From the IMG/VR virus record IMGVR_UViG_3300046517_002960, positions 64,001 through 128,000 of that record: DNA of 64,000 nucleotides. The stretch is one strand, 5' to 3'. This DNA is from a virus. Under the pieces are notes generated by a model that worked only from the letters and a program-made list of their open reading frames with translations, was not told the DNA's origin and ran no database searches. The number at the start of each line of letters is the position of its first letter. Within the stretch, counting starts at the first letter, position 1. Positions 1-64,000 of this stretch are shown piece by piece. The position numbers and the translations under genes were made by a program.

Positions 1-3000
1 CCCAGCTTGGAGATCAGCACGGAGTCCTCCATCCGCGCCCACATGGAGTCGCGGTCGCCGAGCCCGTGCCAGGCCAGCGGGACCAGGTCGGCGCAGGCCG
101 AATGCGCGTGCAGCTTGCCGGCCCGGGCCACCAGGTCCCGGATCGCCGCCGCCTGCGCATCGTCGGAGGGGTCGAAGACCGCGGCGATGTGCTCCCCGCC
201 CAGCTGGACCAGCCGCAGCTCGTGGTCGGCATGGCTGACCGGGTAGCCGGAGTGCTCCACGTCCACCGACAGGTCCGCCAGGTACGGGGTGACCGCGGCG
301 ACCGCCTCGGCGATCGTGCACGGCAGCACCATCGGCGGCGCGCCCGGGTCGGCCGGGTTCCGGGCGGTGAGCACCGGCAGCGGGTACACCGGGCCTTCCA
401 GCGCCGGGTCCGGCCGCAGCGGCTTCGGCTTCGGGGCCTTCGGCTCCCGGGGCTTGCGTTCTGCTCGCTTCCGTTCGGCTGGCTTCCGCTCTGGCTTGTC
501 CGCTACAGGCTGTGACGGAGCTGCCGGGTCCGCTGCCGGGGGTGCCGCTGCCGGGGATTCCTGAAGGGATTGAGGGTCTGAGGGGTTATTTCTATTTTCC
601 TGCGTGTGCGTGTGTGCGTGTGCATGCGCATTAGGAATAGAAACCAACCCTTCATACCCTTCAGGAGGAGAAAAACTGAAGGGTTGCTGGATGGTTTGAC
701 CTGCAGTTTTTCCGTTCTGAAGGGTTTGGGCTACAGGCGGTGCAAACCCTTCAGTACCCTTCATGAACCCTTCAGCAGGACGGGTGGAACCTCCGCTGAT
801 GCCCATGAACTCGGCCGGAGTCGGCGTGAAGCTGCCTGGCGGGCGCACCCGGAGCGGCCGGTAGTTGCCGTCTGCCCGGTGAACGGCCTCAAACCCCTCA
901 CTGTTCAGGCGCCGTCCCCAGGCCGTCTCGGACGGGATCTGGGAGGGGTGCATATTCTTCCGGCGGCAACTCTCCGTGAACGCCTCGTAGAGCTGGTGGG
1001 ACTTGGTGCCCGGCTCCCAGGGCTCGCACTCGTCCTCTACCCAGAGCATGACCCGGTCCTGGCTGGCCTGGATTTCCAGTGCCGCCCGCCGGCCGGCCTC
1101 GGGGGCGCTTTCGCTGCCCGCGGACCCCGGCTCGGCCAGCCACCCGGCCGCCTCGGCCATCAGCGCGGCGAGCACGCCGGGGGCCTCGCGCCGCCAGGCC
1201 GGGCCGTTCACGTTCCCGATCGCGGCCCGGGCCGCGCGCACCTGCGCCGGGTCGCCGTCGCACGGGATCAGCCGGACCCGCCGCCGGATCGCCGGGTCCA
1301 CCAGGTTCGGCTCGTGCTCCGGGTTGGCGGTCAGGATCAGCGTGTGGGTCGGGGGGAACGTGACCGGGTTCTCGGCCATCCGGTTGCCGGTCAGGTCGGC
1401 GCCCCCGGTGATCTGCTTGAGCCGTTCGGTGGCCATCGTGCCGGCCCGGGGGGCCTCATCGATGAAGGACAGCCGGCGGCCTTTCAGCGCGTACACGATG
1501 GAGGCGTGCGACCGGTCGGCCGGGGACAGCAGCCGCGCGTCGGCGGTGTGCGCGTACGTGCCGAGCACGCTCATCATCAGGTCGATGACGGACGTCTTGC
1601 CCACGTCGGTCTCGCCCAGCATGATCGGCAGCGCCTTGTCGGAGTACCCGGTAACCGCGATGGCCAGCACCCGCAGCGCCCAGGCCCGCAGCTCCGCGTC
1701 CGGCCAGACGGCTGCCAGGAACGCGTCCCATAGCGGCGTCTTGCGCTCGCTGTCGGGGGTGACCGCCGCGCTGTGCAGATGCGGCACGCCCCAGTCAATG
1801 CGCCGGGTAGGTTCCGGGCTGCCCGCGAACTCCCGCAGGTCCCACGGCACCCCCCCGGCCCACAGGATCTCCCGGTCGGCATCCAGCCCGGCCAGGTCGA
1901 TCGCCGAGGGATGGAAGCCGACGCCGGTCTGCGCGTTCATCTTCCCGGCGATCCCGGCCGAGGACGCGTTGGTGCAGAACCTGGCCCGCCGTTTGGCCTG
2001 GGCCTTTTCCGGGGTGCCGTCATCGGCGGCCGGGTCGCCGGGCAGCATCAGCCAGCTGACCAGGTCGACGGCCCAGGCGGCGGCGTTGCCCCGGCGCGGC
2101 ACCCAGGCCTCCGGCCCGCGCACCAGCCAGGTGCCGGCGTCGGGGGCGTACCGCAGCGCCGGGTGCACCCGGGTCAGCACGTCCCGGGCCAGGGTGGCGT
2201 CCAGTTCCGCGGCCGTCTCGAACGGGGCGGTGCCGATTGCCTGGTACGGCGTCCAGAGCCGGGCGGGCTCGATCGGCTCGGGCTCCGGCTCGCCCTCGGG
2301 CACGCCCGGGGCCGGGGCCTGGTACTCCTGGCGGGCCGCCGCGTTCACGGTCAGCACGCACGGGTCCCACCCGGCCGGGCGCGGCCCGTGCTCGGTGACC
2401 GCGGACCGGGCGGCGCCCAGCACCATCTCGGCGAACTCGGCCTGGCGGCCCTCCCCGGCGGTCAGGTCGTTCCACAGCTCGTCCAGCGCCCGGATCGCGG
2501 TCAGGTAGCCGGGGTGGCCCTTGGCGCCCAGCATCACCGCGGCCAGGGTGTACTTCAGCATCGCGTCATGCCGCGTGCCCGGCTCGGCCCGGGTCAGGGC
2601 GCGCCGCGCCTCGTCCATCACCGCGGCCATGTCCACGCACCACGGCGCCCCGGCTGCCTCGCTGCCCTCGAGTTCGAGCAGCAGCTGCTGCCCGGCCTCC
2701 GGGGGCGCGTTCGCCCCGGCCGGCTTCGACGCCCCGGCCGCCAGAGCGGTCACCCAGGCGGGCGGCAGCTGCGGCAGCTGGTCCGGCCGCGGGATCTCGC
2801 CCGGGTCCGCCGCCGAGCCGTCCGGCCGGTACCAGGTGTAGGTGCCGTCCACCGCCCCGTCGTCGTCGTGGTGCGGGCTCGGCCAGACCACGGCGTACCG
2901 GTGGTGCAGCTGGATGATCTCGATGTCCGGGTCGATGGTGCCCGCGTACCGCTGCGCCGGCGCCCGGAAGAACCAGATCCGCGACGGCTGGCCCGGCCCC

Positions 3001-3347
3001 CGCGCGGTGGAGGACCAGGTCGGCGGCAGCTCGCCCCACTCGGCTGCCCGGGCGGCCAGGGTCTGCGCCCCGTGCTTCTGCTTGCCGTGCTTGACGTACT
3101 GGTCGACGTCGATGCCGATGACGCCGGCCGGCAGCCGCAGCGCGACCGAGCTGCCGGGCCTGCTGCCGATCCAGCCGATCACCGTGCCCGCGTCGGTCCA
3201 GGCCCCGTCCGCCCCGGTGTAGCCCTCCGGCGGCGGGTACTTGCCCTGCGCGGGCACCGGGATGACGCCCGGCCACCCTTTCAGGAGGTAGTCCCCGGCG
3301 TGCTCCGCGTACGGGCGCGCCGAGATGCCGGGCGCCGCCGCCGTCAC
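1..3347 (-). CDS. Fused replication protein: bifunctional primase-polymerase (Prim-Pol/AEP) + D5-like SF3 helicase + linker + PolA-type 3'-5' exonuclease domain; runs off the left edge (>1115 aa)
   Basis: GTG at 3347. Manual translation gives GVIGIDVD...HHRYAVVWPSPH (Prim-Pol), Walker A GETDVGKT (about 1590-1615), Walker B LSFIDE, then DLSVDVEHSGYP...LRLVQLGG...LHAHSA..DL...EDSVLISKL (exonuclease motifs). No stop in the stretches I translated (1-900, 1561-1680). The ORF track lists no ORF in this frame, consistent with no stop before the edge. Confidence 0.88.
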   Translation of the reverse strand, partial: MTAAAPGISARPYAEHAGDYLLKGWPGVIPVPAQGKYPPPEGYTGADGAWTDAGTVIGWIGSRPGSSVALRLPAGVIGIDVDQYVKHGKQKHGAQTLAARAAEWGELPPTWSSTARGPGQPSRIWFFRAPAQRYAGTIDPDIEIIQLHHRYAVVWPSPHHDDDGAVDGTYTWYRPDGSAADPGEIPRPDQLPQLPPAWVTALAAGASKPAGANAPPEAGQQLLLELEGSEAAGAPWCVDMAAVMDEARRALTRAEPGTRHDAMLKYTLAAVMLGAKGHPGYLTAIRALDELWNDLTAGEGRQAEFAEMVLGAARSAVTEHGPRPAGWDPCVLTVNAAARQEYQAPAPGVPEGEPEPEPIEPARLWTPYQAIGTAPFETAAELDATLARDVLTRVHPALRYAPDAGTWLVRGPEAWVPRRGNAAAWAVDLVSWLMLPGDPAADDGTPEKAQAKRRARFCTNASSAGIAGKMNAQTGVGFHPSAIDLAGLDADREILWAGGVPWDLREFAGSPEPTRRIDWGVPHLHSAAVTPDSERKTPLWDAFLAAVWPDAELRAWALRVLAIAVTGYSDKALPIMLGETDVGKTSVIDLMMSVLGTYAHTADARLLSPADRSHASIVYALKGRRLSFIDEAPRAGTMATERLKQITGGADLTGNRMAENPVTFPPTHTLILTANPEHEPNLVDPAIRRRVRLIPCDGDPAQVRAARAAIGNVNGPAWRREAPGVLAALMAEAAGWLAEPGSAGSESAPEAGRRAALEIQASQDRVMLWVEDECEPWEPGTKSHQLYEAFTESCRRKNMHPSQIPSETAWGRRLNSEGFEAVHRADGNYRPLRVRPPGSFTPTPAEFMGISGGSTRPAEGFMKGTEGFAPPVAQTLQNGKTAGQTIQQPFSFSPPEGYEGLVSIPNAHAHAHTHTQENRNNPSDPQSLQESPAAAPPAADPAAPSQPVADKPERKPAERKRAERKPREPKAPKPKPLRPDPALEGPVYPLPVLTARNPADPGAPPMVLPCTIAEAVAAVTPYLADLSVDVEHSGYPVSHADHELRLVQLGGEHIAAVFDPSDDAQAAAIRDLVARAGKLHAHSACADLVPLAWHGLGDRDSMWARMEDSVLISKL
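562..774. repeat. Iteron-like cluster (8 exact TGAAGGG/CCCTTCA heptamers) with AT-rich tract; putative replication origin inside the replicase gene
   Basis: Copies at 562, 648, 657, 677, 718, 747, 757 and 768 in both orientations; AT-rich GGTTATTTCTATTTTCC at about 584-600; lies in the low-complexity linker of the CDS. Confidence 0.65.
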
Positions 3348-3425
3348 GGCCGCCTGCCCTGGGTTTCGCGATGCATCGCGTGGCGGGGCAGCGTAAACGG
3401 CCCGCTGGCGGGTATGCTCTGGCTA

Positions 3426-3477
3426 AGCATGGTTCTCCTCACGGGGATCGTGCGGAGCATGGTTCTCCTCACGGGGA
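3426..3477. repeat. 22-bp direct repeat (period 30) duplicating an RBS+ATG upstream of the replicase
   Basis: AGCATGGTTCTCCTCACGGGGA at 3426-3447 and 3456-3477; reads GAGGAGAACC-ATG on the minus strand. Confidence 0.85.
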
Positions 3478-3609
3478 GCTGTGCGGCGCGTCACGTGGTC
3501 CCTTCCGGGAATGGGTCCCCGGCAGGCCGGGTGGTGCAGCGGTGAGATAGTCAGCTGGGTAGCGACTGGGCCGGGACCTTTACTGGGCAGTGGAGGTCCC
3601 GGCAGCCGC

Positions 3610-3810
3610 TCAGCCCTCCGGTCCGGTCCTCGTACGGTCGTCATGGTCTCGCTCCCTCGCCCTCGCGCTCTTTCCGTTCGTGGTGATCATCACGCCCCGG
3701 TACCGGCCCGCCGCCTCAGCCAGCAGCACGTTCGCGATGGCGCGCTCGTCGCGCAGCCGCAGGTGCACGTGGTCTCCGGGGTGCGGGCAGCCCCGGCGGT
3801 TACAGGGCAT
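3610..3810 (-). CDS. Small hypothetical protein (Cys/His N-terminus)
   Basis: 66-aa ORF overlapping the stop of the upstream gene; CNRRGCPHPGDHVH. Confidence 0.5.
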   Translation of the reverse strand: MPCNRRGCPHPGDHVHLRLRDERAIANVLLAEAAGRYRGVMITTNGKSARARERDHDDRTRTGPEG

Positions 3811-4219
3811 CTCCGGCCTCCCCCGCTCCGGCCTGCGCCTCCGGCCGGTACGGCACGCGGAACCGGGCGTGCTGTTCCCGCGCCACCTCCTCCGGCGTCA
3901 GCTCCTCCCCGGGCGGCAGGTACCGCCAGAAGTTCACGGCCGCGGCCGGGGCCGCGTTCACCGTGTCCTCGAGCGCGACGATGCCGTGCATCTGCAGGCC
4001 GCACTGGATGACCGGCCCGTTGCTGCCGCTGGCGGGCTTCTCGGTGACCCGGAAGACGCCCCAGCCGATCAGCGGCTCGGCCACGTAGCCGGGCGGGGTG
4101 CCCCCGGGACGGCCGGCGAACACGGCCCGCCAGCCGTACTCGGCCGCGATAATCGAGACCGGCTCGTAGACCGTGACCCGCTGCGGAGCCTGCGCGCTCC
4201 TGCTGCCCGCTGCTTTCAT
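3800..4219 (-). CDS. Hypothetical protein
   Basis: ATG at 4219 with GGAGG RBS, coupled to the upstream stop; 139 aa with globular composition. Confidence 0.7.
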   Translation of the reverse strand: MKAAGSRSAQAPQRVTVYEPVSIIAAEYGWRAVFAGRPGGTPPGYVAEPLIGWGVFRVTEKPASGSNGPVIQCGLQMHGIVALEDTVNAAPAAAVNFWRYLPPGEELTPEEVAREQHARFRVPYRPEAQAGAGEAGDAL

Positions 4220-4827
4220 GGCTGCGCCTCCCTGCTCCTGGCGGGTTCCTGGCCGGTTGCTCCCGGTCCCGGCAGCCGCCGCCTGCTCAGCGGGTCCGGC
4301 AGCCCGCAGTCCCAGGTAGCGGCGAAGGTCATGTGCCTCCCGCCGTCCCGGGCGTGGTGCTTCATTGCCGCCGGGTTCGTGATGTCCAGCACCCCGGCCC
4401 GGGCCAGCCGCTCGTCGGTGGCCCAGTTCTTGACCATCGACGCGGTCCGGGCCTGGCACGGGATGCCGCAGTCCGCCAGGATCGCCTCGAGCTCGTGCTG
4501 CTGCCGGCGGATCTGCTCCGGGCTGGTGCCTTTCAGCCCCTTGCGCGACGCCACGAACATCTCGATCCCGGCGGCGGTCAGGTCATCGCCGAACACGCCC
4601 AGCAGCATCAGCAGCAGGCTGGCCGCGCCGCCCGCGTCGACCTGCCAGGCCCGGGTGAACGCCGCCTTGCGCTCGAAGCCATCCGGGTCCCGCCGCCACG
4701 CGCCGAGCTGGAACCCGGCGGTGCCGCTTCCCGTGTCGATGCCGAGCGTGACCACCGACCCGGCCGGCAGCCCGGCGGTCGCGCTGGCCCTCACCAGGCC
4801 GGTGTGCCGCGAGATGCCCATGGTCAC
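4216..4827 (-). CDS. RuvC-like Holliday junction resolvase
   Basis: LGIDTG, GIEMF and HARDGGRH acidic motifs typical of actinophage RuvC-like proteins; GTG start overlaps the upstream TGA. Confidence 0.75.
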   Translation of the reverse strand: MTMGISRHTGLVRASATAGLPAGSVVTLGIDTGSGTAGFQLGAWRRDPDGFERKAAFTRAWQVDAGGAASLLLMLLGVFGDDLTAAGIEMFVASRKGLKGTSPEQIRRQQHELEAILADCGIPCQARTASMVKNWATDERLARAGVLDITNPAAMKHHARDGGRHMTFAATWDCGLPDPLSRRRLPGPGATGQEPARSREAQP

Positions 4828-5882
4828 CGCCGTCCCCGGCTCAGCCGGAAGACCCCGGACGTGACGAGGACGACGGCAATGACGCACAGCCACGGGGCCG
4901 CCTGCGCTCCCAGGAGGAACAGCGCGATGCCGAGGCCCAGGCTGATGAACGGGTGGCCCGGGTACCGCCGCGCGGCTGGGCGCTGCCCGGCGGGAATCCG
5001 CCTGACCGGGGTGAACCGGCCACACCGGGCGCACCGGCCGTCGCGGGCGAACCGCAACCGGGGGCCGCCGTGGTCGCACGTCCGGCGCCGTTCGGTCAGC
5101 TCGCCCGTGTCCTGCCCGGCCTTGTCCAGAGCGTCCTGTGCCGGGCGCCGCCTCACCGCCGCCAGCGCGCGGGCGTGATAGAGCTCTCCCAGCCGGGTGC
5201 AGTAGGAGCAGCGCTCCTGGCCGTCCGGCACCGGCAGGTGACAGCCGTGGCAGCAGCCGGGCGGCACCGCCTCGTACGACGGCAGCGCGGATTCTGGCAG
5301 TGCCAGCGGCCCGGCCAGCGCGGCCAGCGCGGCGTGCCTGTCCGGGTCCCACAGCGGGATGCCCGCGCTGCCGGGCTCGTCCTTCTCCTCTTTCTCCGGC
5401 CGGCCGGAGGATCCGTCCGCAGCCGCGGCGCGCAGGTTCCCCGGGTACGGGCACGCCAGGGCGTGGGCCGCCGGGACCGGGTTGCCGCGGGCAGCGCATT
5501 CGCAGCTCCAGCTCCATGGACCCGGGTCGTGCCCCGGGGTCCAGGCTGCCGTGCACGGGCCGTGTCCCAGCATGGCCATCGCCGGCCGGACGCTCCGGTC
5601 GACCTGCGCGCAGGGCTCACACGCCGCGCCCTCGCCGTCGCAGGTATGCCGGGGCCGCCGCGTGCCCGGGCCGCTGCCGGGTTGCGGCCCGCCGAGATCA
5701 ATGAGCTGCCCGGGCGGGACGGCGGCGTACTCGCAGAGCTGGCCCGCCGGGCAGCCGCAGTCCTGGCGCACGGTGGTGTCGATGAAGATCTCGATGCCCG
5801 GCAGCCGCCGGGTGGTTCTGTCCAGGTGCCCGGCCAGCGCTTTCATCTGCGCGGCCTGCCAGATCTCGTCCGCGGCGCTCAT
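4824..5882 (-). CDS. Cys-rich (multiple CxxC/CxC) protein with C-terminal membrane hairpin
   Basis: CGCPAGQLC, CEPC, CHGC..CSYC, CARC motifs; two hydrophobic segments at the C-terminus. Confidence 0.7.
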   Translation of the reverse strand: MSAADEIWQAAQMKALAGHLDRTTRRLPGIEIFIDTTVRQDCGCPAGQLCEYAAVPPGQLIDLGGPQPGSGPGTRRPRHTCDGEGAACEPCAQVDRSVRPAMAMLGHGPCTAAWTPGHDPGPWSWSCECAARGNPVPAAHALACPYPGNLRAAAADGSSGRPEKEEKDEPGSAGIPLWDPDRHAALAALAGPLALPESALPSYEAVPPGCCHGCHLPVPDGQERCSYCTRLGELYHARALAAVRRRPAQDALDKAGQDTGELTERRRTCDHGGPRLRFARDGRCARCGRFTPVRRIPAGQRPAARRYPGHPFISLGLGIALFLLGAQAAPWLCVIAVVLVTSGVFRLSRGRR

Positions 5883-6338
5883 TCAGCCCACCTCGATCCC
5901 GCGGTCAGCGTGCCAGCGAGCGTACACCGCGCGGGCCTCGGCGGCCGGGAACTCGAGCCGCGCGTCGATGATCTCCCGGGGGCGCCCCCGCCCGGCACCG
6001 GTTCCGGCCGGCCGGGCCAGGCAGTTGCACGATACGGCGATCTTGCCAGCCGCCGCTGCGGCGGACGGGAGCAGCAGCATGATCTGGTGCGGCAGCGCCG
6101 GGTCGGCGAGCACCGCGGGCCTGCCGTCCGGTTCCCCGGTGACGGACGGCCAGCCGATCGCGCGGAGCACGGCGTGCCGCCAGCAGCCGCAGTCCCGGGT
6201 GTGCCCCGCGGTCTCGGCGGCGACCTGGCCGGCGCTGATGTGGTCGGAGCTGAAGCAGTTCCCGTGCCCGGCGGTGCCGCAGTGCCAGCGCAGCGCGAGC
6301 ACCGTGTCGCGGCTGGCGTCCTGTGTCATGGCGCTCAC
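5883..6338 (-). CDS. Hypothetical protein with Cys/His motifs
   Basis: 151 aa, translationally coupled on both sides; HCGTAGHGNC...CGCWRH. Confidence 0.65.
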   Translation of the reverse strand: MSAMTQDASRDTVLALRWHCGTAGHGNCFSSDHISAGQVAAETAGHTRDCGCWRHAVLRAIGWPSVTGEPDGRPAVLADPALPHQIMLLLPSAAAAAGKIAVSCNCLARPAGTGAGRGRPREIIDARLEFPAAEARAVYARWHADRGIEVG

Positions 6339-7492
6339 CCGGTGATCCCGTTGTCATAGGCGGCCTGGCCGGCTGTGCCGGACTCCGGCGGGAGCGCCGG
6401 GCCGCCGCGTGCCTGGTGGTCCAGCACCCGGCCGCGCGCCTTGTCCAGCGCGGCCAGGAAGACCGCCCAGGTCTGCGACAGGTTCTTGACCAGGGACTGG
6501 ATGGCGAGCAGCGCGGCCACGGCGGTGTCGCCGAGCTCGGCCAGCAGCTCGTCCCGGCTGCCGCAGGCGCCCTTGCGCGGGTTCTCGCCGTCCCAGCCGG
6601 ACAGCGCCCGCCACACCTCGCCCGATTCCTCGCAGACCTTGGTGACCCGACGCCACCGGTTGGCCACCGGGTTCTCCCGGAACTGCCAGGGCGCGGCCTC
6701 GTCCAGGTGCGCGTCGACCGCCTCGATCCTGGCCAGAATCTCGCCGACGTCCCGTTCCCGGTCCAGCTCGGGCCACCTGCTGCCGCGGTGCTGCTGCGGC
6801 TGGCCAGCTACCGGGGGGCCGGACAGCGGCTCGATGGTGATCCCGTCAGCCAGCAGGTAGATGACGTGCCGGTCCAGGATGCCCATGGCGCCGTCCGCGG
6901 ACCCGGCCATATCGATGGCGGCCTCGGCCTGCGCCGGGCTGTACCCGAAGGTGCCTCCGGTCAGCGCTTCGGTGGCCTGCTCATAGGTCAGCCCGGTGAA
7001 GCCGTTGATGAAGCCGTGCTCCGCCGGGTTATCCGCCAGCCGGGTGATCATCCAGGTCCCGGAGGAGTGGTCATACCGGACCCGGTGGCCGGGCAGGGTG
7101 TGCACGTACCCCCTGGACGCACTGGATGAGTACTCCAGGGCCATGTCGGTCTCCGGCTTATCAAAGCCGAGCTGGGCGAGCATCTGCCGGGCCTGGCCCC
7201 GGTTCACCCATGCGGTGGGCTGCCGCCCCATCGGCTGCCATAGCAGCGGAGTCTCGCCGTCCGGCACGGGGAACGGCTCCCGGGCCGGGCGGGGCGGTGC
7301 CGTCGCCTGGTCCTTGCCCTCCACGGCCTGCCATGCGTTCGCGGCGATCGCGGCTTCCTCCGCGTCCGCGCTTGCTTCCTGCCTGGCCGGGGGGCCGGGG
7401 CACACGTGGCACCCGCCGGCGCGCGGCTCCTCGCACACCGGGCACAGCGCCGGGTCGCGTCCGGGGACCATGTTAGTGCCGTGCTCATCCAT
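6335..7492 (-). CDS. Protein with C-terminal MazG-like nucleotide pyrophosphohydrolase domain
   Basis: KVCEESGEVWRAL..W.GENPRKG...ELLAELGDTAVAALLAI (EExGE...ELGD); ATG at 7492 follows the GATCAGGAGAC motif. Confidence 0.75.
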   Translation of the reverse strand: MDEHGTNMVPGRDPALCPVCEEPRAGGCHVCPGPPARQEASADAEEAAIAANAWQAVEGKDQATAPPRPAREPFPVPDGETPLLWQPMGRQPTAWVNRGQARQMLAQLGFDKPETDMALEYSSSASRGYVHTLPGHRVRYDHSSGTWMITRLADNPAEHGFINGFTGLTYEQATEALTGGTFGYSPAQAEAAIDMAGSADGAMGILDRHVIYLLADGITIEPLSGPPVAGQPQQHRGSRWPELDRERDVGEILARIEAVDAHLDEAAPWQFRENPVANRWRRVTKVCEESGEVWRALSGWDGENPRKGACGSRDELLAELGDTAVAALLAIQSLVKNLSQTWAVFLAALDKARGRVLDHQARGGPALPPESGTAGQAAYDNGITG

Positions 7493-7573
7493 GCCTGTCT
7501 CCTGATCTGTCTCTCGCGGTATACGGTACATGGTAAGCCCCCGGAGGCGCGGCGGATTCCCGGTGCCCGCCCA

Positions 7574-10500
7574 TCAGTCCAGCCCCCCGAGCAGCATCCG
7601 GACATATCTGGGGTCCTTGTACAGCTGGCCCGCCTGGCCCGCCTTGTCTTTCAGCACCTCGCGACGGTACTGGTCGACCGTGTCCAGCGTGACGAAGTCC
7701 ACGATCTCCACGTGGTCCCACTTCTCGGCGCCGATCCGGTGCACCCGGTCCTCGGGCTGGATGGCCAGGTCCAGCTGGTAGGACCGCTGCAGCATGGCCG
7801 CGCTGTTGCTCGCGGTCAGGGTGATGCCGAGCCCGCCGGCGCCGAGCGTGCAGATGATAACGTCCAGCTTGCCCGCCTGGAAGTCCTCGACTGCGGCCTG
7901 CCGGGTCTTCTTGGTGACCCGCACGCCGGGCTCGCCGTACTCGCCGGAATTGCCCTCGCCGACGACGTAGCCGGTGCGCAGCCCGGCTTTGGCGCAGTAC
8001 TGCCCGGTGATCATGGCCAGCTGCCGGGACTCGGCGAACACCGCGGTGGGCTGGTCCGGCCGCTCGGCCAGCAGGTCCAGCAGCGCCTCGGCCTTCCAGC
8101 ACGGCGGCTTGAGGGTGACTGTGTAGTGCGGCTTGAGCAGCCCGGTGGCCTCGTCCAGCCGGTAGTCGACGGCGACGTCGGCGGCGCTCGACGCGAGCTG
8201 GGACAGCCGGGTCAGCTTCTCGATCGTGTACATGACCGGGAGCTCGCCGCCGTCCGGGAGCTCGGCCAGCATCTGATCGCGCATGGTGTCGTACGCGTGC
8301 CGCCAGGCCGGGGGCATCTCCGGGCGGCGCAGCGAGTAGATCTTGTCCGGCAGGAACGCCAGCACGTCGGCCTTGGCGACCCGGCGCAGCTGCCCGGCCA
8401 GCGCGGCGAAGAACTCGGCTTCCATCTCCGGGCGCAGGCCCAGGATCAGCTCGTCGTAGTCCCCGTTGCCGCGCCGGGTGGCCAGGTACCGCCGTTTCAG
8501 GTCTTCCTTGGACGGCCAGTCCAGCGGCGCCATGGTGAACAGCGGCTGGTAGATGTCGCCGAAGTCGTGGGTGACCAGCGTGCCCGACGCCCAGACCAGG
8601 GTCGCCGCGTAGTGCGCGACCCGCCACAGCGCTTTAGACTGCTTGGCCTTCGGGTTGCGGCCCAGGTGAGATTCGTCGGCGATGACGCAGGCGGCCCGGA
8701 TCTTCACCAGCAGGCCGCGCATGTCCGGGGCGTCCCGGCGCATCGTGGCGTAGGTGGTGATCAGGATGTACCGGCCGTGCTTCCAGCTGGCGATCCTGGC
8801 CCGCTTCGCCCCGCGGTGCAGGACCGGCTCCGGCCAGTGCGGCATCAGCTCGCGGATATGGTCCTGCCAGACGCGGGCTACCTCCCACGACGGCACGACG
8901 ATGACCATCGGGAAGACGTCGGTGCCGGCCAGGCGGCGGGCCTCGATGCCGAGCAGCGTCGACGCGGTGTTATGCGTCACCGCGAACCGGTCTGTAACGT
9001 ACAGGCGGGACGGGTGATCAATAGCGATGCACTGCATCGGCTTCCGGCCGGCGAACTCTGCTGAGACGAGTGACCGGGCCGGCTGGCGCGTGCTGTGCCT
9101 GTTTTTCCACAAGCAGGTCTTCCGGGACAGCCGGAACGGGGACAGCGGCTGTGGCAGGTTCACCGTGACCGTGTACCGCTCCCGGCCCAGCTGGAATCTT
9201 GCCGCCAGGTGCCCGGTGCCGCCCAGAGATTCGGCCAGCCACCGCACGTCCTCGGCCAGCTGCCGGCTGGATGAGCCGAACTGCGCGGTTCCGTCACGGC
9301 TCAGAACCCATCCATCGGTATCCATCAGTCCCTGCAGGACAGCAAGGCGGCAGCTGGCCGGGCTCATCTTGTAGGCGTCCGGGACGAACTTCGTCAGGCT
9401 TGAGCATCCACGCAGGCCCAGATCGGCCAGCGGGCCGGCAACCGGATGACACCTTTTTCCTGCTATCGGGAACCGGCTCCGGGTATCGTCCTTAACAGCT
9501 GCCTGGTAACAGCGCCCGCACAACCCTCGTGCGATGGCGATCCGCCCGCATGCGCAGATCCGGCCGTTCGCGGAACCGAGCGTGCTAACCAGCCGGTAGT
9601 CGTACTTTTTGCCCGGCTCTTTCTTCACGATGATACCGGGAGGAACTAGAGACTCGATGGACGCGACAATCTCGGCGTCAGCCGTTGACACCCGGGTTGA
9701 CCTGGTCGTGAACCCGCCGTCACCCAGCAGCAGGCCGAGCAGGTACGGGTCCAGCTCGCGTTTCGCGCCGCACTCAAGATCGGGGGCCGTGATCATCGGG
9801 ACGTACCACTTCGCACGGTCACTGTCACCGTTCGGAGCCCGGAGCCCGGCATCAATGAGATCCCGTAGCGTCCGGGTCTGCCAGTAATAGGGAAGCCGCT
9901 CACCGGTTGTCTTCGAGAGCATGCGGCGGTGCCTGCTTACCCGCCAGAGATGCTGGTCATTGCATTCAGCTGATGAGCCGTCGCTGAAGATGACTTCGTA
10001 GCAGTCTTGTTCTCCCTGCGGGAACACGCCGGTAACCCGGGATGGCGTGCCGTCTCCGGCGATCACCAGGTCGCCCGTGCGAATCTCGCCCATAGCCCGG
10101 AATCCGCTCGGGGTCAGCACTTGTGCGTCCAGTGGCTGTGCTTTCCCGGTGCCCGGCTCATCGCCCAGGAGGTACTTCCCGGCTGACGCGATCGCGGCGG
10201 CGCCGTCCAGCTGGTGCGGGTAGGGCGTGAACGACTCCGGCCAGCACCGCGGGATGGCGGGCGGTGGCGAGGTGCGGCGGATCGTCTCGGCGATGATCCA
10301 CTCGGTCAGCTTCGGCCAGGGCTTCCAGACCGTATGGCCGTCGTGGTTGTAGATGAACCCGAGCTGGACGATGGTGGCCCAGCTCAGCGGGTAGTACCGG
10401 GCGCCGGTCGGCTGGCCGTTCTCGTCCAGTGCCGATTCCCCGGCCGCCGTCAGCAGGTGCAGCCGCTCGGCGATGTTCTTCTTGTCATGCGCGGAGCCGG

Positions 10501-10675
10501 TGGCCCACAGCACCATGTGCCGGCCGTCCGCCGTCATCTCGCCGCGCAGGGCGCCATCGCCATAATAACCGTTCCGCGGCGGCTCGCGGTACGCCGGGAG
10601 CCGGTACGGGCCGGGCTGCTCCGGCGCCAGGAACATGGCCACGGCGTCGTGTGCCGCTGCTTCGGCGAGATTCAT
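7574..10675 (-). CDS. SNF2-family (SF2) helicase containing an intein
   Basis: PYPHQLDG, GDEPGTGK|T split by the intein, IADESH, SGTLV, GLGITLT...QPEDRVHRIG motifs; ATG at 10675. Confidence 0.92.
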   Translation of the reverse strand: MNLAEAAAHDAVAMFLAPEQPGPYRLPAYREPPRNGYYGDGALRGEMTADGRHMVLWATGSAHDKKNIAERLHLLTAAGESALDENGQPTGARYYPLSWATIVQLGFIYNHDGHTVWKPWPKLTEWIIAETIRRTSPPPAIPRCWPESFTPYPHQLDGAAAIASAGKYLLGDEPGTGKAQPLDAQVLTPSGFRAMGEIRTGDLVIAGDGTPSRVTGVFPQGEQDCYEVIFSDGSSAECNDQHLWRVSRHRRMLSKTTGERLPYYWQTRTLRDLIDAGLRAPNGDSDRAKWYVPMITAPDLECGAKRELDPYLLGLLLGDGGFTTRSTRVSTADAEIVASIESLVPPGIIVKKEPGKKYDYRLVSTLGSANGRICACGRIAIARGLCGRCYQAAVKDDTRSRFPIAGKRCHPVAGPLADLGLRGCSSLTKFVPDAYKMSPASCRLAVLQGLMDTDGWVLSRDGTAQFGSSSRQLAEDVRWLAESLGGTGHLAARFQLGRERYTVTVNLPQPLSPFRLSRKTCLWKNRHSTRQPARSLVSAEFAGRKPMQCIAIDHPSRLYVTDRFAVTHNTASTLLGIEARRLAGTDVFPMVIVVPSWEVARVWQDHIRELMPHWPEPVLHRGAKRARIASWKHGRYILITTYATMRRDAPDMRGLLVKIRAACVIADESHLGRNPKAKQSKALWRVAHYAATLVWASGTLVTHDFGDIYQPLFTMAPLDWPSKEDLKRRYLATRRGNGDYDELILGLRPEMEAEFFAALAGQLRRVAKADVLAFLPDKIYSLRRPEMPPAWRHAYDTMRDQMLAELPDGGELPVMYTIEKLTRLSQLASSAADVAVDYRLDEATGLLKPHYTVTLKPPCWKAEALLDLLAERPDQPTAVFAESRQLAMITGQYCAKAGLRTGYVVGEGNSGEYGEPGVRVTKKTRQAAVEDFQAGKLDVIICTLGAGGLGITLTASNSAAMLQRSYQLDLAIQPEDRVHRIGAEKWDHVEIVDFVTLDTVDQYRREVLKDKAGQAGQLYKDPRYVRMLLGGLD
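8969..10141 (-). mobile_element. Class 3 intein (391 aa) with LAGLIDADG homing endonuclease, inserted in helicase Walker A
   Basis: Starts AQPLD (Ala1), ends VTHN followed by Thr+1; W (HLW), C (MQCIAI) and T (VTHN) give the WCT class-3 signature; LLGLLLGDG and LQGLMDTDG motifs. Confidence 0.92.
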
Positions 10676-10695
10676 GCCGGGGTACCTTCTGCCGT

Positions 10696-10968
10696 CTACT
10701 GCGCCTGGGGGTCCGTGCCGGGCGCGAACGCGGTGCCGCGCAGGTGCCAGCGCTCGCACATCGGGGTGCCGGTCAGCGGCTTGCCGTCCAGCCCGGACGG
10801 GGCCGTGGCGGCAGTTGCCCGGCCGGCCTGCCGGATCACGCCTCCGCGGGGGACCGCGCCGTCCGCGTGGCAGGGGCGGGCGCAGCCGCAGTGGCCCTCG
10901 CGGGCCAGGGTGTCCTCGGCGTTGGCGCGGATCCCGCAGTGAGCACCACATTCGAGGGTCAGGGCCAC
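10696..10968 (-). CDS. Small Cys/His-rich hypothetical protein
   Basis: 90 aa, CGAHC..HCGC..CH..CERWH; fills the gap between the SSB-like and helicase genes. Confidence 0.55.
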   Translation of the reverse strand: MALTLECGAHCGIRANAEDTLAREGHCGCARPCHADGAVPRGGVIRQAGRATAATAPSGLDGKPLTGTPMCERWHLRGTAFAPGTDPQAQ

Positions 10969-11075
10969 GGTATCCCTCCCGGGCAGTGGGGTCGGAGGGG
11001 TGAAGGCCCCGGGCGGGCCGGCTGCCGTCGTCGGAGGAGAACGGCGCCGTCCCGCCCGGGGCGGCGTGCGGGGGC

Positions 11076-12476
11076 TTACTGCGGCTGGGGCTGCATGTTC
11101 ACCTGCTGCGCCGCCAGCTTGCTGATCAGCGCCAGCTGCTCGGGGTTCATGCCGGCCACGTCCTCGGCGCTGACGCCGGGGGGAAGCGGGGCGGCCTGAG
11201 CCTGCGGTGCTGGCGGACCTGGCTGGTACGGCGGACCCGCGGGCGCGGGCTGGGCGTGCTGGGGCTGCTGGTACTGTCCGGCGGTGGCCATGGCGGCCTG
11301 GGTCGCGTTCTGGACAGCCTGCCCGGCCGCGGACTGCGGGGTGCCCTGGGGTGGACCCTGCTGCTGCGGTGCGGGCGGCTGGCCGGGCAGCTGCTGCGCC
11401 GGCTGGGGGTAGCCCTGCGGGACGCCCGGAGGCGGACCCTGCTGGTAGCCTCCTGGCGGGCCTACAGGGTAGGTCCCGTACTGCGCCGCGTTCTGCACGT
11501 CCTGCCGGAACTGGTACTGCGGTTCCTGCTGCTGGTACTGCGGCTGAGGCTGCTGCGGTGCCGCCGGGGCAGGCTGGGCCGGGGGGGCCTGGGCCTGCTG
11601 TCCGTCCGGCGCGGGGGGTACCCCGGAGCCGTCCGGCCGGCGGTAGACGATGTTGTGCAGCTTCTTGGCGTTGAGGTTGGGGATGTTCCGGTCGCCGACG
11701 TAGGTGATCGTGATGATCGCGCCCATCTCCGGCGGCCCGGCGGGCGCTCCGGCCCGGCCCATCGCGGCGGCGAGCTCGTCACGCTCGCTGCCGCGGACGT
11801 ACCAGGTCGCGCGCCCGTCCGGGAACTCGATCGACTCCTGGACGGCCAGCGGGACGGTCATCTGCCACTTCGGCCGCCCGTCACGGAACTCCAGCCCGCG
11901 GCCGGTGGTGAAGTCGGTCTGCTGGGTGACGTCAGCGTGGGTGACCGGCCGCGCGACCACCCCCGTGATCGACTGGCCGACCTGCTTGTGCAGGAACGAG
12001 GCGATCGACCGGCCGCCGCCGGAGGGCTGGTTGAAGAACAAGTCCAGGTCGCCCTGGGTCGCGGGCGGGCGCTGCTGCTGGGCCTGGCCGGCGAACCCGC
12101 CGGGGCCGGGCTGCTGCCACTGCTGGCCAGCCGGCGGACCCTGGTAGCCCTGCTGGGGGATGCCCTGGTAGCCCTGCTGGGGGATGCCCTGGTAGCCGGG
12201 CTGCGGGGCGCTGGGAGGCGGACCCTGGTAGTAGCCCTGGACGGGCATCCCCGTGTAGCCGGGCTGGGCGGCCGGGGCGGGGGGCGGGGGCTGCTGCGCG
12301 TAACCCGGGTCGGGCGGCGCGGGCGCGTACCCTGGCTGGGCCTGGGTGTAGCGCGGGTCGTAGCCGGGCTGGGGCGCCGGGGCGGGTCCGGGGGGCGGGG
12401 GCTGCTGCGCGTAGCGCGGGTCGTACTGCGGGTCCTGCGGTGGCTGGGCGTACCGCGGGTCGTAGAGCTGGGACAC
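11076..12476 (-). CDS. Phage single-stranded DNA-binding (OB-fold-like) protein with long Q/P/G/Y-rich disordered termini
   Basis: Central GQSITGVV..QQTDFTTG..FRDGRPKWQMTV..WYVRGS..ITITYVGD resembles actinophage SSB-like proteins; GGAGG RBS; lies downstream of the Cas4-like gene. Confidence 0.7.
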   Translation of the reverse strand: MSQLYDPRYAQPPQDPQYDPRYAQQPPPPGPAPAPQPGYDPRYTQAQPGYAPAPPDPGYAQQPPPPAPAAQPGYTGMPVQGYYQGPPPSAPQPGYQGIPQQGYQGIPQQGYQGPPAGQQWQQPGPGGFAGQAQQQRPPATQGDLDLFFNQPSGGGRSIASFLHKQVGQSITGVVARPVTHADVTQQTDFTTGRGLEFRDGRPKWQMTVPLAVQESIEFPDGRATWYVRGSERDELAAAMGRAGAPAGPPEMGAIITITYVGDRNIPNLNAKKLHNIVYRRPDGSGVPPAPDGQQAQAPPAQPAPAAPQQPQPQYQQQEPQYQFRQDVQNAAQYGTYPVGPPGGYQQGPPPGVPQGYPQPAQQLPGQPPAPQQQGPPQGTPQSAAGQAVQNATQAAMATAGQYQQPQHAQPAPAGPPYQPGPPAPQAQAAPLPPGVSAEDVAGMNPEQLALISKLAAQQVNMQPQPQ

Positions 12477-12605
12477 TGTGTCCTCCAGTGCTGTGCGGTG
12501 GATTCCCGGTGGGGCTTGCGACTGTGCTGTTAACTGTGAAGTGTGTACTGCGGTGGTACAGCCGTGTTACGGCTAGATACTGCGTAGGACTGACTATAGC
12601 GCATT

Positions 12606-13479
12606 TCAGCGGCGGACGCTCGGCACCGAGGGATCGGAGTGCCCGGGGCAGCCCGGACCCCCGTCCCGCGCGCTCTGCGGCCTGTAGAAGGGGCACCAGA
12701 ACAGCTAAGAAACATCCGTCGTCAGTCGGGGTGCGCGGCACCGCCGAGATCGGGATGTTTCTTGCCATCACCTCCCCCGCGATCTGGCGGCGGATGGCCG
12801 TCTTGCCCAGCACGGCCTCGATGACCACGTCGTCCAGCGCGCTGTACTGGTGCTCCCAGACGTACATGGAGTCCAGGGTCGGCTCGGTCCGCGGCAGCGC
12901 GGCCAGCACGATCCGGTCGACCGGCAGGCCCAGGTTGCGGTAGCCGAGCGCGTACAGCAGGAGCTGGATCTGGTACCGCTGCGGCGGGCCTTCCGGGCGG
13001 CGGATCTTGGCCAGCGATGTCGGGCCGAGGACCTTCCAGTCCACGACCGCGTGATAGGCGGTGTCGTAGAGGTCCGCCGTGCCGGGGTAGGACGGGTGCG
13101 GGGATACCCGCTGCTCGGTCAGCCAGCGCGGCACGGGCAGCCCGTTCAGCTGGTTCTCGAGCTGGAATTTCTCGGCCAGCCAGGCGTGCACCGCGGTGCC
13201 GACGATGGACGGCCACGGATCCGGCACGTGGTTGGTCACCGGCTCCCCGGCCAGCTTGCCGACTACCGCCCGGTCGCAGACGTCGCCGATCTCGGAGGGG
13301 CCGAGGTGGGCCTGCATGTTCCGGGGCTGGCGGTGCGCCTGGCGGTTGATGATCTCCAGCAGCTCGTGCGCGTACAGCGACGCCCAGGCGGAGTTGCCGT
13401 TCGGGAGCGTCGGCGCGGTGCCCATGAACGAGGCCGGGTCCATGAACTCGGCCGGGCTGATGCGCGGGCGGTCAGCCAC
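12606..13479 (-). CDS. Cas4/RecB-like PD-(D/E)xK exonuclease, frame broken by a 10-nt insertion at about 12698-12708
   Basis: LGPSEIGDVCDR, GTAVHAWL, GTADLYD..VVDWK, QLLLYALG. Removing 10 nt restores CFWCPFY...GCPG (Fe-S ligands) and a TGA at 12606-12608 (287 aa). Confidence 0.85.
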
Positions 13480-13558
13480 GGGTTCCCCCCGGATTATCCG
13501 GCCGGCCGGAGAATGCCGGGTGCGCGGGTGCTGGTGCGGGTGACATGACTGATACCTA

Positions 13559-13795
13559 TCACCGGGGTACGACATTCCCGCGGCGGCGCGCCCGCCGCTC
13601 GCGGTTGCGCAGCACGGCCTGGGCCAGCATCCGCCGGTAGGCAGCCTCACTGACGTGCCGCCGGCCCGGGTGACCCCTCGGCCGCCAGCACCGGGACCGG
13701 TCCGGGCCGCGCGGGACGACGTCCATCTTGTCCGGCTCGCGGCGCAGTTCGTAGTACTCCACCGGGTGACCGCAGCGCGGGGTGCTGACCATCAC
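13559..13795 (-). CDS. Small basic hypothetical protein
   Basis: GTG overlaps the upstream TGA; RCGH...RCWRPRGHPGRRH. Confidence 0.55.
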   Translation of the reverse strand: MMVSTPRCGHPVEYYELRREPDKMDVVPRGPDRSRCWRPRGHPGRRHVSEAAYRRMLAQAVLRNRERRARRRGNVVPR

Positions 13796-14178
13796 CGCTT
13801 CGCCTTCTCCAGCTTCCAGGTGCCGCCCTTGACGGCGTACCGCACCCAGTCCGCCAGGCGCTCGGCCTTGAACCGCTTGGTGTCGAACCGCCAGGACTCC
13901 GTCCAGCGCACGAGGAATTCGGGGCGGTACGGCGTGCCGGCCACGATGATCGTGGTGGTGCCGGGCGGGGCCAGCGGGATGACCTCGGCCTTGATCGAGT
14001 CGGAGATGTTCTTGGCGCGGGCCTCGGCCTCGTCCGCTTCCGCACGCGCGGTCTCGAGTGAGTCCAGCAGCTGCTCTGCGCGGCTGCCCGGCGGCGCGGC
14101 GTAGCGCCAGGGCGGCGGCCCGTCCTGGGCAGGGGCAGTGCCAGGCTGGACCGTGCCGGGCAAGGTGGGTTCCATCAC
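13792..14178 (-). CDS. Conserved actinophage-type hypothetical protein (coiled coil + SWRFDTKRFKAE motif)
   Basis: 128 aa; GATCAGGAGAC motif upstream. Confidence 0.75.
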   Translation of the reverse strand: MMEPTLPGTVQPGTAPAQDGPPPWRYAAPPGSRAEQLLDSLETARAEADEAEARAKNISDSIKAEVIPLAPPGTTTIIVAGTPYRPEFLVRWTESWRFDTKRFKAERLADWVRYAVKGGTWKLEKAKR

Positions 14179-14312
14179 GAACTCCCTGTCTCCTGATCGT
14201 CTTCTGCCCGCTCAGCATAGACCCGGGCGGTGTCATTCGCATCCGGGCCGCGCCGGGCCGCGGAGTATGCTCGCCGTAACGGGTCAAGGCCAGGAGATAC
14301 GGGAGAGCGCCC

Positions 14313-14867
14313 ATGCCGCGCGTCGTGATCAGGGACGAGCACGTCGACTACGAGATCGACGGCGACGTTATCGCCGGCGGGCCGGATCACCCGGTCAGCA
14401 CCGCCCTGGACGCCCGGCAGCGGCAGCGCGCCCGCTGGATGGAAGCCACCCTGTACCGCAAGATCGACGGCACCTACGTGCTGCACCAGGTGAACCATTC
14501 CCTGGTCTGGCACCTGATCGACGGCGGGGGCCATGTCCGCAAGCCGCGCGAGACGCCGTGGAGCAAGCTGCCCCGCGGCGCGGTGTACTGCGGGTTCCTG
14601 CCGCCCCGGGAGCACCGCGAGCAGTGCCCGCCCGGAGGCCGCCGCGGGCCGCGCGGTGCAGGCCCGGTCGTGCTGACCGAGATGCCCCAGCACAAGGTGT
14701 CTCACCACCCGGACCCCCAGTCGGTGATCCGGGTGGTGACCATGGCCCGGCACGGCGACGGCGGCACGTCCGCGGCGGTGTCCGAGCCGATGCGCGAGCT
14801 GCTGCGCCAGGCCGCGGAGAACGACCCGGCGTTCACGTCCGGCGCCCGGCCCGTCATCCGGATGTAG
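14313..14867 (+). CDS. Hypothetical protein
   Basis: 184 aa, GGGAG RBS, globular composition; first gene of the rightward arm. Confidence 0.7.
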   Translation: MPRVVIRDEHVDYEIDGDVIAGGPDHPVSTALDARQRQRARWMEATLYRKIDGTYVLHQVNHSLVWHLIDGGGHVRKPRETPWSKLPRGAVYCGFLPPREHREQCPPGGRRGPRGAGPVVLTEMPQHKVSHHPDPQSVIRVVTMARHGDGGTSAAVSEPMRELLRQAAENDPAFTSGARPVIRM

Positions 14868-15127
14868 CCGCGGACGCTACAGCCGTCGCGGTCCCGGCCC
14901 CGGGAAGGAACATACGTCATGGTGAGGACCTGGCACATTGACGGCACGCCCTGCTATCACCGCGCGCACGGGTGCGGGCAGTTCTGGCCGCCCCGGCTGC
15001 AGGCCGAGATGGACGGCTGGCACATACGGCGGGCAGCCCTGGCCCGTATCCGCGGGAATATCCCGTGCCGCAACGCTGTCACGTAGACTGCAAGGGACAG
15101 CTGTAATACAGCAGATCAGGAGATCAC

Positions 15128-15619
15128 ATGGAAGACCGCGCAGAGCGCACGGAAGCAGAGCGCACGGAGCACATCAAGGCACTGATGGGTGAGCGGGTCA
15201 CCGTGACCAACCCGGACGTCTCCGGGGCCAGCTGGACGGGGACGCTGACCGGGCGCTACGACGAGCCGGTGCTGGTCCTCGAGATGCCGGACGGCTCCAG
15301 CCGGGCACTGCCCCAGCGGTTCACCCTCGCCCCGGCAGAGCCTGACGGGAAGCCGGGCGACGAGGAGATCCTGGCCCGCCTGCAGGACGAGCTGCCGGAG
15401 ATCGCCGAGATGGTCGTGGAAGTGAGCCGCCCGGCCTGCGTTAACTGCCAGGCCTGCGTGGCGCTTGCCGACATGCGCGCCGCACTGCGCTGCGTGCTGC
15501 TGCCCTGGCTGGAAGAACAGGCTGAGCCCGCGACCGCCCGGCGGCTCCGCAACGACTTCGAAACCCGCCTCGATGAGCTCGAGGACCTGATCGACGGCGT
15601 CTGCGAGGCAGGCGGCTAG
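15128..15619 (+). CDS. Hypothetical protein (SH3-like N-terminus, helical C-terminus with CxxC)
   Basis: GATCAGGAGAT motif directly before the ATG; 163 aa. Confidence 0.75.
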   Translation: MEDRAERTEAERTEHIKALMGERVTVTNPDVSGASWTGTLTGRYDEPVLVLEMPDGSSRALPQRFTLAPAEPDGKPGDEEILARLQDELPEIAEMVVEVSRPACVNCQACVALADMRAALRCVLLPWLEEQAEPATARRLRNDFETRLDELEDLIDGVCEAGG

Positions 15620-15691
15620 CCTCTCAGGACAGGCAAGGTCCCTGGCGAGGAGGATCCTGTGCCAGGCAGAGAAGAACAGGAGACCGGACGT

Positions 15692-16228
15692 ATGCCCGCG
15701 AGCGCCCAGGTTAAAGACAAGCCCGCCAGGACCCGCAGGAGCGGGAAGAAAACCGCGTCTTCCGCGCTGTCCCGAGCGGGTGGCGCGCCGCCGCCGCCGA
15801 GGCTGAGCGACGAGGTTATCGCCTACCTGGACCAGCTGTACGCCGCCAACCCCGCCCAGGTGATCTGCCTGGGTTACGGGCACCAGTGGCCGGTGCTGAT
15901 CCCCGGCCGCGGCAGGCCGCGAGGCTGGTCCTCGCACTGGCTCGGCAGCCGGGTGTTCGGCATCGAGGAAGACTGCCTCCGCGACGAGCTCGGCGACGGC
16001 AGCACCTGCGAGACGACCCGGGTGTCGAACACCACCGCCCGCGGCATCTTCCTGGACCGCGGCGTGCACCGCCAGTACAAGCGCGGCGAGCACTGGCGGA
16101 TCCGCCCGGAGCGCAGCAGGATCACCCGGCTGGACATCATCGACTACCTCACCTGGACGATGGGCGACGTGCTGTTCGACGGCGGCCAGCCTGAGACGGG
16201 CGACGTGAGCGACCGGGGGCTGGCGTGA
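15692..16228 (+). CDS. Hypothetical protein (C.GYGHQW...C...C motif, possible Zn-binding)
   Basis: ATG at 15692 after AACAGGAGAC; 178 aa. Confidence 0.7.
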   Translation: MPASAQVKDKPARTRRSGKKTASSALSRAGGAPPPPRLSDEVIAYLDQLYAANPAQVICLGYGHQWPVLIPGRGRPRGWSSHWLGSRVFGIEEDCLRDELGDGSTCETTRVSNTTARGIFLDRGVHRQYKRGEHWRIRPERSRITRLDIIDYLTWTMGDVLFDGGQPETGDVSDRGLA

Positions 16229-16497
16229 CCACGGGAGAACGCAAGCGCACCTGCCAGTCTCCGGGAACCGAACCGGGGCGGCAGCACTGCGGCGCGCCCG
16301 CCGTGTTCAGCGTGCTGCGGCGCGACTTCGACCCGGTGCGCCCGAGCCCGCGCGACGGCTACGACTGCTGCGAGGCGCACCTGGGCCGCGTCATCCGCGA
16401 AGTCGATGAGATGGCAGCGCCGGGTTACGTCGTGCACGTCACGGTGATCGCCAGCGTCGCTGAGAAGGAAGCCCGCGCCCAGGCGGCAGAAGCATGA
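16225..16497 (+). CDS. Hypothetical protein with Cys/His motifs
   Basis: GTGA-coupled start; CQS..HCG..YDCCEAHL. Confidence 0.65.
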   Translation: MTTGERKRTCQSPGTEPGRQHCGAPAVFSVLRRDFDPVRPSPRDGYDCCEAHLGRVIREVDEMAAPGYVVHVTVIASVAEKEARAQAAEA

Positions 16498-16563
16498 GCG
16501 GTGCAGGCAGGAAGCGCATGAACGCGGATATACGGACCCGCCCCGGCGGAACCGGAGGCAGTC

Positions 16564-16857
16564 ATGAGGAACCCCGCGGAAAACCTGGCAGACGCGATCC
16601 GGGAACAGCTGGGCGGATTCGTCCCGCAGGATGCCGGGGAGCTGGACCTGTTTTTCGAGAACTTGCCCCAGGTTTTCAGCACGCTGGGCCAGCAGCTGGG
16701 CCAGCTCGCGCCCCACCTGGCGGACCGTGACTGGATCAGCGATACGACGGCGGAGCAGCTGCACCAGCTGGCAGGAGACTGCACCGCTTCCTGCCAGCTG
16801 GCGGTAGCCGCCCGGGAATCCCACGCGACCGGACCCGCCGCGTTCTGGCGGCGCTGA
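16564..16857 (+). CDS. Small helical hypothetical protein
   Basis: 97 aa, GGAGG RBS. Confidence 0.65.
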   Translation: MRNPAENLADAIREQLGGFVPQDAGELDLFFENLPQVFSTLGQQLGQLAPHLADRDWISDTTAEQLHQLAGDCTASCQLAVAARESHATGPAAFWRR

Positions 16858-16867
16858 GGAGCCGGAG

Positions 16868-17257
16868 GTGATCATGAGTACTGACCAGAACAGCCGCACC
16901 CTGGCCCAGCTGCAGGATGACGCCGCGCTGAACGCCGATGTGGACCGGAACCGGTTCGCCGTGCCCGCCATCCGCCGGATTGTCGCCGAGGCCTGGATGG
17001 GCGGCCGGGCGGAGGTGAAGGCTGAATCGGCCGTGCCGGACGGCAGCTGGCAGGAAGCGCTGAACTGGCTCAAGGCGTGCCTCCAGGGCTATGACTACCT
17101 GCTGATCGAGCCGGAAGAAGGCCTGGCAGCCTGGCAGGAAGCTCGCGCCCGTGGCGAGCAGCGCATCATCGCTGCCTGTGCGAGAGTTGCCGCGCTGGCC
17201 GGACTGACGGAGGACCAGGCACAGCTCCTCGCGAAACTTGCGGAGCCGCAGTTATGA
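16868..17257 (+). CDS. Hypothetical protein
   Basis: 129 aa, GGAGG RBS, coupled to the next gene. Confidence 0.7.
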   Translation: MIMSTDQNSRTLAQLQDDAALNADVDRNRFAVPAIRRIVAEAWMGGRAEVKAESAVPDGSWQEALNWLKACLQGYDYLLIEPEEGLAAWQEARARGEQRIIAACARVAALAGLTEDQAQLLAKLAEPQL

Positions 17258-17631
17258 CCGGGGACGACCCGTACGAGCTGGCCGTGGTGCTGGACGACCT
17301 GACGGCAAACCAGGAAGACGGCATGACGCCGGAGGAGGCGTATGAGCGGCTGGGCGAGCTGCACGAGGCGACCGGCGCCGACTTCGGCATCAGGCTGACC
17401 GTGAGCGCGCACGTGGCGTGGAACGCCGAGGTGCGGGTCACCCCTAAGCCGCACGACCCGGGCACCTCCGACCGCAGCTATGTCACGTTCCGGCACGGCC
17501 CGGCGGAATGGGCGCTGTGCCAGGCCGTGCTGGACGCGCTCCGCTGGCTGGCGCAGGATAAACCCGCGTACACCGATGAGCCGTGCCTGGACTGCACAGA
17601 CGACGATGACCCGGAAGGAACCCCGTCATGA
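17254..17631 (+). CDS. Hypothetical protein
   Basis: 125 aa, ATGA overlap with the previous stop. Confidence 0.7.
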   Translation: MTGDDPYELAVVLDDLTANQEDGMTPEEAYERLGELHEATGADFGIRLTVSAHVAWNAEVRVTPKPHDPGTSDRSYVTFRHGPAEWALCQAVLDALRWLAQDKPAYTDEPCLDCTDDDDPEGTPS

Positions 17632-17676
17632 TCCCGGATCCTGACGGCAACCCTCCGCAGATCAGGGGGTGACGGC

Positions 17677-18210
17677 ATGACGACCAGGATGCAGTTCATC
17701 ACGACGGATGACCTGGACGAGTTCGACAGCGGCGGCAAGGTGCTCAACGACATCGGCGACGACGGCGAGACGGTCGTCTTCTCGGTCGGCGGGCACGTCC
17801 GCGAGCTGCACCTGACGGCGGTCCACGCGAAAGAATTCCGCGCCGTGATGGCGCGGTACGTGGCCGCCGGGCACGAGCCGGGGCAGCAGCCGCTGCCGCC
17901 CGCGGGCGACCGCCCGCCGCCGCGCAAGGGCCAGGGCCGCCGCCGGGAGATCCCCGGCACCCGGGACTTCTACCGGGCCATGCGCGACTTCGCCGCGGAG
18001 CACGGGATCGAGGTGCCCCTGGCGGGCCGGGATGACGACAAGAAGAACTACGTCTACACCGACGAGCTGAAGCGCAGGTACCTGAGCGACCTGCAGCGGC
18101 TGGCCGGCGACCGCAGGGACGGCGGCGGCGCAGCCGCGCAGCTGGCCATGGCGGGACAGCTCGGCCTGATCACGGGCGTACCATCAGGAACACAGCGCGC
18201 TCCGGGGTAG
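17677..18210 (+). CDS. lsr2: Lsr2-like nucleoid-associated protein (divergent DNA-binding domain)
   Basis: N-terminal DDLD...ETVVFSVGG..RELHLT..HAKEFRAVMARYVAAG matches the Lsr2 dimerisation domain; C-terminal AMRDFAAEHGIEV helix. Confidence 0.78.
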   Translation: MTTRMQFITTDDLDEFDSGGKVLNDIGDDGETVVFSVGGHVRELHLTAVHAKEFRAVMARYVAAGHEPGQQPLPPAGDRPPPRKGQGRRREIPGTRDFYRAMRDFAAEHGIEVPLAGRDDDKKNYVYTDELKRRYLSDLQRLAGDRRDGGGAAAQLAMAGQLGLITGVPSGTQRAPG

Positions 18211-18290
18211 TTGATACCTGTGTGGGAAGTACCACGGGAGTATCATGCGGTCAACCGCACCTTCCCTTACCGACATGACGGAGCGAGAAG

Positions 18291-18953
18291 ATGAGCACCA
18301 TGACGGAGGCGCGGCCAGCCAGGCCGGCCCGTACCGACATCCGCCGGCCGGCGTCGGGGATCGTCATCGACCCGGCCGGCCTGACCTGGTGGCGGGATCG
18401 CCGCGCGATGTCCCGCCAGGACCTGTCCGACATGATCACTGTGCTGTGGCTGGACGGCCACCCGGACGCGCTGGCGTTCTGGCACGCCGCCGGGCCGCCC
18501 GGTGACGGGCATGCCGCCGCGCCGCCGCGCCCGGTTCCGGGCAGCACGGCCGATCCCCGGGTCTGCACGGTGTGCGGCGCCAAGATCAAGGGCGGCCTGA
18601 CCCGCGACGGGATCGCCAAGATAGAGCACCCCGATCCCGCCCGCGGCAGGCGGCCGAAAGCCCGCACCCTGCGGGCGCTGTGCGCGGCGCTGAGCACCAG
18701 TGACGAACCGGTCCTGCCCAGGCACCTGCAGCCAGGCGGGCCTGAGCTGCCGCTGTCCGCCGCCGCCCAGGACCGGCAGGCCCGCAAGTACTACAACGAC
18801 GCCATGGTCGGTTTCGCGGACGCGCTGGGCCGGCCGGAACTTTACACCAACAGCGCGGGCCGGCGGTATTACAGTAAGGAACTGCGCGAGATGTACGAGC
18901 AGTACCTGGCGCAGACCCGGGCCGGGACAGGCAGCACGGCCCGCGTGGCGTAG
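18291..18953 (+). CDS. XRE-like HTH regulator with internal insertion and Lsr2-like C-terminal domain
   Basis: LTWWRDRRAMSRQDLSD...LTRDGIAKIE...RPKARTLRALCAAL; CTVC in the insert; C-terminus resembles that of the upstream Lsr2-like protein. Confidence 0.7.
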   Translation: MSTMTEARPARPARTDIRRPASGIVIDPAGLTWWRDRRAMSRQDLSDMITVLWLDGHPDALAFWHAAGPPGDGHAAAPPRPVPGSTADPRVCTVCGAKIKGGLTRDGIAKIEHPDPARGRRPKARTLRALCAALSTSDEPVLPRHLQPGGPELPLSAAAQDRQARKYYNDAMVGFADALGRPELYTNSAGRRYYSKELREMYEQYLAQTRAGTGSTARVA

Positions 18954-18999
18954 CCCCGCCCGCCGCCCCGGCATCACGCAGCCGGCACCAGGAGGATCC

Positions 19000-19134
19000 G
19001 TGGGATATATCGGCGAGGATGAGGACACGGAGGAGATCGTGTTCGAGCCGCTGGACGAGCCCGTCCCGGACGGGATGCCGGCCGAGCCCGTGACCCCGCT
19101 GCCGGCCCGGCCCGCGCAGCCGGTCCCGGTCTAG
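19000..19134 (+). CDS. 44-aa acidic Pro-rich peptide
   Basis: GGAGG-N5-GTG start; MGYIGEDEDTEEIVFEPLDEPVP... Confidence 0.65.
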   Translation: MGYIGEDEDTEEIVFEPLDEPVPDGMPAEPVTPLPARPAQPVPV

Positions 19135-19139
19135 CGCCC

Positions 19140-20291
19140 GTGACCCCGCAGGAACAGCAGGCTGCGAAAGAGGCCGCCAAGAGGGTCACCGCCAGCCTGG
19201 CCTACATCGCCCGCCGGTACGGCCGCCTGACGGACGCGACCGCCCAGGCGACCGCGTACATGCAGCAGGTCAGCCACGCGTGGTACGCCGCGGGTGGCAG
19301 CGTCTCCCCCGGCAGCGGGCAGGACGCGAGCACGGGCCTGGCTCAGGTCCCGGGGGTTGCCTGGGGCTCAGCGGGCGGGAGCGCCGCGGGCAGCGTGACC
19401 CTGAGCGGCGGCGGAAGCGCCAGCCCCGGTCCGGGCGGCGGGGGCGGCGGGTTCACGCAGGTCCCGGGGGTTGCCTGGGGCAGTGCGGGCGGGAGCACGG
19501 CCAGCGCGAGCCTGGCTGGCGGTGCCTCGCGGAAGACAGCTCCCCGCATTGCCTCGGACGGGTTCAGCGATACCGAGCCCCCGGTCGTCGCCGGCTCCGT
19601 CACCGGTTACCGGTGGTGGACGCTTGCCGCCCCGGACCTGGCCGGCAACCCGCTGGAAGCCGACCGGTACTGGGACCCGGAGCGCGCGGCCAGGCTGCGC
19701 GGGGCCTGGGCCGCCTGGCAGCCGGGCGTCAACTTCGCGCAGTGCCTGGCCTACCAGGGCGCGGCGGCAGGCCATGACCCGGCACTTCTTCCGGCTAAAG
19801 GCTGCGGCTGCGGGTTCTGGGCGTACTGGGGCCTGCAGCAGTCCTCGCTGACCCGGCCCGGCACGCTGCCGGTGTTCGGCGTCATCAAGGGTTTCGGCCG
19901 GACCCGGACCGGCGCGCACGGCTTCCGCGTCGCCAAGGCCCGGATCCTGGCCGTGCACCTGCCGCTGGTCATCGGGAACCGGCAGCACATGCTGGACGAG
20001 CTGGCCCGTCGTGAGGCCGTCCGCCGGGCGATGTTCACCGGCCGGGTGATCAATGTCGGCACGGACCACGTGCCCGGGCCGCTGGGCGGCGCTCTCCCGG
20101 CGCCGGAACCGGTGCCCGAGCCGCCGCCGGAGGAGATCGCCGCGGACGAGGCCCGGGGCGAGGCGTGGCTGGCGGTGATCGGCGACCGGATCGAGCAGGC
20201 CTACCCCGGCGTCCGCGTGTTCGAGACGCGCGACGCGCTGCTGAAGACCTTCCCGCCGGACGCGGTGTACGGGCGGGGACAGCAGGCGTGA
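19140..20291 (+). CDS. Hypothetical protein with Gly/Ser repeat and Cys-containing domain of unknown function
   Basis: QVPGVAWGSAGGS twice; GYRWW..W.PG.N.AQC..GH...GCGCGFWAY..VFGVIKGFG...GFRVAKA. Confidence 0.75.
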   Translation: MTPQEQQAAKEAAKRVTASLAYIARRYGRLTDATAQATAYMQQVSHAWYAAGGSVSPGSGQDASTGLAQVPGVAWGSAGGSAAGSVTLSGGGSASPGPGGGGGGFTQVPGVAWGSAGGSTASASLAGGASRKTAPRIASDGFSDTEPPVVAGSVTGYRWWTLAAPDLAGNPLEADRYWDPERAARLRGAWAAWQPGVNFAQCLAYQGAAAGHDPALLPAKGCGCGFWAYWGLQQSSLTRPGTLPVFGVIKGFGRTRTGAHGFRVAKARILAVHLPLVIGNRQHMLDELARREAVRRAMFTGRVINVGTDHVPGPLGGALPAPEPVPEPPPEEIAADEARGEAWLAVIGDRIEQAYPGVRVFETRDALLKTFPPDAVYGRGQQA

Positions 20292-20449
20292 TCCTCATCT
20301 TCGCCCTGGCCGGCGCTAGCGTCGTGCTCGTCATCGCCGGGCTGGCGTACGCGCTGTACGACGCGAGCAGGCCGCAGCGCCCCCGTTTATGTAAGTACGG
20401 AAACCCTGGTCAGAGCCTATGTTTAGCTAACATGTTTGACAATGTTTAA
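20288..20449 (+). CDS. Small membrane protein
   Basis: GTGA-coupled start; N-terminal hydrophobic helix; 3' end runs into the AT-rich promoter. Confidence 0.5.
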   Translation: MILIFALAGASVVLVIAGLAYALYDASRPQRPRLCKYGNPGQSLCLANMFDNV

Positions 20450-20464
20450 TCTGTCATGTATACT
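20436..20464 (+). promoter_or_regulatory. Consensus housekeeping sigma promoter TTGACA-N17-TATACT
   Basis: Exact -35 at 20436-20441 and -10 at 20459-20464 in an AT-rich island. Confidence 0.85.
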
Positions 20465-20511
20465 GCGGAGGTACAGCGCTCTAGGCTGGGCGCAGAGCAG
20501 GAGACAGGTAC

Positions 20512-20823
20512 ATGGCTCTTTCAGGGCAGGACAAGGCCGCGCTGCGGGCGCAGGACGAGGTGACCCGGAGGCAGCCGTGAGGTTCTGGCGCGGCAACCGG
20601 GCCGACGCGGAATTCAGCGCGGATCCCGCTGATGTGGCCATGCCGCTGGACCGGTGCCTACGCGTACGACGGCGCCATGCCGCTGGACCGGTGCCTGCGC
20701 GGCTTCCTGACCGACCCGGCCGGCTTCAACGCGGTCTGGGACGAGCCGGACTACGAGGCCCTGTTCGCCGCGGTGCTGGCCGCCTGGCCCGGCGAGCCCC
20801 CGCGCCCCGGATTCCCGGGCTGA
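20512..20823 (+). pseudogene. Probably disrupted small gene (1-nt frameshift near 20566 plus 19-nt duplication at 20640-20658)
   Basis: ATG at 20512 after CAGGAGAC; 23-bp direct repeat at 20637-20659 and 20674-20696; removing 19 nt joins VRFWRG...DVA to YAYDGAMPLDRCL... Confidence 0.5.
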
Positions 20824-20943
20824 CCTGACTTTTATGCACGTGTGAATGCAAATTACCGTTGCACGTGCATTGTCGGGTAGACTGTATAGGACAGCGAAGG
20901 ACAAAGAACTTCGCGCATCAGGATCACGATCAGGAGACAGTAC

Positions 20944-21393
20944 ATGAAAATCCGCACCATGCTCTATGCCGCTGCAGCCCCCGCCGTCCTGGCGGTCTCG
21001 CTGCTCGGCGCCACCGCCGCGTCCGCGTCGACCGGCCCCGGCTCGTTCAGCGTCGCCGGCACCACGCCGGGCAACAGCTCGCTGGTCAAGGCCACGTTCA
21101 GCTACGGCGACCCGGTGTTCGGGAACGTCATCTGCCAGGAGGTTCACCACCAGAACCGTACCCAGGACTTCGACAGCGTGAGCTGCCAGACCCCTGACGG
21201 CGCGGCTCTCGGCGGCGGGTACCAGCCCGGCGTGAGCTACACGGTGCCGTGGATCAGCGACTTCGCTGGTAACCCGAACGGGACGCTCACCGACCTGCCG
21301 AAGCAGCCGGACACCGCGCAGGTCGTCCTGACCTTCGTGCTCGATGCGGCCGGCAACGGCTACACCGGTACCACGTCCAGCTACACCGGCTGA
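20944..21393 (+). CDS. Secreted beta-rich protein
   Basis: Signal peptide MKIRTMLYAAAAPAVLAVSLLGATAASA; GATCAGGAGAC upstream. Confidence 0.8.
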   Translation: MKIRTMLYAAAAPAVLAVSLLGATAASASTGPGSFSVAGTTPGNSSLVKATFSYGDPVFGNVICQEVHHQNRTQDFDSVSCQTPDGAALGGGYQPGVSYTVPWISDFAGNPNGTLTDLPKQPDTAQVVLTFVLDAAGNGYTGTTSSYTG

Positions 21394-21589
21394 CCCGGAC
21401 TGCCCGCGCCGTCCGGGGGAGCGAGGGGGAGGGCGGCGCGGGTACTTCTCAGGTAAGCAGCGCCCGGCTCGCGGATCAGCTTCCGCGGGCCGGGCGTTTG
21501 CATGCCCGGCCTAAAGAACACAGCCTTCCGCGGGAATGTCACCGCCCGCCTTTACCCTGGCGGCAGCCAGCTTCCCGCAGGAGAGAGAA

Positions 21590-21639
21590 ACCAGCTGTGT
21601 GCGTGGAATTTGACGCACACAGCTGGTCGGGCATAAGCT
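21590..21639 (+). promoter_or_regulatory. Promoter TTGACG-N18-TAAGCT overlapped by a perfect 15-bp inverted repeat (operator)
   Basis: ACCAGCTGTGTGCGT (21590-21604) and ACGCACACAGCTGGT (21613-21627); -35 at 21610-21615, -10 at 21634-21639. Confidence 0.75.
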
Positions 21640-21698
21640 GTAGGTACAGCGGAAGTACGGCAACAGACCGAGAACACCAACGATCAGGAGATCAGCGC

Positions 21699-23024
21699 AT
21701 GTCACAGACCCCCACCATCGAAGCGCGCAACGCCGGGCTTGAAGACATCCTCACCATCCTGCAGGAGCAGCGGGCGCGGCGTCTGGACGTCGTGATCCGC
21801 GAGCGGATGATCGACGCCCTCGGCGGCAAGGTCCTCGTCCGGGCCGGAGACTCCACCCAGTGGGTCACCGAGGACGGCGTCACCTCCGCCGCCGGCGTCT
21901 ACCGGCCCACCGCGGTCGGTGACGAGGGCCTGGCCGCGCTGCTCGGCGTGGACGGCGGCTTCCTGAAGAAGCTGCGCCGGCTCGATCCCGCCCGTACCGA
22001 CATGTGGGATGCCATTGTCAACGGCTTCCTGCACGGCGGTGCCGAGACCATCGACGGCGAGGACCGTAATTACCCGCCGTACGACGGCGCGATCCTGCTC
22101 CGCCTGCTCAAGGGCGACGAAGCACAGACAGACGGCGTGCTGCGCGCTGCGCTGTCGCCCCGGTACAAGATCATCGACAACCTGGATGTGCTGCTCGCCG
22201 TCATGGACGGGCTCCGCAAGGCCGGGGTGAACGCCATCCCGGACGTGTCCGACCTGACCGACCGGCGGATGCACGTCCGGTTCTCCGTCCCGGAGATCGC
22301 CGCCTACGCGCCGCAGCTGCTGGAAGGCTACCGGTCCCCGTTCGACGGCCCTGGCGGGCTCAAGCGGGCCGGCCAGGGCAACCGCCCCGGCATGAAGCTG
22401 GACGTCGGCCACTTCGGCGTCGGCGAGCAGGCCCTGCAGCGCGGGCTGGCCGCCGCCAGGGGCGAGCGCAAGGACTACGCGCCCGGCTCCGAGCCCATCG
22501 TGTTCGCCGGGCTCAAGGTCACCAACTCCGACGTGGGCGAGGGCGCCCGCACGATCGCGCCGGAGATCGTCGTGCAGATCTGCGGCAACCGGCTCACCCT
22601 CACCGCCTCGGCTGACCGGGCCGTGCACCTCGGCCGCCAGCAGGACGAGGGCGTGATCGAGTGGTCCGCCGACACCATGGAGAAGGAGCTGGAGCTCATC
22701 ACCGCCCAGGCCGCTGACGCGGTGCAGACCTTCCTCACGCCCGAGTGGTTTTTCGGCGAGGTGGAGAAGATCGAGGCGCTGGCGGGCAAGCCGGTGGAGC
22801 GGGCCGAGGAGGTCATCAAGGACGTCTCCAGGGCGGCCGGGTTCACGCAGTCCGAGGCGAGCGACATCCTGGCGCATTTCCTGCGCGGCGGGGCCTACAC
22901 CGCCGGCGGGGTGGCCAACGCCGTCACCTCCGTCAGCCAGACCCTGGACAACGCCGACCGCGCTGCCGAGCTGGACGCCAAGGCCGTGCCGGTCATGGCC
23001 CACGCCGCCCGGCTAGCGGGCTAG
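21699..23024 (+). CDS. DUF932-like protein
   Basis: LRAALSPRYKIIDN.DVL..V, SDLTDRRMHVRF, GLKVTNSDVGEG..TIAP..VQICGN motifs; ATG at 21699 after GATCAGGAGAT. Confidence 0.7.
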   Translation: MSQTPTIEARNAGLEDILTILQEQRARRLDVVIRERMIDALGGKVLVRAGDSTQWVTEDGVTSAAGVYRPTAVGDEGLAALLGVDGGFLKKLRRLDPARTDMWDAIVNGFLHGGAETIDGEDRNYPPYDGAILLRLLKGDEAQTDGVLRAALSPRYKIIDNLDVLLAVMDGLRKAGVNAIPDVSDLTDRRMHVRFSVPEIAAYAPQLLEGYRSPFDGPGGLKRAGQGNRPGMKLDVGHFGVGEQALQRGLAAARGERKDYAPGSEPIVFAGLKVTNSDVGEGARTIAPEIVVQICGNRLTLTASADRAVHLGRQQDEGVIEWSADTMEKELELITAQAADAVQTFLTPEWFFGEVEKIEALAGKPVERAEEVIKDVSRAAGFTQSEASDILAHFLRGGAYTAGGVANAVTSVSQTLDNADRAAELDAKAVPVMAHAARLAG

Positions 23025-23030
23025 CCACCT

Positions 23031-23064
23031 GCCCGGCCCGGGTGCTGCATCACCCGGGCCGGGC
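23031..23064 (+). terminator. 14-bp GC hairpin after the DUF932-like gene
   Basis: GCCCGGCCCGGGTG-ctgcat-CACCCGGGCCGGGC; no U-tract. Confidence 0.6.
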
Positions 23065-23111
23065 AGCCCCATCCTGGGTACCATCACAACACTGACGATC
23101 AGGAGACAGCG

Positions 23112-23327
23112 ATGCCCGACCTGGACCTCTCGGACCTGCCGGAGGATGACGACCTGCTGGTCTCGGCCCGGCAGGCCCTGGCTGGCGAGACCACGTACCT
23201 GCACCTGGGCGGCCGGGTGATCGCCGCCATCGTGCCGGAGTACGTGGCGCAGGAGCACGACGAGGACATCAGCGCCGAGGTAGCGGGCGCCGGGGTAGAG
23301 GACGACGCCTCGGCCCTGGCGCCCTGA
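23112..23327 (+). CDS. Acidic Phd/YefM-antitoxin-like small protein
   Basis: LLVSARQALAGETTYLHLGGRVIAAIVP fits the Phd beta-alpha pattern; GATCAGGAGAC upstream. Confidence 0.55.
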   Translation: MPDLDLSDLPEDDDLLVSARQALAGETTYLHLGGRVIAAIVPEYVAQEHDEDISAEVAGAGVEDDASALAP

Positions 23328-23372
23328 CCCTCCGCCCGCAAGCAGGACCAGACACAGATCAGGAGACAGCAG

Positions 23373-23930
23373 ATGACCAGGACCCCCGACACCGACACCT
23401 GGACCTGGATCAAGCGCGCCATCGCGGTCGCGCTGTTCCTCGTCCTCCCCTTCGCGGTCGCCGCGTGCAAGAGCAGCAGCAGCTCCGAGGCTCAGGCCGG
23501 CAAGTCTGCCGCCGCCTCGGTCACCGCCAACCCGGCCTTCATCAAGGCCAAGGCCCTGGTGGCGCACTGTTTCGCCGGCACCCCGGTGCAGCAGGCCCAT
23601 CAGGCGCACCTGGTGTTCTTCTCCAGCGAGAACGGCAAGCACGGCGACGAGGTGAAGAAGGCCCGGGCCACGCTGCTCGGCTGCCTGGGCATCAGCAAGT
23701 CCGACGAGACCCCGTTCTTCAACGACGCGGTCACCCAGGCCAAGTACGGCAAGGTGCTTCTCACGCACGACGGCCGGGTCACCTACTTCGGGACCACGCT
23801 GCCGAACATCGTCCTGAAGTACTCCAGCGCCTACACCCCGCCCGCCAGCCCCGGCGCGGGCACCGTCCCGGGCGCCAGCGATGCGCCGATGCCGACCGCG
23901 ACCCCCGTCACGACAGGAGCCACCTCATGA
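23373..23930 (+). CDS. Putative lipoprotein
   Basis: Hydrophobic stretch ending AVAAC (lipobox-like), Ser-rich linker, two further Cys. Confidence 0.75.
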   Translation: MTRTPDTDTWTWIKRAIAVALFLVLPFAVAACKSSSSSEAQAGKSAAASVTANPAFIKAKALVAHCFAGTPVQQAHQAHLVFFSSENGKHGDEVKKARATLLGCLGISKSDETPFFNDAVTQAKYGKVLLTHDGRVTYFGTTLPNIVLKYSSAYTPPASPGAGTVPGASDAPMPTATPVTTGATS

Positions 23931-24136
23931 GCGAGCAGGTCACGTACCGGGAACTGTTCGAGAAGTACGCCCGGCGCGAGCAGCGCCGTGACATCGCGGC
24001 CATCGTCAGCGGTGTCGCCGCGGTCGTCGGGCTGGCCGGCTCGGTGCTGGCCCTGCGGGAGCTGAAGGCCGACCGGGCCGCCGTCCAGGCCGTGCAGGCT
24101 GCCCGCCGCCCGGGCCGGCCCGCCGGGAGGCCGTGA
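23927..24136 (+). CDS. Small single-TM protein
   Basis: ATGA-coupled; IAAIVSGVAAVVGLAGSVLAL. Confidence 0.7.
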   Translation: MSEQVTYRELFEKYARREQRRDIAAIVSGVAAVVGLAGSVLALRELKADRAAVQAVQAARRPGRPAGRP

Positions 24137-25242
24137 TGACCGCCATCCCGGTGGAGCCGGAGCGCCCTGTCGTCACGAAGCGGCCCGGGCGCAAGTCCAC
24201 CGACCTGCCGCGGATCCGGCCGCTGTCCTGGCTCGGCCTCGAATCGGTCGCCTGGGGCGTGGTCATCGCGCACCTGATCAAGTGGGCGGTGTCGTTCGGC
24301 TACTACGTCGCCTGGCAGGTCAAGTACGGCGTCGGCCAGGCATCCGGCCCCGGGTACTTCACGGTCTGGAACGGCAAGGACTTCTGGGACCGCCTGGTCA
24401 TCCACATCCAGAACGGGCTGCCCGGCGAGGTCGCCGTCCTGGCCGGGATCGCGGTCGCGGTCATCGCGGGCCTGGTGTTCTGGCTGGTCGCCCGGCCGGA
24501 GCGGGCCTGGTCCAAGGCGCTCGTCACCGGGCTCGCCGTGGCCTGCGGGACCGGCGCGGCGCTCGGCATTGCCTGGCAGCTGGCCGGCTGGCACGTGCAC
24601 TGGTTCCCGACCCAGGAGGAGCCCGCCTGGTGGGTGACGTGGCGGCACGACGCCCGCGACGTCGGCATCGCCGTGATCGCCACCATCATCGTCCGGCTCC
24701 TGTTCGTCAAGCCGAAGTACCCGGCTGACGACAACCCCGGCTGGAAGGTCTACGCCACCTCCGTGCCGAAGGCGATCAGCCTGGCGCTCATCCCCATCGC
24801 GCTGATCGGCGTGCTGGCCTGGAAGGTGCCGTGGCTGATGCAGCACGGCTGGAAGGTCCCGGCGAACTGGGGCGTGTACGCGTCCGAGGTAAACGGCTGG
24901 ATAGAGGCCGGAACCTGGATCACGGTCGTCATGGGCATCCTCGGCGGTCTCGCCGCCAGCAAGGCCATCCAGCGGGTGGCGGACGACATCCAGTGGTTCA
25001 TGGCCGAGCGCTCGGCCGGGCACGTCCGGTCCGAGAGCGGCCTGGACGCCCTGCGCGGCAACCGGGTAATCGGCAGCCCGTCGCACCGTCTCCGCACGCG
25101 CTGGATGCTGGGGCGCTCCCTGACGCTGCCGTCCCGCAACCCCTGGCTGGTCCGCGCCCTGGTCTTCGCCGGGTTCGTCACGCTGGTCTTCGCCGGCGCC
25201 GGCGCCTGGCTCAACCTGTTCGGCCCGGCCGCACCGCACTAG
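24133..25242 (+). CDS. Polytopic membrane protein (about 8 hydrophobic segments)
   Basis: 369 aa, Trp-rich with multiple hydrophobic helices; coupled to the previous gene. Confidence 0.8.
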   Translation: MMTAIPVEPERPVVTKRPGRKSTDLPRIRPLSWLGLESVAWGVVIAHLIKWAVSFGYYVAWQVKYGVGQASGPGYFTVWNGKDFWDRLVIHIQNGLPGEVAVLAGIAVAVIAGLVFWLVARPERAWSKALVTGLAVACGTGAALGIAWQLAGWHVHWFPTQEEPAWWVTWRHDARDVGIAVIATIIVRLLFVKPKYPADDNPGWKVYATSVPKAISLALIPIALIGVLAWKVPWLMQHGWKVPANWGVYASEVNGWIEAGTWITVVMGILGGLAASKAIQRVADDIQWFMAERSAGHVRSESGLDALRGNRVIGSPSHRLRTRWMLGRSLTLPSRNPWLVRALVFAGFVTLVFAGAGAWLNLFGPAAPH

Positions 25243-25259
25243 GACAGGAGGACACGAGC

Positions 25260-25655
25260 ATGTTCTACTGCGACCCGTGCCGCCGCAAGCGGCAGTGGCC
25301 GGAGTCCCTGGCCCGCAGCCGCGGCTCATGCGAGGTGTGCGGCCAGGCGGCGGTGTGCTACGACATGCCCAGCCCCCGGCTGTCGGCGCCCGGAGCCGGG
25401 GGTCCCTACCCCGATCGCGAGCACGGCGGCGGCGCCGAGGCGACCCGGTACCGGTACTTTGTCACCTATCCCGGCGAGCCTGAACGCGAGGTGGACGTGC
25501 ACGAGTGGCGCGCCGCCGAGCAGGCTGCCGGGTTCTGGCCGAAGCTGGGACCGGGACACAACGCGACAGCCGGGTTCGGAGGCAAGGGGATCCGCGGCCG
25601 GATGCAGCTGATCCCCGCCGGCCCCGGGCACCTGCGCACCGGCAGGCTGCTGTGA
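25260..25655 (+). CDS. Zn-ribbon protein (CDPC...CEVC)
   Basis: ATG at 25260 after GACAGGAGGAC. Confidence 0.7.
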   Translation: MFYCDPCRRKRQWPESLARSRGSCEVCGQAAVCYDMPSPRLSAPGAGGPYPDREHGGGAEATRYRYFVTYPGEPEREVDVHEWRAAEQAAGFWPKLGPGHNATAGFGGKGIRGRMQLIPAGPGHLRTGRLL

Positions 25656-25987
25656 CCGCGTACCTGCTGCCGGCCAGCGGAGCCTGCGACCCGTCGCTGT
25701 GCCGGGCGCCCAGCTACCACGTATTCCTGCACGGGGCGCTGGCCTGCCAGTGTGGCGCGGAGATCATGGAGTCCTCGCCATGCGGGCCGGGCTGCGAGCG
25801 GCCTGGCCAATCATCCGGCCGGCCGGAGAATCCGGTCAGCTGCCCGTCCTGCGGCTCCCCCGACCGCGGCGAGCTGTACTACGTCGCCGGGCGCAACGAG
25901 CCGGTCAGCTGCAGCAGCGACTGGCACGACCCGGATGCCCGCGGGCCGGACGACGACCCTCACAACGATCAGGAGACACGTACGTGA
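25652..25987 (+). CDS. Cys-rich hypothetical protein
   Basis: GTGA-coupled; CQCG, CPSCG motifs. Confidence 0.6.
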   Translation: MTAYLLPASGACDPSLCRAPSYHVFLHGALACQCGAEIMESSPCGPGCERPGQSSGRPENPVSCPSCGSPDRGELYYVAGRNEPVSCSSDWHDPDARGPDDDPHNDQETRT

Positions 25988-26481
25988 ATGAAATTACTCG
26001 CACGGCCCTGCTGACATTCCAGGCCCGGGACGAGGGCGTCTCGCCTGACGTGCTGGCCGAGTGGGCCACGGCGCACGGTTTTGCGCCCGGGCCGCCGCAG
26101 CCTGGCCTGGCCAGCTACTACCACAGCACGGGCGATGTCCGGGTGGAAGCCGCCCAGCGGACCCCGCGGTGGATCACGTTCTCCACGAATCATCTCGGCC
26201 CGGGCGAGGAGGCGGTCGCGCGGCTGGTCCTGTGCGCCTGGGCGGAGTTCGGCGGGTCGCTGAACGCTTCCCTCGCGATCCGGGACATCATCCACGAGCG
26301 GGTGCACCAGGCGGACGACGACTACGACAACGATCAGGAGACCTCATTATGTGCGTCACCCTGCACGAAGCCCGGCTCGGCCAGACGGTCATCGCCGGCT
26401 GGCGGAACCCCGCCCGGCGGACCCACGCCCTGCTGTACGGCAACGAGCCGGAGAACCTGGCCGGCGTGCCCAACGCGATGA
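25984..26481 (+). CDS. Hypothetical protein (3' end overlaps the next gene)
   Basis: GTG at 25984 after GATCAGGAGAC. Confidence 0.6.
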   Translation: MNEITRTALLTFQARDEGVSPDVLAEWATAHGFAPGPPQPGLASYYHSTGDVRVEAAQRTPRWITFSTNHLGPGEEAVARLVLCAWAEFGGSLNASLAIRDIIHERVHQADDDYDNDQETSLCASPCTKPGSARRSSPAGGTPPGGPTPCCTATSRRTWPACPTR

Positions 26482-27230
26482 TCCTGCACATCCCGCTCGA
26501 TCGCGACGCGACCCTGACCCAGGCCAACTTCATCCCCACTCACGGCCTGCGGCACGTCCTGGACGATATGTGGGCCGCCGCGCCGAAGTGGCAGGAACGG
26601 ATGACCCGCGGCGGCCTGCTGGGGGTGGCTGGCGAGCCCAGGGGGGTGTCCGTGTTCGACATGGGCTCCTACACCTGGATCGCCGCCACCCGCGCCCTCC
26701 CGGAGGACATCTACGCCGCCCTGCAGGAGGTCGCTGAAGACCGCCGCCCGCAGATCGGCCTGCCGCTGATCGACTGGTACCAGCGGACCTGGCCGCATGA
26801 TGCGCTCGCCATCGGCTGCTTCAGTGCGGCCCGCGGCGGCGCCACCGAGCCGGTCTGCGTGGAGTACCCGCCGCAGAAGTGGGGCTGGCTGCGCTACCCG
26901 GCGACCGACGCGCACGGCCGCATCCCGCGCTGGGGCGACCAGGTCACGGTCGATCACCGGATCATCGTCGGCACCGACGAGCTCGGCCTGGGCGGGGAGG
27001 CGCGCTACCGCGAGGCAGCCCGGATGGACCCGCGGCTGGCTGAGGCCCTGCCGCAGCTGGCGGTCGGCGCTGAGCTGGCCCGGGTCCCGATGGTCCAGGG
27101 CGACTTCTACATCGACTGGAGCAGCTTCGCCCAGGGTCACCAGGACCGCACCGGTCAGCTGATCCGCGCGCACGGCCCGGCCCCGTCCCCGGCCGGCCAC
27201 GACGACCTCATCCCGGTACCGCTGGGCTGA
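26349..27230 (+). CDS. Hypothetical protein resembling a conserved Streptomyces-type family of unknown function
   Basis: MCVT..A....T...LLYGNEPENLAGVPNAMILHIP...VFD.GSYT...RRP...WY...CF; recognised from memory only; GATCAGGAGAC upstream. Confidence 0.7.
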   Translation: MCVTLHEARLGQTVIAGWRNPARRTHALLYGNEPENLAGVPNAMILHIPLDRDATLTQANFIPTHGLRHVLDDMWAAAPKWQERMTRGGLLGVAGEPRGVSVFDMGSYTWIAATRALPEDIYAALQEVAEDRRPQIGLPLIDWYQRTWPHDALAIGCFSAARGGATEPVCVEYPPQKWGWLRYPATDAHGRIPRWGDQVTVDHRIIVGTDELGLGGEARYREAARMDPRLAEALPQLAVGAELARVPMVQGDFYIDWSSFAQGHQDRTGQLIRAHGPAPSPAGHDDLIPVPLG

Positions 27231-27250
27231 GCAGGAGGCAGGAGGCAGAT

Positions 27251-27526
27251 ATGGCAGCTGGCAACGAGGAGAAGCCGGTCGACCTGGGCGCGCTGGCCCG
27301 CTCCGTGCAGCTGGCGCTGCTCATTACCGACGCGGCCCTGCCGCTGTACGGGGCTCCCCGCGGCGCGACCGCAGATAGCCAGGAGATGATCGTCATGGAC
27401 CGGTCCCGGCTGCGCGGCATCGCGTTCACCGCCGTGCTGCGCGAGATGAACCGGTTCGAGTGCACGATCACGTCCGGCGCTCTCGAAGCGCTGATGGACA
27501 GGCGCGTGCCGGAAGCGGGGCTGTGA
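27251..27526 (+). CDS. Hypothetical protein
   Basis: 91 aa, GGAGG RBS. Confidence 0.7.
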   Translation: MAAGNEEKPVDLGALARSVQLALLITDAALPLYGAPRGATADSQEMIVMDRSRLRGIAFTAVLREMNRFECTITSGALEALMDRRVPEAGL

Positions 27527-27966
27527 TGCCGTCTCGCCGCGCCCGGAGGCCGGTCCTTAATTTCGCCGGGCTGGCCGTCGCGCTGGACGGCCGCACCGAC
27601 GTGCAGCTCGGCGGGTACGCCTGGGCGCGCTGGTACGGCACCGACGAGAAGAACCCGCTGCCGCCCGTGATCAGCATCGAAGTGCGCGGCACCGTCCTGG
27701 CGTTCGTCCGGCCGGGCTCGGTGCGGTTCCCCCGGCTCGAGCCGCTGCCGCAGGGCAGCGCCCGCAGGCAGCTGGAACGGCAGGCGTGGCTGAGCCTGGT
27801 CGTCGCGGACAACGGCCTGGGAACGGCCGTGACCAGCATCCGCGTCACTACCGCGCCCCGGGTCCGCGAGCGGCTGCCCGCCATCGACGGCGACCCGGCC
27901 CGGCTGGCCTCCGGGACCACGTATCCCGTCACGGAACACGATCAGGATCAGGAGAAAACTGCATGA
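27523..27966 (+). CDS. Hypothetical protein
   Basis: GTGA-coupled; beta-rich composition. Confidence 0.65.
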   Translation: MMPSRRARRPVLNFAGLAVALDGRTDVQLGGYAWARWYGTDEKNPLPPVISIEVRGTVLAFVRPGSVRFPRLEPLPQGSARRQLERQAWLSLVVADNGLGTAVTSIRVTTAPRVRERLPAIDGDPARLASGTTYPVTEHDQDQEKTA

Positions 27967-28340
27967 GCATGGACAGCAGGGACTGGCAGGACTTCGCTAG
28001 CGTGTACCGGGCCGGAGCGGAGCGCGCCGCCGGCTGGTCGCATAACACGGCCATGGTGCAGCACACCGCCGTCCTGGAGCGCCAGGCGGACCGGTGCGAG
28101 GAGATCGCCCCGGACCGGGACGGCAACCCCCCGGTCGTGCATGATCACGACCACTTCCACACCGACCCGGACGACCCCCAGCACCGGCTCCGGCATCACG
28201 ACCGGCACAGTCACGGCCGGGGCCAGACCGAGCACACGGGCGGGGTCTCTGGCCACGCGCATGATGGTGGCAGGGACGGCGGGCTGGATCCGTTCGCGCT
28301 GCTCCAGCCGCTGTTCCCGCCGGAACGGAGCGGGTCATGA
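27963..28340 (+). CDS. Protein with His-rich (HxH-repeat) segment
   Basis: VHDHDHFHTD...HRLRHHDRHSHG..EHT..GHAH; ATG after GATCAGGAGAA. Confidence 0.65.
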   Translation: MSMDSRDWQDFASVYRAGAERAAGWSHNTAMVQHTAVLERQADRCEEIAPDRDGNPPVVHDHDHFHTDPDDPQHRLRHHDRHSHGRGQTEHTGGVSGHAHDGGRDGGLDPFALLQPLFPPERSGS

Positions 28341-28582
28341 AACTCCCGCTGCACGACGAGCACGGCTTCCTCGGCCCGGTGGAGGCCGCATTTCACGCCT
28401 GCTTCGAGCAGGGCGGGTTCTCCACGCCGGAACGGGAGGCAGCCCGGATGCTGCTGGACGGCGGGACCGGGGAGCAGCGGGCGCTGGCCTGGATGACAAA
28501 GCAGGGCCTGGCCCTGGACGACCTGGCATGGGACCCCGGCCAGCTCGCGCACTACCGCAGCAAGACAGATCAGGAGACATGA
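28337..28582 (+). CDS. Hypothetical protein
   Basis: 81 aa, ATGA-coupled. Confidence 0.65.
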   Translation: MKLPLHDEHGFLGPVEAAFHACFEQGGFSTPEREAARMLLDGGTGEQRALAWMTKQGLALDDLAWDPGQLAHYRSKTDQET

Positions 28583-29055
28583 CGATGGAACCCTACGTGA
28601 CCCATGACGGGCTCGAGGTCCGCGAGGGCCGCTACATCCAGGACGGCCCGCAGACGCTCTACAAGGTCAGCAGCTCGGCTCCCGGGATCGTCCGGCTGAT
28701 CGTCTGCCTGGACGACGGCGAGCTGCCCGGCCGGACCGCGGTGCGCAGCTTCGCCCCGGAGCAGGTGCACGGCATGAGCTCACCCAGCGGTGCGCTCTGC
28801 GACCGGTACGAGGCCATGGCGAGCGCGGGCAGCCTGAGCGGCCGGGACCTGGGCCTGCTCGCCAGCTACGCGGACGGCCCGCTGATCTGGGACGCTGCTG
28901 ACCTGTTCGCGATCGTCTGCAGGCTGGCGGAGCGGGGCCTGCTCGAGCCCGCCCGGACGGACATCGGGTACGGCCCGGAAGACAGGGGCGCGTACCAGCT
29001 GACCGAGGCGGGCCGCGTGGTCCTGGCGAGCGCCGGGGACGTGGCACAGCCGTGA
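28579..29055 (+). CDS. Hypothetical protein with C-terminal winged-helix-like end (Y.LTEAGR..L)
   Basis: ATG at 28579 after GATCAGGAGAC. Confidence 0.65.
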   Translation: MTMEPYVTHDGLEVREGRYIQDGPQTLYKVSSSAPGIVRLIVCLDDGELPGRTAVRSFAPEQVHGMSSPSGALCDRYEAMASAGSLSGRDLGLLASYADGPLIWDAADLFAIVCRLAERGLLEPARTDIGYGPEDRGAYQLTEAGRVVLASAGDVAQP

Positions 29056-29300
29056 ACCACACCACCCAGGGCGCGCTCGGCACCGTGTTTCATCACAACG
29101 GCGACTACAGCGGCGACGTGACCGTCATCCCGGTTAGCTTCCCCGAGCGGCGTGACGGCCCGGACGGCGCCATCAGCTTCAGCGTGGACATCCCGTTCGA
29201 GGACCTGCGCCAGCTGGTGCTCGGCTACCTGCGCGACCGCCGGATCGAGCACCTGGAGCAGATCAGCGACGACGAGCTGGAAGCGGAGCTGCTGCGGTGA
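29052..29300 (+). CDS. Hypothetical protein
   Basis: 82 aa, coupled; FHHNGDYSGDV motif. Confidence 0.7.
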   Translation: MNHTTQGALGTVFHHNGDYSGDVTVIPVSFPERRDGPDGAISFSVDIPFEDLRQLVLGYLRDRRIEHLEQISDDELEAELLR

Positions 29301-29725
29301 CCGCCCACCCGCAGGTCCCGATGGTGCCGCCCGGCGAAGACGAGCCGGTCGGCATCGACACCCTGATGGTCCCGCTGATCACCGCGCTGTGGGAGACCGG
29401 GTATGCCACGATCACCTGCTGCCAGGATCTCGGCGAGTCGATCGGCTCACTCAGCCGGCGCAAGGCTGCCTACTGGAAGGGCTGGGTGCTGCTGGAGCTG
29501 ACCTTCACGAGCGCGAAGGCGCTGATGGAGCTTGCGGCCGGGTTCGGCAGGTTCTCGATGCACTGGGCAGACGACGACGCGTGGGACGTGTCCGTGCCGG
29601 TGGTCATGCTCGGGTCCGGTGCGGTCATGCCCGGCATCGTCCAGGTGCATTTCCCGCAGGTCCAGCTGGAGCGCCTGACCGGGCTGGTGAAGGCGCACGG
29701 CGCGCAGTTCCTGGAAGGGAGGTAA
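29297..29725 (+). CDS. Hypothetical protein (ID..M.PLI.ALW..G..T..CCQ motif)
   Basis: 142 aa, coupled. Confidence 0.7.
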   Translation: MTAHPQVPMVPPGEDEPVGIDTLMVPLITALWETGYATITCCQDLGESIGSLSRRKAAYWKGWVLLELTFTSAKALMELAAGFGRFSMHWADDDAWDVSVPVVMLGSGAVMPGIVQVHFPQVQLERLTGLVKAHGAQFLEGR

Positions 29726-29728
29726 GCC

Positions 29729-32083
29729 ATGGCCGGCGGCAAGCGCAAGCGCAAGAACGGCAACGCCAAGACAGTCAAGCGGTCGCGCCTGTCCCGCCGG
29801 CCGCCGGGCAACCGGTACGGCGACCACGGCTACGGCTACGTCGGGAACACCGCACCGGAGGAGCCGTATGCCGGGCCGGGCGAGCCGGAGCTGGCGGGCA
29901 TGCCCGCGGCGCTGGCCGGCTACGGCCCCGATGACCAGATCCCGGTCGTCATCCAGGCTGACCCGGATGGCCCGGTGCCGCCCAACGCGGGCGCCTACAT
30001 CGGCGAGGCCAACACGACGATCATGATGGTCAATGCCGAGACCGGCGAGGAGTACCCCGCGCCGCCCGGGTCACGGCTGTACGTGCGGACCAGCGGCCCG
30101 GAACCCGGCATCGACCAGACCGTCCGGGTCGGGGACCTGACGGCGATGGAGAAGATCCCGGCCCAGGTGATCACCAGCGTCCCCGAGGACGACACAACCG
30201 GCATGCAGCCCGGCGACGTGATCGCGACCCGCCAGCCGGTCGGCTACACCGACCGTGACGGCAGCCCGGTCATCTACGCCGACACCGGGATCAGCCTGCC
30301 GCCCACCGGCCCGCGCGGGAACATCGCGCCGGGCAGCCGGGTGTGGCGGGCCGGGCACGCGCCGCCCGGCGCCGTCATCGCCGGGGAGGACGTCCGGTTC
30401 CCCGCGCTGCGGGCCGAGCCCGCGCAGGAGGGCATGACGCCCCGCGGGCAGCCCCGGCAGGGTTCCCGCGACGTGCCCGGCACGCCGGAATTGAGCCAGC
30501 TGAAGGGCGTCCTCCCGCCGCACCTGACCGGGGCTGCTAACCAGGCTCTGTCCGGGCGCCAGGACCCGGCCATGACCCCGGAGCTGAGCGGCGAGCTGCT
30601 ACGCCAGATGGAAGCCCGCTCCCCCGGCCTGACCGCCCGGCTGGCTCGCGGGATGAGCAAGGACGAGCTCGGCCAGCCGGAGATCGTCGTCACCGATGAC
30701 CTGGACAGCGTGCCCGCCGGGCCGGAGGACGACGACACGTTCGTGATCGAGGACCTGGACCCGGGCGATCCCGACGCCGGGCGGCTGCGGCTGGGCAGCC
30801 GGACCCAGGTGGAAGCCGCCCGCCGCGCCGAGCGGGCCGCGGACGAGCGGGCGCGCAAGCTGATCCCCGGCCGGGCGGACCCGCGTGGCATCCCGCGCAG
30901 CTATGACGCGGCCACCGCTGTCCGGGTCCGGAAGACCTGGACGGCGGATGAGGTGCTGGACATGCACGCCTGGCTGACCCGGGCGTACCGGAACCCGTCC
31001 GATGCCCTGGCGGACTACCTGGCATTCCACATGCGGCGTGCGCTCGCTGACGACCTCAACACGGAGCAGCTGTTCTGGCCGGTCGACGTGCGCCAGGGCG
31101 CTGACATTCCGCAGGGCCGCCAGATGGCGCAGCTGATCGCCCGCGGGCTGGATGACTCCCGGACACTCCAGGTGACCGCGCCGATGGTGCACCAGCTGCG
31201 CGACGACTGGGCAGGCCGGGGCGCCGGGCAGCTGGTGCTAGACGAGGGTGTCCTGCCGGTCCCGGCCGGGTTCGCCTGGCTGGACTCGCCGTGGCTGGCC
31301 GAGAAGCCGGGCGAGGGCTTCTGGCTGCCGGTCCGGGCCGTGTCCTGGGAGCGCACCGTGGTCACGGCCAGGAGCGAGCACGGGCAGCCCTTCGCCCCGC
31401 CGGGCCTGTCGCAGGCCGACGCGGTCCGGGTCGTGCTGTGGCTGCTGATCGCCGACGACGTCGCGTTCGGCTCGTGGGCGGGCGCGGAGAAGCGCTCCGC
31501 CAAGGTGGCCAACAAGGTCGGCCAGCTCGTCCCGCAGCAGATCGCCGTGCTGCCGTTCGGCATCCGGACCAGCACCCGGGGCGGGGTGACCTCCAACGGC
31601 CGGGAGCTGATCGGGCTGCTTCACGCCCTGTGGACGACCCTGGGGGAAAAGCTGCCGAAATCCCGCCAGGTGCGGGCCAGCGCCCCGGCCGTCCGCCAGC
31701 GGGTGCAGAAATCAATCCGGCATGGCACGGTGACGATCATCCCGCTGCGTGAGTACGACTACGTCGGCGAGCCGGACGGGCGCCACCCGCAGCACCGGGA
31801 CTGGACCTGCCGCTGGCCCGTGAACGAGCATTACCGGCACATCGACTACTACGACGACGGCACCGACGAGCGGGGCCGCCGCCGCCGGCATTCCGCGGTC
31901 CCCGCTCTGCGCAGCGGCGCGGTCGCGGATGATGACCATGACATCTGCGCGGTGTGCCAGGCCAACGGCCAGACCATCCGGATCACGCTGGTGCACGGGC
32001 CGTTCTTCAAGGGTCCGACCGGCAAGCCGATCATCACCCCGGCGGACCGCAAGAAGCGCACAGTGTGGAAGTTGAAAAGATAG
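29729..32083 (+). CDS. Large multi-domain hypothetical protein (784 aa)
   Basis: GGAGG RBS; low-complexity N-terminal half; C-terminal TIIPLRE...RWPVNEHYRH...GPFFKGPTGKP motif, which I recall from a widespread uncharacterised phage domain. Confidence 0.85.
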   Translation: MAGGKRKRKNGNAKTVKRSRLSRRPPGNRYGDHGYGYVGNTAPEEPYAGPGEPELAGMPAALAGYGPDDQIPVVIQADPDGPVPPNAGAYIGEANTTIMMVNAETGEEYPAPPGSRLYVRTSGPEPGIDQTVRVGDLTAMEKIPAQVITSVPEDDTTGMQPGDVIATRQPVGYTDRDGSPVIYADTGISLPPTGPRGNIAPGSRVWRAGHAPPGAVIAGEDVRFPALRAEPAQEGMTPRGQPRQGSRDVPGTPELSQLKGVLPPHLTGAANQALSGRQDPAMTPELSGELLRQMEARSPGLTARLARGMSKDELGQPEIVVTDDLDSVPAGPEDDDTFVIEDLDPGDPDAGRLRLGSRTQVEAARRAERAADERARKLIPGRADPRGIPRSYDAATAVRVRKTWTADEVLDMHAWLTRAYRNPSDALADYLAFHMRRALADDLNTEQLFWPVDVRQGADIPQGRQMAQLIARGLDDSRTLQVTAPMVHQLRDDWAGRGAGQLVLDEGVLPVPAGFAWLDSPWLAEKPGEGFWLPVRAVSWERTVVTARSEHGQPFAPPGLSQADAVRVVLWLLIADDVAFGSWAGAEKRSAKVANKVGQLVPQQIAVLPFGIRTSTRGGVTSNGRELIGLLHALWTTLGEKLPKSRQVRASAPAVRQRVQKSIRHGTVTIIPLREYDYVGEPDGRHPQHRDWTCRWPVNEHYRHIDYYDDGTDERGRRRRHSAVPALRSGAVADDDHDICAVCQANGQTIRITLVHGPFFKGPTGKPIITPADRKKRTVWKLKR

Positions 32084-32096
32084 GACAGGAGACAGC

Positions 32097-32576
32097 ATGC
32101 ACGAGGTGACTGCGCACTACGAGGCCGGCAGCGGCATCCGCCCGCCACGCAAGTCCGGCAGGTTCCGCGCCGTGGCGCGCGAGGTCGTGCCGGGTGGCGG
32201 CCTGGAGCTGTGGCACTGCGAGCACGATCACGCGCCCGGCGTCCGCGACGTCCGCCAGGCTAGCGAGGAACAGCGCGTTTCGGCGCAGGCCTGTGCCCTG
32301 GCCTGGCTGGCCAGGCAGATCGAAGACGGCCACCTGTACGCGATGCCGGCCTGGCGCGAGGGCGAGAACGAGCCCGAGCCCCTGGTGATCGAGCTGGAGG
32401 CTGCTGACCCGGCGCTGAGCGAGATCATCGTGAAGTACCGGGCGCTGATCACCGCGGAACGCCATTACCGGCAGCTGAACCGCGAGGTGGCGGTGCTGTT
32501 CATCACGCTGGACGAGCGCCAGAAGGCCGCCTACATCGCCGCCACGGAGCGGATCGACAACGAGGACAGGGCATGA
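32097..32576 (+). CDS. Hypothetical protein
   Basis: GACAGGAGAC upstream; W.C.H.H motif. Confidence 0.7.
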   Translation: MHEVTAHYEAGSGIRPPRKSGRFRAVAREVVPGGGLELWHCEHDHAPGVRDVRQASEEQRVSAQACALAWLARQIEDGHLYAMPAWREGENEPEPLVIELEAADPALSEIIVKYRALITAERHYRQLNREVAVLFITLDERQKAAYIAATERIDNEDRA

Positions 32577-32887
32577 GCACGGACGACGCAGGCGGCCTGT
32601 TCCTGCGTGAGCGGATCCGGGTCCGGGGCGAGGGCGACTGGGCGCGTCTCCAGGTTCCCGATGCGGTCGCGCCCGGCGTCGTGCTGCTTCAGCGGCTCGG
32701 CCCGGATGACGAACGGGGCCGGTGCCGGTTCGCCGCGTTCTGGCACGGCCGCCGTCCCGGTACCCCGCCGCAGGCACCCCCGGTCAGCGGTGAGGTGTAC
32801 CTGGCTGACCTGAGCTCATTTGCTGCCAGGGAACACGGTGACTGGGGTCACGTCGTGCTGAGCTGGCCGGACGGGGGACGGCTGTGA
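32573..32887 (+). CDS. Hypothetical protein
   Basis: 104 aa, coupled. Confidence 0.6.
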   Translation: MSTDDAGGLFLRERIRVRGEGDWARLQVPDAVAPGVVLLQRLGPDDERGRCRFAAFWHGRRPGTPPQAPPVSGEVYLADLSSFAAREHGDWGHVVLSWPDGGRL

Positions 32888-33207
32888 GCAGCCGGACGGA
32901 CCTGATCGCGCGGCTACCCTGGGTGACCCGGCTGGAGCAGACGCAGGACTGCGACGGCTACCGGTGGTCGCACATGCCCGGCAAGGCGCTGCGGGACCGG
33001 GCGCTGTTCGACCGGTACCGGTGCAAGGCCCGGGCCAGGTGGATGTTCCGCGGACTGCGCGGCACCGGCCTGGACGCTGATGACGGGGTGTTCTGCTGGC
33101 AGCACCTGCTGGTCCAGCTGCGGTCCAGCCCGGCGGAGACGGAGCGCGCAGAACGTGAGCTCGGCCGGCTCTCGGAGCAGGGCACGCCGATGGACCAGGG
33201 GCACTGA
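32884..33207 (+). CDS. Hypothetical protein with CxxC-like motifs
   Basis: 107 aa, coupled. Confidence 0.65.
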   Translation: MSSRTDLIARLPWVTRLEQTQDCDGYRWSHMPGKALRDRALFDRYRCKARARWMFRGLRGTGLDADDGVFCWQHLLVQLRSSPAETERAERELGRLSEQGTPMDQGH

Positions 33208-33251
33208 TGTCTGTCATGTATACTTCAAGAGACAGCAAGGCAGGAGGCGGG

Positions 33252-33536
33252 ATGCCGCAGGAGGAGGCGGGCCTGAGCGAAGTCCAGGCGCAGATGCTGG
33301 CCGTGCTGGACCGGCTCGGCGCGCATGACGCGGGCCTGTCCGTCAGCACGAAGCAGGCAGCCCGGGAAGCCGGCCGGTCAGTGACGGTAGCTGGGCATGC
33401 GCTGCACGTACTGCGCCGGCTGGACCTGGCCGGATGGGCAGCCGCGCCCGGCGGCCGGTCGGACTACTGGCTCACCACGGCAGGCCTGGAGCTGGCACGA
33501 TCACGGAAGACAGGACAGGAGACAGGACATGGCTGA
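33252..33536 (+). CDS. Winged-helix DNA-binding protein
   Basis: LSEVQAQML..L...STKQAAREAGRSVTVAGHALHVLRRLDL...YWLTTAG; GGAGG RBS. Confidence 0.7.
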   Translation: MPQEEAGLSEVQAQMLAVLDRLGAHDAGLSVSTKQAAREAGRSVTVAGHALHVLRRLDLAGWAAAPGGRSDYWLTTAGLELARSRKTGQETGHG

Positions 33537-33936
33537 TACAGCACAGAGCATCGCAGGCGCCCGCAAGCGGCGCCTGTCCGCGGCGAAGCGGTCGCTGAAG
33601 CTGGTCCGGGACGTAGCGGACCAGCATGCCGGGCTGCTGGAGTCCGGCCAGGTGCCTGAGGCGGACTTCGTCACCAGCGCGGTCAAGTACGCCCAGGCCC
33701 TGGGTGAGCTGCGGCTGCTGGACATGATCACCGAGGGCGGTGAGAACGGGGCTGACGGCGTGATCGAGCTGGAGTCCGGGGACGTGGCTGCCCTGCTCGA
33801 GACCGTCCAGGCGTTCGTCCCGGCCGGCGTGCTGGCCGCGCTGCCCCCGCTGGCCCGGGTGAGCGCCGCAATCTCCGGCCAGCCGGAAGATCCCGCCGGG
33901 CCTGAGCCTGAGCCCGCGCAGGAGCAGGGCCAGTAG
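33529..33936 (+). CDS. Helical hypothetical protein
   Basis: ATG at 33529 after GACAGGAGAC. Confidence 0.7.
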   Translation: MADTAQSIAGARKRRLSAAKRSLKLVRDVADQHAGLLESGQVPEADFVTSAVKYAQALGELRLLDMITEGGENGADGVIELESGDVAALLETVQAFVPAGVLAALPPLARVSAAISGQPEDPAGPEPEPAQEQGQ

Positions 33937-33938
33937 CC

Positions 33939-34316
33939 ATGGCGAAGGTCAAGGTCACCGCGTACCTGAAGGAACGGGAAGGGCGGGAAGTCCCGTACGC
34001 GGAGCTGGCCGCCGCCGGGCTGGCTCCGTCTGAGGCCACGCTGCAAGCTGACCTGGCCCGGCTGGCAGCAGATCCGCGCAGCGGCGTCAGCCGCCCCGGG
34101 GCAGGCCGGCAGCCGGGGAGAAGGCGGCCCGCCCGGTACGACACCCCGGTCCCGCCGCCCGAGCCGCAGTACGTCATGCTGCGGCTGGTCGGGCAGAGCG
34201 CGGCCGGGAACGGCCTGGCGGCAGATGACGGTACCGGGCGCCTGTACGAGATCGTCCCGGCGGGCCGCCTGGATTCTGCTGCTATCCAGCGGCTGGGGCT
34301 GAACGGGCATGGCTGA
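33939..34316 (+). CDS. Putative winged-helix protein
   Basis: AYLKEREGREVPYAELA...SEATLQADLARLA. Confidence 0.6.
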   Translation: MAKVKVTAYLKEREGREVPYAELAAAGLAPSEATLQADLARLAADPRSGVSRPGAGRQPGRRRPARYDTPVPPPEPQYVMLRLVGQSAAGNGLAADDGTGRLYEIVPAGRLDSAAIQRLGLNGHG

Positions 34317-34641
34317 CTGGCGCTATGCCTACCCGTCGGAAATCGCCCGGGAGCTGGCCCGCGAGATCACCCGCCGCCGCCGTGCCCTGGATGACGAGGC
34401 CGCGGCCCGGGCCAGGGCACGCCAGCGCGGATCGCGGCGCCCGCCTGGCCGGGGCGTGCAGCACATCATCGCGGACCGCCGCGTCACGGACGGCATGGTG
34501 CTCGCGCTGTCCTGGCTGATCGGCTGCCCGGACACGCCGTGGCAGGCCGAGCGGTTCATCACGGAGCAGGGCCGGCATCGGTGGAAGACCGGGCACCCCG
34601 GCACCGGGCAGGACCAGGATCACGATCAGGAGAAGACATGA
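34309..34641 (+). CDS. Hypothetical protein
   Basis: 110 aa, overlapping starts and stops. Confidence 0.6.
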   Translation: MADWRYAYPSEIARELAREITRRRRALDDEAAARARARQRGSRRPPGRGVQHIIADRRVTDGMVLALSWLIGCPDTPWQAERFITEQGRHRWKTGHPGTGQDQDHDQEKT

Positions 34642-34871
34642 CCGCATCAGGTCGCAGCACGCAGCTGCTGGAAGCCGCCGCCGCGGCACTGGACGACGGG
34701 CAGATCCCGCTCACGGACCCGTTCCTGTCCGAGCACGAGGTCACGCTTGACGAGGCGTACAGCCTCGCGGACAAGCTGGCCCTCGGCGCCCGCATCGTCG
34801 CCCGCGGCCTGGCCGATCCCCGGTCCCCCGAGGGCCAGGCCGTGCTCATGACGATGGTGAGGGACGCATGA
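34638..34871 (+). CDS. Hypothetical protein
   Basis: ATG at 34638 after GATCAGGAGAA. Confidence 0.7.
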   Translation: MTASGRSTQLLEAAAAALDDGQIPLTDPFLSEHEVTLDEAYSLADKLALGARIVARGLADPRSPEGQAVLMTMVRDA

Positions 34872-35200
34872 AGATGGAGCAGGCGGTCACGCTGACCCTG
34901 ACCGAGGCCGAGTGCCGCGAGTACTGCCAGCAGCTGGCCGAGGCCGAGAGCATCATCCGGGCCGACCCGCTGGATCACGGCAACACCCGGACCGGGCTGA
35001 CCGTGCTGCGGGACCTGCGGGACCTGTTCGAGCGGCACGGGCTCGGCATCCGGCAGCAGCAGCTCGAGGCCGGGGAGCAGTACAGGGCCAGCCTGCTGCC
35101 GCCGCCCGCTCCGCCGCTGCCGTTCCCGTACCAGCCGCAGCCGCCATCCTGGGCGCCCGCTCAGCCGCAGGGGTACCCGGGAACGGGAGGCCGGACATGA
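34868..35200 (+). CDS. Hypothetical protein
   Basis: 110 aa, ATGA-coupled. Confidence 0.7.
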   Translation: MKMEQAVTLTLTEAECREYCQQLAEAESIIRADPLDHGNTRTGLTVLRDLRDLFERHGLGIRQQQLEAGEQYRASLLPPPAPPLPFPYQPQPPSWAPAQPQGYPGTGGRT

Positions 35201-35547
35201 CAGGTTACCTGGGCCGGCCGGAGCACCCGGATTTCTGGCTGCTCTCGCAGCAGGCCCTGGACAACGATGCCGCCGCGGACTCCGGCCAGGACATCGGCGA
35301 TATCCTCGGCCGCCAGCTGGACCCGGACTCGGTGTTCTACATGGCCACGCAGCGTGCCGCCCGGATAATGGCGCAGGCGCGCGGCCCGGCTGGCGTCGCG
35401 CTCGCCGCGGCCTGGATCGACGGGCTGATGACGGGGATCGGGTTCCAGCACGCGAAGGCCGCGGCGGAACCCGGCGGCATGCGGACGGGCAGCACGACGG
35501 TCTGGGCGCGCATCCCCGGTGACGAGGGAACAGGAGACAGCACATGA
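35197..35547 (+). CDS. Conserved actinophage-type hypothetical protein (RPEHPDFWLLS...YMATQRA)
   Basis: ATG at 35197, GGAGG RBS, coupled. Confidence 0.7.
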   Translation: MTGYLGRPEHPDFWLLSQQALDNDAAADSGQDIGDILGRQLDPDSVFYMATQRAARIMAQARGPAGVALAAAWIDGLMTGIGFQHAKAAAEPGGMRTGSTTVWARIPGDEGTGDST

Positions 35548-35849
35548 CGCAGGCGGACCCGCGGTGGATCGCGGCCGGGAACCTGTTCGACGCGCGGGTG
35601 GGCCGGCAGCCGTACTGGGCGATGTTCTCCGCCGCCCGGGCCAGGATCCGGTCCGCGGTCCAGGCCGCCGCGGTCGGGCTCAGCTCCACCTACGGCGACG
35701 CGGACGCCACCCTGGCGCATGAGGTGGGCACGTTCGTGTATCGGTCGCAGCTGAACGAGGCCGGCGTGGGCTTGCTAGCCCAGTGCCGGTCCATCGCGCG
35801 CAGCGCAGCGCGAGCAGGAACACAGGGACAGGAGACAGCGCATGAATGA
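35544..35849 (+). CDS. Hypothetical protein
   Basis: AACAGGAGAC upstream. Confidence 0.7.
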   Translation: MTQADPRWIAAGNLFDARVGRQPYWAMFSAARARIRSAVQAAAVGLSSTYGDADATLAHEVGTFVYRSQLNEAGVGLLAQCRSIARSAARAGTQGQETAHE

Positions 35850-36114
35850 CAGCGAGCCGCTTGCGGCCCGGGTAACCTGGGCGGTCACGGACTGGGCCGA
35901 GCGGCGCGGCAGCTGGTGGCCGGCGGTCGCCGGGCTGCTGGCCATGCTCATCATCTACGCCATCGGGACCGGGGCCTGGTGGGCCTGGGCGCTGACCGCG
36001 CTGGGCCTGGCCATGACCGCGATCCGGCCCGCCGGGACATCGCTGCGCGGCTACTTCCTGGTCACCGCCGGCCGGCAGGCGCTGCGAGCTCAGCAGGAGG
36101 CAGACCGTGACTGA
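35842..36114 (+). CDS. Small membrane protein (2 TM)
   Basis: GACAGGAGAC upstream; two hydrophobic Trp-flanked helices. Confidence 0.7.
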   Translation: MNDSEPLAARVTWAVTDWAERRGSWWPAVAGLLAMLIIYAIGTGAWWAWALTALGLAMTAIRPAGTSLRGYFLVTAGRQALRAQQEADRD

Positions 36115-36802
36115 CGAGGAGCGGATCGCAGCGAAGGCGCTGGAGCTGCTGACCGAGCAGGGCCTGGACGAGCGGGATACCGCGGGCCGGGACGGGTATC
36201 CGGAGTACGCCATCAGGAAGGCGGTTACCGGGATCGCCGGCGGCGGGGAGCGGGCCGCGCTGGCGCAGCTCATCGGGATGGTGGCAGCCAGCCCGGCCGC
36301 GGTAGGCCGGCTGACCGCGCAGTGCATGGAGATCATCCAGCAGGCCCGGCACGCGGCGTTCGCCGGCAACACCGGGTGGGAGTGGGACGAGGACGACAGG
36401 CAGTGGGCAGCCTGGCGCGGCGGGGCGAAGATCGTCGCCCGGTACCCCCGCGACCGGATGCCGCCCCTGCGGGCCGACTGGCTCGGCATTCAGCTGACCG
36501 GCGAGAGCTGGCACGGCGTAGTCGCCCGGGGGCGCATGGAGAACCCGGGCGAGAAGGCCCTGCCCTGGAACCGGCCCGTCCTCGCCGAGATCCCGGTGCG
36601 GCCTGGCACCGAAGACTGGTACACGGGCCTGCGCGGCCGGGTATACCTGGGCATGCTGTGCTCACCGTGCGGCCGGACGGACTCCCGGGTGTGCCTGCAG
36701 CCGCAGACCGTCCTGCAGTCCTCGGAGACGCAGTGCGTGCCAGTCGACCCGGATCATGTCCGGCTCATCGTGCTGGACGGCAAGCTGGCGGACTACGCGT
36801 AG
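36107..36802 (+). CDS. Hypothetical protein
   Basis: 231 aa, GGAGG RBS. Confidence 0.7.
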   Translation: MTDEERIAAKALELLTEQGLDERDTAGRDGYPEYAIRKAVTGIAGGGERAALAQLIGMVAASPAAVGRLTAQCMEIIQQARHAAFAGNTGWEWDEDDRQWAAWRGGAKIVARYPRDRMPPLRADWLGIQLTGESWHGVVARGRMENPGEKALPWNRPVLAEIPVRPGTEDWYTGLRGRVYLGMLCSPCGRTDSRVCLQPQTVLQSSETQCVPVDPDHVRLIVLDGKLADYA

Positions 36803-36810
36803 GAGGGCCG

Positions 36811-37068
36811 GTGAGCAGGAAGGCACCCGGGGTCATCATCGTCCTCCGGAACGGCGCTGATGAGCCAGAGGTGCTGCGCTTCCTGCCGGATACCGCCGAG
36901 GCGCGGCATGTCAAGGTAACCGCCTTCCCGGACGGCGACCTGATCGTGGCGCTGCGCCTCGGCCGGGTGATCAGGCGCCGCGGGCCGGGCGAGTGGACCG
37001 GGTACAGCTTCGACCTGATGAAGCGCCGGGCTGGCGACCGGCCGCCGCGGACACCCGCGGACGAATGA
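36811..37068 (+). CDS. Hypothetical protein
   Basis: GTG at 36811 with AGGAGG RBS. Confidence 0.6.
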   Translation: MSRKAPGVIIVLRNGADEPEVLRFLPDTAEARHVKVTAFPDGDLIVALRLGRVIRRRGPGEWTGYSFDLMKRRAGDRPPRTPADE

Positions 37069-37088
37069 AGACGGACAGGAGACACGGC

Positions 37089-37535
37089 ATGGCACAGGCA
37101 GACGGCAAGCCGGTATGGGTGTTCACGCTCGAAGTGCGGGTACCTGAGGAAGGCGACGGTGAGGAGCAGGCCCGGCGCAAGCTGGCTTATCACCTGGACC
37201 CGCTGGACTGGTCCGATAAGGGCCACTGGATCACCATCAAGGGCGAGTGGCGGGGGCAGCGCCGCCTTCCGGCCCTGGACGACACCGAGCCGGTGCCCGG
37301 CGAGCGGTACGAGCTGGTGCACGTGGAGGACCTGCGGCCAGGCGACCAGATTTACCTGATGGCCCGGCGCAGGCTCGTCATGGCCGAGCCCTACCACCCG
37401 GAGGAGATGCGCCCGGAGCTGCTGCGCATCCCGGTGTCCGGCGCCGTGCCGGGGGAAATGAAGATGGCGCCGCCGTTCGAACGGGATCACCTGGTGCCCC
37501 GGCTGCTGGCGGGTTACGCACAGGAGGCCCGGTGA
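37089..37535 (+). CDS. Hypothetical protein (SH3-like C-terminus)
   Basis: GACAGGAGAC upstream; VEDLRPGDQI motif. Confidence 0.65.
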   Translation: MAQADGKPVWVFTLEVRVPEEGDGEEQARRKLAYHLDPLDWSDKGHWITIKGEWRGQRRLPALDDTEPVPGERYELVHVEDLRPGDQIYLMARRRLVMAEPYHPEEMRPELLRIPVSGAVPGEMKMAPPFERDHLVPRLLAGYAQEAR

Positions 37536-37969
37536 GCGCGTCGTTCACCTGCCCGCGCTGCGGGACGACATCGCATAACCCGCGAGATGCCGGGGAGGGC
37601 TACTGCGGCGCCTGCCGTGACTGGACCCGGGGCGAGACCGTCCGGGCCGGCAGCGGCGTCGTCACGCAGGCGCAGCAGGACTGGGGACCGGAGGTCTCCC
37701 CGGATCACTACCCGTACGACGGCTGCTGCGAGCTCCCCGCCGAGCAGCACCCGCTGACCCCGGACGAGGCGCGGGAACGGCGCGAGTGGGGCGAGACCGA
37801 GCCCGGGCTGCGGCAGCGGCTGGCATTCCGCGAGGAGGCGTTCGCCCGGCTGGAGGGGCTGGGCGCGCACCCGGTCCTGCTGGCGAACCAGCGGCGGCTG
37901 GTCAATGAGGTGCGCCGTGAGCTCGGCATGCCGGTGATGGAAGGCGAGGAGTGGGGCCATGGTGGCTGA
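37532..37969 (+). CDS. Zn-ribbon protein (CPRCG..SHNP.D..EGYCGAC)
   Basis: GTG at 37532 with GGAGG RBS. Confidence 0.7.
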   Translation: MSASFTCPRCGTTSHNPRDAGEGYCGACRDWTRGETVRAGSGVVTQAQQDWGPEVSPDHYPYDGCCELPAEQHPLTPDEARERREWGETEPGLRQRLAFREEAFARLEGLGAHPVLLANQRRLVNEVRRELGMPVMEGEEWGHGG

Positions 37970-38360
37970 GTCGCAGCCGGTGCATCAGGTCTCGCCCCTG
38001 CTGAGCGCTGAGCACGAGTACCGCTGCTCCTGCGGCCGGGAGTTCACGTCCATGTTCGCGATCGTCGCCTGCCCGGACGCCCCGGAAAAGCCGCTGCCGC
38101 TGGCCGGCCGCGACGTGGTGCTGATCCGGAACCTGGCGAGGGCGATGCGCAGCCAGGGCGGGCGCGGGCACGGGGTCACGCCGCTGACCGCGACGCCGGA
38201 CCGCCGCGGGTACTGGTTCGAGGTGCACCTGACCGAGGACAGGCAGCCCACCGGCCGGGTCGCGCGGGTCACCGTGACCCTGGACCGGGTGTACCGGTAC
38301 TGCGCCACCCACGGCCGGCAGCACGACGATGACGGCGACCCCACCTGCCGGTGGGAATGA
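37959..38360 (+). CDS. Hypothetical protein with CSC / C..H motifs
   Basis: 133 aa, overlapping start. Confidence 0.65.
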   Translation: MVAESQPVHQVSPLLSAEHEYRCSCGREFTSMFAIVACPDAPEKPLPLAGRDVVLIRNLARAMRSQGGRGHGVTPLTATPDRRGYWFEVHLTEDRQPTGRVARVTVTLDRVYRYCATHGRQHDDDGDPTCRWE

Positions 38361-38397
38361 TGAACCGCGACTGGCCCGGGAAGCCGGAGGCCATGCC

Positions 38398-38772
38398 GTG
38401 ACGGACACGGAGATCAGCCGCTGGTGGTACCTGGACCTGGCCGCGGAGTTCCCGGAGCTGGAGATCCACACGGGCGGCTGGGGGCCGGAGCAGGAGCTGG
38501 CCGATATCGAGCTGGGTGACCGGGTGACGACGGAGGAGGCGCTGTGGCTGTTCACCTGGATCTATTCCGAGCCCAGGGACCGGCACTGGGCGGCGGTCAG
38601 CGGCATGGTCCGGATGGTATGCGACCGGATCCGCCGGGACCGGCCGCTGGCGGAGAAGATCCTGGCCGTCCTGGCCGGCGAGGACCCGGACCAGATCCCG
38701 GTGACCCGGGCTGAGATCCCGGACGGCTGGTACCCCGACGTGGAAGCTTGGGAGGCCGGGCGGCTGCCATGA
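38398..38772 (+). CDS. Hypothetical protein
   Basis: GTG at 38398 coupled to a 14-aa bridging ORF (38357-38401). Confidence 0.65.
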   Translation: MTDTEISRWWYLDLAAEFPELEIHTGGWGPEQELADIELGDRVTTEEALWLFTWIYSEPRDRHWAAVSGMVRMVCDRIRRDRPLAEKILAVLAGEDPDQIPVTRAEIPDGWYPDVEAWEAGRLP

Positions 38773-38954
38773 CCGAGACGCACCGGGTGACTATCTACGT
38801 GCCGCCTGCGCTGCATTCCCGGCTGTGGATCCTGCCGCCGCGCACCATCAGCCGGATCTGCCAGGCCGCGCTGCTCGCCGCGGTGGAGCAGGCCGAGCGG
38901 GAGCACGAGGAGGCCATGGCGGCCGGGCTGGACGACGCGTTCGCGGAAGACTGA
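38769..38954 (+). CDS. Ribbon-helix-helix-like small DNA-binding protein
   Basis: HRVTIYVPPALHSRL....ISRICQAAL..AV pattern; last gene of the rightward arm. Confidence 0.6.
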   Translation: MTETHRVTIYVPPALHSRLWILPPRTISRICQAALLAAVEQAEREHEEAMAAGLDDAFAED

Positions 38955-39037
38955 CGGGCTGTCGTGACTGAAACGTATACAAGGTACGGACCCTGGAAAT
39001 TTGCTGAAAGCGAGTATCGGCCGGTATCAGGTCTTGA

Positions 39038-39407
39038 GCGGTTGACGCGGCCCGCGTAAGGTTCGTGCGTGATGGGTCACGAACCTGGGCACGGGCCGCC
39101 CAGCAAGGGGCTTGCCACCGTCTGGCGCGCTCTCCCCGCTAGGCCGTGAGGCGTAGTGTGCGCGGGCTGGTCCGAGCCCGGGCCGAGGAGCCTGCAATTC
39201 CAGGCGCGGTGGGTCACCCCGGCTAGTTCGTCAACCGCACACGGCAGCTTACGCCGTCAAGCGTCTACCGGGTAGTAGGCGCGGCATGAGGATTCGCTGA
39301 ATGTTCGCGGATAATGACCCGGGTCGGCACGATTAGTTACGGCGCGCAAGCGAACTAACTGCGAAGTAACTGCCTGTGACCGGCTGACAGCTCTGCTTAA
39401 CGGCCGG
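39038..39407 (+). ncRNA. Putative large structured non-coding RNA of unknown family
   Basis: 10-bp long-range helix 39038-39047/39229-39238 enclosing at least 5 hairpins; GNRA loops (GTGA at 39146, GCAA at 39346); further hairpins to about 39407; no credible ORF. Confidence 0.55.
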
Positions 39408-39415
39408 GTTCCTGC

Positions 39416-41113
39416 CTAGATGATCCGGAGAGCCGCCGTAGGTGTCCAAGAGCCGCCCCAGGTGTGCCAGCCGACCAGCGTGCCGGGTTTGAGGGCACCG
39501 AAGCTGCCGTGCGGCAGGCCCGTAGCGAACTCTACGTGCCCAGGACCGAAGAACAGCAGGTCACCTCGTTTAACCCGGCTGAGTGAGATAGCCGTCAGAT
39601 GCGGGCTCCCGGCTAGCATCGCGAATGTCGTGCGCGGCAGGGAGACCCCGAGAGCAGCCCGGGCTGAAGCGAAGATCAAGCCCGAGCAGTCATAGCCCGT
39701 CCTGCCGGCCCCGCCCCACACGTACGGCGTCCCGGTAGCGTTGCGCTCGGCCCAGTTCAGCGCCGCGTTCCCGGCCGCGCTGCCGCCGGAAGCAGGCTCA
39801 GCCGGGGTGCGCAGCGCCGTCGTCACGGCCGTGGCCGCGGGAGGCACCGCCGGGGACGGGCTGCCGGACGGCGCGGGAGGCACCGCCGGGGACGGGCTGC
39901 CGGACGGCGCGGGAGGCACCGCCGGCGCTGCCCCGGCGGCCGGGGTGCCGAACAGCGGGCAGTTCAGGTTGGCCAGCGAGGCGGTCAGCCGCTGCTTCAG
40001 GAACTCGTTCAGGGTCAGCCCCGGCACGATCGGCTGCGGGCCGGTCTCGAGCGGGGCGTCCAGTGCCAGCCGGGCGGGCGCCAGCGCGGCCAGGTGATCA
40101 CAGAAGCCCTTTGCCTCCGCAGCCAGGTCGCCCGTTACCGCCGGCTGGCCCACCCCGGCCCGGTACGCGTTCGTCTTGACCGCGGACAGGTTCGCTGCGG
40201 TCGGCGGGCTGCCGTTAGCGCCCGTCGTGGTCATCGGGTCGTTGGGCGGGACCAGCGCCACGCCGTCCGGGGACGGGTTCGCCGCGGCCAGCAGCTCGTT
40301 CAGGCCCTGCGCGGTGACGCTGCGGCCGGGGCTGGCCAGGTCCGGCGCGGTGAACGGGGTGCAGCCCAGGGCCGGGTCCACGAACCCGTCGACCAGCCCG
40401 TTGTCGGACGGATTGCGGATCACCGTGGCGCCGGGCAGCGCGGCCTCGTTCGCCGCGGTGTCCTGCGCGGTCCGGCCGTCCGCGGTGGCCAGGTACCTGG
40501 TGGTCACGTTGTCGGACGGGTCCTGGTCGACCAGGGTGAAGTCCCGCACGGTCGGGCAGGGCTTGCCGTCCTTCCCGGTGCCGAGCGGCGGGACGGGAGT
40601 GTGCCGGGCTGCTGCCGCGGCGAAGAACGCGGGCGCGTTCGCGTACGCGACCTGGCCGAATTGCGACCCGGCCGCGCCCTGGGTGAACGCCCCGGCGCCG
40701 GGGCCTTGCAGGGTGAGCACGGTGCCGTCGAACCCGGTCCAGATCGCCACCACGGACCCGGCCGGGAGGACCGGCACGACCGGGGCGGCAGCCGGCTTCT
40801 TGTTCACGTCGGTCACCAGCGGGTTGTAGACGGATGGCGCCCCGTCCGGTCCGATGATCGCGGCCTGCACGAACGCCCCGGTAGCGGGATCCGCCTCGGT
40901 GCACCCGGCCTCGGGGACCAGCCGGTAAGGGGCGGCCAGCCCGGCGGCCGTCAGCGGGTTCGCCGGGACGATCAGCTTGCAGTTCCCGGACCCCGGCGGG
41001 TCAGCCCGGGCCGCGGGCGCAGTGACGGCCGCCGCTGTCAGGCAGGCGGCCAGGACGGCAAGGACGGCCGGGATGGCTGCTCGCCGCCGGGCGCGGGGTC
41101 GGGGCAGGTGCAT
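39416..41113 (-). CDS. Secreted protein with uncharacterised N-terminal domain and C-terminal NlpC/P60 peptidoglycan peptidase
   Basis: Arg-rich signal peptide; TPYVWGG....YDCSGL...LPRTT...GDLLFF..GHV; AVPPAPSGSPSP tandem repeat linker. Confidence 0.85.
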   Translation of the reverse strand: MHLPRPRARRRAAIPAVLAVLAACLTAAAVTAPAARADPPGSGNCKLIVPANPLTAAGLAAPYRLVPEAGCTEADPATGAFVQAAIIGPDGAPSVYNPLVTDVNKKPAAAPVVPVLPAGSVVAIWTGFDGTVLTLQGPGAGAFTQGAAGSQFGQVAYANAPAFFAAAAARHTPVPPLGTGKDGKPCPTVRDFTLVDQDPSDNVTTRYLATADGRTAQDTAANEAALPGATVIRNPSDNGLVDGFVDPALGCTPFTAPDLASPGRSVTAQGLNELLAAANPSPDGVALVPPNDPMTTTGANGSPPTAANLSAVKTNAYRAGVGQPAVTGDLAAEAKGFCDHLAALAPARLALDAPLETGPQPIVPGLTLNEFLKQRLTASLANLNCPLFGTPAAGAAPAVPPAPSGSPSPAVPPAPSGSPSPAVPPAATAVTTALRTPAEPASGGSAAGNAALNWAERNATGTPYVWGGAGRTGYDCSGLIFASARAALGVSLPRTTFAMLAGSPHLTAISLSRVKRGDLLFFGPGHVEFATGLPHGSFGALKPGTLVGWHTWGGSWTPTAALRII

Positions 41114-41315
41114 GGATGTTCCCTCCTGGGTTCGTGCCGGACCAGAATCCGGCCGGGCTGGCCGCCAGCGCGTACGCGGCGGGAGCTGTCACGGCTGCCA
41201 GCAGCAGGGCGACCGCGGCGCCGAGTTTCCGGGCCGCGCGCAGCTGCCGGGAAACCCGGATGGCGTGCCGGAGCCGGAGCCGGGCGTGTCTAGGGGTGTA
41301 TGAGGCGGAGCGCAT
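41001..41315 (-). CDS. Possible small exported protein (overlaps the next gene)
   Basis: RHAR-containing signal-peptide-like N-terminus; 113-nt overlap lowers confidence. Confidence 0.35.
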   Translation of the reverse strand: MRSASYTPRHARLRLRHAIRVSRQLRAARKLGAAVALLLAAVTAPAAYALAASPAGFWSGTNPGGNIHAPAPTPRPAASSHPGRPCRPGRLPDSGGRHCARGPG

Positions 41316-42000
41316 TGCCGCAGGCCCTTATCTCCAGCACCGCCAGGATGATCATCCCGGCGGCGAAACCTGCGGCCAGCCCGGCCCGGAGCGCGGTCCG
41401 GGGCCAGCCGCCCTGGCTGCCCCGCCGGGCGATGCGCTTGCGGACCGCCGGGACCCGGGCCGCCAGCAGCGGGGCCGAGGCCAGCGCGAAGCCTGCCCCG
41501 GCCGCGGGCGCGGGGAGCACGGCCAGGTGCAGGCCGGTCACCGCCCATACCGCCCAGGTCAGCGGTTTCTGCCATTTCTTCCAGTAAGCGCCGAGTGCCT
41601 TCTGCGCCGCGCTGTTCGCGGTTGCCGCCAGCGGGACCAGCAGCACCACGATCAGCGTCCCGGTCCACTCCCGCAGGTGGCCGGCCGCCGAGCCGCCTGC
41701 CAGCGCCAGGTCCAGCCCGGTGCCGCCGAGCACCGCCATCCAGAGCCCGTACCGGCGCCGCCACTGGCCGGGCCGCCGCAGCCCGGTCGCGGCGGCCAGC
41801 GGGGTGACGGCCAGCATGGCGAGCAGGCACCCGGTCGCGCCCAGCCCGAGGACCCGGGCGCCGTAGTCCTGCAGGCCCGGCGTCATGGCGGCCAGCGGCC
41901 GGAGCATGACCAGCAGCGGCACGGCCGGCCACAGGCACAGGGCCGCGCTGCCCGCGCGCACGGCGGGCTGGCGCGCGGGGATGATCCTCGCCGTGGTCAC
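41290..42000 (-). CDS. Ferric-reductase-like/MsrQ(YedZ)-like membrane protein, most heme His ligands absent
   Basis: LAVTPL...RRRYGL...LLVPLAATAN..AQKALG.YWKK...GLHL pattern. Confidence 0.65.
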   Translation of the reverse strand: MTTARIIPARQPAVRAGSAALCLWPAVPLLVMLRPLAAMTPGLQDYGARVLGLGATGCLLAMLAVTPLAAATGLRRPGQWRRRYGLWMAVLGGTGLDLALAGGSAAGHLREWTGTLIVVLLVPLAATANSAAQKALGAYWKKWQKPLTWAVWAVTGLHLAVLPAPAAGAGFALASAPLLAARVPAVRKRIARRGSQGGWPRTALRAGLAAGFAAGMIILAVLEIRACGNALRLIHP

Positions 42001-42470
42001 GGGGAGCTCCCTGAGTCCGGCGGGAAGCCCGGGAGCGTGATCGTGATGACCGGCGCAGGCGTGCTCGGCGGCGGCGCCGGAGCGGGCGCGGGCGCTGAGT
42101 CCGTGGCTGCCGGAGCGGGTGCCGCCGTTGTGGTGACCGTGACCGTAACCGTGCCAGGCGAGCTCGCGGTCCCCGCGGATGAGGGTCCCGGCGAGCCGGG
42201 AGAGGATCCGGGGCTCGTGCCCGCCGGGACGCCGGAAGCCCCGGCGGACGCCGTCCGCGTGGCTGCCGCGGGGTAAGGCGCCGGGCGGGGTGCTGCCTGC
42301 GGCGGCGCGAGAGACAGGCCGGGCGCCACAGCCAGGCCGCGGCTGGCGAGGATCCCGGTGACCTGGCTGGACAGCGCGATAGTGATCGTCGCTGCGACGA
42401 TCACTATCGCGCAGCAGGCGAGCAGGGCGTACCAGGCGTACTGGTACCAGGGCCTGTCCCGGCGGACCAT
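41997..42470 (-). CDS. Membrane-anchored Pro/Ser/Thr/Ala-rich protein
   Basis: N-terminal TM helix followed by low-complexity extracellular stalk. Confidence 0.7.
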   Translation of the reverse strand: MVRRDRPWYQYAWYALLACCAIVIVAATITIALSSQVTGILASRGLAVAPGLSLAPPQAAPRPAPYPAAATRTASAGASGVPAGTSPGSSPGSPGPSSAGTASSPGTVTVTVTTTAAPAPAATDSAPAPAPAPPPSTPAPVITITLPGFPPDSGSSP

Positions 42471-42521
42471 CCGGGGGTGCCTCCCATCACAGAAGCAGCC
42501 GTGTCATTGACCTGTGAAGTG

Positions 42522-43253
42522 TCAGCCGCACCCGCCGCTGGCCGCCCAGGCCGAGTAACCCGACTGGGCGACTTCCTGGTAGTACGCCTGGTTCTGCTCC
42601 GCTACCGGGGCATCCTGCGGCAGCCCTGAGTGGCCCAGCGCGTGCCAGGTGCTGGGGAGGAACTGGTACAGGCCGCCGGCCCCGGATTCCGGGTTGACCG
42701 CGCGGGCGTTCCCGCCGGACTCATCGGCGATGATGTGCGACTGGCAGCCGCCGGCCCCGGTGTAGCCGGCGGCGAGGCTGGCGCGTGAGGCGGGCTGCCC
42801 GGATGCCGGGGTAACAGGACCGGCCGCGGCGGGAGCGGGTCCGCCGCGGCCGATGCTGGCACAGGATACGTCGTACCCGTCGCCGTCGCCGTCGCCGCAG
42901 TAATACGGGAATCCGTACGTAACGCCCCAGATCCGGCTGGCGCTGCTGGGGGGAGCCGCCGGGCTCGCGGGGCGCGTGCGCGGGCGGGTTTGCCTGGCTG
43001 CCGGCCGGGCAGCCGCCGCGGTGACGACGGCCCCCGAGGCGGCCTGCGCGGACGAGCCGGGGGCCGACGTCGCCACCGCGCGCAGGATGGCGCCAGCTGG
43101 CGCTGCCGCGCGGAGGATCACGCCGGATGGCGCCAGCGCGGCGCAGACGGCGACGGCCGCCGCCCAGGTGACCGCGGCTGCGGCCGTGACCTGCGGGCGC
43201 GCCGGAGCCCGTCTCCGCCTCCTGGCGTGACGTGCTTTCCGGCGCATGAGCAT
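42522..43253 (-). CDS. Secreted resuscitation-promoting-factor (Rpf)-like lytic transglycosylase
   Basis: C-terminal IIADESGGNARAVNPESGAGGLYQFLPSTW..LG.SGLPQDAPVAEQ...GYSAW; signal peptide; CGDGDGDGYD Ca-loop-like motif; GGAGG RBS. Confidence 0.85.
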   Translation of the reverse strand: MLMRRKARHARRRRRAPARPQVTAAAAVTWAAAVAVCAALAPSGVILRAAAPAGAILRAVATSAPGSSAQAASGAVVTAAAARPAARQTRPRTRPASPAAPPSSASRIWGVTYGFPYYCGDGDGDGYDVSCASIGRGGPAPAAAGPVTPASGQPASRASLAAGYTGAGGCQSHIIADESGGNARAVNPESGAGGLYQFLPSTWHALGHSGLPQDAPVAEQNQAYYQEVAQSGYSAWAASGGCG

Positions 43254-43370
43254 GCCGGTGTCCCTCCAGCAGGAAACCTGGCTGCCGGGAGCGTGGCACG
43301 CTGCTGCGGGCACGGGCAATGCGCCAGGCGACCCGAATCACCGCGGTGCTGACGCGGTTCAGGAAGCCTC

Positions 43371-43408
43371 GTGACCCGGGTCAGCCCGGCCCGTGACCCG
43401 GGTCAGCC
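43371..43408. promoter_or_regulatory. Tandem palindromic boxes (TGACCCGGGTCA twice, 22-bp period) upstream of the Rpf-like gene
   Basis: GTGACCCGGGTCAGCC at 43371-43386 and 43393-43408. Confidence 0.55.
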
Positions 43409-43651
43409 GCCGCCCCAGGCGATCGTCGCCACGGCCGCGGCCAGGACGACGACAGCCGCGGTCAGCACGGCGCACATGATCGTCATCCAGGTCTGCCGCC
43501 GCCGCATGTCGATCCTGGCGAGCTGGCGCTGGACTTCGGATTGCGACATGTGCAGCAGGCGGCCGATCTCCCGCTGGGATTTACCTGCGCTGCGCAAGCT
43601 GCGCAGCTGCTGCTTCTGCTGGGGCAGTGGGCCAGTCTGGGTCTGGGTCAT
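43403..43651 (-). CDS. HTH protein with C-terminal transmembrane anchor
   Basis: LRSLRSAGKSQREIGRLLHMSQSEVQRQL then MTIMCAVLTAAVVVLAAAVATIAW. Confidence 0.75.
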   Translation of the reverse strand: MTQTQTGPLPQQKQQLRSLRSAGKSQREIGRLLHMSQSEVQRQLARIDMRRRQTWMTIMCAVLTAAVVVLAAAVATIAWGGG

Positions 43652-43748
43652 GTGCTCATACTGTACCGGGACGGCCTTTTACAGTATGCCCGGCCGGGCA
43701 CCTGTGCCGCTCCTGGTCAACGCCCCTGCAGGTGCCCCCGGCCGGGCC

Positions 43749-44045
43749 TCAGCGGGACCCGGGCCAGGAGTCCTCCTCGTCCAGCCCGGGGATGGCGAAC
43801 CCGGGGAGCACTACGCAGGCGTCCGGCAAGGTGGCGTTCTCCCGGAAGGTCAGCAGGAACTCCTCGCCGGGCCGCAGGGAAACAGGCTCGTCCGGTACCG
43901 CGAGCCAGGCTGCGCAGCCGGGTTCGTCGGCGTCCTCATCGCGCAGCGGGGTGCACGGGATCACCCGCCCGCGGTAGCACAAGATGATGCCCTTGGGCGG
44001 CGCAGGATTGGCCGGCGCAGGCCGGGATGACCACAGCCACCTCAT
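43749..44045 (-). CDS. Hypothetical protein
   Basis: 98 aa. Confidence 0.55.
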   Translation of the reverse strand: MRWLWSSRPAPANPAPPKGIILCYRGRVIPCTPLRDEDADEPGCAAWLAVPDEPVSLRPGEEFLLTFRENATLPDACVVLPGFAIPGLDEEDSWPGSR

Positions 44046-44099
44046 ATCTCGCAGGATACTCCCTGGCTGATGCTCCGGCCGGCCGGAGGATTCCCGGGG

Positions 44100-44930
44100 T
44101 CAGCCCTTGAAATTGCCGCCGAGGTTGACCCAGCTCCACTTGATCGGGCTGACCGGCGTGGTGTACGCGCACATGTCGCCGCCGGCGTTGATGTAAGTGA
44201 CCCGCATCCGGTCCCCGGCCGGGTCGTAGGCGATGCCCGCCCCGCCCTTGGCCCCGGACTGCTCGCCGTCCACCGCGGCCCATGAGCTGTCGCCGACCTT
44301 GATGTTGACCTGGCCGTTGCCGTCCCAGATCCCGGCCTGCCAGGGCCGGCCGCTGCCGTCGAACGCGACGTCTGCCATGAAAGTCCCTCCTGATGGTGAC
44401 GCGGAGCTCCCGCCCTGCTTCTTTGCCTTGTCGATGACGACGTCCATCGGGAACCCGGAGCCGCAGTCGTGATGCCCGGAGCCCCACGAGCCGAAGTTGA
44501 CGTGCTCGCAGATACCCCGGACGTTCGGGTCCTGAGCCTGATAGTCGTTGAGTACCGTCCAGGGGATCTTGTACTTGTCGACGCAGTAGCGGACCCATTC
44601 CGCCGCATTGTTGATGAGCGTTCCCTTAGAGCCGAGCCAGGTATCCCGCGACCATGAGGCGTAGGCGCACATCTCCAGGGAAAGGCACCAGTCATTTGCG
44701 CTTCCCTGGGTCCACGCTTTGTGGTTCTCATAGACGTACGCGCCGAAGACTCCGGCCTCGTAGTTGTCGGCGCCGTGGTGGCTGGAGCACTGGGCGGACG
44801 GGTTAGCGAACCAGGCGCCCAGATCCCGGATCTTCATCGCGCCTTCAGTCGTGTGAAGGACGATCTTGTTGTACGGTCCCCGGCTGGTTGAGTAGTGCGG
44901 GGACGGCATCCAGATTTCCTGGAGGGCCAT
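44100..44930 (-). CDS. Endolysin, N-acetylmuramoyl-L-alanine amidase (Amidase_2)
   Basis: IVLHTTEG, SSHH..D, AWTQG..N..LSLEM, CEH...GHHDCG..FP Zn-amidase motifs; C-terminal beta domain. Confidence 0.9.
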   Translation of the reverse strand: MALQEIWMPSPHYSTSRGPYNKIVLHTTEGAMKIRDLGAWFANPSAQCSSHHGADNYEAGVFGAYVYENHKAWTQGSANDWCLSLEMCAYASWSRDTWLGSKGTLINNAAEWVRYCVDKYKIPWTVLNDYQAQDPNVRGICEHVNFGSWGSGHHDCGSGFPMDVVIDKAKKQGGSSASPSGGTFMADVAFDGSGRPWQAGIWDGNGQVNIKVGDSSWAAVDGEQSGAKGGAGIAYDPAGDRMRVTYINAGGDMCAYTTPVSPIKWSWVNLGGNFKG

Positions 44931-45013
44931 GCCGGCGGCTCCCTTGGTGCGGAGAGCCCGGCTCCCGGTAGGCCGCGGGCGAGATGAAGATGGTCAGGTC
45001 AAGCGTAGCCGGG

Positions 45014-45256
45014 TCACGGCCCGGCGCCGGGGAACCTCTCCCGGTAGAGCCGCAGCCGGGCGGCGAACCGGGGATCCCCCTCCGCGGCGTTCCACGGCTC
45101 GGCCTGCTGGCCGTCCGGCGGCGGGTCGCCGGACGGGTCCGGCAGCTCGAGCTCGATCTCGCCGGCGTCCAGCTCGTCGCTGGTGAACGCCGCGCCGTAC
45201 CGGACGAGGCGCCGGCCGCCGTGGCGGTGGCGGCGCAGCCTGTTCCCCATGGGCAT
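45014..45256 (-). CDS. Hypothetical protein in the lysis region
   Basis: 80 aa, AAGGGG RBS. Confidence 0.5.
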   Translation of the reverse strand: MPMGNRLRRHRHGGRRLVRYGAAFTSDELDAGEIELELPDPSGDPPPDGQQAEPWNAAEGDPRFAARLRLYRERFPGAGP

Positions 45257-45267
45257 GGTTTCCCCTT

Positions 45268-45477
45268 TCACTTGCGGTTCCCGTTGCCGTTACGGGCACG
45301 GGAGCCGGTAATCAGCCAGACCAGCACGGCGATGCCGCCGACCGCCAGCCAGGATCCGGTCATGACCATCAGGTCCCAGCCTGACAGGTGCGCGGACCCG
45401 GCTGTGATCAGGTCAGCACCGAAGTTGAGCAGCGACAGCGCGAAGATCAGCAGCCAGAAGGTCCGCGGGCTCAGCAT
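45268..45477 (-). CDS. Holin-like small membrane protein (2 TM, basic C-terminus)
   Basis: 69 aa, two hydrophobic helices, upstream of the endolysin. Confidence 0.55.
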   Translation of the reverse strand: MLSPRTFWLLIFALSLLNFGADLITAGSAHLSGWDLMVMTGSWLAVGGIAVLVWLITGSRARNGNGNRK

Positions 45478-45499
45478 GGCAGGATTCCTCCGGGCATGG

Positions 45500-46930
45500 T
45501 CAGAACTTTCCGGGGTACATCGCGGCGATGACCGTGGCCATGTCCTGCCGGGCGCCCTGCAGCGGGGTCAGGGTGGCCGTGTCGGTATCGTCATCGAACT
45601 CGTACTGGCCGGTCATGAAGATCACCGGCCCGGCGGTCACCTCGCCGCCGTACGGCGCGTCCGCGACCATGACCTGGACGAGCGTGCCGGCTTTCTCGCA
45701 GCCCAGGTCGACCGGGAACCCGCCGGCGTTGAGCAGCTGGCCCGGCCCGACCGTGAACGGCCCGGCGAAGCTGGCCCGGACGTACTTGGCCAGGATGTTG
45801 TTCCCGATCTGGGTCACCTGGGAGACGGTCAGCACCCCGGCCGAGCTGGTATCCAGGTAGTACTCCATCGGGCCGTGGCGGAGCACCGAGCTGGCCTGGG
45901 TGACGGTGAGGGTCGCGTAGACGGCAGGCACCGCCTTGGTGGTGGAGGTGGCCTGGATGTCTGTGCTGACCTGGTAGCGGATGACCAGCGTGTTAATGTC
46001 GGCGTTGATCGTCCGCGGCACCGGGGTGTGGCTGATGAGGAGCCGGCCGACCGGGTACTGCAGGGTGCCGTACACGTCGGCGGGCAGCCCGAACACCTGC
46101 AGCTGCCATGGCCCGGCCGGGGCCTGGGTCACGCCTGGCGGGGTGACCATCCAGGTCAGCGCGCCGCCGGAGCAGAGCAGGTTCAGGAACGCCGCGATCG
46201 TCTGCGCGCCGGAGTCGACCTGCTGGGACAGGTAGATGCCCAGCGGCGTGCCGATCCCCGGGTTGGACCAGCGCAGCCCGCGGCTGATGGCCTGGTTCAC
46301 CGGGTCGTCGGCGTTCCACGTGGTGTAGAGCGCGGTGAAGTCCGCGCCGTAGGTGCCCGCCCCGTGTGCCGTGACTGCCCAGCCCTCGGTTCCCGGCTGA
46401 GGCTCGTCCAGCTTGCCTTCCCAGACGCAGTTGGCGCCGCGGAAGACCTGCACCACCCGGCCCGGGTTGAGGGCGTCGGTGCGGTAGTCGGGCGGCAGCC
46501 GCAGCAGGCAGCTCATGTGGTCCGGGCCGCCCGGGCAGGTGAAGCTGTACTTCAGCGCGGACACGTGGCCGAGCGCGCCGAGCCACCGGGGGCTGGTCGG
46601 CGACGGGACGCTTACCGCGGTGTCCGGGCTGCCCGGCTGGGCCTGCGGGGCCGGGGTGAAGAACACGTTGGAGAAGCCCGCGAACGGCGCGGACACCGCC
46701 GCCACGGTGAACAGCGTGGGTTCCTTCAGGGTCCCGCTGGTCCAGAGCCGGAAGTCGTCGCCGGGCAGCACGCCCGCTGCCTGCGCCGGGGTCAGGACGA
46801 GGTAGCTGAACCCGGCGTAGCCTCCGGCCCAGCTGCCGGCGAGGCCCCCGCCGGACAGGGCGGATGACCAGGCGGGCCGCTGCGGGACGAACGTACAAAC
46901 TTGTGAGGCAGAAGCGCGCTCCAGGGCCAT
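45500..46930 (-). CDS. Minor tail protein
   Basis: 476 aa; LKYSFTCPGG..MSCLL..NPGRVVQVFRG..VWEGKLDEP, a typical tail hub/baseplate pattern; tail operon position. Confidence 0.8.
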   Translation of the reverse strand: MALERASASQVCTFVPQRPAWSSALSGGGLAGSWAGGYAGFSYLVLTPAQAAGVLPGDDFRLWTSGTLKEPTLFTVAAVSAPFAGFSNVFFTPAPQAQPGSPDTAVSVPSPTSPRWLGALGHVSALKYSFTCPGGPDHMSCLLRLPPDYRTDALNPGRVVQVFRGANCVWEGKLDEPQPGTEGWAVTAHGAGTYGADFTALYTTWNADDPVNQAISRGLRWSNPGIGTPLGIYLSQQVDSGAQTIAAFLNLLCSGGALTWMVTPPGVTQAPAGPWQLQVFGLPADVYGTLQYPVGRLLISHTPVPRTINADINTLVIRYQVSTDIQATSTTKAVPAVYATLTVTQASSVLRHGPMEYYLDTSSAGVLTVSQVTQIGNNILAKYVRASFAGPFTVGPGQLLNAGGFPVDLGCEKAGTLVQVMVADAPYGGEVTAGPVIFMTGQYEFDDDTDTATLTPLQGARQDMATVIAAMYPGKF

Positions 46931-47240
46931 CTAGCTGCCGCCCCAGAACTGCGACGCGTTGGCCTTGTAGTCCAGCTGCGGCGCGGGCGGCCCGCCTTCG
47001 TACCCCGTGTTCAGGTCGTGGTGCTGGTCCAGGGTGGCGATGAGCGCGTCGGCATCAGCCTGGGTCATGCCGAGGCCGTCCGGGAAGGCGGCGGTCAGGA
47101 ACACCTCGCCGCCCATCGCCGCGATGTAGGCACGCTGGTCGGCCAGCCGGGTGAAGCTGTCCCGGACCCCGGTGAGCAGCGTGCCGAGCGTGGCCAGGTA
47201 AGTCCCCGGGTTCGGGACGTTGGTGGCGATAGGTCATCAC
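46931..47240 (-). CDS. Small tail-region protein with apparent 1-nt frameshift just after the start (47231)
   Basis: GTG ATG ACC [T] ATC GCC ACC AAC...; the downstream frame (47230-46931) is open for 100 codons with strong GC3 bias. Confidence 0.6.
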
Positions 47241-47247
47241 TTCCCTG

Positions 47248-49089
47248 TCAGATGAGCGAGAAGATCCCGTGGCAGTCGATGGAGCTCACGGTGGTGGCGT
47301 TGACGCCGAAGACGGTGACGGAGCCGTCCGTGTTGAAGGACATCGTGGGGGGCCAGTTACCCGACAGCGCGTTCTGGGTCCCGATGACGGGGAGCAGCTT
47401 GCGCCCGGAGGCCGGGGTGTACCCGGCCGGCAGCGCACCCGCGGCAAGCACCGCGGTGCCGTCGCTCTTGGTGCCGATCAGCCGCAGCGAGATCGACACC
47501 TCCACGCTGCCGGTGGGCAGCAGCCGGTACTTCTTCCACCCGCCCGAGCCGAGACCCCAGCCGTTGGCGCCGGGCGGGAAGTCGTGCCAGGTCTCCGCGG
47601 CCGAAGGGCTCGTCCCGGGCTGCACGGCGGTGACCGGCCCGGTGTACCCGGCCGCGAACGCGTTCCCCGCCGTGTCGGTCCCCGCGGCCGGCTGCAGCGC
47701 GGCCAGCAGCACGCCCGCGGTGAAGTAGGTGATGACGACCTTGCCGTCCGCGCCCCCGCCAGCCTGGACCGGCGCGGCGCCGGTATGCCAGTTGACGGTG
47801 ATCAGCGGGTTCTGGCCGTTATCGCCGCCCGCGCCGTACGCGGAGCCGTAGTTATTGAGGTTGAACGAGCTGCCCGGGCCGAGCGAGACGGACTGGGCGG
47901 CCCCGCTCTGCAGCGCGCTGCCGAGGCCCTGCCCGGTCAGGTCGGTGGTGACCGTGCCGCCGACGTTGCCCTGCCACCAGGTCTTGATCCCGGTGATCCC
48001 GCCCGCGTTCCAGCTGGACGGCAGCGACGACCGGTTCGTGTAGCCGAGGATGACGTACGCGCCGTTGTTGTACCAGGTGTGCGTCCACTCAAGCCGGATG
48101 GAGACCTGGTCGATGGTCTTGCCGGACAGGTCGCCCTGGGGGTTCCCGCCGATGATGCCCAGGGCTTTCTGCGTGCCGTTGTACGACCCGCCTGAGGCGG
48201 TCTCGCCGCCCTGCCACATGGTCCCGTCCGCCCTTTTCTGGTTGGCGTTGCCGCCGGTCGCGTCCGACCCGAAGTAGGTGGCTGAGCTGTTCAGCCGGTA
48301 GGTGCTCGTGCCCGAGGTGGCCGCGGTGGCCGCCCCGGCGCCCCCGCCGCCCGCGCCCGGTGTCGACCCGTTGCTCCCGTTGGCCCCGCTGGCGCCCCCG
48401 TTCCCGCCGCCCCCGGTGCCCCCGGACGCTCCGGACGACCCGGATGACGTGATGCCGTTGGCTCCGGATGCGTTCGGACCGGCCGGTGCCCCGCCGCCGC
48501 AGCCGCCGGTTCCCTGGCTGCCGTTCCCGCCGCCGTTCCCGCCGTGGTTCTCGATGGTGCCCGTGCCCGGGCCGCCGTGCCCGGCCGTGCCGCCGCCGGG
48601 ACCCCCGGTGAAACCGCTGCCCGCCCCGCCGCCGTTGGCGAACACACCTCCCGTGGTCGTGCCGCCGCCCCCGGAGGAGGTATCGAACAGCGTCGCGCCG
48701 CCGTCCTGCCCCCCGTTCCCGGTGGTCCCGCCGGAGCCGCCGTTGCCGACGATGTAGCTGTATGTCACCCCTGGCACCACCGGGTAGGCGGGCTCGCTGG
48801 CGTATTCTCCGCCCCCTCCGCCTTCGCCGCCGCGGGTCGACCCGCCGCCGCCCCCGCCCGCGCCGGCCCCCCAGCATTCGATTTTGGCTGCTGTCACGCC
48901 GGCCGGGCAGGTCCAGGTGTACGTCCCGTTGCCCGCCTGGGTGACCTGGCCCTGGTTCTGCCCGTAGGTCAGCGCGGGCGGCGCGGCCGGGTGCGCGGAC
49001 AGGTGCGCGGCCAGCCGGGCTTCGACGTCGGCGGCCTTGGCGTGCGCGGTTGACGGGAGCAGGCGGGGGTCCTGGCCGGGGTTCGTCAT
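47248..49089 (-). CDS. Gly-rich minor tail protein / tail fibre
   Basis: WTCPAGVT..KIECWGAGAGGGGG glycine-rich domain plus C-terminal fibre-like domain; 613 aa. Confidence 0.85.
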   Translation of the reverse strand: MTNPGQDPRLLPSTAHAKAADVEARLAAHLSAHPAAPPALTYGQNQGQVTQAGNGTYTWTCPAGVTAAKIECWGAGAGGGGGGSTRGGEGGGGGEYASEPAYPVVPGVTYSYIVGNGGSGGTTGNGGQDGGATLFDTSSGGGGTTTGGVFANGGGAGSGFTGGPGGGTAGHGGPGTGTIENHGGNGGGNGSQGTGGCGGGAPAGPNASGANGITSSGSSGASGGTGGGGNGGASGANGSNGSTPGAGGGGAGAATAATSGTSTYRLNSSATYFGSDATGGNANQKRADGTMWQGGETASGGSYNGTQKALGIIGGNPQGDLSGKTIDQVSIRLEWTHTWYNNGAYVILGYTNRSSLPSSWNAGGITGIKTWWQGNVGGTVTTDLTGQGLGSALQSGAAQSVSLGPGSSFNLNNYGSAYGAGGDNGQNPLITVNWHTGAAPVQAGGGADGKVVITYFTAGVLLAALQPAAGTDTAGNAFAAGYTGPVTAVQPGTSPSAAETWHDFPPGANGWGLGSGGWKKYRLLPTGSVEVSISLRLIGTKSDGTAVLAAGALPAGYTPASGRKLLPVIGTQNALSGNWPPTMSFNTDGSVTVFGVNATTVSSIDCHGIFSLI

Positions 49090-49161
49090 GATGCAGCCCT
49101 CAGATCAACCGGATCGTGCGTCGGCTGACGTGGGCTCACGTAGAGTGATGTGGTACTCATG

Positions 49162-52100
49162 TTACGAAATCCGATCGGAGTACCATCGTGGGAGATATGA
49201 CACTCCAAGGTTCGGAGCACCAGTAGGGCTGTACGCGAGGAAGACATTATCTCCTGGGGTTAGATAGAATGGGCCGCCACTTACGATGCAGGAGTCCAGC
49301 ACCGAGATGGCCTGGCTCCGGTCCAGGTTGGAGCCCATGATCCGGCCGAGGTCCCGGTCCGAGGTGGGCTCATCAATGAAGAAGTTGGTGTATGCGTTAC
49401 CGGGGGAGATGTTGAGTATCACGGTCTGTCCCTGGGTATCGAGGAACAGCACGTCCAGGAACTGGTCATTCTGGTCGGTGTCACTTACCGATACGGCGTA
49501 GTACGCGCTGGTATTAGAGGGGTCCATGTCCTTGACGGGAAGCGTGATCTCGCCCATGATCACGACGCCGTTGACGATGTCCGTGGCCGGCGTCACCGAG
49601 CGGGTCAGCTGCGTGGTCCAGACCGGGCCGCCGGCGTACTCGTACTGGTAGACGGTCAGCGTGATCTGCCGGGCGGAGGACGGGCTGTCCCAGGTGAAGT
49701 TCATCAGCACGGCCGAGTAGGTGCCGCGGTACAGCGAGTTGGTCCCGGCGATCACCTGCGGCACCGCGTACTGGCGGCCGTCCGGGTTGTCCGCCGGGTA
49801 GACCGGCACGCACGGGTTCAGGTTCTCGGGCGCGTCCGGGCCGGGCCGGTGCGCGATCAGCGTCCCGAACGGGGCCAGCGGCGGGGTCCAGGTCAGGAAG
49901 ACCGCGCCGCCGCCGCCGGCTCCGCCGAGCTGCGCGGTGGTGCTCATGTCCGCGCCGCCGCCCCCGCCGCCAGGGGGTGAGTTGGTGCTGCCCGGCTGAT
50001 CGGCCGCGGGCGCGCCGTCCGCGCCTTTGCCGCCGCCGGTCACGGCTGCCGCGCCGGCCTGGCTGGTGGCCGCGGTGCCCGCGCTGGCGAACCCGCCCGA
50101 CGCGCCGCCCCCGCCGCCCAGCAGGGTCGTAGACCAGCCCGCGCCGCCGGGGAAGTGCACCGCGTTGGCCGAGCCGGATCCGCCGGCGCCGCCCGCGGTG
50201 GCGTTGAGCGCGGCGCTGGCCCCGCCGCTGGCCCGGACCACGGTCCCGGTCGTGCCCGCCGAGCCGAACGTGGTCTGGCCGCCGGCTACCGGGCTGCCCG
50301 CCGCGATAATGTAAGTCAGCCGGACCTGGCCGATCGCGCCGTTTCCCCCGCCGCCGTTATATGCGGTGGAGAACCCCCCGCCGCCCCCGCCGCCCGGGCC
50401 GCCGCCCGCGCCCGGCCAGCCCGAGGCCGGGGCTCCGGCGCCGCCCGCCCCGCCGCCGGATACCGCGCTGGCCCCGGCACCGCCCGCGGTGGCCCCGCCT
50501 GCCCCGCCCGCGCTGCCGCCCGCGCCCGTGCCCCCGGATCCGCCGCCGCCCCCGCCGCCCTGCCGCGGTGCGGTCCCGCCCGCGCCCCCGGAGAAGTGGG
50601 TGCCGTTAGTGCTGCCGGAGCCTCCCGCGCCTCCTGTGGTCCCGCCGAGCAGCGCGCTGGCGCCGCCGTGCGCGGTGACCACGGTCACGGTGGTCGCCGC
50701 CGACCCGAACGTGGTGCTGGCGCCGCTGCGCTGGCTGACGGTCCCCTGGCCGGACAGCCCGCCGCCGCCGGACCCGCCGGACCCGGTGGTGAACGGGACC
50801 CGGGTGCCGGCCGTGACGGGCAGCGCGGATTCCGCCGCGTACTCGCCGCCCCCGCCGCCGCCCGAGCCCGGGCCGCCGCCCGCGCCGCCGCCCCAGCACT
50901 CGGCCTTGACCGTGGTGACCCCGGCCGGGACCAGCCAGCTGCCGGCGCCGGCCGAGGTGAACGTGATGACGTGCTGGGTGTCACCGGAGGACCCGGCCGT
51001 GCCGCAGGAATACGGGACCGGGGTGCCAGCCGCGACGGTCAGCGCGTTCTCCCGCGCGTACTCGCCCCCGCCGCCCCCGCCGCCCAGCCCGGCGGTGGTC
51101 CGGCTGGCCCCGGCGCCGCCCGCTCCGGTGGCCTCGGCCTGGACGCTGGTCACGCCCAGCGGCGGCCACCACACCCCGGTGCCTGTCAGCTCGGTGCTCA
51201 CCGGCCCGGCCTGCGGCAGCTGGAACTGCGCTGAGAACGGGGTCCGGGCGGTGCCGGCCGCGCCCATGACCTGGTAGATGGTGCCGCGCTGGGAGGCCGG
51301 GGAGGACAGCGAGGACGGGTTGGCGATCACGTCGTCCAGCCAGGCGTGCAGCCGGATCAGCACGGTGGAGCCCTTGTAGACGAAGTTGGAGATCCGCACC
51401 GAGTAGGCCGTGATGCCCGCGTAGTTGAACCCGGCCGCGCCCTGCGGGATGTTCGCGGTGTGCCGGGTCCAGGCCGGGGTGCCCGCCGAGTTCGACCAGC
51501 GCTGGCTGTTGTAGGTGCGGGAGAACCGCAGCGTGTGGCCGCCGTTGTCGGTCAGCGTCCAGGCCAGGGTCAGGTTGACCTTCATGGCCGGCCACGGGCC
51601 GAAGTGAGCGGTGTCGTAGCTCAGCCCCACCCACGCGGACAGCACCGGCAGCCCGGTGATGTTCAGCGTGCCCAGCCCGGACCGGGTGTAGGTGCAGACC
51701 GTGCCCCAGGCGGCGGCCGGCGGGGTCCAGTGCGCCGAGGCCGGGCCGTTCACGAACTGGGTGGAGCTGGAGGACCAGTTCGTCCCGGAGACGGTGCCGA
51801 AGGTATCCAGCGTGACCGGGGCGGGCGGCGCGGCGAGGCCGCCGAGCAGCGGGGAGGCGAACGCGACCTGCTGCAGCCCGTCCGTGTCTGACCGGCCGTA
51901 CGGCAGCGCCTGGAAGTGCAGCGTGACCACGGTGATCGGGTCCTGGTTCATCAGGAACCCGTAAGTGATCGTGGCGGGCAGCGCGCGGAAGCAGTCGAAG
52001 ACCAGCGGCAGGCCGCTCGCCACGGGCGTCCAGGTCAGTGTCCAGGTCTGCTGGTCGGTGACGGACATCAGCAGCTCGCGGGCCGCGTTCATGGTCGGGA

Positions 52101-52410
52101 TGTCCGGCGCCGTGATCTTTACCGGCAGGTGAATTTCCCTGTTCGAGCTACGAAATCCGAAAGGACGTTCGCCATCAAGCAGCAAGCTCTGCACGATGTC
52201 TGTCGTGGCCTGGGGGGCGCCCAGGTCGTACGACATGCCGTAGGACAGCCCGGAGCCGCCGCCCTGCGGGGGAGCGAGCAGCTGGAAGACGACGGCCTGG
52301 CCCGCGGTGTTGACCAGCTCGGGGATCAGCGACGGGACGCCGCCGGGCTGGCCCATCAGCTCGATCATGGTCCCGATGGCCAGGGAATCGTAAAGCCCTG
52401 GGGTCGTCAC
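49162..52410 (-). CDS. Distal tail/baseplate-type minor tail protein with two Gly-rich domains
   Basis: First gene after the TMP; LLDGERPFG..NREIHLPV N-terminus; WxVPAGVT..AECWGGG repeats; ends YLPRWYSDR. Confidence 0.85.
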   Translation of the reverse strand: MTTPGLYDSLAIGTMIELMGQPGGVPSLIPELVNTAGQAVVFQLLAPPQGGGSGLSYGMSYDLGAPQATTDIVQSLLLDGERPFGFRSSNREIHLPVKITAPDIPTMNAARELLMSVTDQQTWTLTWTPVASGLPLVFDCFRALPATITYGFLMNQDPITVVTLHFQALPYGRSDTDGLQQVAFASPLLGGLAAPPAPVTLDTFGTVSGTNWSSSSTQFVNGPASAHWTPPAAAWGTVCTYTRSGLGTLNITGLPVLSAWVGLSYDTAHFGPWPAMKVNLTLAWTLTDNGGHTLRFSRTYNSQRWSNSAGTPAWTRHTANIPQGAAGFNYAGITAYSVRISNFVYKGSTVLIRLHAWLDDVIANPSSLSSPASQRGTIYQVMGAAGTARTPFSAQFQLPQAGPVSTELTGTGVWWPPLGVTSVQAEATGAGGAGASRTTAGLGGGGGGGEYARENALTVAAGTPVPYSCGTAGSSGDTQHVITFTSAGAGSWLVPAGVTTVKAECWGGGAGGGPGSGGGGGGEYAAESALPVTAGTRVPFTTGSGGSGGGGLSGQGTVSQRSGASTTFGSAATTVTVVTAHGGASALLGGTTGGAGGSGSTNGTHFSGGAGGTAPRQGGGGGGGSGGTGAGGSAGGAGGATAGGAGASAVSGGGAGGAGAPASGWPGAGGGPGGGGGGGFSTAYNGGGGNGAIGQVRLTYIIAAGSPVAGGQTTFGSAGTTGTVVRASGGASAALNATAGGAGGSGSANAVHFPGGAGWSTTLLGGGGGASGGFASAGTAATSQAGAAAVTGGGKGADGAPAADQPGSTNSPPGGGGGGADMSTTAQLGGAGGGGAVFLTWTPPLAPFGTLIAHRPGPDAPENLNPCVPVYPADNPDGRQYAVPQVIAGTNSLYRGTYSAVLMNFTWDSPSSARQITLTVYQYEYAGGPVWTTQLTRSVTPATDIVNGVVIMGEITLPVKDMDPSNTSAYYAVSVSDTDQNDQFLDVLFLDTQGQTVILNISPGNAYTNFFIDEPTSDRDLGRIMGSNLDRSQAISVLDSCIVSGGPFYLTPGDNVFLAYSPTGAPNLGVSYLPRWYSDRIS

Positions 52411-52416
52411 AGGCGG

Positions 52417-52442
52417 TCCGGGTCCTTTCTTCTCTGGACCCG
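52417..52442 (-). promoter_or_regulatory. Hairpin overlapping the RBS of the distal tail gene
   Basis: CCGGGTCC-N10-GGACCCGG; on the minus strand AGAAAGGA spans the loop and 3' arm, 12 nt before GTG 52410. Confidence 0.45.
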
Positions 52443-52491
52443 GCTCCGTGACGGCCGCGGGCGTAAGTCTGCTGTTACCTGGCGGGAAGCG

Positions 52492-55400
52492 TTATCTCAC
52501 TGAGCCGTAGTACCCCCTTGAGGAAGCGCTGCCGGCCACCCCGTTCAGTGCCTGGGAGTACGCGGCCGGCGCCGCGCCCGTCAGCGCGATCAGGCGATCA
52601 AGTCTGCTGATCACCTGCATCTCGCCGGGGGTCATCCCGCCCGGGCCGATGACCCCGCCGGGCGGCACGGGCGAGACAACCTCGTTGCGCCCGGTGCCGT
52701 TGTAGGCCAAAGTGAGACCGGGAGGCAGAATGCCACCTCTGTCATACCAGCCGTAAATCGAAGCCAGGGTGGCGTACTGGGACGTACCCTGCTTCGGCAG
52801 CGGCGGCGCGTCGAACATGCTGAACGGCCTGATCGCGGTCGGGAAGCCCGTGCCGGCGGTCTGGGCGAGCTGCCCCAGCATCTGGTACACGCCTATCATC
52901 AGCGCGGGATGGCCGTGTACCAGCGCCTGGTCCTGGGTGACCCGTGCCTCCGCCCGGGCCGCGGCGATGAGGTGGCTCAGCGCGGGTGCGGACGGCACCG
53001 TGCCGGGCCTGCCCAGCGCCGCGTAAGCGGCTTCCCCGGCCCGCTGCCGGGCAGCCAGGGTGGCCAGCTCGCCCCGGATCGCGCTGCGGTTGGAGTACCA
53101 CCAGGTGCCGTGCCGGGCGTGCGCGAGCGAGTCGGCGAAGCCCTTGACGACGTGGGCGTAGTAGGTCTTCTCGGTGCTCTCATCGCTGGCCGCGTTCGCC
53201 CAGAAATCGGACAGGGACTGGGTGCCGTGCGGGGCCGGCCAGGGCGGGAACCGGTGCCCGGCCACGACGCCTCCGGACTGCAGCCGCGGCAGCACCTCGT
53301 GCGGCGGGGCCGGGATGATGGTCTCGTCGTGCCCGGTGGCGTTAACCGCTAGTGTCATCCCGGGCTTGAGCACGCCGCCCTTGTCGTACCAGTTGAACGC
53401 TCGTTCGTGTCCCCAGGCGGCAGCAGGTGAGCCGTACCTGCCGGAGATGTACGCGAGGCCCCACCGGACCTGGTTGGCGTAATCACCCAGGGCGTACGGG
53501 TGGCCGTGTCCCAGGCTGTTACCGGTCAGGTGGATGTGGCCGTTCTGCTCAGCGGTGAAGCTGCCCAGCTCGGTCGTCACGCACCAGACTTCCTGCTCGC
53601 CCGCATCCTCGTAGAAGAACCCCGGGTGCCCGACGTGCAGGGTCGGCTTGACGAACCCGATGATCAGGTTCTCAGTGCCGTACCGCTTGTCTGCGCGCTT
53701 GTAGACGCTGGGCCGGTAGCCTTCCAGGTAAACCGCCAGCCGGATGGTCTCGGCCAGCGCGCCGTCGTTCTGCGAGATCGACCGGTGGACGGTATGGCCT
53801 TCCCGCTGGTCGACCGAGCCTTCCGCCAGGAACATGGCATCCAGCCACGCCCTGCGCTGGGCGCTGGACATCGCCAGGATCATGGCGCGGTGATCCGTAT
53901 TCGGATGCCCGGCGCGCTCGGTCAGGTCCCGTGCGTACGGGGCGCTGAGCCGCCATTCCCGGTCCAGGCGCAGCTCTCCGTGCACCGTGCGCTCGCGCGT
54001 GCGGACCACGCTCCCGTGGCCTGCCAGGGCGCGCTCTATGTCCGGCCAGTTCTCCTGCTTGGTCTGGCCGATATGGAACGTGGCAGGAGAGCCGCCGTGG
54101 CGACCGGTGCCGTACTTCGGGTAGGCCTTGCGCTCCCAGCCGTCGCCGGCGACCCAGCCGAGCAGGGCAGCCTCTTCCAGGGTGATGGGCAGGCCGTCTT
54201 CCGCGTGATGCGGCTTAGCCAGGATCAGGATGCTGTCGGTCAGGCGTCCCTGGATCTCCCGCATTGACTCCCGGGGGAGCGTCGCCCGTGCGCGCTTGTC
54301 ACGCATCAGCCAGCGGTGATTCGGCGTCGTGGTGAACTCGGCCTGCGAGTTTCCGTAGCGGACCACCCGGTGCACTCCGGGATGCAGCACGGCAGTAATC
54401 CGCGTCCACTCGCTGCGCCCGGCCGCCTGGCTGTATCCGACCGTTTCATCACCGACGCGAACCTCGTCATGCTTCAGCCAGCCGCGCCGGGTCAGGACCA
54501 TCATGTCTGTGCTATAGCACTGCGGGATGCCGTAGGCCCCTGAGCTGGGGTTTACTGCCCAGGCGTTCCAGCCGCTTTCCTGGTTCCACAGGGCTTGCAG
54601 CGGCGGCCACTGATTCGCGCCCCAGCCGTACGCCCACAGGATCGAGCGGGCGAACGCCTGCGCCGCGGCAGCGGACCCGCTGTGCGGGGCGCCTGGCGCG
54701 AACCCGACGCCGCCCGGGTTCGATGCCATGGCGGCAGCCCATTTCGGCGGGATCTCGAAACCGGAGTTGCCGGCCAGCGAGGACTCGATCGTGCCGTACT
54801 GGCGGCCCAGCGCGGATAGCATCGTGGCGCCGTTGACGACGAACCCGACGTGATGCGCCGGGTTGCCGAAGAACACCATGCCGCCGGGCACCGGGCCGGA
54901 TGCCTTGCCCCACCGCTGCAGCCCGGCCGCATCAGGCCGCCCTACATTCATGCCGAACTTGTCGTACACAAAACTCACGAATCCGCTGCAGTCCCAGCCG
55001 GTGACAGGAGATGATCCGCCCCACACGTACGGCACCTTGCCCTTGAACCTCTCGGCGTAGGCCAGCACCGACTGCCCGGCGGCCGGCCCGGCCAGCATGG
55101 CCACCGCGCGGTTCGCGCTGTTCACCCCGGCCCTGATGTAGTCCTCCATGGACTTGGCCATCGCGGACGTGAAGCTGCCGTAGATCTTGTTCACGTAATC
55201 CGGGGTCAGGCCCCAGGTGCCAGCCGGGGTGCCGGGTACCGCGCCGCCCGAGGCGAATCCCGGGACGCGCATCCCGGCCGCGCCGTGCGGGGTCACCTCG
55301 ATGCCAGCCAGGCGCGGGACCCGGTCGTACAGCCCGGGGACCGGCAGCAGCGCGGGCGGCACCGCGCCCCCGGCCGCGAACCCGGGCAGCTTGCCGCGCA

Positions 55401-58400
55401 GGTGGTCGACCGCGCCGGCTTGCACCATGCGGGTGGGCACGACGACCTCGCCGGGCATCAGCAGCGCGCCTACCGAGTCGCGGCCGGGGATGCCGCCGGA
55501 GATGAACCCGCCTTCCGCGTGCGGTGACAGGAATCCGCCGGGGCTGATCGAGTAGCTTTTCCCGTCGCTGCCCTTGATGCTGAAGTTGCCGTCGCCGCGC
55601 ATGCTAACCTGCAGGCTGGTGTGCGCGGGCAGGTTGCGCAGCGCGGTGAACAGGTTGTCCGCGTTGCGCCTGCTTACGTCGATGGCGCCGGCCATCTTCT
55701 CGAAGTCGCCCATCGTCGTGCTGGCCTTGCGGCCCGCCTCCGTCAGCTTCTCCCGGCCCAGCTCCTGCCACAGCGCCGCGGCCTTGTCCCGGCTCAGGCC
55801 CAGCCCGTTGACCGCCCAGTCCACGAACTTGGCCTTGGAGTCCCTGGCAGTGAGGTTCAGCTTCGCCAGGTCCGGGCCGAACCTGGCGGTGATCTCTTTC
55901 CACAGCACGTTCGCCCTGCCGGTGGAGACGTCCAGGCCGCTGACCGCCCAGTCCGCGAATGCCTTCCTGGCATCGACGGCTGCGCCCCTGACCTCATTCA
56001 TGGCGGGCTCGAGCTGATTCGAGACCGACTTCCACAGCTGCTCAGCCTGATCGCGGGTCAGGTGCAGGGCCTCCTGCGCGAATGCCAGGAACTGCCTGTG
56101 CGCGTCGGCGGTGCTGCCGGTCAGGTTGACCAGGCTCTGGGCCAGCTGCAGTGCCGTGTCGTGGGTCCTTCTGGAGAACAGCCCGGTTTTCAGCACGGCT
56201 TCGGCGAAGCTGGTGAAGATGGCCTGGCCGCCGTTGGCGGTGATGATGGCCTGCGCCATGGCGGCGTTCAGGTTGGTGCCCAGCGCGATCGACAGGTTCT
56301 TGACGTCCTGGGTCAGGTCGGACGCGTCGGTGGTCAGCGTGGTGGTGATCTTGTCCAGGTCGTGCATCGGGTCCTTGGTCTTGCCGACCCACTTAGACAG
56401 CTCTTTGAAGCTGTTCGCGCCCTGGTACCCTCCGCGCTGCGCCAGCCCGTACAGGATGTCCGTCATCGCCTGCGAGCTCTTGGCCGCCGGCAGCATGGAC
56501 GCGACCATGTCCTTGTTGGCCTGGGCCAGCATGTCCACGCCGTCCTGGCCCTTGCCCGCCGCGTTGGCCAGCAGGGACAGGGAGTCCATCTGGGTGTTGG
56601 CCGCGTCCGCGGTGCGCAGGAACGTGTCCCGGGCCATCAGCGAGGCGGTGTTGATCCCGGTCATCGAGATCTTGCCGCCCTGCGCGGCGTCGGCCGCCAG
56701 CTTCAGGCTCATGCCGACCTTGCCGCTGGAATCGGACAGCTTGACCCCGGCCGTGGTCAGCGACTGGTACAGCCCCTCGGTCTGGGTGGCGAAGGCATTG
56801 AATCCCTGCTCGCCGCCCTCGATCGTCTTGATGAAGGTGTCCCAGCCCTGGTTCAGCTGGCCGACCTTCTCCTGCTGCTGCAGGGCCGCGAAGGTGACCG
56901 CGTTGACCGAGGCCTCCAGCTGGCCGCCGGTCCCGGTGATGTTCTGATAGCCGTTGATCAGGTTCTGCACCTTCTGGTGCATGACCGCGAAGGTGTCGTT
57001 CGCCTTGACCCCGGCCAGGTCCATCAGCGCGAACGCCTGGGAGACGCTGTACCCGTGCCGGACCAGGGAGCCGGTCTCGGCGTACAGGGTCCGGTAGGAG
57101 CCGACCAGCTTGTTCAGCTCACCGCGCAGCCTGGCCACGTCGTCCTGGATGGCCTGTTCTTTCCCGCCACCCGGCACGAACAGGTCCTTGACAGCCCGGC
57201 CGGCCGCTTTCAGGCCGTCCAGGGTGTTCCCGGAGGTGATCCCGGTGACGGCCCTGCCCCACTCAGTGCCGAATGCCTTGGCGTCGTAGCCAAGGGACCG
57301 GAGCGTGGTGCCCAGGTTGCCCCAGTTCTTGCCCTCGGCGGCCAGCAGGGCGCCGCTATCGGTCATCCGCCCGCGGAGCTCGCCGATGGCAACGGCCAGC
57401 CCGGTGGTCGCCGCCTCCGACGCTGTCATCGCCGCAGCCTGGGCCTGTACGTCCGCGATGAGGTTCTTCGTGCCGGTGTCGGTCTGGTTCATCTGGTAGA
57501 CCAGGAGGCCGATCGCGGCAGCCCCGGCGATCGCCCAGGTCCACGGGCTGGTGATCAGCGCGGCCAGCCCGGTGACCAGATTGAGCGACCCGGCTGCCGC
57601 CTTGCCCAGCGCCCCGCCCAGCAAGCCGACGTCAGTGGCGGCCTCGGCCGCGATGCCGAACTTGGAGATCCAGCCGATCAGGGACGCGATCGGGCCGATC
57701 ATCTTGACGAACATGCCGCCGAGCACAGAACCCCAGAGCCACACGCCATGCAGCGCCAGCGCGGCTGCAATCAGCGGGCCGGGCAGCTTGGAGATCACGT
57801 CCAGCACCTGCGTGGCGGCGACGAAGAACTGCAGGAAGTAGTGCGCGATCCCCGGGTCCTTGGTCAGCAGGTTGTGGATCGCCTCGGTGACGTGGCCGAC
57901 GATCTGGCCGAACTGGGCTAGGTACCCGGTCCCGCTCCTGATCATCCCGGCGAAGCTGCCCTGCTTGCCGACCCAGATGTCGATCTCGGCAACCCACCTG
58001 TCGAACAGGTCGACAACCGGCTCGAGGATTTTCTGCAGGTTCGCGGACTGGCTGTTGATGACGCCCAGGGCGCCGCCGAAGATCTCGATGCTCCGCGGCG
58101 CCATCGCTTCCATCAGGGCATCGAACTTGCCGGTCAGCGGCGGGATGTCGGCGCCCATCGCCGCAGACACGGTCCGCACGGCCTGGATCCGCACCCCGAC
58201 GTCATGCATCGACTCGGACAGCGCCGCGACCCCGGCTGCCCCGGCGATGACCGCGCCGGTCACCGCGATGATCGACTCGATGACGGCGTCCAGCGCGACG
58301 TGCCACACCTTGATCCCGCCGATGGCGCCGCCCAGGCCCCAGAATCCGCCGCCCTTGAACGCCCAGCCCTGCAGTTTCGCCCAGGCGCCCTCGGTCGCAG

Positions 58401-59626
58401 CGATCGCCGGGGTCAGGCTGTGCAGCCCGGCGGTCATCGCGGCGACCGCAGCCGCGGCGGCTGCCAGCTTCACCGGGTCCCCGCTGATGGACAGGTCGGC
58501 CAGGGTGGCTTTCAGCTTCTCGCCCCGGAGCTCCAGCGCCGCCAGCTTCGCCTCCGCGGCCGGCTCGCCTGCCAGCTCGATCTTCGCCTTAGCCAGCGCC
58601 GCGTCCAGCTTCTCGGCCCGGATCCGCAGCTCGCCCAGCGCCCTGCCCGGCGGCCCGATCGCGGTCCCGGCCAGCGAGGTGTTCAGCTTGGTCACCTCGT
58701 TGTCGATCCCGGCGATGCCGGCGGCCAGCGAGGTGACCTCCGCCATGGACAGGCCGCCCAGCCGGACCCGCTCGGCTTCAGCCCGCAGCATTCCGACTTC
58801 CGAGGTCACCGCGGCGATCTCGGCCTGGACCTCGTGAATCTGGGCCTCGTTCATCAGCCGGATGCCAGCGCCTTCCGCGCGCAGCCGCATCAGGCGGTCC
58901 TCGGCCGCGGACAGCTGGGAGAACAGCCCGGTGGTGGTGGCGGCCAGCTCGATCCGCCGCGCGTCGGATTTCAGCACGTTGATCCGGCCGACGATCACGT
59001 CCAGCTTCTTCTTCAGCTCCGTGTCCTCGATGTCGCCGGGGATCTTCTCCAGCGCCCGGCGGATCTGCTCGGCCTGGCCCTGCAGGTGCTTCAGCTCGTA
59101 CGCGGCTTCCGCGTCGTTCAGGGTCAGCTGCAGCCCGGACAGCTTGCGCTGCAGCCCGGCGGTGGCGGTGACCTCCCGGGCGATCGCCGCGTCGATCTTG
59201 CCGGTGTCCGCGCCCATCTGCAGGTTGCGCAGCTTGGTCTCCAGCCCGGACAGCTTCGCGGCTCCCTTCGCGATCGCCGCGTCCATCTTGGCCGGGTCGG
59301 CGGCCAGCTCCATGGACCGCATCTGCTTGTCCAGCAGCGCGACCTTATTCAGCAGCTTGGTCACCGCGGCGCTCATCGCCGTGTCGTCCGCGCTGAACCT
59401 GATGTTCGCGACCTTGGCGGCGGCGGCGGCCAGCTCGGCCCGCACCTTGGTCATCGCGGCGGTGACCGGCGAGGTGTCCGCGCCGATCTTGACGTCCTGC
59501 TTGGGTACGGCGGTGACGGCGGCCTTGACCTTCGCGGTCAGCTCCTGGAGGAACGAGTCAGTGTCCGGCGAGACTCGTTAAAATGACAATGAATGCCTCG
59601 CCTAGAACGCGGCCACCCGTTGCCAT
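52492..59626 (-). CDS. Tape measure protein with NlpC/P60 and SLT-type lytic transglycosylase domains and an intein; 5' end broken by a 10-nt insertion (59571-59580)
   Basis: Long Ala/Leu/Gly helical repeats; VPYVWGG...WDCSGF...HHVG; QESGWN..AVNPSSGAYGIPQ|SLG...WYDKGG. ATG 59626 gives MATGGRVLGEAFIVISPDTDSF after removing 10 nt (2374 aa). Confidence 0.92.
53518..54519 (-). mobile_element. Class 1 intein (334 aa) with LAGLIDADG endonuclease inside the TMP transglycosylase domain
   Basis: Starts CYSTD, block B TTPNHRW, ends VWCVTT...HLTGN, +1 Ser; LLGWVAGDG and WLDAMFLAEG motifs. Confidence 0.92.
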
Positions 59627-59685
59627 ATCAGACCACCCCCCTCCTGATAAGAGGGGCAGCCTGACACGGAAGCGCTGGCGCCACG

Positions 59686-60084
59686 TCAGATCATGCCTTC
59701 CAGGGCGTCCAGCGCCGTGGTCATGAAGGGGTACCGGTCCCGCATCTGCACGGCGCCGTGCGGCCGGTGCTCCAGGAACACGGCCGGGAACGCCGCGACG
59801 TTGACGCCGCCGTACATCCCGCCGAGCGAGCCCGCGACGGGGCCGTGCACGTGGATCGAGCGGCGGGTGAACCCGGGCGGCAGGGCGTACCGCGCGGTGC
59901 TGGTCGCCGGGTTCCAGATGGTCGACCGCCGGGTGCCGGGGAAGACGTGCACGGTGCTGCGGGCGATGTCCGCCGCCTTCTCGTCCAGCTCGGCGATCAG
60001 CCGTCCGACCGGCCCGGCCGGGTCGCTCAGCATCGCTTCCACGTCGCCGGGGCTGATGCGGAGGCTCCCCAGGTTGCGGGGCAT
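59686..60084 (-). CDS. HK97 gp10-like neck/tail completion protein
   Basis: GPVGRLI..L...A...PG.TRRSI...V....AVFLE...YPFMTTAL. Confidence 0.65.
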   Translation of the reverse strand: MPRNLGSLRISPGDVEAMLSDPAGPVGRLIAELDEKAADIARSTVHVFPGTRRSTIWNPATSTARYALPPGFTRRSIHVHGPVAGSLGGMYGGVNVAAFPAVFLEHRPHGAVQMRDRYPFMTTALDALEGMI

Positions 60085-60099
60085 CTCAGCGTTCCCTGC

Positions 60100-60444
60100 T
60101 CATCGTTCCGGCCACCGGAAATCACCGTCCTCGTACAGGGTCTTGTCGTCCGGGGCCACCGGGGCTTCCGGGTCCTCGAACGCGATGCCGGCCGCCTCCT
60201 GGTGGGCGCGCAGCGCGATGACGGCGGCCTCCTCCGGGTTCTCGGCCATCCCCAGGCTGATATCCAGCTGCTCCAGCTCCTCGTCGCTCTCGCACCGGTC
60301 GGCCAGCATGGAGTACGCGACGTTGCAGGCCTGCCGCGGGGTCAGCGCCTCGAGCCCGCGCGCCGACGAGCGGAGGAGCGTGCCGTCGACCCGGCCCGCG
60401 AACCTGGCTGTCCAGGCGAGGAGCGCGACGGCTGCTCGGTAGGG
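60100..60444 (-). CDS. Tail assembly chaperone, second (frameshift-extended) frame
   Basis: Open -1 frame PYRAAVALLAW...LTPRQACNVAYSML overlapping the TAC 3' end; no obvious independent start. Confidence 0.7.
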   Translation of the reverse strand, partial: PYRAAVALLAWTARFAGRVDGTLLRSSARGLEALTPRQACNVAYSMLADRCESDEELEQLDISLGMAENPEEAAVIALRAHQEAAGIAFEDPEAPVAPDDKTLYEDGDFRWPER

Positions 60445-60899
60445 CGGCCGGCCACCATCTCGATGACCTTGGTCACCACGTCCATCAGGTCGTCTGCGCC
60501 GGCCTTGGACTCGCAGGCGTGGTCCTCGAACGCGCGCCAGTCGCCCGCGTCGAACTCCGGGCACGCCTGGGCCGACCCGGCCTTGCAGTCCTCGCACTCC
60601 CCGCAGCCGGGGCTGCCCGGGTGGATGCAGTCCTTGAGCATGGAGTACAGCGCGCCGAGCGCCCGCGGGTCCTGCACGTTCACGTCGGCGAACGCGGAGA
60701 ACTTGAGCAACGGCATCAGGCCGATCTTCTCGGCGATGCGGAACCGCCGGCCGGCGAGCTCCACGGTCCGCTCGCTGGTGACGATCTTGTCCGCGACGAC
60801 GATCTCGGTGGGCGGTGGCGGCTCCACGCCCGCCACGGCGCCCTGGATCCCGGCGAGCTCGGCGTCGAAGTCGATGTCCAGCCCTGCTTCCTCGGACAC
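60342..60899 (-). CDS. Tail assembly chaperone
   Basis: Between major tail and TMP genes; ends with the typical RPT.QPS.SS.G tail; GTG start. Confidence 0.8.
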   Translation of the reverse strand: MSEEAGLDIDFDAELAGIQGAVAGVEPPPPTEIVVADKIVTSERTVELAGRRFRIAEKIGLMPLLKFSAFADVNVQDPRALGALYSMLKDCIHPGSPGCGECEDCKAGSAQACPEFDAGDWRAFEDHACESKAGADDLMDVVTKVIEMVAGRPTEQPSRSSPGQPGSRAGSTARSSARRRAGSRR

Positions 60900-60981
60900 G
60901 GGCTGCTCCTCTCATGACGAAGGGCGCAGCTCCCCCGCGCTGCCGCGGGGGCCGTGCGTGAATGTCCGGCCGGCCGGAGAA

Positions 60982-62007
60982 TCAGGTGCCGGGCAGGCCG
61001 TAGACCGGGTAGCGCGCGATGCGGCTGGCCGCGTTCCATGTCGACTTGAGTGACACGGCTGCCGTGACACCGCCAGTGACACTGTAGTCAGGCAGAATGG
61101 TGCCGAAGAAGTACTGCGGCAGCTGTGACGGAAGCGACGACGGGTAAAGATAGAAGTTGCGCGGCAGGCCGTCAGTGGCTGATACGTACGTTTGCGTTGT
61201 AGCGGTGTCGTAGAAGCCGCTGAAGTCTCCTGAGGCGTCCGGGAGTCCTGCGACCCAGATGAGGTTCTGGTCCGATCTGTTACCTCTCGCCCCTGCGAGC
61301 GAGCGGGCCAGTCATTTCTGCTGGCCTCTGCATATCTCTATGCAGGCCGGACTGTATCTTCACCCGCGTGGGGTGCCGCGTACACAGTCTCTGAACCTTC
61401 TCGTCGGCTTGCGCCAGGCGAGCTCGGCTGCTGATTACCCCTGCTGGCTGCTTTTCGGACCGTCGCGCTCGCGCTTTCGCGCCACGCTGTGGTGCAGCCA
61501 GGTGACCCGGGCGTCCCAGCAATTCTCGCAGTTTTCACAGTAGAATCACTTCTACCGGGGGCAAACACCCATAGCAGTTACATCAACTTTCGCAACTGTA
61601 AAATTGATGCTCCAGGCGCTCAAAAACGCCATGGGACTCGCTGTTGGATTGGCGCCACCTGGGCCATCTACAGCCACATAGGCGATGCCGTTTCGCGTTC
61701 TGTTACCTCTCGCCTAAGCGAGCGGGCAGGTCGTTTCCGCCTGCCTCTGCATATCTCTATGCAGACCGGACCATATCTTCACCCGCATGGGGTGCCACGT
61801 ACATGGTCTCTGAACCTTCTCGTCGGGGCTGACCCAGGCGAGCTCGGCTGCTGATTGCCCCTGCCGGCCACTTCTCAGAACCGTCGCGCCCGGGCTTTCG
61901 CCCCACGCTGTGGTGTGACCGGGTGATGCGGGTGTTCCAGCAATTCTCGCGGTTTGCACTGAAAGATCGCTCTCTCAGGCGGCCAGCCGACCGTGAATAC
62001 GACTCAT
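60982..62007 (-). CDS. Major tail (tube) protein, 145 aa, three exons: 62007-61990, 61695-61567, 61272-60982
   Basis: Spliced product MSRIHG|RNGIAYV...WSINFTVAKVDVTAMG|DQNLIWVAGLPDASGDFSGFYD...NFYLYP...YFFGTI... is a continuous actinophage-type tail tube sequence; GGAAAGGTG RBS; directly upstream of the TAC. Confidence 0.9.
61273..61566 (-). ncRNA. Group I self-splicing intron 2 (294 nt, no ORF)
   Basis: Follows exon U (ATGGGT|), ends in G; P AATTGCTGG, Q AATCAGCAG, R GGTTCAGAGACT, S AAGATACAGTCC; P1 GGGT/GCCC with U-G pair. Confidence 0.93.
61696..61989 (-). ncRNA. Group I self-splicing intron 1 (294 nt, no ORF)
   Basis: Follows exon U (CACGGT|), ends in G; P AATTGCTGG, Q AATCAGCAG, R GGTTCAGAGACC, S AAGATATGGTCC; P1 CGGT/GCCG with U-G pair. 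Confidence 0.93.
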
Positions 62008-62211
62008 GTATCCACACCTTTCCCTGCCTGCGCAGAGATGCCGAGGCCAGCCAAGCTGGTAACAGCCGTTAGACCGGGCACCGGACTCCGCGGAACGTGA
62101 GTAACGGAGCCGGCTCCGCCATCCGTGCAGACCCTGGACCGGGGGCAGCTACGGGGCCACGGCAGCTATCAGGAGTAACGATAACGCAGTCAGTTTGTGG
62201 ACAATGAGAGC

Positions 62212-62516
62212 ATGAGCGATCCCGGCACGGAAAGGTGGCTGCCGCTGCCCGGGTACGCGGGTTTTACGAAGTGAGCGATCAGGGCCGCGTGTACTCCCTG
62301 CCCAGGGCGGCGACACGCGGGGGCCTGCTCAGGCTGTCCGTAAATTCCCGCGGTTACCGGCACGCGGCGCTGTGCAAGTACGGCCGGGTGCGCGTCATCC
62401 CGGCCGGGCGCCTGGTCCTGATGACGTTTGACCGCCCGCCGCGGCCCGGCGAGCGGGCGCTGCACGGCCCCGGCGGGCCGGGAGATGACAGCCGGGCCAA
62501 CCTGCGGTGGGGGTAG
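62212..62516 (+). CDS. NUMOD4-HNH homing endonuclease, -1 frameshifted at G GGT TTT (62259-62265) and C-terminally truncated
   Basis: MSDPGTERWLPLPGYAGF joined to YEVSDQGRVYS...RLVLMTF..RP.GERALHGPGGPGDDSRANLRWG*. Confidence 0.75.
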
Positions 62517-62555
62517 TTTGTGGACATGGCGGCCCGCCTGTGGTGAGGTGAGAGC

Positions 62556-63056
62556 GTGGACAGCGAGGCCGTCAGGTCCGCGGCGCTGATCGCTGCCTCC
62601 TCCGTCGTCCCGCGAGGGACCAGCGCGCCAGACCTGACCCAGTACGCAGGACAGCTGATCCCGTGGATTACCGCAGCCCCGACCGCCGGGCTGGACGTGA
62701 CCGTGCTCCTGGACGGCACGCTCATCCTGCACAGCTCACACGGAGGAGAAATGGCCTTCACCGCCGCCGTCACCGATACCAGCGTCGTCATCACCGGCAC
62801 CTGCAAGGACGCCGGGGGCAACGCGACCGGCGAGCAGGTCCGCTGGACTACCGACGACCCGAATGGCACCATCCTGGCCCCGTCCGTCTCCGCCAACTCC
62901 GGTACCTGGACCGGCACGGTCACCGGCACTACCGGTACCGTCAACGTCTCCGCGAACGCCGCGCAGACCGCGGGCGTGCCGCCGTTCCTGGCCCAGGTCA
63001 CGGTCGGCCCCGGCCCTACCGTCACCATCGAGGGCGATGTGGTCATTAACCACTGA
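62556..63056 (+). CDS. Protein with C-terminal Ig-like (Big-type) beta domain; internal strong start at 62751
   Basis: Thr/Gly/Val beta-strand pattern (VVITGTCKDAGGN...VRWTTDD...GTVNVSA); GGAGGAG RBS before ATG 62751. Confidence 0.65.
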   Translation: MDSEAVRSAALIAASSVVPRGTSAPDLTQYAGQLIPWITAAPTAGLDVTVLLDGTLILHSSHGGEMAFTAAVTDTSVVITGTCKDAGGNATGEQVRWTTDDPNGTILAPSVSANSGTWTGTVTGTTGTVNVSANAAQTAGVPPFLAQVTVGPGPTVTIEGDVVINH

Positions 63057-63088
63057 CCCGGGCCTGATTCTCCGGCCGGCCGGATTTT

Positions 63089-63523
63089 TCAGGCAGCTTC
63101 CGCCTCATCGCAATCGCATCTCCCTGTGCGCGCCTGCGCCAGGCGGCAGTTGGCGCACAGGACCCGCCAGCCGGGCGGCCAGCCCTGCTTGCGAAGCTGG
63201 AACGCCCGGGGGAACCCGCCGCCGCTATCGCTGCCCGGTTTGTCCCGGCCCGTGCTCACCAGCATGAGCACCACGGCCCGGGACGTGCCGCAGCACTCGC
63301 ACTGGCTGTCGCCGTACACGGCCAGGGCCTCGGCGACGACTTTGGACTGGTAGGTGGCGCACCGCTCGGCGTTGCACGTGCTGCACGCCGCCGCCCGGCC
63401 GTCCTTCGCCCGCTTGTTCACCGGGAAGTCGTCTTCGAGATCCTTGACCAGCCCGCAGCCAGAGCAGCGCTTCATCCCCTCCGGCACCGGCCCGGCTGCG
63501 GCGGTATCCGTGACATCGGGCAT
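63089..63523 (-). CDS. Zn-finger + endonuclease VII/His-Me-finger-like protein, catalytic residues degenerate
   Basis: KRCSGCG.VK...F......DG....CSTC; YG...CECCG...; G.PPGWRVLCANC; the expected IDH is replaced by LVS and NCN by NCR. Confidence 0.7.
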   Translation of the reverse strand: MPDVTDTAAAGPVPEGMKRCSGCGLVKDLEDDFPVNKRAKDGRAAACSTCNAERCATYQSKVVAEALAVYGDSQCECCGTSRAVVLMLVSTGRDKPGSDSGGGFPRAFQLRKQGWPPGWRVLCANCRLAQARTGRCDCDEAEAA

Positions 63524-63600
63524 ATTGTTAGCTTAGCTTATCTGCACTGGCAGGGCATACTGTTAGACGCCCGCCTATACGAAAGTGACCCAGGCCTGTC

Positions 63601-63768
63601 ATGAATGACGCTAATTACCGCGAGCTGATCAGCCTGCTGGAACGGATTGCGGACGCCCTGGAACGCATAGCCGCCAAGCTGACTGCTGAGGAAGGCTCAC
63701 ACGGTTCCGGCGCACGCTTGAAGGGCCTGCCCGATTTGCGCGCCCCGAAAGCGTCTGACGGCGAGTAA
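63601..63768 (+). CDS. 55-aa coiled-coil protein
   Basis: Manual translation: MNDANYRELISLLERIADALERIAAKL... Confidence 0.55.
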   Translation: MNDANYRELISLLERIADALERIAAKLTAEEGSHGSGARLKGLPDLRAPKASDGE

Positions 63769-63777
63769 CCTGGCCCC

Positions 63778-64000
63778 TTACAGCTTCTCGATCAAGCCGA
63801 GCAGCCGCTTCGCGTTGTTCTCGAACGTGCGGTCCGCGACCGCTAGCCGGGCCTTCGCCGCCATTTCCTCCCGCTCGGCGTCATGCGACAGCAGCCAGCG
63901 CAGCTTCTCCGACGCGTCGCCGGGGCCGCTGAACGACGGCAGGATCTTCCCGAACAGCTCGTCAGATTCCGGCCGCGGGTCGCGCAGGAACGGCAGGCCT
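63778..64000 (-). CDS. Glycosyltransferase (GT1/CgeB-like C-terminus), partial
   Basis: GLPFLRDPRPESDELF....F..P.DA.EKLRWLL.HDAEREEMA.KAR..V.DRTF...A.RLL; runs off the right edge. Confidence 0.75.
   Translation of the reverse strand, partial: GLPFLRDPRPESDELFGKILPSFSGPGDASEKLRWLLSHDAEREEMAAKARLAVADRTFENNAKRLLGLIEKL

What the first reader, a model, noticed from the sequence alone, without database searches (positions are those of the whole stretch)
1..3347. Single polypeptide fusing Prim-Pol, SF3 helicase and a PolA-type exonuclease
Seen: one apparently uninterrupted frame carries AEP Prim-Pol motifs, a D5-like helicase (GETDVGKT, FIDE), an Ala/Pro/Lys-rich linker and then a PolA-type 3'-5' exonuclease (DVEHSG...LRLVQLG...HAHSA..DL) at the window edge. 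Known: Prim-Pol+SF3 fusions are common, and helicase-PolA fusions exist (TVpol). Inference: the missing C-terminus is a family A polymerase, which would make this an all-in-one replicase. The ORF track misses it because it has no stop in the window.
Basis: partly seen in the sequence, partly recalled or inferred. Interest (0 to 1): 0.72.

Follow-up and report, generated by a model that had tools for sequence, protein, structure and literature searches.

The report
One-gene phage replicase with origin
A 190-kb soil actinobacterial phage makes its primase, helicase, proofreading nuclease and DNA polymerase as one 1888-residue protein whose polymerase part holds a self-splicing intein, and the DNA coding its flexible linker looks like the phage's own replication origin; the layout is a variant of fusions already described.

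Summary
The open frame at window 3-3347 (minus strand) is the first 1115 codons of a 1888-codon gene that runs 2.3 kb past the left edge. Its order is Prim-Pol primase, D5/P4-type SF3 helicase, Pox_D5-like DNA-binding domain, about 170 residues of linker, DEDDy 3'-5' exonuclease, family A polymerase.

- **Intein:** a 259-residue class-1 intein sits exactly in the polymerase motif NY|(C)IQGT. Relatives carry inteins at four other polymerase sites.
- **Family:** it is large. There are at least 265 proteins, from prophages of Nocardioides, Micromonospora, Kribbella and others, and about 45 IMG/VR contigs. No cultured phage or plasmid record holds the fused form.
- **Origin-like DNA:** the linker-coding DNA carries seven ACCCTTCA octamers, the only copies in 190 kb, beside the genome's most AT-rich 150 nt. 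In 46 of 51 related loci the linker array outnumbers any other 600-nt window, with a lineage-specific octamer. Two octamer bases co-vary with two residues of the domain just upstream.

Helicase-primase-polymerase fusions were described in 2016 in other domain combinations. This scan has already met the same architecture, with an origin-like linker, on other DNA. I rate it a new variant of a known kind.

The parts
3..3347 (-). First 1115 codons of the 1888-codon replicase gene. The whole gene is L002:7681-13347(-), which is genome 61681-67347. The remaining 773 codons lie left of the window: the rest of the exonuclease, the polymerase N-part (residues 1211-1547), the intein (residues 1548-1806, L002:7930-8706) and the polymerase C-part (residues 1807-1888).
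2358..3347 (-). Prim-Pol (archaeo-eukaryotic primase) domain, residues 1-330. Motif I is D80/D82 (3102-3110). Motif II is H148/H149 (about 2901-2906).
   Evidence: The AF2 model has pLDDT 93.5. The Foldseek top hits are pRN1 ORF904, NrS-1, RepB' and CAPP Prim-Pols. 40 of 41 homologous N-termini match PF09250. phrog_1156 'DNA primase' matches at E 3e-102.
1128..2357 (-). D5_N-like region and SF3 (D5/P4-alpha type) helicase, residues 331-740. Walker A GETDVGKT is at 1593-1616 and Walker B FIDE at 1455-1466. Motif C N675 and arginines 688/690/692 are also present.
   Evidence: PF19263 is above its cut-off and D5_N matches weakly. TIGR01613 scores E 2e-29, just below its cut-off. The named residues are invariant in the family.
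828..1127 (-). Pox_D5-like C-terminal domain of the helicase, residues 741-840, proposed to bind the origin. His823 (879-881) and Asn828 (864-866) co-vary with the octamer sequence.
   Evidence: In the protein-atlas search all 30 named hits are PF03288 clusters, top score 0.96. Covariation is shown.
318..827 (-). Low-complexity linker, residues 841-1010. It is Ala/Pro/Lys-rich and contains a His-Ala/His-Thr run.
   Evidence: No family matches it. Its columns are variable in the family alignment. GC3 falls from 0.91 to 0.35-0.45 for residues 861-920.
647..774 (.). Iteron-like array of seven exact ACCCTTCA/TGAAGGGT octamers, five in one orientation and two in the other, with neighbours 9-11 nt apart.
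   Evidence: There are 7 copies against 0.76 expected in the window, and 0 of 100 shuffles reach 7. These are the only copies in the 190-kb record. The octamers fall in different reading frames and on both strands. The same layout, with lineage-specific octamers, is present in 46 of 51 related loci.
581..646 (.). AT-rich stretch with an alternating purine-pyrimidine (CA/CG) run next to the octamers. It is a candidate DNA-unwinding element.
   Evidence: GC is 0.45-0.50 against 0.71 for the genome. The lowest-GC 150-nt window of the whole record starts at genome 64576, which is window 576.
3..317 (-). First part of the DEDDy 3'-5' exonuclease, residues 1011-1115. Exo I is D1029/E1031 (255-263) and Exo II is D1087 (87-89). 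Exo III (Y1186, D1190) lies left of the window.
   Evidence: These residues are invariant in the family. 19 of 25 family members match PF01612.

Best explanation
This gene encodes the phage's own replicase as a single chain, and it probably carries the phage's replication origin inside itself.

**Shown**
- The domain order is Prim-Pol primase, SF3 helicase, Pox_D5-like domain, linker, DEDDy exonuclease, family A polymerase.
- All catalytic motifs are intact.
- A canonical class-1 intein (Cys1 ... His-Asn | Cys+1) is inserted exactly in the conserved polymerase motif that precedes motif C.

**Inferred**
- The intein must splice out before the polymerase can work.
- The helicase part forms a hexamer, as D5 and P4 alpha do, so each ring would carry tethered primases and proofreading polymerases.
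- The domain just before the linker binds the octamer array that lies in the linker-coding DNA of its own gene.
- The neighbouring AT-rich stretch melts, the ring loads, Prim-Pol primes and the PolA part extends.
For: **Gene and domains.** The full frame is. PolA is supported, and its motifs. Prim-Pol is supported by the fold and by family matches. The helicase is supported, and the exonuclease.

**Intein.**
- The 259-residue insert is exact when compared with an 85%-identical homologue that lacks it.
- It matches the intein part of NF038136 at E 4.5e-11.
- All top fold matches are inteins or LAGLIDADG enzymes.

**Sole replicase.** No other polymerase, DnaB or Toprim_2 domain was found in the record.

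**Phage context.**
- In relatives the gene sits in a conserved prophage order of exonuclease, phrog_1911, SNF2 helicase, replicase, HNH, large terminase, portal and protease.
- The window itself shows only the upstream half of that order.

**Origin.**
- Seven octamers are unique in 190 kb and lie beside the genome's lowest-GC patch.
- Codon bias collapses there.
- The array layout is conserved in 46 of 51 loci, with lineage-specific octamers.
- Octamer base 5 tracks residue 828 (G with Lys, T with Asn or His). Octamer base 6 tracks residue 823 (T with His, C/G with Arg or Lys).
- On phylogenetically independent pairs, base 5 and residue 828 change together in 6-7 of 8 pairs. Base 6 and residue 823 change together in 5-6 of 6 pairs. 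Neither shows an opposite case (p about 0.016 and 0.03).
- Single-base switches change only the matching residue.
Against: - Nothing was tested at the bench: splicing, oligomeric state, priming, unwinding and origin firing are all inferred.
- Pfam matches Prim-Pol and the exonuclease only in relatives, not in this sequence itself.
- The intein model is of low confidence (pLDDT 57).
- The fold of the proposed origin-binding domain was not obtained.
- Cumulative GC skew does not single out this site.
- The covariation rests on 6-8 independent pairs. The cross-controls lean the same way, because the two octamer bases often change together.
- In a 210-kb relative the polymerase domain is a separate gene, so the covalent link is not obligatory.
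- The phage could still use the host's Pol III for bulk synthesis.
Confidence: 0.8

Rival explanations
1. The protein initiates and primes replication, and its PolA part only fills gaps or processes primers. The host's Pol III would do the bulk of phage DNA synthesis.
For: Family A polymerases often serve in repair or primer removal, which is established knowledge of bacterial Pol I. No clamp or clamp loader was looked for. A relative splits the polymerase off as a separate gene.
Against: It is the only polymerase found in a 190-kb genome. It keeps a complete proofreading site. It is covalently tied to the helicase in hundreds of phages. Kazlauskas et al. 2016 found that dsDNA viruses encoding a polymerase always also encode a replicative helicase, and nearly always a primase.
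Confidence: 0.15
2. The octamer array in the linker-coding DNA is not the origin. It could be another binding site for the same protein (an autoregulatory operator or a partition-type site), or a recombination joint left over from the fusion.
For: Origin firing was not tested. GC skew is uninformative. Polymerase or primase halves have been exchanged at this point in relatives: L055 and L068 have a different PolA, and L051-L076 have a different N-terminus.
Against: Helically phased direct and inverted octamers beside the most AT-rich patch of the genome are the classical origin layout. The P4-alpha/D5-type C-terminal domain is an origin binder (Kazlauskas 2016). In pRN1 the origin lies just downstream of the Prim-Pol-helicase gene (PMC4234260). 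Cultured phages with separate primase and PolA genes lack such an array at the junction.
Confidence: 0.2
3. The long frame is an artefact: either a misassembly, or a chance open frame in GC-rich DNA joining separate genes.
For: GC-rich genomes give long spurious frames (one search lists many). Read coverage could not be checked.
Against: GC3 is 0.91, as in real genes. At least 265 homologues share the same order, including ones from isolate genomes. Domain boundaries and linker layout are conserved.
Confidence: 0.02
4. The intein is decayed and does not splice, so this copy has no working polymerase.
For: The central endonuclease region is short, with one clear LAGLIDADG motif. Block B reads SxxH rather than TxxH. 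The model confidence is low.
Against: Cys1, His-Asn and Cys+1 are all intact. 130 of the 259 positions are invariant across four inteins at 54-60% identity. The frame is open with normal codon bias. It interrupts the only polymerase in the genome.
Confidence: 0.07

Closest known systems
Pas55 of Actinoplanes phage phiAsp2 (Kazlauskas, Krupovic and Venclovas 2016, PMC4889955)
   Same: One polypeptide joins a primase, an SF3 helicase and a family A polymerase in an actinobacterial phage. The paper cites it as the ultimate case of coupling between the three functions.
   Different: Its primase is of the DnaG type, whereas this one is an AEP Prim-Pol. No cultured phage gave a match spanning the helicase-exonuclease junction of this protein. 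That passage reports neither an intein nor an origin inside the gene.
gp55 of Lactococcus phage 1706 and related Rhodococcus phage proteins (same paper)
   Same: An AEP primase, an SF3 helicase and a DNA polymerase are in one chain.
   Different: Its polymerase is family B, whereas this one is a family A polymerase with a DEDDy exonuclease.
Phage P4 gp-alpha, poxvirus D5 and pRN1 ORF904
   Same: All are primase plus SF3 helicase fusions. P4 alpha and other D5-family members bind the origin through a C-terminal winged helix. The N-terminal fold here matches ORF904 best. The pRN1 origin lies just downstream of orf904.
   Different: None of them carries a polymerase of its own class A or a proofreading exonuclease. 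Their origins lie outside the coding sequence.
Phage lambda O protein and ori-lambda (recalled from memory, not checked here)
   Same: Origin iterons and an AT-rich region lie inside the initiator's own gene, in the part that codes for the inter-domain linker.
   Different: Lambda O is only an initiator and recruits host helicase, primase and polymerase. Here the same chain supplies all of them.
Apicoplast PREX, and AEP-PolA fusions of the 'Hot Spring 1' PolA cluster (Czernecki et al. 2023, PMC10201439)
   Same: A primase, with or without a helicase, is joined N-terminally to a proofreading family A polymerase.
   Different: PREX uses a TOPRIM primase and a helicase that I recall as DnaB/Twinkle-type (from memory, not checked). 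The Hot Spring fusions are reported from Verrucomicrobia, Planctomycetota and Nitrospirae, with no SF3 helicase mentioned. That paper lists actinophage PolAs (D29-like) as having 'no known partners'.

Membership tests
AEP Prim-Pol (PF09250) | Prim-Pol catalytic fold | tested here: met
   The model of residues 1-330 has pLDDT 93.5. Ranks 1-14 in Foldseek are all Prim-Pol or RepB' primases, with probability 0.90-1.00.
AEP Prim-Pol (PF09250) | Motif I DxD and motif II His | tested here: met
   D80 and D82 are invariant, and H148/H149 are invariant or nearly so, in 25 and 41 sequences. The third acidic ligand was not assigned.
AEP Prim-Pol (PF09250) | Match to the Pfam model | tested here: inconclusive
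   This sequence alone gives no hit at E<=0.01. 40 of 41 aligned homologues (32-56% identical) do, with a best E of 3e-25.
SF3 helicase of the D5 / P4-alpha type | Walker A, Walker B, motif C Asn and arginine finger | tested here: met
   G578-K584-T585, D630-E631, N675 and R688/690/692 are invariant. PF19263 scores 31-33 bits against a cut-off of 27.6.
SF3 helicase of the D5 / P4-alpha type | TIGR01613 'phage/plasmid primase, P4 family' curated cut-off | tested here: not met
   It scores 102.5 bits against a cut-off of 108.7, at E 1.9e-29. This is a near miss over the whole model length.
SF3 helicase of the D5 / P4-alpha type | C-terminal origin-binding winged helix | tested here: inconclusive
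   For residues 735-845 the atlas features point only to PF03288 clusters, with a score of 0.96. Two residues co-vary with the octamers. The fold was not predicted, and a PDB profile search found nothing.
Family A DNA polymerase (PF00476) | Pfam model above cut-off, and motifs A, B and C | tested here: met
   It scores 76.8 bits against a cut-off of 34.3. D1400/E1405, K1468/F1472 and H1837-D1838-E1839 are invariant. It aligns to the Klenow fragment at E 8e-6.
DEDDy 3'-5' exonuclease (PF01612) | Exo I DxE, Exo II D, Exo III YxxxD | tested here: met
   D1029, E1031, D1087, Y1186 and D1190 are invariant. 19 of 25 family members match PF01612. This sequence alone does not.
Class 1 intein | Cys1, block B (S/T)xxH, C-terminal His-Asn, nucleophile at +1, and an exact in-frame insertion in a conserved host motif | tested here: met
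   The junctions read NY|CLAPDT ... LSHN|CIQGT. An 85%-identical homologue reads NYAIQGT with no insert. Block B is SADH. It matches NF038136 at E 4.5e-11. The fold hits are all inteins, although the model is weak.
Class 1 intein | Protein splicing activity | not testable with these tools
   This needs expression of the protein and a gel or mass spectrometry.
Iteron-type replication origin | Clustered repeats in helical phase beside an AT-rich stretch | tested here: met
   Seven octamers in 128 nt are unique in 190 kb. Spacings are 9-11 nt. The adjacent GC of 0.45-0.50 is the genome minimum.
Iteron-type replication origin | Repeats recognised by the element's own initiator | tested here: inconclusive
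   Residue-base covariation on independent pairs gives p about 0.016 and 0.03. No binding assay was done.
Iteron-type replication origin | Replication starts there | not testable with these tools
   This needs a mini-replicon test, marker-frequency analysis or 2D gels.

The most novel reading that the evidence does not exclude
The gene is a self-contained replicon module. One reading frame supplies primase, helicase, origin binder, proofreader and polymerase. The DNA coding its linker is the origin that the protein recognises. Recognition follows a simple two-residue, two-base rule: residue 823 reads octamer base 6 and residue 828 reads base 5. This rule has been reset at least six to eight times in the family. 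The rule would allow origin specificity to be predicted from sequence. It would also explain why primase and polymerase halves are exchanged at exactly this joint.
Probability: 0.5. Interest if true: 0.68.

Novelty: new variant of a known kind. Interest (0 to 1): 0.55.

Why it matters
- **A missing combination.** Triple fusions of helicase, primase and polymerase are the most compact replisomes known. Kazlauskas et al. 2016 listed two domain combinations, and AEP + SF3 + PolA is absent from that list. It turns out to be common in uncultured actinophages and in prophages of cultivable genera such as Nocardioides, Micromonospora, Kribbella and Labedaea. Databases label it only 'DNA polymerase' or 'P4 family primase'.
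- **A tractable minimal system.** If the linker DNA is the origin, one gene would be a whole replicon for high-GC Gram-positive bacteria, useful as a minimal replication system and possibly as a vector core.
- **A testable recognition rule.** The residue-base covariation gives a direct hypothesis for how initiator and origin change specificity together.
- **Inteins in an unlisted host gene.** Five intein sites in one polymerase domain add a host protein that the 2025 survey of actinobacteriophage inteins does not list.

Tried and rejected
- **PDB sequence and profile searches.** Searches with the Prim-Pol domain, the intein and the Pox_D5-like domain found nothing useful.
- Genomic context was taken from the search for related loci instead.
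- **GC skew.** Cumulative GC skew over the 190-kb record does not mark the candidate origin. The local minimum near genome 74 kb coincides with a switch of gene strand.
- **TTA-led coding gaps.** Earlier notes report TTA-led coding gaps at homing sites in this phage. This gene has no in-frame TTA and no gap at any of the five intein sites.
- **Absorbed gene-end origin.** I tested whether the octamer array is a gene-end origin kept by phages with separate primase and PolA genes. Streptomyces phage Rowa and Microbacterium phage Percival show no array at that junction, with at most 3 copies of any octamer. They serve only as negative controls.
- **Cultured fused forms.** I looked for a fused form in cultured phages and in plasmids and found none.
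- **Literature.** Searches found no description of this exact combination or of its internal origin. The library does not hold most subscription journals.
Full report
**Where it lies**

The window is bases 64001-128000 of a 190,216-bp IMG/VR record classed as a provirus and estimated 90% complete. The record has about 71% G+C. The minus-strand frame 3..3347 is open from a GTG and runs off the left edge. I fetched the neighbouring DNA as L002 (genome 54001-70000). There the frame continues to a stop: L002:7681-13347(-), 1888 residues. Codon-position GC is 0.72/0.53/0.91, as in the neighbouring real genes. The start GTG overlaps the stop of a short upstream frame (GTGA) and follows a purine-rich stretch.

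**Domains**

- **Whole protein:** Pfam finds DNA_pol_A (76.8 bits, cut-off 34.3) and DUF5906. PHROGs finds 'DNA primase' over residues 9-824 (E 3e-102) and 'DNA polymerase' over 1065-1548.
- **Helicase:** scanned in pieces, it also gives TIGR01613 (P4-family primase C-terminal region) at E 2e-29, just under its cut-off, and a weak D5_N match.
- **Polymerase:** it aligns to the Klenow fragment.
- **Prim-Pol:** the N-terminal 330 residues match no Pfam model on their own. 40 of 41 aligned homologues match PF09250 Prim-Pol. An AlphaFold2 model built on that alignment has pLDDT 93.5. Its best 14 matches in the PDB are all Prim-Pol-type primases: pRN1 ORF904, NrS-1, RepB' and CAPP.
- **Exonuclease:** this sequence alone fails PF01612, but 19 of 25 relatives match it.

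In a 25-sequence family alignment the following residues are invariant:

| Domain | Invariant residues |
|---|---|
| Prim-Pol | D80, D82, H148, H149 |
| SF3 helicase | G578, K584 (T585 nearly so), D630, E631, N675, R688/690/692 |
| Exonuclease | D1029, E1031, D1087, Y1186, D1190 |
| Polymerase | D1400, E1405, K1468, F1472, H1837, D1838, E1839 |

Every catalytic centre therefore looks intact. Residues 841-1010 match nothing and are variable and of low complexity, so I read them as a flexible linker.

**The intein**

Between '...AAGNY' and 'CIQGTARELL' lie 259 residues that start with Cys and end with His-Asn, followed by Cys.

- The closest homologue (85% identical, 1623 residues) reads NYAIQGT with no insert, so the insertion is exact.
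- The insert matches the intein part of NCBIfam NF038136 over its whole length (E 4.5e-11).
- It holds a LAGLYDGE motif.
- It is 54-60% identical to inserts at the same site in three relatives, with 130 invariant positions including SxxH in block B.
- The structure model is poor (pLDDT 57, four sequences). Even so, all listed matches are inteins, intein-like (BIL) domains or the LAGLIDADG enzyme I-DmoI.
- Atlas features also point to LAGLIDADG and intein clusters, at lead level only.

From my knowledge of Klenow, this site corresponds to the N845/Q849 motif just before motif C. The polymerase cannot be complete until the intein splices out, which is an inference.

Across 121 family members I found four further insertion points in the polymerase domain, each with an intein-like start and end:
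- TGRM|S
- TGRMS|C (these members carry HNH_3, PF13392)
- NGQQF|S
- KRIIF|S (inside motif B)

A 2025 survey of actinobacteriophage inteins lists 19 host proteins. Family A polymerase is not among them.

**How common is the fusion**

- **Protein collection:** a search restricted to 1038-3304 residues returned 265 hits. The best 120 nearly all combine PF09250 and/or PF19263 with PF00476. Most are 1550-1630 residues long. Sources label them 'DNA polymerase', 'P4 family primase' or 'hypothetical'.
- **Species-representative genomes:** 15 places hold a full-length match, in Nocardioides, Kribbella, Micromonospora, Jatrophihabitans, Labedaea, Actinophytocola and one MAG labelled Polyangiales. This came from only two search patterns, so it is a lower bound.
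- **IMG/VR:** about 45 contigs hold it, in two size classes of roughly 37-55 kb and 110-210 kb.
- **Genomic context in relatives:** the neighbourhood is conserved. It runs exonuclease (phrog_1674), phrog_1911, SNF2 helicase (phrog_62), replicase, HNH, large terminase, Mu-type portal, ClpP-like protease. The element is therefore a tailed phage or prophage.
- **Genomic context in the window:** it shows the upstream half of that order. A phrog_1911 protein and a 1125-residue SNF2 helicase lie upstream, and a Dda-like helicase lies downstream.
- **Cultured phages and plasmids:** no record holds the fused form. The primase/helicase and DNA Pol I hits are separate genes at 25-29% identity. Nothing spans the helicase-exonuclease junction.
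- **Other replication genes:** the 190-kb record has no other PolA, Pol III alpha, PolB, DnaB or Toprim_2 domain.

**The linker DNA**

An earlier first-stage note on this genome (e1-5877477) pointed to ACCCTTCA repeats at window 561-774. Follow-ups on other genomes (e1-3425803, e1-5870900) had proposed an origin in the linker of similar replicases. I tested this independently.

- **Octamer count:** it occurs seven times in the window, all within 647-774. The expectation is 0.76, and none of 100 shuffles reaches seven. These are the only copies in the whole 190 kb.
- **Arrangement:** on the coding strand there are three TGAAGGGT copies 10-11 nt apart, two inverted copies, then two more 9 nt apart. 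An AT-rich stretch with an alternating CA/CG run follows.
- **DNA-level constraint:** the copies fall in different reading frames and both orientations (EGF, MKG, TLQ, PFS), so the DNA is conserved rather than a peptide.
- **Composition:** GC drops to 0.45-0.50. The lowest-GC 150-nt window of the genome starts at window 576. GC3 falls from 0.91 to 0.35-0.45 for residues 861-920.

Among 51 distinct related loci, 46 have in the same place more copies of a single octamer than any other 600-nt window of the locus. The median is 9 against 4. The layout is conserved: three copies, one inverted, two close copies, then inverted copies about 80 nt on. Most octamers fit ACCC-NN-CA, with NN being GT, TC, TT, TG, GC or AC according to lineage. 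Two cultured phages with separate genes have no such array.

**Who binds it**

Residues 735-845, just before the linker, resemble only Pox_D5 (PF03288) clusters by atlas features, with a score of 0.96. From memory, this is the C-terminal domain that binds the origin in P4 alpha. Kazlauskas et al. state that P4 alpha and other D5-family members bind the origin through a C-terminal winged helix.

Two positions in this domain follow the octamer:

| Octamer bases 5-6 | Residues 823 / 828 | Count |
|---|---|---|
| GT | His / Lys | 19 of 25 |
| TC | Arg or Lys / Asn | 9 of 11 |
| TT (this phage) | His / Asn | 3 of 3 |
| TG | Lys / His | 2 of 3 |

I built a tree from the helicase region alone and used phylogenetically independent pairs.
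- Base 5 and residue 828 change together in 6-7 of 8 pairs and never oppositely (p about 0.016).
- Base 6 and residue 823 change together in 5-6 of 6 pairs (p about 0.03).
- The cross-controls are weaker (p 0.06 and 0.125).
- The clearest cases are single switches. L037 against L009 goes GT to TT and only Lys becomes Asn. This phage and L031 against L030 and L047 differ as TT against TC, and only His against Lys differs.
- L010 and L036 have almost identical helicases but carry GT/His-Lys against TC/Arg-Asn.

This supports binding of the array by the protein's own domain. That the array is the origin remains an inference from its layout and from P4 alpha. It is also consistent with pRN1, where 166 bp downstream of orf904 are essential for replication (PMC4234260), and with lambda O/ori (from memory).

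**Variants**

- **Split form:** in the 210-kb relative L047 the gene is split between the exonuclease and polymerase domains. The junction reads TGA, then a GGAG 7 nt before an ATG.
- **Frame break:** L018 (Actinophytocola) has a frame break inside the exonuclease.
- **Exchanged polymerase half:** L055 and L068 keep the primase-helicase half (43-54% identity). Their family A polymerase half is too different for BLAST to align.
- **Different N-terminus:** about ten IMG/VR loci keep residues 350-1888 behind a different or very divergent N-terminus.
- **Reading:** the halves have been exchanged around the linker.

**What is known, and verdict**

Kazlauskas, Krupovic and Venclovas (2016) describe two helicase-primase-polymerase fusions. 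One is Lactococcus phage 1706 gp55 (SF3 + AEP + PolB). The other is phiAsp2 Pas55 (SF3 + DnaG primase + PolA). Czernecki et al. (2023) note AEP-PolA fusions in another PolA cluster from other phyla, and they list actinophage PolAs as having no partners. The present combination (AEP + SF3 + DEDDy/PolA) is a third arrangement of the same idea.

This scan has already met the architecture, with an origin-like linker, on other DNA. The fusion itself is therefore not a surprise. Four things are added here: confirmation for this phage, the intein and the four other intein sites, the size and phage context of the family, and the residue-base covariation.

I rate it a new variant of a known kind, with interest 0.55. 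My confidence is about 0.95 for the architecture, 0.85 for a functional intein and 0.6-0.65 for the origin reading.

Noticed in passing
window 7574-10951 (-): A 1125-residue SNF2-type helicase (phrog_62). Residues 213-560 match PHROGs annotated as terminase, DnaC-like loader and primase, which is the pattern expected for an intein insert. An earlier first-stage note (e1-5877483) calls it a class 3 intein.
   Followed up: partly
L047:6540-6600 (IMG/VR 3300037258_000590, 210 kb): The replicase is split into a 1204-residue primase-helicase-exonuclease gene and a separate polymerase gene. The junction reads TGA, a GGAG and then an ATG 7 nt further on, so the exonuclease and polymerase are not covalently linked in this relative.
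   Followed up: partly
L018:13320-13345 (Actinophytocola sp. NPDC049390): There is a +1 frame break inside the exonuclease domain of the prophage replicase, giving a 1209-residue frame and a 489-residue frame. No TTA lies at the break. It could be a decaying prophage, a sequencing error or recoding.
   Followed up: no
L007 and L013 (contig CAZDAO010000001.1, 101,680 bp): Two copies of the replicase locus with identical gene maps lie 46,948 bp apart on one contig. This suggests a tandem prophage or a concatemer assembly of a phage of about 47 kb.
   Followed up: no
L055:5440-7659 and L068:5548-7848; N-termini of L057, L060, L063, L072: Module exchange around the linker. Some relatives keep the primase-helicase half but carry a family A polymerase half that BLAST cannot align. 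Others keep the helicase-to-polymerase part behind an N-terminal 330-520 residues with no Pfam match.
   Followed up: partly
P0018 (2261 aa) and P0026 (2142 aa): These family members each carry two inteins in the polymerase domain. Three members at the TGRMS|C site carry an HNH_3 (PF13392) endonuclease rather than a LAGLIDADG one.
   Followed up: partly
L002:6970-7485 (-), just downstream of the replicase (genome 60970-61485): A 171-residue protein matches phrog_4786 'cysteine dioxygenase' (E 1e-40). This is an unusual neighbour in a replication module.
   Followed up: no
window 3348-3430 (-): A short upstream frame of about 28 codons ends in a TGA that overlaps the replicase GTG start (GTGA). 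This suggests translational coupling.
   Followed up: no

What the first reader, a model, noticed from the sequence alone, without database searches (positions are those of the whole stretch)
39038..39407. Candidate novel large structured RNA where the two transcription arms converge
Seen in the 460-bp ORF-free gap: a closing helix GCGGTTGACG/CGTCAACCGC (39038/39229). Inside it are CGGCCCG/CGGGCCG (39048/39092), AGGTTCGTG/CACGAACCT (39060/39078), GCAAG/CTTGC, GCC-GTGA-GGC, CGGGCT/AGCCCG and GCCTG-CAATTC-CAGGC (T-loop-like). Downstream are ACGGC/GCCGT, GCGTCTAC/GTAGGCGC, and TTAGTT/AACTAA enclosing CGC-GCAA-GCG. TAGTTCG (39224) can pair alternatively with CGAACTA (39351). G-U pairs and GNRA loops favour the + strand. 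This is far more structure than a terminator needs, and I cannot assign it to tRNA, tmRNA, RNase P, SRP or intron classes. Inference: an undescribed phage ncRNA or ribozyme.
Basis: partly seen in the sequence, partly recalled or inferred. Interest (0 to 1): 0.75.

Follow-up and report, generated by a model that had tools for sequence, protein, structure and literature searches.

The report
New structured RNA in soil actinophages
A non-coding stretch of about 240 bases, lying where the two gene arms of a large soil actinobacterial phage converge, folds into a conserved multi-helix RNA that matches no known RNA family.

Summary
The core observation holds. Window 39033-39269 (perhaps to 39283) contains a real, conserved, non-coding structured element. 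Thirteen distinct full-length relatives and one truncated type were found in soil and rhizosphere metagenome and virome contigs. All lie in the same convergent gap, directly downstream of a cell-wall hydrolase gene. Two phages carry it in tandem.

A ten-helix model is 82-84% paired across the relatives, against 38-44% for slid controls. It has 19-25 pairs with changes on both sides, and no shuffle of 500 reached the observed pairing or covariation score.

Wobble pairs (40 G.U against 11-12 A.C in the core helices), RNAalifold energies and shuffle z-scores (-4.97 against -2.36) place the RNA on the minus strand.

Rfam 15, ARAGORN and terminator scans find nothing in the gap. No reading frame is conserved.

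It also missed the long-range helices P2, P3 and P7.

Function is unknown. My best guess is a stable protein-binding ncRNA made at the 3' end of the late transcription unit. Expression is untested.

The same 190-kb phage record also encodes an RNase P RNA, 37 tRNAs, and Ro60/Rsr with a Y-RNA-like array.

The parts
39033..39269 (-). Core structured RNA element. It has 237 nt and ten helices, P0-P9, and corresponds to positions 1-235 of covariance model R1.
   Evidence: The model scores 229 bits here. z = -4.97. Covariation is shown.
39261..39282 (-). Possible extra 5' hairpin, P(-1). It overlaps the first 9 nt of the core model.
   Evidence: It is present in the window, L008 and L041, with a stem change between clades (CUAC/GUAG versus CCGGC/GCCGG) and a conserved loop. 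The two mismatches in the window and L008 are A.C on the minus strand and G.U on the plus strand, so the strand is ambiguous for this hairpin.
39241..39257 (-). P0 hairpin, 5' of the closing helix.
   Evidence: A hairpin is present in every relative, with different stem sequences. It is poorly aligned by MAFFT and the CM, so the tables show only 55% pairing.
39230..39238 (-). P1 5' strand. The partner strand is 39038-39046. This is the closing helix that joins the 5' and 3' ends.
   Evidence: 90% paired. One position runs U-A (3 sequences), U-G (6) and C-G (4).
39217..39226 (-). P2 5' strand. The partner strand is 39100-39109. Long-range helix.
   Evidence: 85% paired with 3 pairs changed on both sides. 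Recurrent U-G and G-U pairs, and one G-to-A change that keeps an A-U pair.
39207..39212 (-). P7 5' strand. The partner strand is 39115-39120.
   Evidence: 82% paired with 3 pairs changed on both sides. For example, L031 and L077 change G-C to A-U. The helix is unclear in the L009/L023/L080/L047 clade.
39191..39204 (-). P6 variable hairpin.
   Evidence: The stem is lengthened and changed in other clades, to 6-7 bp with a four-base loop.
39185..39190 (-). P3 5' strand. The partner strand is 39132-39137. It closes the P3/P4/P5 three-way junction.
   Evidence: 96% paired. U-G wobbles occur in 8 sequences at two positions, and C-G changes to U-A in 4.
39163..39180 (-). P4 hairpin: a 6-bp stem with the loop CGGACC.
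   Evidence: It is invariant in 14 of 15 rows, and L086 has one G-U. This invariance is partly by ascertainment, because most relatives were found with a 20-mer covering it. L086, L077, L083 and L080 were found through proteins instead.
39139..39156 (-). P5 variable hairpin.
   Evidence: 5 of 6 pairs change on both sides. The hairpin is deleted entirely in L041.
39124..39131 (-). Near-invariant unpaired junction strand, AGCGCGCC, directly 3' of P3.
   Evidence: It lies in a 13-base block that is identical in 13 of 15 rows, although those bases were not part of the search pattern.
39047..39099 (-). P8 (10 bp) stacked on the P9 hairpin, whose loop carries a conserved CCAUCRC.
   Evidence: P8 is 93% paired, including a C-G to U-A change in L031. 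P9 is 85% paired with 6 pairs changed on both sides. This whole arm is absent in the L032/L022/L049 type.
38991..39012 (-). Conserved block 3' of the element, U-rich on the minus strand.
   Evidence: It is shared with L083 and L031, and less clearly with L077. L072 and L073 are 100% identical up to 45 nt past P1 and then diverge.
39315..39326 (.). 12-nt palindrome between the hydrolase stop codon and the element.
   Evidence: It is conserved in L008 and L077, and in variant form in L041. Its role is unknown.
39416..41113 (-). NlpC/P60 hydrolase gene (565 aa), the last gene of the minus-strand late arm.
   Evidence: Pfam PF00877, E = 1.2e-12. In every relative the gene upstream of the element, on the same strand, is an NlpC/P60 or LysM-transglycosylase protein, in some followed by one small ORF.
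38769..38954 (+). Last ORF (61 aa) of the plus-strand arm, converging on the element.
   Evidence: ORF list. There is no family match. L008 carries a 1.7-kb insertion at this position relative to the window.

Best explanation
The gap holds one copy of a previously undescribed family of structured RNA, about 235-250 nt long.

Shown:
- It is encoded on the window's minus strand, from about 39283/39269 down to 39033. It is co-oriented with the NlpC/P60 hydrolase gene that ends the late (tail, lysis, wall-remodelling) arm of a roughly 190-kb soil actinophage, and starts 130-150 nt downstream of it.
- It is better conserved than its flanks.
- It folds into a closing helix, P1, from which two arms leave. 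One is P8-P9. The other is P2-P7, which leads to a junction carrying P6 and the P3/P4/P5 three-way junction.
- Its helices are kept through compensatory and wobble changes in 13 lineages.
- It has no conserved reading frame and matches no Rfam family.

Inferred:
- It is made as the 3'-terminal part of the late transcript, or from a promoter of its own.
- It persists as a compact, stable RNA because P1 ties its two ends together.
- Its invariant P4 loop, the adjacent junction strand and the conserved P9 loop form a binding surface for a phage or host protein.

On this reading it is a trans-acting RNP-type ncRNA rather than a plain terminator. The partner and the biological role are not known.
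For: Conservation: the element is 89% identical to L008, while the adjacent hydrolase is 79% identical in protein.

Relatives: there are 13 full-length variants and one truncated type, always downstream of, and co-oriented with, a wall hydrolase gene in a convergent gap.

Structure:
- CM alignment: 84.4% of cells paired against 38-44% when slid; 25 pairs changed on both sides against 3-11; covariation score 0.198 against 0.04-0.08; no shuffle of 500 reached the pairing or covariation score.
- Structure-blind MAFFT alignment: 82% paired, 19 such pairs, no shuffle of 500 reached the pairing or covariation score.

Strand:
- 40 G.U against 11-12 A.C in core helices, recurrent at the same pairs in several lineages.
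- RNAalifold -77.8 against -63.9 kcal/mol.
- z = -4.97 against -2.36.

Non-coding: stop codons occur in all frames in many relatives.

Autonomous unit:
- Tandem copies in L008 and L077, each with its own P0 and P1.
- Peripheral hairpins P5 and P9 are lost in some lineages while the core is kept.

Specific recognition: a near-invariant unpaired junction block and a conserved P9 loop, neither of which was used for ascertainment.

Not a split att site: both arms are homologous between the window and L008.
Against: No transcript evidence exists, and no conserved promoter or terminator was found. The one promoter-like site, 39448-39420, is not conserved in L008, and no terminator-like site lies in the gap.

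The sample is small and phylogenetically structured: 13 lineages, all from soil. The tool's shuffle control can be exceeded by related sequences alone. The structure was also derived from the window sequence, which inflates the contrast with slid controls.

P4's invariance is partly due to ascertainment through the 20-mer used in the search.

The P(-1) hairpin shows plus-strand-type wobbles.

The protein-binding role is inference only.
Confidence: 0.5

Rival explanations
1. It is a cis-acting 3'-end module of the late operon. A large structured cap would stop transcription, insulating the two converging arms, and block 3'-to-5' exonucleases, stabilising the long late mRNA. It would have no function in trans.
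For: The position is constant at the end of the late arm and co-oriented with it, whatever the last gene is. In L031, and arguably L041, a small hairpin with a U-rich tail follows P1 on this strand. The 100% identity between L072 and L073 ends 45 nt past P1.
Against: No terminator-like site was found in the window gap. Simple hairpins suffice for both tasks. Invariant unpaired strands and loops, three nested junctions and tandem duplication are not explained. The L032 type has lost the 3' arm, including the 3' strand of P1.
Confidence: 0.2
2. The RNA is made from the plus strand and is a partner of Ro60/Rsr. On the plus strand, the P4 loop plus its closing base reads GGUCCGA, the heptamer that vertebrate Ro60 contacts on Y RNAs. 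The same phage record encodes an Rsr protein.
For: GGUCCGA lies in the P4 loop on the plus strand. PMC4201824 names this heptamer as the Ro60 contact. A 573-aa protein with TROVE and Ro60 vWA domains is encoded 55 kb away in the same record.
Against: Wobble statistics, alifold energies and z-scores all favour the minus strand. The YrlA and Y_RNA models do not match the gap even at E<=10. The bacterial motif GNCGAAN0-1G is not met. The record's own Y-like repeats lie next to rsr and use a different 5' motif. A 7-mer match is expected by chance in roughly 5-10% of such gaps (my estimate). No TROVE gene was found in the two related virus records, but both are incomplete.
Confidence: 0.08
3. It is a self-cleaving or otherwise catalytic RNA that releases itself from the late transcript.
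For: The fold is ornate, with invariant junction nucleotides. Tandem copies occur. The genome is rich in catalytic RNAs, with two group I intron matches and an RNase P RNA.
Against: There is no similarity to any known ribozyme class. The element is larger than most self-cleaving classes.
Confidence: 0.07
4. It acts as DNA rather than RNA. It could be a single-strand initiation or priming signal, or another structured single-stranded DNA site used during replication or packaging, or a cluster of protein-binding sites.
For: G.T is tolerated in folded single-stranded DNA too, so the strand asymmetry does not exclude it. The element sits at a mosaic boundary between modules. A palindrome and direct repeats flank it.
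Against: Long-range helices 50-190 nt apart with compensatory changes are atypical for protein-binding DNA sites. The element is not near replication or terminase genes. It is intact inside the record, so it is not a split att site.
Confidence: 0.07

Closest known systems
Orphan ornate ncRNAs of phages and prophages (GOLLD, ROOL; Rfam families)
   Same: Multi-junction structured RNAs carried by phages or prophages. They have no obvious cis target and unknown function, and were recognised through covariation.
   Different: This element is much smaller: about 240 nt against roughly 580-800 nt (sizes from memory). There is no covariance-model match. It is fixed at the 3' end of the late arm, behind a wall hydrolase gene, rather than beside tRNA genes.
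YrlA / Y RNAs bound by Ro60 (Rsr)
   Same: They are phage-encoded structured ncRNAs, and this genome encodes Rsr. The heptamer GGUCCGA is present.
   Different: The heptamer is on the strand that the wobble pairs disfavour. There is no YrlA model match, no tRNA-like domain, and the element is 55 kb from rsr.
Intrinsic terminators and 3' stabiliser stem-loops at operon ends
   Same: The location in a convergent gap at the end of a long operon, and a GC-rich structure.
   Different: This element has ten helices, three junctions, and invariant single strands and loops. No U-tract terminator is found in the window. Tandem copies exist.
phi29 packaging RNA (pRNA)
   Same: A phage-encoded RNA of comparable size (about 170 nt, from memory), with several helices and conserved loops, acting with proteins.
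   Different: From memory, pRNA is confined to phi29-like podoviruses, lies at a genome end and is expressed early. There is no sequence or model similarity, and no evidence here for a role in packaging.
NLPC-P60 RNA motif (Actinobacteria). Recalled from memory, so a lead only.
   Same: Association with NlpC/P60 genes in Actinobacteria.
   Different: As I recall, that motif is a 5' cis-regulatory candidate upstream of the gene, whereas this element lies downstream. No Rfam family matched the gap, and a paper search found nothing.

Membership tests
Any Rfam 15 family | Covariance-model match at or near the gathering score | tested here: not met
   There were no gathering-level hits in the gap. 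At E<=10 the only hits were RT-19 (17.9 bits against a threshold of 78.3) and PyrR205 (13.1 against 35.6).
tRNA / tmRNA | Cloverleaf or tmRNA detected by ARAGORN | tested here: not met
   The only tRNA in the window is tRNA-Leu at 18686-18777.
Intrinsic terminator | GC-rich hairpin followed by a U-tract at the operon end | tested here: not met
   No terminator-like site was found between 38955 and 39415 on either strand. A terminator-like tail is seen only in some relatives.
YrlA / Y RNA | Match to the YrlA model, including its tRNA-like T and D arms | tested here: not met
   The model does not match the gap. The same model does hit a unit next to rsr, at 38.7 bits.
YrlA / Y RNA | Encoded adjacent to the Ro60/rsr gene | tested here: not met
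   rsr lies at record 158251-159972 and the element at record 103033-103269.
YrlA / Y RNA | 5'-proximal Ro60-binding motif: GNCGAAN0-1G in bacteria, GGUCCGA in vertebrates | tested here: inconclusive
   GGUCCGA is present, but it is central, on the plus strand only, and in a hairpin loop. The bacterial motif is absent.
Group I intron | Match to the Intron_gpI model | tested here: not met
   Matches occur only at 61328-61612 and 61747-62011, and none in the gap.
Phage attachment site (attP, or attL/attR) | Lies at the phage-host junction, or is split in an integrated copy | tested here: not met
   The element is intact. Both flanks are homologous, at 83-88%, between the window and L008.
Protein-coding gene | A reading frame kept open across relatives | tested here: not met
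   No frame is open in all relatives, and indels are not multiples of three.
Conserved structured RNA (generic) | Base pairs maintained by compensatory change beyond controls | tested here: met
   See: no shuffle of 500 reached the observed pairing or covariation score, and pairing is about twice that of slid controls. A phylogeny-aware test such as R-scape could not be run.
Conserved structured RNA (generic) | Detected transcript of the predicted strand and size | not testable with these tools
   No RNA run holds the stretch.

The most novel reading that the evidence does not exclude
The element is the RNA subunit or substrate-mimic of a phage RNA-handling system, or a new self-processing ribozyme, and is functionally tied to this phage family's unusual RNA toolkit. 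That toolkit includes its own RNase P RNA, about 37 tRNAs, Ro60/Rsr with a Y-RNA-like array, and group I introns. For example, it could be a structured decoy or tether that redirects Rsr/PNPase-type RNA decay or RNase P during late infection.
Probability: 0.15. Interest if true: 0.85.

Novelty: categorically new. Interest (0 to 1): 0.64.

Why it matters
If it is transcribed, this would be a new class of mid-size structured RNA. It has three nested junctions and invariant single-stranded segments, a degree of complexity usually seen in ribozymes, riboswitches or RNP scaffolds. It is carried by large soil actinophages of about 190-200 kb that also bring their own RNase P RNA, tRNA set and Ro60/Y-RNA system.

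Its fixed place behind the cell-wall hydrolase genes, at the end of the late arm, gives a concrete and testable entry point into what such phages do with non-coding RNA late in infection.

'Categorically new' refers to the sequence and structure family: no known family matches. Orphan structured ncRNAs in phages are themselves a known phenomenon, and the function here is unknown.

Tried and rejected
- A phage GenBank blastn search with the gap found no match.
- Exact-pattern scans of the viral collection with other blocks of the element found only L009 and L010, or chance hits in coding DNA (L011-L019, L069, L070).
- All 17 hits of the genome contigs 20-mer scan were chance hairpins.
- Relatives of the 147-aa left-flank protein: none found.
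- The hydrolase relatives L002-L007, L078, L079 and L087 lack the element.
- Sequencing runs: no RNA holder is listed. The four DNA runs that were laid gave only identical contigs and no variants.
- A conserved promoter was not found. The site at 39448-39420 and my hand-read -10/-35 candidates are not conserved.
- An alternative pairing of the invariant junction strand with the P6 region, seen in the single-sequence MFE fold, is not kept in relatives.
- Pseudoknot ideas, P9 loop with the P2/P7 junction and P4 loop with other strands, have no variation that could test them.
- The P4 hairpin does not recur in the 190-kb record: 14 near-matches against 14 for the control pattern.
- The CM found no second copy in the record.
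- The Y-RNA link is treated as a low-probability rival.
- Literature searches found no description of such an element.
- Pfam and PHROGs gave no hits for most left-arm ORFs I picked, so I make no claim about an integrase.

Full report
**Setting.** The window is bases 64001-128000 of a 190,216-bp IMG/VR record labelled provirus, with about 71% G+C. The finding lies in a 461-bp gap (38955-39415).

On the left is a plus-strand arm ending with a 61-aa ORF (38769-38954). On the right is a minus-strand arm whose last gene is a 565-aa NlpC/P60 hydrolase (39416-41113, Pfam E = 1.2e-12). Further along the minus arm are a transglycosylase-like protein and a 2320-aa tape-measure protein, so this is the late arm of a phage.

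Related loci show the same order: amidase, small ORFs, LysM-transglycosylase, NlpC/P60.

The whole gap folds only modestly better than shuffles: z = -2.1 on the plus strand and -3.2 on the minus strand. The 237-nt core 39033-39269 is exceptional on the minus strand: -128.8 kcal/mol, z = -4.97, with 0 of 200 shuffles as stable. On the plus strand it gives z = -2.36. The remainder, 39270-39415, is ordinary (z = +0.80).

**Known families.** Rfam 15 has no hit in the gap at gathering scores. At E<=10 there are only two weak matches, far below their thresholds. ARAGORN finds nothing there. The terminator scan finds nothing in the gap.

**Relatives.** The closest hydrolase homologue (79% identity, P0002) lies on a soil contig, L008. 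Downstream of that gene are two copies of the element. One is 89% identical to window 39003-39386, which is better conserved than the neighbouring coding DNA. The other is 75% identical to 39035-39259.

A 20-mer from the most conserved hairpin retrieved further copies from virome and metagenome contigs. All hits of the same 20-mer in 185,579 species genomes were chance.

Looking up contigs that encode the small NlpC/P60 proteins found next to these copies gave four more variants that do not depend on that 20-mer: two tandem copies in L077, plus L083, L080 and the most divergent, L086.

In total there are 13 distinct full-length sequences. There is also a truncated type (L032, L022, L049) that lacks the P8/P9 arm.

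Every copy sits in a convergent gap. On the window's minus-strand sense it lies 50-230 nt downstream of an NlpC/P60 or LysM-transglycosylase gene, in some with one small ORF in between.

The window and L008 are homologous on both sides of the gap, at 83-88%. The element is therefore internal to the phage and is not an attachment site. L072 and L073 are identical up to 45 nt beyond the element and then diverge, so it sits at a mosaic module boundary.

**Structure.** I used RNAalifold together with inspection of the anchored sequences. The model is written on the minus strand.
- P0 is a hairpin 5' of the core.
- P1 is a 9-bp closing helix.
- P2 and P7 are long-range helices forming one arm.
- P6 is a variable hairpin.
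- P3 closes a three-way junction that carries the invariant P4 hairpin (loop CGGACC) and the variable P5 hairpin.
- P8 and P9 form a second, coaxial-looking arm whose loop carries a conserved CCAUCRC.

A covariance model built on this structure (R1) scores 115-229 bits on the 15 rows and finds nothing else of full length.

| Measure | CM-fitted alignment | Slid controls | MAFFT alignment |
|---|---|---|---|
| Cells paired | 84.4% | 38-44% | 82.0% |
| Pairs changed on both sides | 25 | 3-11 | 19 |
| Covariation score | 0.198 | 0.04-0.08 | 0.167 |
| Shuffles of 500 reaching the pairing and covariation scores | 0 | not applicable | 0 |

Modular loss supports a fold built from separable domains: P5 is absent in L041, and P8/P9 are absent in the L032 type. 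No frame stays open across relatives.

Three caveats apply. The lineages are few and related. The structure was derived from the window sequence. The invariance of P4 is partly forced by how most relatives were found.

**Strand.** In the core helices of the 13 full-length sequences there are 40 G.U cells against 11 A.C cells on the CM alignment, and 40 against 12 on the MAFFT alignment.

The G.U cells recur at fixed pairs in several lineages. One P1 pair is U-A in 3 sequences, U-G in 6 and C-G in 4. One P3 pair is U-G in 6, and one P9 pair is G-U in 6. The A.C cells are scattered at helix ends or at shifted registers.

RNAalifold gives -77.8 kcal/mol for this sense and -63.9 for the other. The only contrary hint is the extra 5' hairpin at 39261-39282, whose two mismatches would be wobbles on the plus strand.

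TTAGTT/AACTAA and TAGTTCG/CGAACTA are not kept even in L008. The local GCAAG/CTTGC hairpin competes with P2, which has covariation support.

**Function.** Nothing lies downstream on either strand, so a 5' cis-regulator such as a riboswitch is excluded by position. Four features argue for a discrete, stable, specifically recognised RNA rather than a mere terminator:
- the two ends are tied together by P1;
- the tandem copies are complete units;
- peripheral hairpins vary while the core is kept;
- unpaired segments are near-invariant.

I put this reading at about 0.5, with the protein-binding step inferred only. A cis-acting 3' cap or insulator for the late operon is the main rival, at 0.2. A plus-strand Rsr partner, a ribozyme and a single-stranded DNA signal each sit at about 0.07-0.08.

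**The Rsr lead.** On the plus strand, the P4 loop plus its closing base reads GGUCCGA, the Ro60 contact heptamer of vertebrate Y RNAs (PMC4201824). The same record encodes a 573-aa protein with TROVE and Ro60 vWA domains. Directly upstream of that gene are tandem Y-RNA-like units, one of which matches the YrlA model at 38.7 bits, below its threshold of 69.

This is striking, but the strand evidence, the 55-kb distance, the lack of any YrlA match in the gap and the different 5' motif of the record's own Y-like units all speak against membership. I keep it as a low-probability rival and as part of the novel case.

**Novelty.** No Rfam family, no paper found and no earlier scan note on other DNA describe this element. 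It is a candidate new RNA family that is rare and restricted to soil actinophages. Its function is unknown and its expression is unproven.

Noticed in passing
window 61328-61612 and 61747-62011 (minus strand): Two adjacent full-length matches to the group I intron model (54.7 and 55.6 bits, threshold 50) lie in the late arm. The flanking ORFs gave no Pfam hit, so the interrupted gene is unknown.
   Followed up: partly
outside the window: record G000:C1:150257-157547 (L090:257-7547): An array of 37 tRNA genes on one strand, with a bacterial class A RNase P RNA embedded in it at L090:2493-2844 (261 bits, threshold 100, full length). A phage-borne RNase P RNA would be unusual.
   Followed up: partly
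outside the window: L090:7560-8280 and 8251-9972: At least five or six tandem Y-RNA-like units, each with a 5' GGGCCGGA...CGGTTAYC motif and a 3' ACAYGCCCG motif. One matches the YrlA model at 38.7 bits, below its threshold of 69. They lie directly upstream of a 573-aa Ro60/Rsr gene with TROVE and Ro60 vWA domains.
   Followed up: partly
L008:4690-4905, L077:1693-1910, L031:3396-3613: A second conserved non-coding element of about 215 nt ('B') lies 3' of the main element in three relatives. It is about 90% identical among them and contains a P4-like hairpin with the same CGGACC loop and a covarying stem. It is absent from the window, and its strand is ambiguous.
   Followed up: partly
window 39315-39326: A 12-nt palindrome lies between the hydrolase stop codon and the element. 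It is conserved in L008 and L077, and in variant form in L041. The L023, L080 and L032 clade instead has a conserved TTACC...GGTAA hairpin at that place.
   Followed up: no
window 38991-39012: A block is conserved with L083 and L031 just 3' of the element on the minus-strand sense. In L031 it contains a direct repeat of CTGAGAA, read on the plus strand. It is possibly a protein-binding site or the transcript's 3' end.
   Followed up: no
window 18686-18777 (minus strand): A lone tRNA-Leu(CAG). The neighbouring 383-aa ORF (19140-20291) gave no integrase or any other family match, so the prophage boundary is not established.
   Followed up: partly
records G001 (108,794 bp) and G002 (55,599 bp), which hold L010 and L009: CheckV completeness of 52% and 26% implies genomes of about 200 kb for the relatives, so the element belongs to a lineage of large actinophages. 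The 'provirus' label of the window's record may deserve checking.
   Followed up: no
L008:4316-6056: Relative to the window, L008 has a 1.7-kb insertion at the convergence point. It carries the second element copy, element B and an HTH_31/DUF5753 regulator gene co-oriented with the hydrolase, so this is a variable 'moron' hotspot.
   Followed up: no

Follow-up and report, generated by a model that had tools for sequence, protein, structure and literature searches.

Two predicted ORF-less group I introns in the tail tube gene of an uncultured high-GC phage, and the virion-gene intron family to which they belong

The tail tube gene of the phage represented by IMG/VR record IMGVR_UViG_3300046517_002960 is, judged from its sequence, interrupted by two group I introns, which confirms the observation made in an initial annotation of this DNA. 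The gene lies in a stretch of 64,000 nucleotides (positions 64,001 to 128,000 of the record), referred to here as the window. We consider it probable that both introns are selfish, ORF-less ribozymes that excise themselves, that they represent site-specific lineages joined by recombination, and that they spread by homing with the help of adjacent nucleases, with rare moves to new sites by guide matching; they would then be passengers of the gene and not a device for its control.

The coordinates of the locus are collected in Table 1. The two elements of 294 nt were reproduced in position and frame: both are in phase 0, are preceded by an exon U and end in G, and they are identical to each other at 241/289 positions (83%). 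Recomputation also agreed with the initial annotation in that the joined exons (18, 129 and 291 nt) encode an uninterrupted protein of 145 aa and that the unspliced reading frame ends after 10 codons. Intron-less alleles read across both sites, and the junctions are thereby fixed independently: no intron was found in 75 of the 80 viral loci encoding a relative of the tail tube protein, whose proteins are uninterrupted at both junctions, and the product of the intron-less allele L235 is 97% identical over residues 1-145, with no break at either junction. The N-terminus encoded by exon 1 matches that of intron-less alleles, and its ribosome-binding region is common to allele L251. Skipping of exon 2 would be in frame, with a predicted product of 102 aa. 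From the intact structure of both introns, and from the dependence of the sole tail tube gene on splicing, we infer that both are self-splicing.

Table 1. Features of the tail tube locus (window positions, except for the last row).
Feature	Position	Strand	Size	Basis or remark
Tape measure gene, tail operon	52492-59626	minus		downstream of tube gene
Putative tail assembly chaperone gene, between tube and tape measure genes	60342-60899	minus		position, conserved synteny
Exon 3 (codons 50-145 and stop)	60982-61272	minus	291 nt	tail tube homologues
Intron 2, ORF-less group I, after Gly49	61273-61566	minus	294 nt	RF00028 and tree
Intron 2, P1 guide	61562-61559	minus
Intron 2, P3	61531-61527 / 61380-61376	minus
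Intron 2, P7	61389-61384 / 61355-61350	minus
Intron 2, P9	61345-61328	minus
Intron 2, terminal G	61273	minus
Exon 2 (codons 7-49)	61567-61695	minus	129 nt
Intron 1, ORF-less group I, after Gly6	61696-61989	minus	294 nt	RF00028 and covariation
Intron 1, P1 guide	61983-61980	minus
Intron 1, P3	61952-61948 / 61799-61795	minus
Intron 1, P4	5' strand from 61942 / 61853-61849	minus
Intron 1, P7	61808-61803 / 61774-61769	minus
Intron 1, P8	61794-61780	minus
Intron 1, P9	61764-61747	minus
Intron 1, conserved 3' motif	61706-61701	minus
Intron 1, terminal G	61696	minus
Exon 1 (codons 1-6)	61990-62007	minus	18 nt	ends in U of P1 U.G pair
Conserved non-coding leader element upstream of tube gene	62085-62162 (approximate ends)	minus
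NUMOD4/HNH remnant	62235-62516	plus	93 aa	stops before last HNH helix
Beta-rich, Thr/Val-rich ORF	62556-63056	plus	166 aa	opposite strand inside tail operon
Endo VII/HNH-like ORF	63089-63523	minus	144 aa
Leader element copies, genome C1	184927, 183325, 179574, 174728, 172510, 116460, 108978	minus

The identification of both elements as ORF-less group I introns was upheld by the Rfam covariance model, by an intact core and by the boundaries given by P1 and the terminal G. Introns 1 and 2 scored 55.6 and 54.7 bits against RF00028 (E about 1e-11), above its gathering score of 50 bits; both contain the core helices P3, P4, P6, P7 and P8 with the P3-P7 pseudoknot, and neither has an internal homing endonuclease ORF, P8 being a 15-nt hairpin. 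Among 18 helix pairs that differ between the two introns, 17 are still canonical and 14 are double changes. The compensatory pairs of P7 and P3 quoted in the initial annotation are correct; the GAAA-capped hairpin that it had assigned to P5 forms the end of P5b, within an extended P5. In either intron P10 is weak, with about 2 bp.

Covariation was analyzed in an alignment of 86 ORF-less introns of the same family (mean identity 64%). Without structural input, covarying pairs were recovered in P2, P3, P5, P5a, P5b, P6a, P7, P8, P9, P9.0, P9.1 and P9.2, and the top 37 pairs were all helix pairs. For 77 named pairs, 94% of the cells were canonical as compared to 32-41% when partners were slid, a set in which P6 had been entered one base off (the +1 register is 100% paired), and double changes numbered 1569 versus about 200 with slid partners. 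Moreover, the G-binding G-C pair of P7, which follows a bulged base, is invariant in all 86 introns, and the 4-bp P1 pairs with its own exon in 75 of them, as compared to 14.5 after shuffling. The layout appears IC-like, with a P5a/P5b extension carrying an A-rich bulge and no P7.1/P7.2. Subgroups IC1 and IC2 comprise the group I introns with a Tetrahymena-like P4-P6 domain, which the window introns resemble in the P5 extension, the A-rich bulge, the GAAA-capped P5b, P6a/P6b, the absence of P7.1/P7.2 and the presence of P9.0-P9.2; they differ in a P1 of only 4 bp, and neither P2.1 nor P5c was seen in the covariation of the 86 introns.

With such ribozymes, splicing would begin in the late mRNA, when guanosine at the invariant G-C pair of P7 attacks the U.G pair of P1; the 5' exon would then attack after the terminal G, and the exons would be ligated. 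Both introns would have to be removed in this way to yield the 145-aa tube subunit.

As for the product itself, profile and structure predictions support the proposal that it is a siphovirus-type tail tube protein with a beta-sandwich fold. A total of 694 homologues were found, many being fragments of 98-121 aa, and Pfam tail tube families turn up among the deeper ones. P0006, an intron-less homologue 92% identical to the spliced protein, was used in its place for profile and structure work: it matched the major tail protein family PHROG 10528 (E 2.4e-7), and its structure, predicted from a deep alignment with a pLDDT of 90, retrieved tail tube and related tail proteins of 80alpha, monocin, R4C and lambda in Foldseek (E 3e-8 to 1e-5), with TM values of 0.73-0.79 for the first three. 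Sequence searches of the PDB gave no match. The gene at the chaperone position had no family match. Several further features of the tail region were recorded. The tape measure ORF (52492-59454, minus strand) contains, within its transglycosylase region, an intein-like insert at residues about 1668-1985, which starts with Cys, ends in His-x-x-Gly-Asn and matches LAGLIDADG (E 3e-4). At the start of the gene (59552-59626, minus strand), a well-placed start codon leads into a TTA, with the reading frame picked up again 10 nt further on, a candidate UUA bypass. The 166-aa ORF is kept in relatives and matches no known family.

The source record comprises 190,216 nt with 71% GC and 39 predicted tRNA genes, and is classified as a provirus in IMG/VR; an array of 38 predicted tRNA genes is located at 149960-157547 of genome C1, with no UAA anticodon in the ARAGORN list. 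The tail tube gene is present in a single copy, the capsid gene is intron-less, and no further intron of either core type was found in the 190-kb record. The record contains an Lsr2 gene; WhiB and reverse transcriptase genes were not found in it. As neither a tube homologue nor a whole-intron match was present among GenBank phages, no cultured relative was identified. The Lsr2 gene, together with related introns in genomes of cultured strains of Streptomyces, Kitasatospora and Saccharothrix, makes an actinobacterial host probable, in line with the earlier reading of this DNA as that of an actinophage.

We then considered how this allele could have arisen. The genes flanking the tube gene are mostly 85-100% identical to those of the intron-less L235 on both sides, whereas exon 2 is nearer to the intron-bearing L234 (91%) than to this backbone relative (81%), a mosaic call that rests on 129 nt, and towards its 5' end the tube gene is nearer to L237 and L234 than to L235. 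As the flanks are L235-like, exon 2 is L234-like and the ribosome-binding region is L251-like, the 5' portion has the appearance of a recombinant segment that was imported into an intron-less backbone. In the history that we favour, the leader, exon 1 and intron 1 would have come from an L251-like allele, and exon 2 with intron 2 would have been donated by an L234-like one. The low GC3 of exon 2 was also considered as a mark of recoding and rejected, since the intron-less L235 and L236 show the same. Small frameshifts without TTA were seen in the tube genes of L234 (2720-2730) and L236 (about 2980), and may be assembly errors or signs of pseudogenes.

The driver of this exchange is most likely gene conversion started by free-standing endonucleases of HNH or Endo VII type encoded upstream, that is, trans or collaborative homing (PMC3984707). 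An intact endonuclease ORF is found no more than 400 nt upstream in 8 of 13 intron-bearing alleles versus 7 of 56 intron-less ones (Fisher p 6e-4, odds ratio 11-fold; the test ignores relatedness among alleles, and the set of nuclease references was small). Alleles L234, L237 and L251 carry, just upstream and on the other strand, an intact free-standing nuclease of NUMOD4-HNH, HNH and Endo VII type, respectively. This association suggests trans homing, which the initial annotation had named as one possible route of spread and which thus gains support. Two ORFs of the window were rejected as mobilisers: the 93-aa NUMOD4 ORF, which is truncated and also occurs in the intron-less L235 and relatives, and the Endo VII-like ORF, which is 76% identical to its counterpart in L235. 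In many relatives the NUMOD4-HNH remnant has an identical truncation point, with up to 93% conservation, and it may be a domesticated DNA-binding protein.

The same ribozymes could instead have spread by homologous recombination and drift only, the nucleases being independent parasites of an often-exchanged locus. The window allele is itself one of the five intron-bearing alleles without an intact adjacent nuclease, seven intron-less alleles have one, the slot is held by three unrelated nuclease types, and phage genomes are mosaic anyway. However, the 11-fold odds ratio for co-occurrence speaks against such independence, as does the position of every insertion site in the 5' third of the tube gene; moreover, same-site introns are about 90% identical where the phage exons are just 70-73% identical. 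We therefore regard this explanation as unlikely, although it is the strongest competitor to nuclease-assisted homing.

The initial annotation had also raised the possibility of splicing-controlled tail assembly, in which slow or conditional splicing, or skipping of exon 2, would time or limit tail formation and the introns would be kept for that purpose. The near confinement of the family to virion genes would fit such a role, as would the in-frame skipping of exon 2, given that exon skipping is reported for Twort orf142 (PMC11878797), and the presence in three relatives of 7-8 nt gaps containing TTA within this 5' region, similar to the UUA bypass sites of Streptomyces phages (PMC10732093). 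Yet near-identical relatives lack both introns: the 75 intron-less loci include the closest ones (96-97% aa), which makes a regulatory role unlikely and leaves the earlier suggestion unsupported. Furthermore, the sites and even the catalytic cores differ between alleles, the capsid gene of this phage has no intron, and no sensor domain was seen. Altogether, we give control by splicing a low probability. The TTA-containing gaps (L018, about 3945-3955; L024, about 3945-3956; L047, about 3938-3948) are flanked by matched or near-matched codons around codons 31-35 of the tube gene, and the L047 allele has a gap and an intron together.

Another possibility is that one intron was copied within the gene by local reverse splicing, which would make the two elements sisters, as the initial annotation supposed when it described them as copies produced by local spread. 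They share their length and 83% identity, and belong to the same subclade rich in tail tube introns. For each, however, another phage carries a closer relative (90-91%) at the corresponding site. In the tree, intron 1 clusters with further introns from codon 6 (support 95/88), and it matches the codon-6 intron of L251 at 268 of 294 positions; the partner of intron 2 (support 100/99) is the intron at codon 49 of L234, with 266 of 294 positions identical. These same-site relatives indicate that the pair did not arise by recent local duplication. A clade of introns 1 and 2 was weakly rejected (AU p 0.04, a borderline value), and reverse transcriptase was not found in the record, so that a sister relationship appears very improbable; an older move within the gene could have founded the codon-49 lineage. 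Finally, that the introns are dead elements in a pseudogene of a decaying prophage, as the provirus class might suggest, is hardly credible, because every core and peripheral helix is preserved, with compensatory changes, the exons contain no stops and match an intact allele at 97% identity, and the record has no other tail tube gene.

Upstream of the tube gene, the free-standing endonuclease genes of relatives insert just downstream of a conserved leader element (pattern: CCGNGGCC, variable hairpin, GGAGCCGG). The element is kept in many relatives, and is duplicated beside inserted nucleases. Seven short copies were found in genome C1, as compared to 0-1 in shuffled sequence; most directly precede a ribosome-binding site on the late-gene strand, and the element often lies about 20 nt past a -10-like hexamer. 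It had no Rfam match, and is possibly a late-gene leader RNA or part of a promoter.

Pattern scans and profiles showed that the window introns belong to a family of at least 118 distinct introns of this core type, at variance with the local, minimal family envisaged at first. Among the 118 listed, 103 were assigned to host genes by BLASTX, 89 of them in three kinds of major capsid gene and 14 in two unrelated tail tube genes. Seven others lie in other capsid or portal genes according to PHROG (PHROG 13692 being a capsid protein per the Atlas), six were placed by context in short exons of a capsid gene, and two were not placed; no DNA-metabolism gene was found among the hosts of the assigned introns. 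Long P8 inserts are present in 19 of the 118, and several encode endonucleases; all 11 introns in the tube family studied here are ORF-less. Abundant mRNA and conserved sequence may, as a guess, account for this bias towards capsid and tube genes. Members of the family were also noticed in capsid-protease genes of Ktedonobacteria (Chloroflexota) genomes (L133, L138), and distant low-GC relatives of the core appear, by eye, to interrupt tRNA genes on large low-GC viral contigs (L105, L122-L125). The capsid genes of L091, L095, L107, L110, L111, L115, L168 and L195 each contain at least four to five introns, some exons of multi-intron capsid genes being just 30-60 nt, and the portal gene of L217 (2384-3181) has two introns with different core types.

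In this tube family, seven insertion sites were found, all within codons 6-49, which is the part of the gene closest to the endonuclease slot. Across the family, 14 of 44 site clusters among the matches listed (clusters that are slightly over-split) end in CGGU, versus 3.6% in the background, and a 4-nt guide match, mostly CGGU or GCCU, seems to be favoured at new sites. Rare new sites would thus be reached by guide matches, via reverse splicing, or via microhomology recombination with subsequent selection for inserts that can be spliced; the bias could also be a survival filter acting on any insertion route. A further 29 matches hit the 3' end alone, and about 20 of the 27 inspected carry other cores. 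The same P1-P2 and P9.1-P9.2 ends appear to surround different cores in L003 (3601-3871), in L251 (1-170, minus strand) and in the 29 partial matches in L084-L217, the cores being of the BAKA type and, apparently, at least one more type. Such conserved ends round unrelated cores suggest recombination between ribozymes. A wider picture, which we hold only tentatively and consider doubtful as a whole, is that of a clan specialised on the most abundant virion genes of phages of actinobacteria and Ktedonobacteria, in which three or more cores have been swapped within one P1-P2/P9.1-P9.2 end pair, and which would reach unrelated genes by 4-nt guide matches through reverse splicing at the RNA level, spreading thereafter via free-standing endonucleases. 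No description of this intron family was found in the open-access literature, subscription journals lying outside the scope of the search; apparently new are the core type, the extent of the clan and its bias towards virion genes, the occurrence of different cores between common ends, and the link to adjacent nucleases.

The single gene described here is in itself unsurprising, as tail tube genes with several introns and virion-gene introns of high-GC phages have already been published. Its value lies in the family, which indicates that capsid and tail genes of uncultured high-GC phages commonly contain group I introns, runs counter to the idea that DNA-metabolism genes are the favoured hosts of phage introns, and draws attention to intron-split genes at which gene callers report truncated proteins. 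The family also offers compact, GC-rich natural ribozymes with abundant covariation, and its members in cultured Streptomyces, Kitasatospora and Saccharothrix strains make splicing and mobility testable. Furthermore, the same guide at unrelated genes bears on reverse splicing as a route of group I intron movement, and different cores at one site bear on recombination of group I intron domains. If a clan with swapped cores and guide matching were to be confirmed, it would be a natural system in which to test transposition by reverse splicing, for which there is no direct evidence in group I introns (PMC3984707).

With respect to known systems, collaborative homing of an ORF-less intron with a free-standing endonuclease has been reviewed (PMC3984707), one case being F-CphI of cyanophage S-PM2, which has an Endo VII motif (PMC6083498). 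Our case differs in that it consists of a statistical association over alleles, with three nuclease types and seven sites, the window allele being without a nuclease. The surprise first expressed at the host gene does not hold, as introns in virion genes have been described before: according to PMC11878797, which cites Landthaler and Shub (1999), the tail tube gene orf142 of Staphylococcus phage Twort has three group I introns, and introns in capsid and tail genes are known from Cluster J mycobacteriophages (PMC3706429). Twort orf142 thus resembles our gene in having several group I introns in one tail tube gene; the comparison is by description, and sets a low-GC Firmicutes myovirus against a high-GC siphovirus-type tube gene whose introns have a P5-extension core. 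The orf142 introns belong to subgroup IA2.

A close parallel in host and gene type is found in Cluster J, where Pope et al. (2013, PMC3706429) described an ORF-less intron of 265 nt in a minor tail gene of BAKA and Optimus, its splicing in vivo by RT-PCR, and an intron with an endonuclease in the capsid gene of LittleE. These share with the window introns a high-GC actinobacterial phage, virion structural genes, an ORF-less member and the U/G boundaries. No Cluster J match for intron 2 was found in 50,697 phage records. An intron of the BAKA type occupies the codon-6 site in L003, where it is 67% identical to the Cluster J minor-tail intron, and L251 has another at a second site. The BAKA intron and the window introns agree in their P1-P2 layout and in the S-P9-P9.1 3' domain (z 17.5 and 13.6), whereas the P3-P8 core fails to align: in BAKA, P5 is short and the P8 region long, and in the window introns P5 is extended by P5a/P5b with an A-rich bulge and P8 is short.
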